From NCBI GenBank assembly GCA_905178155.1, contig CAJINV010000019.1, positions 1,314,007 through 1,327,443 on the forward strand: a DNA stretch of 13,437 nt, written 5' to 3'. Below, in pieces: positions 1 to 13,437 of the stretch. Each line of letters begins with the position of its first letter. Positions within the stretch are counted from its first letter, which is position 1. The translations under genes were made by a program, and so were the position numbers. This stretch comes from Amoebophrya sp. A120 (lineage: Eukaryota > Protista > Dinoflagellata). Below the pieces are notes generated by a model, which saw nothing but the letters and a program-made list of their open reading frames with translations, made no database searches and was not told the DNA's origin.

Positions 1-31
1 TTTCCAGACCCAGACATTTTTACATTTGATA
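1..31. mobile_element. Introner A0 (family A), right TIR only, truncated by window start
   Basis: TTCCAGACCCAGACATTTTTACATTTGATA at 2-31 matches family A right ends. Confidence 0.85.
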
Positions 32-32
32 T

Positions 33-78
33 TTAACATATTTCCGCCCCTGTCGGGACATCAGCAGGGTTACTACGT
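33..78 (+). CDS. Gene 1 exon 1 in window (LTYFRPCRDISRVTT)
   Basis: Lies between elements A0 and A1; open in the frame that continues into exon 2. Confidence 0.7.
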
Positions 79-3000
79 TATCAACTGTAAAAATGTCTGG
101 GTCTGGAAGAATTCATGTTTGTCATGCTTTTCTGGCATGAGTCTTAAATCTGTGATGCACGTTACCCAAGAGCTCCGTTTTTCTGTGATGCAGAAGCGCA
201 GTTTGTCATGCAGAATAGGCAACACCTAGGAGCTCAGAAACTTGTCATGCTGAGTCAGTATTCGTAGCCTCATCATGAGACGCCATCCAGCATCACAAGT
301 TTCCAGACCCAGACATTTTTACTCTTGATATACGTTCATTCCCGGCCCACTGTTCTACTTGTGGTCCGTCGCAGCTTACCTACTCTACCGCGAGTGGACA
401 ACGGCTCTTCTACGTGCTCCTCCGGTGCTAGAAGGAGATGGAACAACGACGAGGACGACCTTGGATAGTTTCAATTCTAGTGGTCATGCCAGTCCGGGAT
501 CGTATTTTTTTGTCTCCGCCGCCTCGGCCGCCTCGCACGTGGGCACCACTACACGCACGGCGCGCGAGATGAATCGCGAGGGGGCCCGTTACCGCACACC
601 CTCGAGTGAAAAGCTTCACGCCGAAAACGGTCGTTTCGATGACTGGGCGATCGCGGCTGCGTCGGCGATGCGCACACTGCCCGGATGCAACGCCAGTCAC
701 GAATATTTGAGGAACGAATTGCGCAAATACCACCCTTATCAACTGCAAATATGTAGTTATTTGAATGCTCCTCTGGAAGGCGGCTGGTAGTAATATCCTG
801 TGATACAACACGTTTTAGATCATACAAAATGAAATCCCTGTCAAAATGTGCATGGACAGCAAGACTAATAGTCCGTTTCCACCGACACTATCTGGACTTT
901 GTCATGCGGGGTACTAGGCATTGATAAACCTCCTCAAAACCTTTTTCGCTATTGCTATTGCACGTCAGCCGTGGGCTCATAACTCTGTAGAAAAGTCCTC
1001 GACGGGCTCTCAACATAACTCACTTCATCAGTGAGTTTATTGCCAGTAACTAGTTATCGACCTGAATAACTCATAACTGTGCGGGGACAAGCTAGCTATC
1101 GGGTTCACGCACCCGCAGCTGCAGTTCATGCAGGACTGATGTCAGTGCCTTACATGCTCCAAGATGATCAGAGAGGTCCAGAATGATGTAGATGGGTCTA
1201 GAGGATCAGCAGTAGGATCATGAGTAGGATCACAGGTGGACTAGAAAGATCCAGCACACGACGGGGAAATCTGCACGGCGCATGTGGCGTCACAGATGAT
1301 CGCGAACTCAGGAAAGTAGTAGCGATGTTGTCGTGGCACGCGGGGCCACGCGCAACCATCTCAGGAAATGCCGACACAGGATATTCAGGCCTACTAACTC
1401 TCTTCGCAGAGAGAGGTCGATCAGGAAACTCTTGTGGGTCTGTCGTGGCGCGACCAGGCACAAACCACACTCACAACCATGACAATGGACATCAAGGGAA
1501 CATAGTGCCAGAATGGCTTCAGGTATGAAGCCAGTAGTAGGAAGAATCATATACATTAGAAATCCGTAGTACCATGACCATGAGGGTACCTCGATAGCTT
1601 AGGAGTGTTCTCTCTGGTTGTAGGACGGCATGTAATCGCTCACGCGACAGTCCTCGACGTTGGCGCGTCCACATACGCTCTTGCGTTCTTAGTAAACATC
1701 CAGAACAAGGCGCATGACAAACACGACATGGAGATGAGTGTACTACAACTTCCACGCCCAGTCAACTACATCTTTGCAATCCATAACCCGCGTCACACGA
1801 CTGACCAGCAGGTTTTGGGGTACGCCCCAGGACCAGAGACGCATGCTCCAGGAGCAGAACGACCACAGAGGGCTTTGCGCAGCGAAGAAGAAGAAGAAAG
1901 AGAAGAAGAAAAAGCCCTTATGTCTACGGCCAGTGACCGGATTGGCGGATCAAGTGACTCCGTGACCAAGGAGCCCACAGACGTGAGCGAGCTGACGAAT
2001 GATTTTCAGCGGCTGAGCCTGCACCACGCCCGGAATCTCTATCGAAAGCTGCACAAAGAAATCAAGGATGACAGATTAACGAAGCGGGATTTTGCGGCGG
2101 GACCTCGGCTCCGCGTGTTAGAAGTTGTAAGCCGACATAAGTGCCGGCGTTTTTTGGAGAGCACGGAGCATCAACGCGCTGTGCGCGAGATCCGGGGTCC
2201 AGCGCCGGAGCGGAGCATCTGGCCTTGGGCAGCGGACATGGAGTTAATGCAGGCGGAGGAAGAACAAAAAGAAAAAAGTACAAAACAAAAAGGAAAACCT
2301 CTGCCCCTTCTTGCGGAGCCGTGGACGCGGCAGGCCCAGTACAGAAAGTGGGGAGAGACCGGGCCAAGGCCAATGCCGCAAGAGCAGGAGTTCAACGGTC
2401 CTGGGGACATGGTGCCAGTGGTTGGAACATCTCGGGGCCGAGATGAATACTACCGGGAAGAAAATCGTAGTGCGCGGGAGAGGAAGGAAAGCAACGCCCA
2501 CGACCTTGCTCAAAAGGCGCAAGAGGTTGGTAAGAAGAAACTCGCGGAGTTCCGCACGGCGGGCAAATCAATACGGGACGAGCAGCTGGCCGCCTTAGAC
2601 CAGGAGGCCGAGCACCTGCCCTGCTGGTGCTATCACGTCGAGCACATGCGCGTGAAACAGGACCAGGTCGACGACGTCCGCAAACTGTTCGCCTACGCGA
2701 GCGCCGGATTCTCGGCCCGGCCACTGGTGAGTCTGAGCGGGATTTGGGTTATCAGGAACGCCCGGCGAGACGAGTATTGGCGGCAATTCCTGCATTCCCG
2801 GAAGTTTGTGGATCCTCTCGCCGGTGCTTCTACCACTGTTTTACAGCACTACGATGTGTATGTACTGCAAATATCGATCTGGGTCTGGAAAGTTGGAATG
2901 CTTGTTTACGAATCGGAAGCCAATGCACACACAGCCAAGCATGTCAGATTTTTCTCTGTGTGGTTCTGTGTTGCGTAGTCCGCATGGGAAACTGCGTTTG

Positions 3001-6000
3001 TGCGTGACACGAGGGGCATGGGAAAGAACTGTGCGGAGACTACAGAACCACGAGGGGCATGCCAAGTACTTATGCATGAAAGGTCTTGGAAGTGGAGCCA
3101 ACGTCTAGATCCAGACACTTATTTGCGTTTGACACTGTGGCTACGGACGTCGCGACCTTCCGGGGCGAGTCTCTTCCAGGGGAGAAAAATCCGACCGCTA
3201 CTGTTGCGGACCTCGTGGCGTATGGTGTCCTTGGTCCCTCTGAAAACAGGCATGCTTTTGAGATCACGATGTTGCGGCCTCTCGTGGCGGTGCTGTCACC
3301 TTCGACCACACGCGGTGCGACGTCGCCGTGGCGCCAGCCGTCAACTGCACACCAGGTTTTGCGTTGGCACGTGCTGGGACCGCATGGGGCGAAATTTTGG
3401 TCGTTGCCTCTGTCTCGTCATTCGGGTCAGCACACTGCTCCTACATCCCCCGAGGAGTCCTCGCTGTCGCCGAGCAGTGGCGCCAGTGCATCGTCGTCTG
3501 CACCAGCGTCTTCAACCGTCGCGGGCGACGGGTCCGCGCCTGAGCAACATTCGGGAGATCCGAACCAAGAATTCCTAACCGCCGCAGCTCAGTTCGAGGC
3601 CCCGGATGACCACGGGTTTGTCAGTGTGGCCCCGTTCGACACTGCCGCGTGGGCCTTGGCAACGGCCTCCGCCACGGGGGCGAAGCGTGTAGCGATGTAT
3701 GCATTGCAAACATGTCTGGGTCTAGAAACACAAACATGTAAACTTCTGATGCGCATTTGAGACCAGTAGAAAAAAATCTGTCATGCATGGAACGCAAAAG
3801 TTGCTCATTTCTTGTCACCAAAAGAGGGACAAACTTGCCATGGGGATAATTAGGCATCGCTTAACCTCCTCAAAATCTGTGTTGCTAGGACTTACATGCT
3901 ACACCTTCTGTGCCATGCACAAACAGCATCACACTCTTCCAGACCCAGACATGTTTGCATTTGATAAGATTAGTAGAGCGACTGCGACGACTTTTCCTGC
4001 TGGGCTTGAACCACGCGATGACGGAATAAAGGATCTAGAGCTTAGTACAGCCACCAACATCATCTTCGACCACACGGACGCGTTGAGCTTCGACTTGCCC
4101 GGCTTGCGGTCTGGCTTCCTACGCTCCAATATCAAAACGAAAAATCCCCCCTCCCCATATCGAAACAGTATGAGTCCGAAAATTTGTGTTGCTGATTTGA
4201 GACCACAAATCACGTCTGTCTTGCAAGAAGACAAGTGCAGGGGCTTCCGGGCCATTATGGAAGCGATTTGACATGCTGCCGGGCCTAGGGGGCAGCCGTT
4301 TGTAATTCCAAACAACTAGACCCAAACGCGCCTACCTAGGCTGAGGATCTGGCTGCGATGTCTTACTGCAAGACAGCGAGAGTTTATTTGTGTACGCAAA
4401 TCCAGCGCCACAAATTTCCTTTTTGATATCGGGAGGGCGGATTTTTCCTTACGATATCCAAACGCGAAGAGGTGCGCGAGAACCCGTTTTACCTGTATTT
4501 CAGCAACGGCACGAATGTCTATGGGATTCTCAATCTTGACATTCTCAACTGTTACATGAATTTGTCATGCAGAAGCACCATCATCATCCTCACGATCAAG
4601 CTGCTCCGCATGACAAATTTGTGAAGGCCTAAACCGTGCCTAAATCTGTGCGGAATTTGTAATGCTACAGATGCAACCTTCCCCCTTCCACTTTTCCCAT
4701 TCTTGCATCACAGGTTCATGTAACAGTTGAGAATGTAACAGTTGGGAACGCCATAATGTCTTGGCCCACTTTCGAGCCATGGAGCGCGTCGGTCAAACGG
4801 TCGGGGGGGCAGCACCACGAACAACACCCTATACGCAGCATGGCGAAGCAAACCGGTTCTACTCACCGTGGTCCTATTTGACCTCTCTGCGGCTGTACCC
4901 GCACGCGGACATGACTGTGCGAGAGCTGGAGGAGGTGGCGCGGGAGGAGGTTGGCACCGACGAGCTGCGCCAGTGGTCGACTCGGCACAGACCACTCGCG
5001 GCACCCACGGTGTGGGAGTGGCAAGAGGCCGCGTCTGGAAGGGACACCTCCGTGTATAAAAATCACGAGACCCCGCAGCTCCCGCCGCCGCGGTTGAGAA
5101 ACTTGTTGACGAAGATGCCGCGCTTGTTTGCCCAGCTGACGGGGAAAATTGCGTATGTCTGCGTGTCCGATCTAACCCGACCGCAGTGCCGAGCGGCGCG
5201 GGGCCGCGATGCGCGTGGGGAGACCATGGACACAGGGATCATGTCTATGCAAGAAAAAAACTGTGTTAGTGTAACTATCTTTGGCTGACAGCATCACAAA
5301 TTGCTCTACATGACAGAGAAAAGCTGTCATGCGTGGCCTGTAAGGGAAAACACACAGGAAAAGAAAACTTCGTGGCTGTCTGGCATGACAGGTGTAACTC
5401 TGTTGCGTGTGCTGCATTACAAAGTTACACTTACACACTTTTTTTCTTCCATAATGTCGTGGGCCGACATGGAGGACGAAATGGATCGGTTTTGGCAAGT
5501 CAACATGGCAGGAGCGAAGAAAGTAGAAGAAGCTTCGGGTGCGCTATGGCATGAACACAAAAAAGCCGTGCTCAAGGCCTACTTGGAACGGCGCCGATTC
5601 GTGGAACGCCAGCACTGCCACTGCGTCCAGCGACTCGCCTATGATCCAGCGGATTTTCAGTGGGCCGTCTACAATCCGAACCTGCATCTGAAACTGAAAT
5701 TAGCGGCGAGTTCTTTATCTGCGATTTCTTTATCTGATATTTCTTTATCTGCGAGCGAGCAAGCGCAACGAGCGCAAGCGGCCGCTTTTTGCCAGGAGGA
5801 GCAGAAGGCCAGTGCCAGCACACGGTTCCTGTACTTTGTTCGGGGTAGAGCAGGAGCAGAGAGTCCGGACACCTACGTGCGGCGGAATTTTCGAGTCGTG
5901 CTGTCATCTTTGGACGAAAATGAATCTTCGAAGACGATGAACCCCGCCGTCGACGGCGTTTGCTTGATGCGGTTACCGGAAAAAACGGCCGAAAGTAGCC

Positions 6001-9000
6001 ACTTCTGTGTCGCGGGGGATGCGGAATTCACTCTGTTAGATTCACCGCGGGGCTGGAGTAGTTCATTCCGACAGACCCGCGCCCTTGCTGAGGCGTTCGC
6101 CTTTCGCGGTACCGACTGGTGCGAGTCTGCTTCAAGGAGTACTAAAACTACAGATGCGTTTATCAAACAAAAAAAGTTCGTCACGATCACTCATGGGCAT
6201 TTTTGCAAGACAAAACTGTCTGTCATGCGTAAAAATGCATCACAGCCACACTTCGAGAGGGATTTCCCTAGTGTTTCTGCAACACAAGGAGAAGTTGTGA
6301 TGCAAAAAAAGATTTGTAATGCAAAACCTGCAACTTAGTGACTGTGACAAACTTTTTTCTCTCCATAGCGTTTCAGTTTACCAACGGGTATAACAAAGGG
6401 CTCGGGTTGCCGCCGGTCCGGGCAGAGATCATGAACCAGGTCGGCGGTGGTCTCCTGCATGGGGATTCGAACCTCGTCCAGTGGTCTTCCGTGCTGGAAC
6501 ACTGCCACTGCGTGCAGAAACTGGAATTCGACCCGTTCGACTATTTGTGGAAGGTCTACGCCCCCACCGCGGAAGACATTGGCAGAACAGATGGCGCCGT
6601 CACGCCGCTACTGCAGGAGCAGTGGTGCTTGGCGCAACAGAAGAAGGGTAACGCGCACCCGTGGTTTGTGCTCTTATATCGGAACCCGAGTAAAGAAATC
6701 GAGGCTTTTCCCCTACTCAAGTCCGCATTTTTTAGTGCAGCTGCATCGCAGGAGCAGTCCTCTGGTGCGTCCTCAGAACAAGTGCCAGGTTATAATTTAA
6801 GTAACGGTTCAGTTCGGTTTAAGATTAAAGCACACACGGATTTAAGTGGCGGAAATAATGGTAGCCGGGTGTGCCTGCAGCGTGTGCGGCAGCGGCGCCC
6901 CTCAGATGAGGAAGGTTTGCGGTACAGACAGCCGGATACGCTGAAGTTTCACTTTCAGAATGATTTCTGGTTCCGGAAGAGTACTAAGGGTAGAAGCGCA
7001 CGACCAGGCTACGATTTCTCACGGGCAGAACCCCACTTTTTCTCCGTCGCTCCATCCTACGTTTTCTCCTCTCCGAGAGAAATTTCGCTGCACGACAAGT
7101 TTGACGAGCAGTGGTGGCTGTGCGATGCGGAGACCCGCGAGCAGCGATTTTTCGACAAGGTTAGATTGTGTCCGTCCCGCGAGCCGCGATGTTTTTGGTC
7201 CTATAGAGATATCGGACGTAAACGACTGGAAACCAAAATCGTGATGGAGGGTTGTCGAGCACGTGGTGGGTCACCGCCTGGTCGTCCCCCGTTAAGCACT
7301 GGGCGGTATTTTTCGCTGGAAGAGAACCCACTGTATTCGGCAGAGAAACCGCCTTATTTCTCGCGGACCTTGGGGCGGTGGTTGATTGTGGTGGCGAGGA
7401 TGTTGCAGCTAGAGTGCTATCCTGTGCAAAACTGCTGAAGTTGATGATGTTAATGGCGTGGCTGTGACACTGGGGGCTCTTCTCGTATGAGCATAAGAGC
7501 ATGATAAGCAGAAGCTCAAGTTTATGACAACTACTACTTAGGAGTCTTCTGATACATTTGCTTTGCATGGCGGCAAGGCAGGGCTCCGTGAGTATTTTGC
7601 TTGCAGCTTCGGAGTCATCATGTGTCGCTGTATATGACCACAAGATATATGACCACAAGATCATGTACCACATCCACAGGTTGCACGTGATAGCACCCCT
7701 GAAAGAGAGTTCTTGGAAACCGCACCCTGTGACGCGGATTCCCGACGATGGACCGACCACGCTATGGATCTGTATGGCCGCGGGCCAAGCGCAAAGCTTC
7801 GGCGCCATCGGGTGGAACAGGATAGGCGTTTTCGTGTTGACTGCGGTAACGACGCTTTTTCTTGGCGTTTTTGTGTTGACTACTTTAAAAGGAGTTTGAT
7901 GTCTTCCACCACACTACGTGACGAAGCCAGCGATCACATGCTAAAGCAGTTGAAGCGCAAGGATTGCCTACTATACAACAATTCTTGTCCACTGCCAGCG
8001 TTTGAGCGGGCAGAAAGTGAAAGTCCCGAGGAGGTATTGGACGAGGCAACAGGCTGCGATGAAGATGAACTACAAATAAATCGGCTGAAAATAAACCCCG
8101 CCTGCAAGTCCGAGGCCTGCGCGCGCGCGTTGGCAGCTTGGAAGGAAAAGTTTAAGGCGGAAGTCTTGCCGCAATGGATGGAGGCAGAATTCAGAAAATT
8201 CTGGACGCAGTATTGGGCTAAGGCCGTTGCGAGGGGGCCTGACGAACTGCACGAAATAAATTCCTGCACCGACGACCGGCATCACCGAATCGCTCCAATT
8301 GCCGAAGTCCACGAAAATACAGCTCGCGGCCAGTTGTCTCTTCCGAAACTACCTGTTCTGGCGAAGAGAGACGAATTAGAGCGCCCTTGCTACGAGTACT
8401 TTCTGTGGAAGTCTGGTGTGTTGTACAAACTAGCCCGTTTTCTGTTCAACCTGCGAATTCGTTCAGAATCAGAATTGGACAGGTGGGACTGGTGGCACAA
8501 AACTGATTTGCCTGACAAAACTCTCGTTGCCGATCCTGTCACTGGTCGCGTACGTCAAGAGGTCCTGCTCGACGAGAGGGACGTCGGGAGGCTACTGCAC
8601 CATTTCGTGCAGCAATATTTTCCGGTCGAGCTTAAGCACCTCGCCGAGGGGATGCTGCAACAAACGGGCTGTGGGGATCATAGGTCGGGCCTGCAAAGGG
8701 GCTCCTGGTCCTTTGCGTCCCCCTCGTGCAATGAGGGTACAAGTTATCTACAGGAAATTTATTCCCGTACACGTACAAATGCAGTTTCTGCATGAAAAAA
8801 CTGGGCTTCGTTCCTAGTTTAGCATGGCAAGTGTTCTTACGCTCCAAATTGGTGAAATTTGTGATGCATCTTGTACATGTACTACGGGGCATTTGTATTG
8901 CATACAACTTCTGGTGAGGGTCCTGCGCTGAAATCGTCGAGTGGTGGTGCGGCCTCGACGCCGGGCGGTAGCGGCTCAGATCCGTCTGGTCCTTCTGGAA

Positions 9001-11231
9001 CACATCACGCTGGTGTTGGGGCAAGTGGTATCGTAAAGAAAAATCCCCCCTCCCCATATTGAAAACGCATCCATCTGAAAATTTGTGATGCACATTTGTG
9101 ACCTCAAATCTTGTCTGTCTTGCAAGAAGGCAAGTCCAGAGAGCCCCCTGCATTTTGCAGGCGGTTTGTGATGCTGTTGGACTTAGAGCATACACGTTTG
9201 TTATGCTAGGCGCCTACGTCAAAACCTCTCGGCCGAGGCTTGACATATGCCTGCAGTCCTGTACTGCAAGACAAATCCGATCTGTGTACGGAAATCCAGC
9301 ATCAGAAACTTCGTTTCGATATGGGGAGGGGGGATGTTTCCTTCTGATAAGTGGCACCGCGACGTCGCCGCCCCGTGCAGCACAAAAACCGCTGTTGTCC
9401 CGTGGGGAGGAGTATGCACTGCAAATATGTCTGGGTCTGGAAGGGTGTAAACTTGTGATGCTGCATCTGGATTCCAAGGAAATCTGTATTGCGAGGCCAG
9501 CAAAAGGAATCTAAATCTAATTGGTGCTACGCTGAGAGTGCATTTGTCATGCGAAATAGGTACCAAGAACCCCTCAAAGAATCTGTGATGCTAGGGCATG
9601 CATCACAGACGTCATGGCCCATGCAAAACGTGCATGACAAGTCTCAGAATCGTTTAGACCCAGACATATTCGCAATGCATAAGGAGTTCGGGCGACGGGT
9701 GGCCGGGCACATGGTCGCCGAAAACGAGCGGAAGCGCAAGGCCTTGGCCTCGGAGTTGCGCCGGGAGCGGGAGCGGGATATGCTGTGGCTGCGGCGGCTG
9801 TGCAAAGAAACCGAGCGGGAAATCGATTGTTCCTTGCGTCCCCGGGCTGTCCGGGTTTGGCACAGCAGCGCCGACGAGAAGTACGGCAACACTCCGGGCG
9901 CGCGGATAGAGAAGTTCAGGGAAAAACAAGAAGAACTCAAGTGCGCGCATCGCATGTGTCGCGAGTTTTTCAGGAGGAAGTGGACCTCCTCCACCGGGGC
10001 AGCATCATCTTCCGACGCGGCAGCAGCTTCTTCGTCAGGAGATCTCGTTCATCCTAGTGCAGGGGAACAAGGAGGTTCATGCAGGAGCAGCATTTTGGAG
10101 CCCATAAATGCGCTAACTCTGTTTCGCTGCAGGCCCCCCGCCGGCATGACCAAGCCGGCTGCGCCAAGTGCTCCTGCGACGGATGGTGGGTCTCCTGCAG
10201 TATCCTCTGGCAGCTTCTACTGCAACTTCGGTGAAGATGTTGAAAAATCCTCATCGCAGCTATTCAACCGACACCTCGGCCTCGTCGACCCATTTTTGGA
10301 CGAAGCTTCGTCGCGGCTGGACGAATTGCGCGACCTTGGGCTGTATGCATTACATACAAATATGTCTGGGTCCGGAAGAGTGCAAGACTTGTCATGCTAG
10401 TCTGGCATGACGCTGAGCTCTGTATTGCGTGGCCAGCGAGAGGTCCTCTTGTCTGTCGTGCAAGAAGGCTGTTTGTCATGCGGATTACGCAACATGGAGC
10501 CACAGAAAAATTTGTCTTGCTTGGCGGCGCATCACCATGCGCTTTCTATTCACCGACATGCATCACAGGTTTCCAGACCCAGACATATTTTTTGCACTCG
10601 ATAGGGAGACGCTGGAGGCCGGGTTTGCCGATCCAGGGGACCGCGAGCGCGCTATCAAAAGGAAAAATCCCCCCTCCCCATATCGACACGAAGTTTCTGA
10701 TGCTGGATTTGCTTACACAAATCGGATCTCTCTTGCAGTCGAGGACTGCAAGCCCATATCAAGCCCGAGTAGAGAGGTGCTGGCCTAGGTGCTTAGCATG
10801 CGACAGGCCTATGCTATAGGCCCAGTAGCATCACAAACCGCCTACATAATGCGGCGGGGCCTGTGGGGTTGCCTCTTTGCAAGACAGGGACGATTTGTGG
10901 TCACAAATCAGCATGGCAAATTTTCTGAAGTGTGTCTTTTCGATATGGGGAAAGGGGATTTTTTCTTACGATACGCGCCGAGGAATTGGCCGCACTGGAC
11001 CCGTGTGGGGCGCGATTGCTGGAATTGGAACGCCGCGTGGATGAGTGCCTCAACTTCTACGTTCCCCCGGACGGAGGTTCTTCGGTTGATGAAGGTGAGC
11101 CCGAGGGTGAATCTGTGCCTGAGGTGGGATGGCATGCTCGCCTGTTTGGGTCGGAATACGACCCGTCATCGGGGGACGACCCGTCGTCGGACGACGCTCG
11201 AAACGACCCGTCGTCGGACGAGGAAGACTGA
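33..11231 (+). CDS. Gene 1: large hypothetical protein, 5'-truncated, about 2232 aa in window, 15 exons: join(33-78,336-736,1791-2858,3140-3697,3972-4129,4462-4519,4761-5245,5459-6160,6373-7417,7698-8744,8910-9028,9355-9412,9687-10343,10609-10652,10979-11231). Junctions can slide within each 5-bp TSD.
   Basis: Manual splicing (element plus one TSD copy removed) is in frame at all 14 junctions. Exon sum is 6699 nt = 2233 codons with no internal stop, ending TGA at 11229-11231. It links ORF-track entries 359, 1605, 3086, 3783, 4761, 5301, 6338, 7713, 8871, 9098, 9489, 10429 and 10932. No recognisable family. Confidence 0.88.
79..330 (+). mobile_element. Introner A1 (family A, 252 bp)
   Basis: 30-bp TIRs at 79-108 and 301-330 (28/30 match); perfect TSD TACGT at 74-78 and 331-335. 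Confidence 0.93.
336..736 (+). CDS. Gene 1 exon 2 (FIPGPLFYLWSVAAYLL...ELRKYHP)
   Basis: Frame of ORF 359..790; joins 1791 in frame. Confidence 0.8.
737..1785 (+). mobile_element. Long introner L (1049 bp), degenerate family A with about 0.7 kb extra internal sequence
   Basis: Ends TATCAACTGCAAATATGTAGTT and AACTACATCTTTGCAATCCATA; TSD ACCCT/ACCCG; shares TAGGCAT...AACCTCCTCAAAA with A3; removal restores the frame. Confidence 0.82.
1791..2858 (+). CDS. Gene 1 exon 3 (RHTTDQQ...VLQHYDV), charged, coiled-coil-like
   Basis: Core of ORF 1605..2978; in frame on both sides. Confidence 0.88.
1884..1913 (+). repeat. (GAA)n-like coding microsatellite, EEEEEREEEK
   Basis: GAAGAAGAAGAAGAAAGAGAAGAAGAAAAA. 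Confidence 0.8.
2859..3134 (-). mobile_element. Introner A2 (family A, 276 bp, inverted)
   Basis: TATGTACTGCAAATATCGATCTGGGTCTGGAA ... TCTAGATCCAGACACTTATTTGCGTTTGACA; TSD ATGTG/CTGTG; the reverse complement of its interior (CATGCGGACTACGCAACA) matches the A5 forward interior (CATGCGGATTACGCAACA). Confidence 0.87.
3140..3697 (+). CDS. Gene 1 exon 4 (ATDVATF...AKRVAM)
   Basis: Core of ORF 3086..3760; in frame on both sides. Confidence 0.85.
3698..3966 (+). mobile_element. Introner A3 (family A, 269 bp)
   Basis: TATGCATTGCAAACATGTCTGGGTCTAGAA ... TTCCAGACCCAGACATGTTTGCATTTGATA; eroded TSD CGATG/AGATT. Confidence 0.9.
3972..4129 (+). CDS. Gene 1 exon 5 (SRATATT...GFLRS)
   Basis: Part of ORF 3783..4271; in frame on both sides. 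Confidence 0.82.
4130..4456 (+). mobile_element. Introner B1 (family B, 327 bp)
   Basis: TATCAAAACGAAAAATCCCCCCTCCCCATATCGAAA ... TTTGATATCGGGAGGGCGGATTTTTCCTTACGATA; perfect TSD TCCAA. Confidence 0.93.
4462..4519 (+). CDS. Gene 1 micro-exon 6 (KREEVRENPFYLYFSNGTNV)
   Basis: 58 nt between elements B1 and C; not in the ORF track; bridges the frames of exons 5 and 7 exactly. Confidence 0.8.
4520..4755. mobile_element. Introner C (236 bp)
   Basis: About 41-bp TIRs with the core ACATTCTCAACTGTTACATGAA / TTCATGTAACAGTTGAGAATGT; perfect TSD ATGTC. Confidence 0.92.
4761..5245 (+). CDS. Gene 1 exon 7 (LAHFRAME...DTGIM)
   Basis: ORF 4761..5288 up to element D1. Confidence 0.85.
5246..5453 (+). mobile_element. 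Introner D1 (family D, 208 bp)
   Basis: TATGCAAGAAAAAAACTGTGTTAGTGTAACT ... AGTTACACTTACACACTTTTTTTCTTCCATA; perfect TSD ATGTC. Confidence 0.92.
5459..6160 (+). CDS. Gene 1 exon 8 (SWADMEDE...KTTDA), first HCHCVQ repeat
   Basis: Core of ORF 5301..6338; in frame on both sides. Confidence 0.88.
5711..5755 (+). repeat. 15-bp x3 coding tandem repeat (SLSAI SLSDI SLSAS)
   Basis: TTCTTTATCTGCGAT / TTCTTTATCTGATAT / TTCTTTATCTGCGAG; frame-preserving. Confidence 0.9.
6161..6367. mobile_element. Introner E (207 bp)
   Basis: TATCAAACAAAAAAAGTTCGTCACGATCACT ... AGTGACTGTGACAAACTTTTTTCTCTCCATA; perfect TSD GCGTT. Confidence 0.92.
6373..7417 (+). CDS. Gene 1 exon 9 (FQFTNGY...RMLQL), second HCHCVQ repeat
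   Basis: Core of ORF 6338..7438; in frame on both sides. Confidence 0.88.
7418..7692. mobile_element. Degenerate introner G (275 bp); can also be read as a GT-AG intron 7414-7693
   Basis: GTGCTATCCTGTGCAA / TTGCACGTGATAGCAC inverted ends; no TSD; removing 280 bp restores the frame. Confidence 0.75.
7631..7660 (+). repeat. 15-bp x2 tandem duplication inside element G
   Basis: TATATGACCACAAGA twice. Confidence 0.85.
7698..8744 (+). CDS. Gene 1 exon 10 (PEREFLETAP...NEGTS)
   Basis: Frame of ORF 7713..8795, open back to 7653; in frame on both sides. Confidence 0.86.
8745..8904. mobile_element. Degenerate introner F (160 bp)
   Basis: TATCTACAGGAAA...GTACACGTACAAATGCA and TGCATCTTGTACATGTAC...TTTGTATTGCATA; TSD CAAGT/CAACT; contains the in-frame stop 8793-8795 that removal eliminates. 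Confidence 0.82.
8910..9028 (+). CDS. Gene 1 exon 11, Gly/Ser-rich
   Basis: Part of ORF 8871..9062; in frame on both sides. Confidence 0.8.
9029..9349 (+). mobile_element. Introner B2 (family B, 321 bp)
   Basis: Family B TIRs; interior colinear with B1; perfect TSD AGTGG. Confidence 0.93.
9355..9412 (+). CDS. Gene 1 micro-exon 12 (TATSPPRAAQKPLLSRGEE)
   Basis: 58 nt between elements B2 and A4; bridges the frames exactly. Confidence 0.8.
9413..9681 (+). mobile_element. Introner A4 (family A, 269 bp)
   Basis: TATGCACTGCAAATATGTCTGGGTCTGGAA ... TTTAGACCCAGACATATTCGCAATGCATA; perfect TSD AGGAG. Confidence 0.93.
9687..10343 (+). CDS. Gene 1 exon 13 (FGRRVAGH...LRDLGL)
   Basis: Core of ORF 9489..10400; in frame on both sides. 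Confidence 0.86.
10344..10603 (+). mobile_element. Introner A5 (family A, 260 bp)
   Basis: TATGCATTACATACAAATATGTCTGGGTCCGGAA ... TTCCAGACCCAGACATATTTTTTGCACTCGATA; eroded TSD GGCTG/GGGAG. Confidence 0.88.
10609..10652 (+). CDS. Gene 1 micro-exon 14 (TLEAGFADPGDRER)
   Basis: 44 nt between elements A5 and B3; bridges the frames exactly. Confidence 0.78.
10653..10973 (-). mobile_element. Introner B3 (family B, 321 bp, inverted)
   Basis: Interior is the reverse complement of B2 (GAAGTTTCTGATGCTGGATTT vs AAATCCAGCATCAGAAACTTC); perfect TSD CGCGC. Confidence 0.93.
10979..11231 (+). CDS. Gene 1 terminal exon 15, acidic tail (...DPSSDEED*)
   Basis: Part of ORF 10932..11231; followed by AT-richer non-coding sequence. 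Confidence 0.83.
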
Positions 11232-11303
11232 GGATGTCAAAAATTATGCATGGGTCGGAATACGACCCGTCGTCGGACGAGGAAGACTGAGGATGTCAAA
11301 AAT
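11147..11303 (+). repeat. Tandem duplication of the gene 1 3' end including the stop codon
   Basis: 42-bp copies at 11203-11244 and 11262-11303; 21-bp copies at 11147-11167 and 11251-11271; GACCCGTC x4. Confidence 0.88.
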
Positions 11304-12551
11304 GCATGCAAAGACCGTTGACGCATGTGCGTTCTTCTACAAGGAAATCGAACGCGTTATTAGAAATTTAGATAATTTTTCCGAGAGCGCTGATGCAGCG
11401 GTTTACTGATAGTGTAGTTCTGCTTTGTAGTTTTCCCCTGTCCTTTTGAGCAGCCGTTTGTTCAGAACCTCCACCAAAGTGGGCTATCTACAAGAGAAAT
11501 ACCCCTTATTTGACTTGTTCTGCACCTGCAGTGAAGAAGTCTGAAAAATTTTAATTGTCATCTGTGCTCTCCTTTTATTTTGGTGCGGGGAGAAAGAGCA
11601 TTACACATAAGCAACACGATGTTGGCTTTCTTGCACATGATGGGGATTTGGAAGAACATACAAGAATGTTTTGATGTTGATAAACATACTACGTGATATT
11701 ATGAGATGGATTTGGAGATTGACATTCATTGATAATATTCGGTCACGCACCGCAATTTCTACATATTGCATTCGTACTAGTAGCAACATAGCCTTCATTG
11801 TTTGTGGAATTTATAAAGAGAACGTATCTTCATCATGCAAAGAATAGCGCAAGCCCTTGTTGTAGATATCATATACATACACTCATCATCGGTGTTGGTG
11901 TCCACCAGTTCTGTTGTTTCTTTTTAATGCGAAGATATGCGATGCTGCACGCTTGTGCCGTGTTGGAACCAATCGCATGAAAACACGGAAAGAAGATAAA
12001 GGCCGGGGATATTTTTAGACAGGTCGGAGAACGACCACAGGTCTCTGTACTTGAAGCATATTGAAGACAGCCGTTTGTCCTCAAGAAAAAACACCTGAAT
12101 TCGCACTGCACGACCAAGATTGAAGCAAACGGAACGCCAAACTAGATGAAACTCGGCCGGCGCATTGAAGGGTGAGGTGTAAGAACAAGGTCCACCTCGC
12201 TGGTTCGTCACCGCGTTCTGCTGTGCGTGTCCTTTTCTTGCCATCTTCACGGAGGTCTTTCGCTTCTGCACTGTTTTCTGGGAGGCTGCAAGAAGTGAGA
12301 TCGATACGTGGATGACCTGTTTTCTTTTCGGGCACATAAGTAAATCAGAAATGTTGAGAGGTGGTAATTTCAGAGAGGAGCAGTCACCGTCAAAGATTCC
12401 TGATCCAACCGCCGCGCAGATGAGCTGCAGCGAGAGATAAGAATGCGAAAATTGGCTCGGCTTTGAAGCCCAAGTGATGTAATTACAATCGAGAAGTGAT
12501 ACATCATATTGATCACGCGTGGCAATATTAAGTCTTTGATGTTTTCAAAAG

Positions 12552-13297
12552 ATGAAGAACGCACCTCCACAAGCCGACGGAGAAAAGCGCAAAATCGCGG
12601 CCTTGTTGAACGAATGGGACCGCACAATAGGCCTGTTGAACGAAGCACTGCGCACCGGAAACGCCGCCGATGCGGAGCGGCTTGCGGTACAGCTGGCGAA
12701 TCGCGCGGCGCCTGTGCTGGCGCATGTGAAAGTTGACCAGCGTGCTGGGACGACGAGGAGAAGTGGGACGTCGAGACAACACGGCGGACTACAGTTTTAT
12801 CAAGAAGACGAGGAAGTATTGTACTTCTCCGGCTCCAGCAAAACTTGGATTCCAGCGACAGTGACAAGTGTCATAGCTCCTCCCGCTCGGAGCGAAATCG
12901 GTGTACCGACTATCCAAGAAAAAAACGTTGATAGTGTAAATTTGTGATGCGCAACATGCAAGATGATTGCGTCTGTCATGCTTGGCATGCGTCTTAGGGT
13001 CCATTAAAGGGCGCTTTCACGTGCTATCTGCGCATGACAGGTTTTTGCTGTCATGCCAGGCAAACTTGTAATGCTGTTCTTCCACCAGAAAAGTTACACC
13101 TACAATGTTTTTTTCTTGGATACCGACGTACACACTGGATGTGAAGCCGGGTTGGGAAGTGGAGAGGTGGCGGCTAAAAAAGAAGGATCAGCAACAAGGT
13201 TTTTTATCTGAAGACGATGTAAATCAAGATAATGATTTATCCGAAGACTATTCTCTCTCTACGGACTTCTCCAGCTGCGCCACCGCTGGCGGCCGCG
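12552..13297 (+). CDS. Gene 2, 3'-truncated: join(12552-12910,13128-13297); hypothetical protein with a probable Tudor/SH3-like beta-barrel
   Basis: ATG at 12552. Removing 12911-13127 fuses ORF 12552 to ORF 13105 in frame (IGVPT|YTLDVKPG). The pattern VLYFSGSSKTWIPATV...YTLDVK...WRLKK resembles Tudor/Agenet-type barrels (by eye). The start codon is uncertain because an AG directly precedes the ATG. Confidence 0.78.
12911..13122 (-). mobile_element. Introner D2 (family D, 212 bp, inverted relative to D1)
   Basis: TATCCAAGAAAAAAAC ... GTTTTTTTCTTGGATA; perfect TSD CCGAC; reverse complement aligns with D1 (CATGACAG..AAA.CTGTCATGCG). Confidence 0.92.
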
Positions 13298-13437
13298 TAT
13301 CAAAAGGAAAAATCCCCCCTCCCCATATCGAAACAGTATGACTCCGAAAATTTGTGTTGCTGATTTGAGACCACAAATCACGTCTGTCTTGCAAGAAGAC
13401 AAGTGCAGGGGCTTCCGGGCCATTATGGAAGCGATTT
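13298..13437 (+). mobile_element. Introner B4 (family B), truncated by window end
   Basis: 138/140 nt identical to B1 4130-4269 by manual comparison. Confidence 0.92.

Follow-up and report, generated by a model that had tools for sequence, protein, structure and literature searches.

Transposon-like elements that interrupt coding sequence in a 13,437-bp stretch of the Amoebophrya sp. A120 genome (hereafter the window) are transcribed with the gene and then removed from the RNA, and the DNA copies are kept. Exactly the element and 5 nt are lost, so that the pre-insertion reading frame is restored, and the cut sites carry no GT-AG or other fixed dinucleotide. The elements are introner elements of A120, a class known from Farhat et al. 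2021 (BMC Biol 19:1, PMC7789003) and from its reanalysis by Gozashti et al. 2025 (PNAS, PMC12130899); having been published for this same genome, the class is not new. Its motif consists of inverted repeats of 8-20 nt at the intron ends, which start with TAT-N7-AAA, together with direct repeats, 3-5 nt long, that span the exon/intron borders (Farhat et al. 2021, PMC7789003). An earlier note on this DNA, made from the sequence alone, had named inverted-repeat/direct-repeat introners with TAT-N7-AAA ends as published for Amoebophrya, correctly, and they come from the same A120 genome. To the published class we add a 5-bp target duplication, a preferred cut register of -1/+4, both orientations and a shared subterminal octamer. 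We regard it as very probable that the window as a whole is explained by MITE-like A120 introners, of which the element and 5 nt are removed at the RNA level according to a register and pairing model.

Results

The window holds 15 coding exons of one gene, the first two of a second, 15 complete elements and 2 cut ones, every element lying at the position that the earlier note had given. Element coordinates below are those of the core, from TAT to ATA, and the flanking direct repeat is given as left/right copy where the two differ.

39-11231, + strand: gene 1, 15 coding exons within the window, TGA stop at 11229-11231
37-78, 336-736, 1791-2858, 3140-3697, 3972-4129, + strand: gene 1, exons 1-5 as counted within the window
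4462-4519, 4761-5245, 5459-6160, 6373-7417, 7698-8744, + strand: gene 1, exons 6-10 by the same count
8910-9028, 9355-9412, 9687-10343, 10609-10652, 10979-11231, + strand: gene 1, exons 11-15 by the same count
12552-13297, + strand: gene 2, first two exons 12552-12910 and 13128-13297, running past the window
1-31: element A, family F1, 3' end only, truncated where the assembly of contig C19 has a gap; whole on contig C16 at -220..31, 252 bp, repeat TTTAA
79-330: element B, family F1, 252 bp, repeat TACGT/TACGT
737-1785: element E1, 1,049 bp, repeat ACCCT/ACCCG
2859-3134: element E2, family F1, inverted relative to E12, 276 bp, repeat ATGTG/CTGTG
3698-3966: element E3, family F1, 269 bp, repeat CGATG/AGATT
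4130-4456: element E4, family F2 (the CCCCCCTCCCC family), 327 bp, repeat TCCAA
4520-4755: element E5, singleton in the window, 236 bp, repeat ATGTC
5246-5453: element E6, family F3, 208 bp, repeat ATGTC
6161-6367: element E7, 207 bp, repeat GCGTT
7418-7692: element E8, 275 bp, decayed, single copy in the genome, repeat AGTGC/GCACC
8745-8904: element E9, 160 bp, repeat CAAGT/CAACT
9029-9349: element E10, family F2, inverted relative to E13, 321 bp, repeat AGTGG
9413-9681: element E11, family F1, 269 bp, repeat AGGAG
10344-10603: element E12, family F1, 260 bp, repeat GGCTG/GGGAG
10653-10973: element E13, family F2, inverted relative to E10, 321 bp, repeat CGCGC
12911-13122: element E14, family F3, inverted relative to E6, 212 bp, inverted ends 16/16, repeat CCGAC
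13298-13437: element E15, family F2, 5' part only, 98.6% identical to E4; whole in the genome at 13298-13620, repeat CCGCG

The inverted TAT(C/G)...(C/G)ATA ends and mostly 5-bp flanking repeats reported earlier hold on recounting. TAT[C/G] opens 31/32 termini and TAT-N7-AAA fits 26/32, the 3' end of E2 having decayed to GACA. Among the 15 complete elements the 5-bp repeats are perfect in 9, match at 4/5 in 3, at 3/5 in 2 and at 1/5 in E8, that is, at least 3/5 in 14/15; 37 other element copies in the genome gave 24 perfect repeats, 9 at 4/5 and 4 at 3/5. A blind scan for TAT..ATA with a repeat of at least 4/5 and inverted ends of at least 11/16 returned 11 matches in the window, against a mean of 0.31 and a maximum of 2 in shuffled windows. 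The elements measure 160-330 bp, except for E1 (1,049 bp), and have no coding capacity; with terminal inverted repeats and a target duplication of fixed length, they have the features of MITEs. Three multi-member groups and 5 singletons make 8 groups in the window, in agreement with the earlier count of at least six families, and the subterminal octamer TGTNATGC is common to unrelated families. First-look searches of the genome gave at least 772 candidates for the E3 family, at least 2,645 for the E4 family and at least 759 for the E9 family. E1 is unique as a whole, with an interior similar to a repeat cluster on contig C1.

Removing each element with 5 bp rebuilds both genes, and the earlier claim of in-frame joins at 15/15 junctions stands. 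Gene 1 becomes a single open frame of 2,230 codons (39-11229, 6,693 nt of exon), and its probable start ATG is found on C16, about 270 nt before the window begins; the frame of gene 2 is open for 180 codons (12540-13296). Each long exon holds a single open frame, and all 11 independent frame relations of adjacent exons match the predicted removal length (chance (1/3)^11, about 6e-6). The exons of gene 1 are colinear with an annotated paralogue of 1,848 aa at 26-63% identity, including a 19-aa exon, and are therefore real coding sequence. The published annotation represents the 2,230-codon gene just by fragments of 135 and 228 aa, and proteins from the locus are deposited under Amoebophrya sp. 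A120 / RCC4398. The gene 1 protein is a member of a lineage-specific family; it has no Pfam domain, and no homologue was found outside Amoebophrya A120. Together, the open 6.7 kb, the colinear paralogue, the spliced RNA-like contigs and the deposited proteins support the earlier proposal of a functional gene at the locus. The spacer between the genes (11232-12551) has lower G+C and, as noted before, is free of elements with inverted and direct repeats. In it, at 11252-11303, the end of gene 1 (~52 nt, with the stop codon) occurs a second time.

Removal had been placed most likely at the RNA level, and this is supported by RNA-like contigs that skip elements, by deposited proteins and by a DNA run that keeps E8. 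The RNA-like contigs are those of runs X3 and X4; they come from another study, their RNA label is a guess, and contigs drop rare variants. Of the predicted junctions sought in them, those of E7 and E8 appear as whole skips: 6156-6367 (212 nt) and 7417-7696 (280 nt) are absent from the contigs of both runs, with zero depth inside E8. Contig ends support five more: an RNA contig ends at 4124 (E4), another departs from the genome at 5240 (E6), contigs of both RNA runs end at 8743 (E9), a loose end joins 9412/9413 to 9688 onward (E11), and at E3 a contig restarts at 3968. No junction of B, E1, E2, E5, E10 or E14 was seen in the RNA-like contigs. Deposited A120 protein P0001 reads exactly across the E7 junction and P0007 exactly across those of E12 and E13. 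In DNA run X1 the depth of E8 is 42.6, equal to that of the flanking exons, and one unbroken 2.4-kb contig covers 6341-8784. Raw RNA run X9 gave no reads at the locus.

Five introns with imperfect repeats (E3, E8, E9, E12 and intron 5 of the paralogue) are informative about the cut register. Given the contig restart at 3968, 1-4 bases of the left repeat of E3 remain in the mRNA (register 1-4); RNA contigs place E8 at register 4 or 5 and RNA contig ends place E9 at 4-6, the Leu at the E12 junction in P0007 corresponds to 4 or 5, and paralogue intron 5 is exactly at 4. From these we infer that each repeat copy is cut after its 4th base, which puts the sites 1 nt ahead of the 5' TAT and 4 nt past the 3' ATA. 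An exception is paralogue intron 12, with an annotated 5' site 6 nt inside the element, and Farhat et al. 2021 (PMC7789003) called A120 splice sites variable. Removal works in both element orientations: inverted pairs occur within one transcript (E10 versus E13, E2 versus E12), and of 9 testable copies of the E3 family, 7 (2 sense, 5 antisense) give an in-frame join when taken out.

Discussion

The elements of the window show no difference in kind from the A120 introners of Farhat et al. 2021: they share the motif ends, the inverted and direct repeats, RNA-supported removal at non-GT-AG borders, genomic families, copy numbers in the thousands and single genes with tens of introns. We favour a model in which short non-coding MITE-like elements have landed in coding exons, in one direction or the other, each with duplication of 5 bp of target site. 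Their inverted ends would pair in the pre-mRNA and so juxtapose both cut sites, which would be set by the distance from the stem or from the TAT/ATA ends, not by exon sequence. Such placement would account for the like treatment of the two orientations and of families that are unrelated.

Three other accounts of the element-free sequences are very improbable. Excision from the DNA of an expressing nucleus, as in ciliates, would make the element-free contigs DNA or copies of DNA; the transposon-like ends, the exact removal and the guessed RNA status of X3 and X4 would suit it. However, single-copy E8 stands at exon depth in the DNA run, with one contig spanning both borders, no element-free joint of the locus is among the best-supported DNA joints listed, and the published element-skipping gene models were built from transcriptomes, according to the methods of Farhat et al. 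2021 (PMC7789003). Even less probable is a dead, MITE-riddled gene with in-frame joins by chance: the lack of a Pfam domain and of homologues outside Amoebophrya A120 would fit, but 6.7 kb are open only after exact removal, with 11/11 frame relations fitting, the annotated 1,848-aa paralogue is colinear, and spliced RNA-like contigs and deposited proteins exist. We think equally little of ordinary GT-AG introns near the element borders that mimic element removal. GT or AG does occur at some registers, but a GT..AG pair at a register within the repeats is present in E8 alone; that pair (7414/7693, register 1) is usable and in frame, yet it is bypassed in both RNA runs, which give the product of register 4/5, and the Leu of P0007 at E12 is what register 4/5 predicts.

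With removal at the RNA level granted, a U1-independent spliceosome that tolerates any boundary bases, guided by hairpin or inverted-end signals, becomes slightly less unlikely than it is overall, and we still consider it less likely than not. Catalysis by the spliceosome normally hinges on the intron's first and last bases, whereas at register 4 these are target-site bases that vary between elements; the bypassed GT..AG pair of E8 also speaks against it. In its favour, nearly all spliceosomal proteins and the U2, U4, U5 and U6 snRNAs are present in A120, where U1 was not found, and the same inverted-repeat/direct-repeat layout occurs in 15% of canonical A120 introns (Farhat et al. 2021, PMC7789003). 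Moreover, according to the abstract of a study of tunicates (PMC13326754), 95% of their introns escape GT/AG and are nevertheless spliceosomal. Comparable spliceosomal guidance has been proposed for the MITE-derived non-canonical introns of tunicates.

Another route, again with RNA-level removal granted, is a structure-directed cut-and-ligate process like SOS splicing in animals, which on comparison of the two systems we judge to have an even or slightly better chance. SOS splicing (Zhao et al. 2025, Nature, PMC12779559) takes DNA transposons out of the mRNAs of C. elegans and of humans; paired ITRs set it off, its ligase is RtcB, and AKAP17A, CAAP1 and RTCB are needed; by term counts, the text of that paper does not mention Amoebophrya. 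In both systems a DNA transposon leaves the mRNA and stays in the DNA, GU-AG is rare, and the sites lie in or near the repeat ends, in A120 at the element borders. For SOS splicing, pairing of the inverted repeats, whatever their sequence, is both necessary and sufficient; here hairpins are predicted only, for example for the E7 RNA (z = -4.3). Animal SOS splicing is imprecise, with heterogeneous sites and often out of frame (PMC12779559), whereas A120 joins are in frame at 15/15 junctions, restore the pre-insertion sequence and recur at the same junctions in two runs, minor isoforms being invisible in the contigs on which this comparison draws. Also against an SOS-like route, the CAAP1 and AKAP17A RNA-binding-domain profiles gave no six-frame match in the genome, in a search with no positive control and with genes split by introns. 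The genome has an RtcB gene (C5:6115035-6117073), as is expected in any eukaryote.

A stronger version, that some 30,000 Amoebophrya introners leave the RNA by a process akin to SOS splicing but precise and of high throughput, is speculative, and we rather doubt it. A factor would recognise the paired TAT-N7-AAA ends as a stem, perhaps helped by the subterminal TGTNATGC repeats, and would cut at fixed distances from it, 1 nt upstream and 4 nt downstream and hence between target-site bases 4 and 5; RtcB would then join the exons without the spliceosome. If true, a mechanism that has been open since 2021 becomes testable, and SOS splicing, in animals an imprecise safeguard, would also serve a protist as its chief means of removing introns.

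Other systems resemble A120 in part. The internal eliminated sequences of ciliates are likewise transposon-derived coding inserts with exact removal, but they are lost from somatic DNA, in contrast to A120, where the DNA keeps the elements. Nonconventional introns of euglenids lack GT-AG borders and have pairing ends that bring exons together, as proposed here, with unrelated sequences; we know of none with TAT-N7-AAA ends or 5-bp repeats. Spliceosomal introners are described from Micromonas, Aureococcus and free-living dinoflagellates (Huff et al. 2016; Roy et al. 2023). They are also non-autonomous TIR/TSD DNA transposons that become introns on insertion and are removed with one TSD, but their borders are canonical GT-AG, partly built from the TSD, which the A120 elements do without. 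An integrase (rve) search of the A120 genome returned many long open frames, and the sole family examined, which makes a 5-bp duplication, proved to be an LTR retroelement and no TIR element; Gozashti et al. 2025 (PMC12130899) reported integrase-like frames in A120 elements flanked by TIRs.

Elements and reading frames

The elements belong to a class that is already known, since it has been described for Amoebophrya sp. A120 by Farhat et al. 2021 (PMC7789003) and Gozashti et al. 2025 (PMC12130899). In the former account more than 60% of A120 introns are non-canonical and 29,850 repeated introns make up 17% of the assembly; these introns have inverted repeats beginning TAT-N7-AAA, direct repeats of 3–5 nt and hairpins, U1 snRNA was not found and the splicing mechanism is given as unknown. 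The latter describes A120 introners as diverse, with tens of introns in a single gene. The Amoebophrya TAT-N7-AAA introners that the earlier note mentioned are thus on record, and for this same genome, and the window is a further instance of a published phenomenon, not a discovery. What the present analysis adds is a preferred −1/+4 cut register, orientation independence, a shared octamer, a parallel to SOS splicing and an under-annotated gene.

Genes and spacer of the window (window coordinates)
39–11231, forward strand: gene 1
11232–12551: spacer
12552 onward, forward strand: gene 2

There are 15 complete elements and two that are cut short in the window, A and E15, both of which are complete in the genome. 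Elements start with TAT(C/G) and end with (C/G)ATA, the single exception being E2, which ends in GACA, and the two termini of each form inverted repeats. The 5-bp direct repeats flanking the 15 complete elements are perfect in nine cases, match at 4/5 positions in three, at 3/5 in two and at 1/5 in one (E8). A blind scan for this layout returned 11 matches in the window versus a mean of 0.31 in shuffled copies. The element count, TAT/ATA ends, terminal inverted repeats and 5-bp repeats of the earlier note are all borne out.

When each element is taken out together with 5 bp, a single 2,230-codon open frame results from 39 to a TGA at 11229–11231, and another extends from 12540 to the final exon of the window. 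A check made independently of the analyst's element coordinates agrees: exons of more than 100 nt have exactly one open frame each, and the change of frame from one exon to the next, which could be compared in 11 independent cases, matches the length predicted to be removed, modulo 3, in all of them (chance about 6e-6). The in-frame joins that had been proposed hold, and so does the claim of an element-free intergenic region: the spacer was searched for elements with terminal inverted repeats and direct repeats and contained none.

Element E1 (737–1785) is four times as long as the others and unique as a whole. Its internal segments at approximately 391–498, 521–732 and 730–937 match a repeat cluster at G000:C1:14512188-14514375 (contig C1 of the A120 assembly, G000) and a copy on contig C28; on this sequence evidence E1 may be a composite or a captured sequence.

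Removal from RNA

Reads and contigs were compared over 3650–9649. Run X1 behaves as genomic DNA, with a depth of 42.6 over exons, an equal depth inside the single-copy element E8 and one contig that spans 6341–8784 without a break. In runs X3 and X4, which come from another study than X1 and for which the RNA label is only a guess, the depth falls to zero within E8. Contigs of these two runs pass directly from 6155 to 6368, skipping 212 nt (E7), and from 7416 to 7697, skipping 280 nt (E8), both with 0 mismatches. Further contigs of these runs begin or end at 3968, 4124, 5240 and 8743, and a loose end at 9413 runs on into sequence from 9688; these five ends or joins coincide with the borders predicted for E3, E4, E6, E9 and E11.

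Two deposited proteins, each named 'unnamed protein product [Amoebophrya sp. A120]' / RCC4398, lend independent support: P0001 (135 aa) crosses that of E7 (...STKTTDA/FQFTNGYNK...), and P0007 (228 aa) crosses those of E12 and E13 and has its C-terminus at the predicted stop. The A120 gene models are transcriptome-built, according to Farhat et al. 2021 (PMC7789003). Since the DNA run keeps E8 at exon depth while the RNA-like contigs and deposited proteins skip elements, the data support removal from RNA with retention in the DNA, which is what the earlier note had considered most likely when it proposed precise removal. This junction support covers E3, E4, E6–E9 and E11–E13, with B, E1, E2, E5, E10 and E14 lying outside it.

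E8 does contain an in-frame GT..AG pair at 7414/7693, but the RNA contigs leave this pair unused and join 7416/7697 instead, which speaks against E8 having turned into a GT-AG intron, a reading that was rejected. In three RNA-seq runs from 2026 with the same species label (X9–X11) there are essentially no reads at the locus, X9 contributing one partial read; a different strain, host-dominated libraries or a gene nearly silent there may be the cause.

Position of the cut

The cut is expressed here as a register, which gives how many bases of the left repeat stay with the exon. With perfect repeats all six possible registers yield identical mRNA, and it is the imperfect repeats that discriminate. 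Four introns of gene 1 and one of the annotated paralogue P0006 (1,848 aa, contig C7) are informative.

Registers compatible with the informative introns
E3, contig restart at 3968: registers 1–4
E8, junction 7416/7697: registers 4–5
E9, contig ends at 8743: registers 4–6
E12, Leu in P0007: registers 4–5
Paralogue intron 5, single solution: register 4

Register 4 is the sole value compatible with all five. At this register the intron begins with the final repeat base preceding TAT and finishes four bases past ATA, each cut separates the 4th from the 5th base of its repeat copy, and the first and last bases of the intron differ between elements. The cut appears to keep a constant distance from the inverted ends (−1/+4), regardless of orientation or flanks. 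It is a preferred register and not a law, given that paralogue intron 12 deviates, with its annotated 5' site 6 nt within the element; this agrees with Farhat et al. 2021 (PMC7789003), who call the splice sites variable. A protein-level test does not separate the registers in paralogue introns 8 and 10, where the two repeat copies differ by synonymous changes.

Families, orientation and a shared octamer

The window elements comprise three families and five singletons, and inverted copies occur within one transcript (E10 versus E13, E2 versus E12). Of 37 additional E3-family copies, 24 have a perfect 5-bp repeat. Nine copies have a clear frame on both flanks, and 7/9 are in frame after removal of the element plus 5 bp, two of them in sense and five in antisense orientation. 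We judged these copies by frame consistency, since the length of the open frame spanning each join had no discriminating power: in G+C-rich DNA, stretches free of stops frequently arise by chance. As the element ends are inverted repeats, the RNA starts with UAU and ends with AUA in either orientation. The RNA of E7 is predicted to form a long hairpin (z = −4.3), only the terminal stem is left in the predicted fold of the decayed E8, and an Rfam search matched no known RNA family.

The 4.8 kb of element sequence contain 41 occurrences of the octamer TGTNATGC or its complement (8.5 per kb), versus a single one in the remaining 8.6 kb of the window (0.12 per kb). The motif is common to families that otherwise share no sequence, often approximately 35–45 nt from each element end (examples lie within 120–297, 4563–4712 and 5291–5421). 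The octamer is a candidate binding site for a transposase or a removal factor, and its presence in unrelated families may hint at such a common factor, although it may also be a mere part of the hairpin.

The host gene and its paralogues

The host gene is real. Its exon translations, which were searched one at a time, align colinearly with P0006, down to the 19-aa exon 4463–4519. Exon by exon, no Pfam domain was found in gene 1, and exon-wise word-index protein searches, an all-representatives search and the Atlas gave no relative outside A120. The P0006 gene adjoins a tandem copy (G000:C7:437790-448258 and C7:422379-436054, 92–93% alike), and each copy is interrupted by over 10 introns that belong to the element class seen in gene 1, among them a 392-bp element nested inside a 756-bp one. 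Introns are common to both tandem copies, and most of their positions are not shared with gene 1: the sites of E4, E5, E6 and E7 are unbroken in the paralogue, as the sites of paralogue introns at approximately residues 790, 812, 1230 and 1278 are in gene 1. Most insertions therefore postdate the duplication. Two small low-complexity exons bounded by E9, E10 and E11 (8910–9028 and 9355–9412; 39 and 19 codons) are absent from P0006, in which residues 1606/1607 are adjacent where they would fall; the RNA-like contigs contain both.

In the public A120 annotation, only P0001 (partial) and P0007, which begins at an internal Met near 9953, were found for the 2,230-codon frame, leaving most of gene 1 unannotated. 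The locus shows that long genes with weak expression are under-called in the public annotation of this organism. A second copy of the final ~52 nt of gene 1, with the stop codon, lies just downstream at 11252–11303, and in-frame 15–18-nt repeats lie at 11150–11221 and 5706–5754. The assembly contains two copies of the whole window, with 100% identity between them (G000:C19:1314007-1327443 and G000:C16:1882037-1895473); the C19 copy is a contig tail after a 1,514-N gap, the C16 copy is internal and the upstream region is likewise doubled. This is probably assembly redundancy and not biology.

Related mechanisms and mobilisation

Exact removal from RNA without a conserved splice signal makes tens of thousands of transposons harmless inside coding exons. 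The closest mechanism elsewhere is SOS splicing, by which animal mRNAs lose DNA transposons without the spliceosome; it is triggered by inverted-repeat pairing and needs AKAP17A, CAAP1 and the RTCB ligase (Zhao et al. 2025, PMC12779559). SOS splicing is imprecise, whereas the A120 elements are removed exactly. The A120 genome has a single RtcB gene (G000:C5:6115035-6117073), which short introns divide into at least five pieces, and domain profiles of CAAP1 and AKAP17A, searched without a positive control, had no match in it. By analogy, removal in A120 might be related to SOS splicing. The −1/+4 cut, the shared octamer and the candidate proteins named by SOS splicing may be useful to studies of the mechanism.

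The fixed 5-bp duplication would suit an integrase-like enzyme. An integrase-profile search of the genome returned many long frames, and the one multi-copy family examined as an autonomous partner was rejected, being an LTR retroelement. This 7-kb element (G000:C8:3694608-3701653, with a 98.7% alike copy on contig C2 near 4741500-4748600) has 365-bp LTRs, an open frame of 1,986 aa that includes an integrase domain, termini TATGACAC...TTCACA and target duplications of 5 bp (GTTTA, AGGGT). The retroelement and the introner elements are alike in the length of the duplication and in the TAT start.
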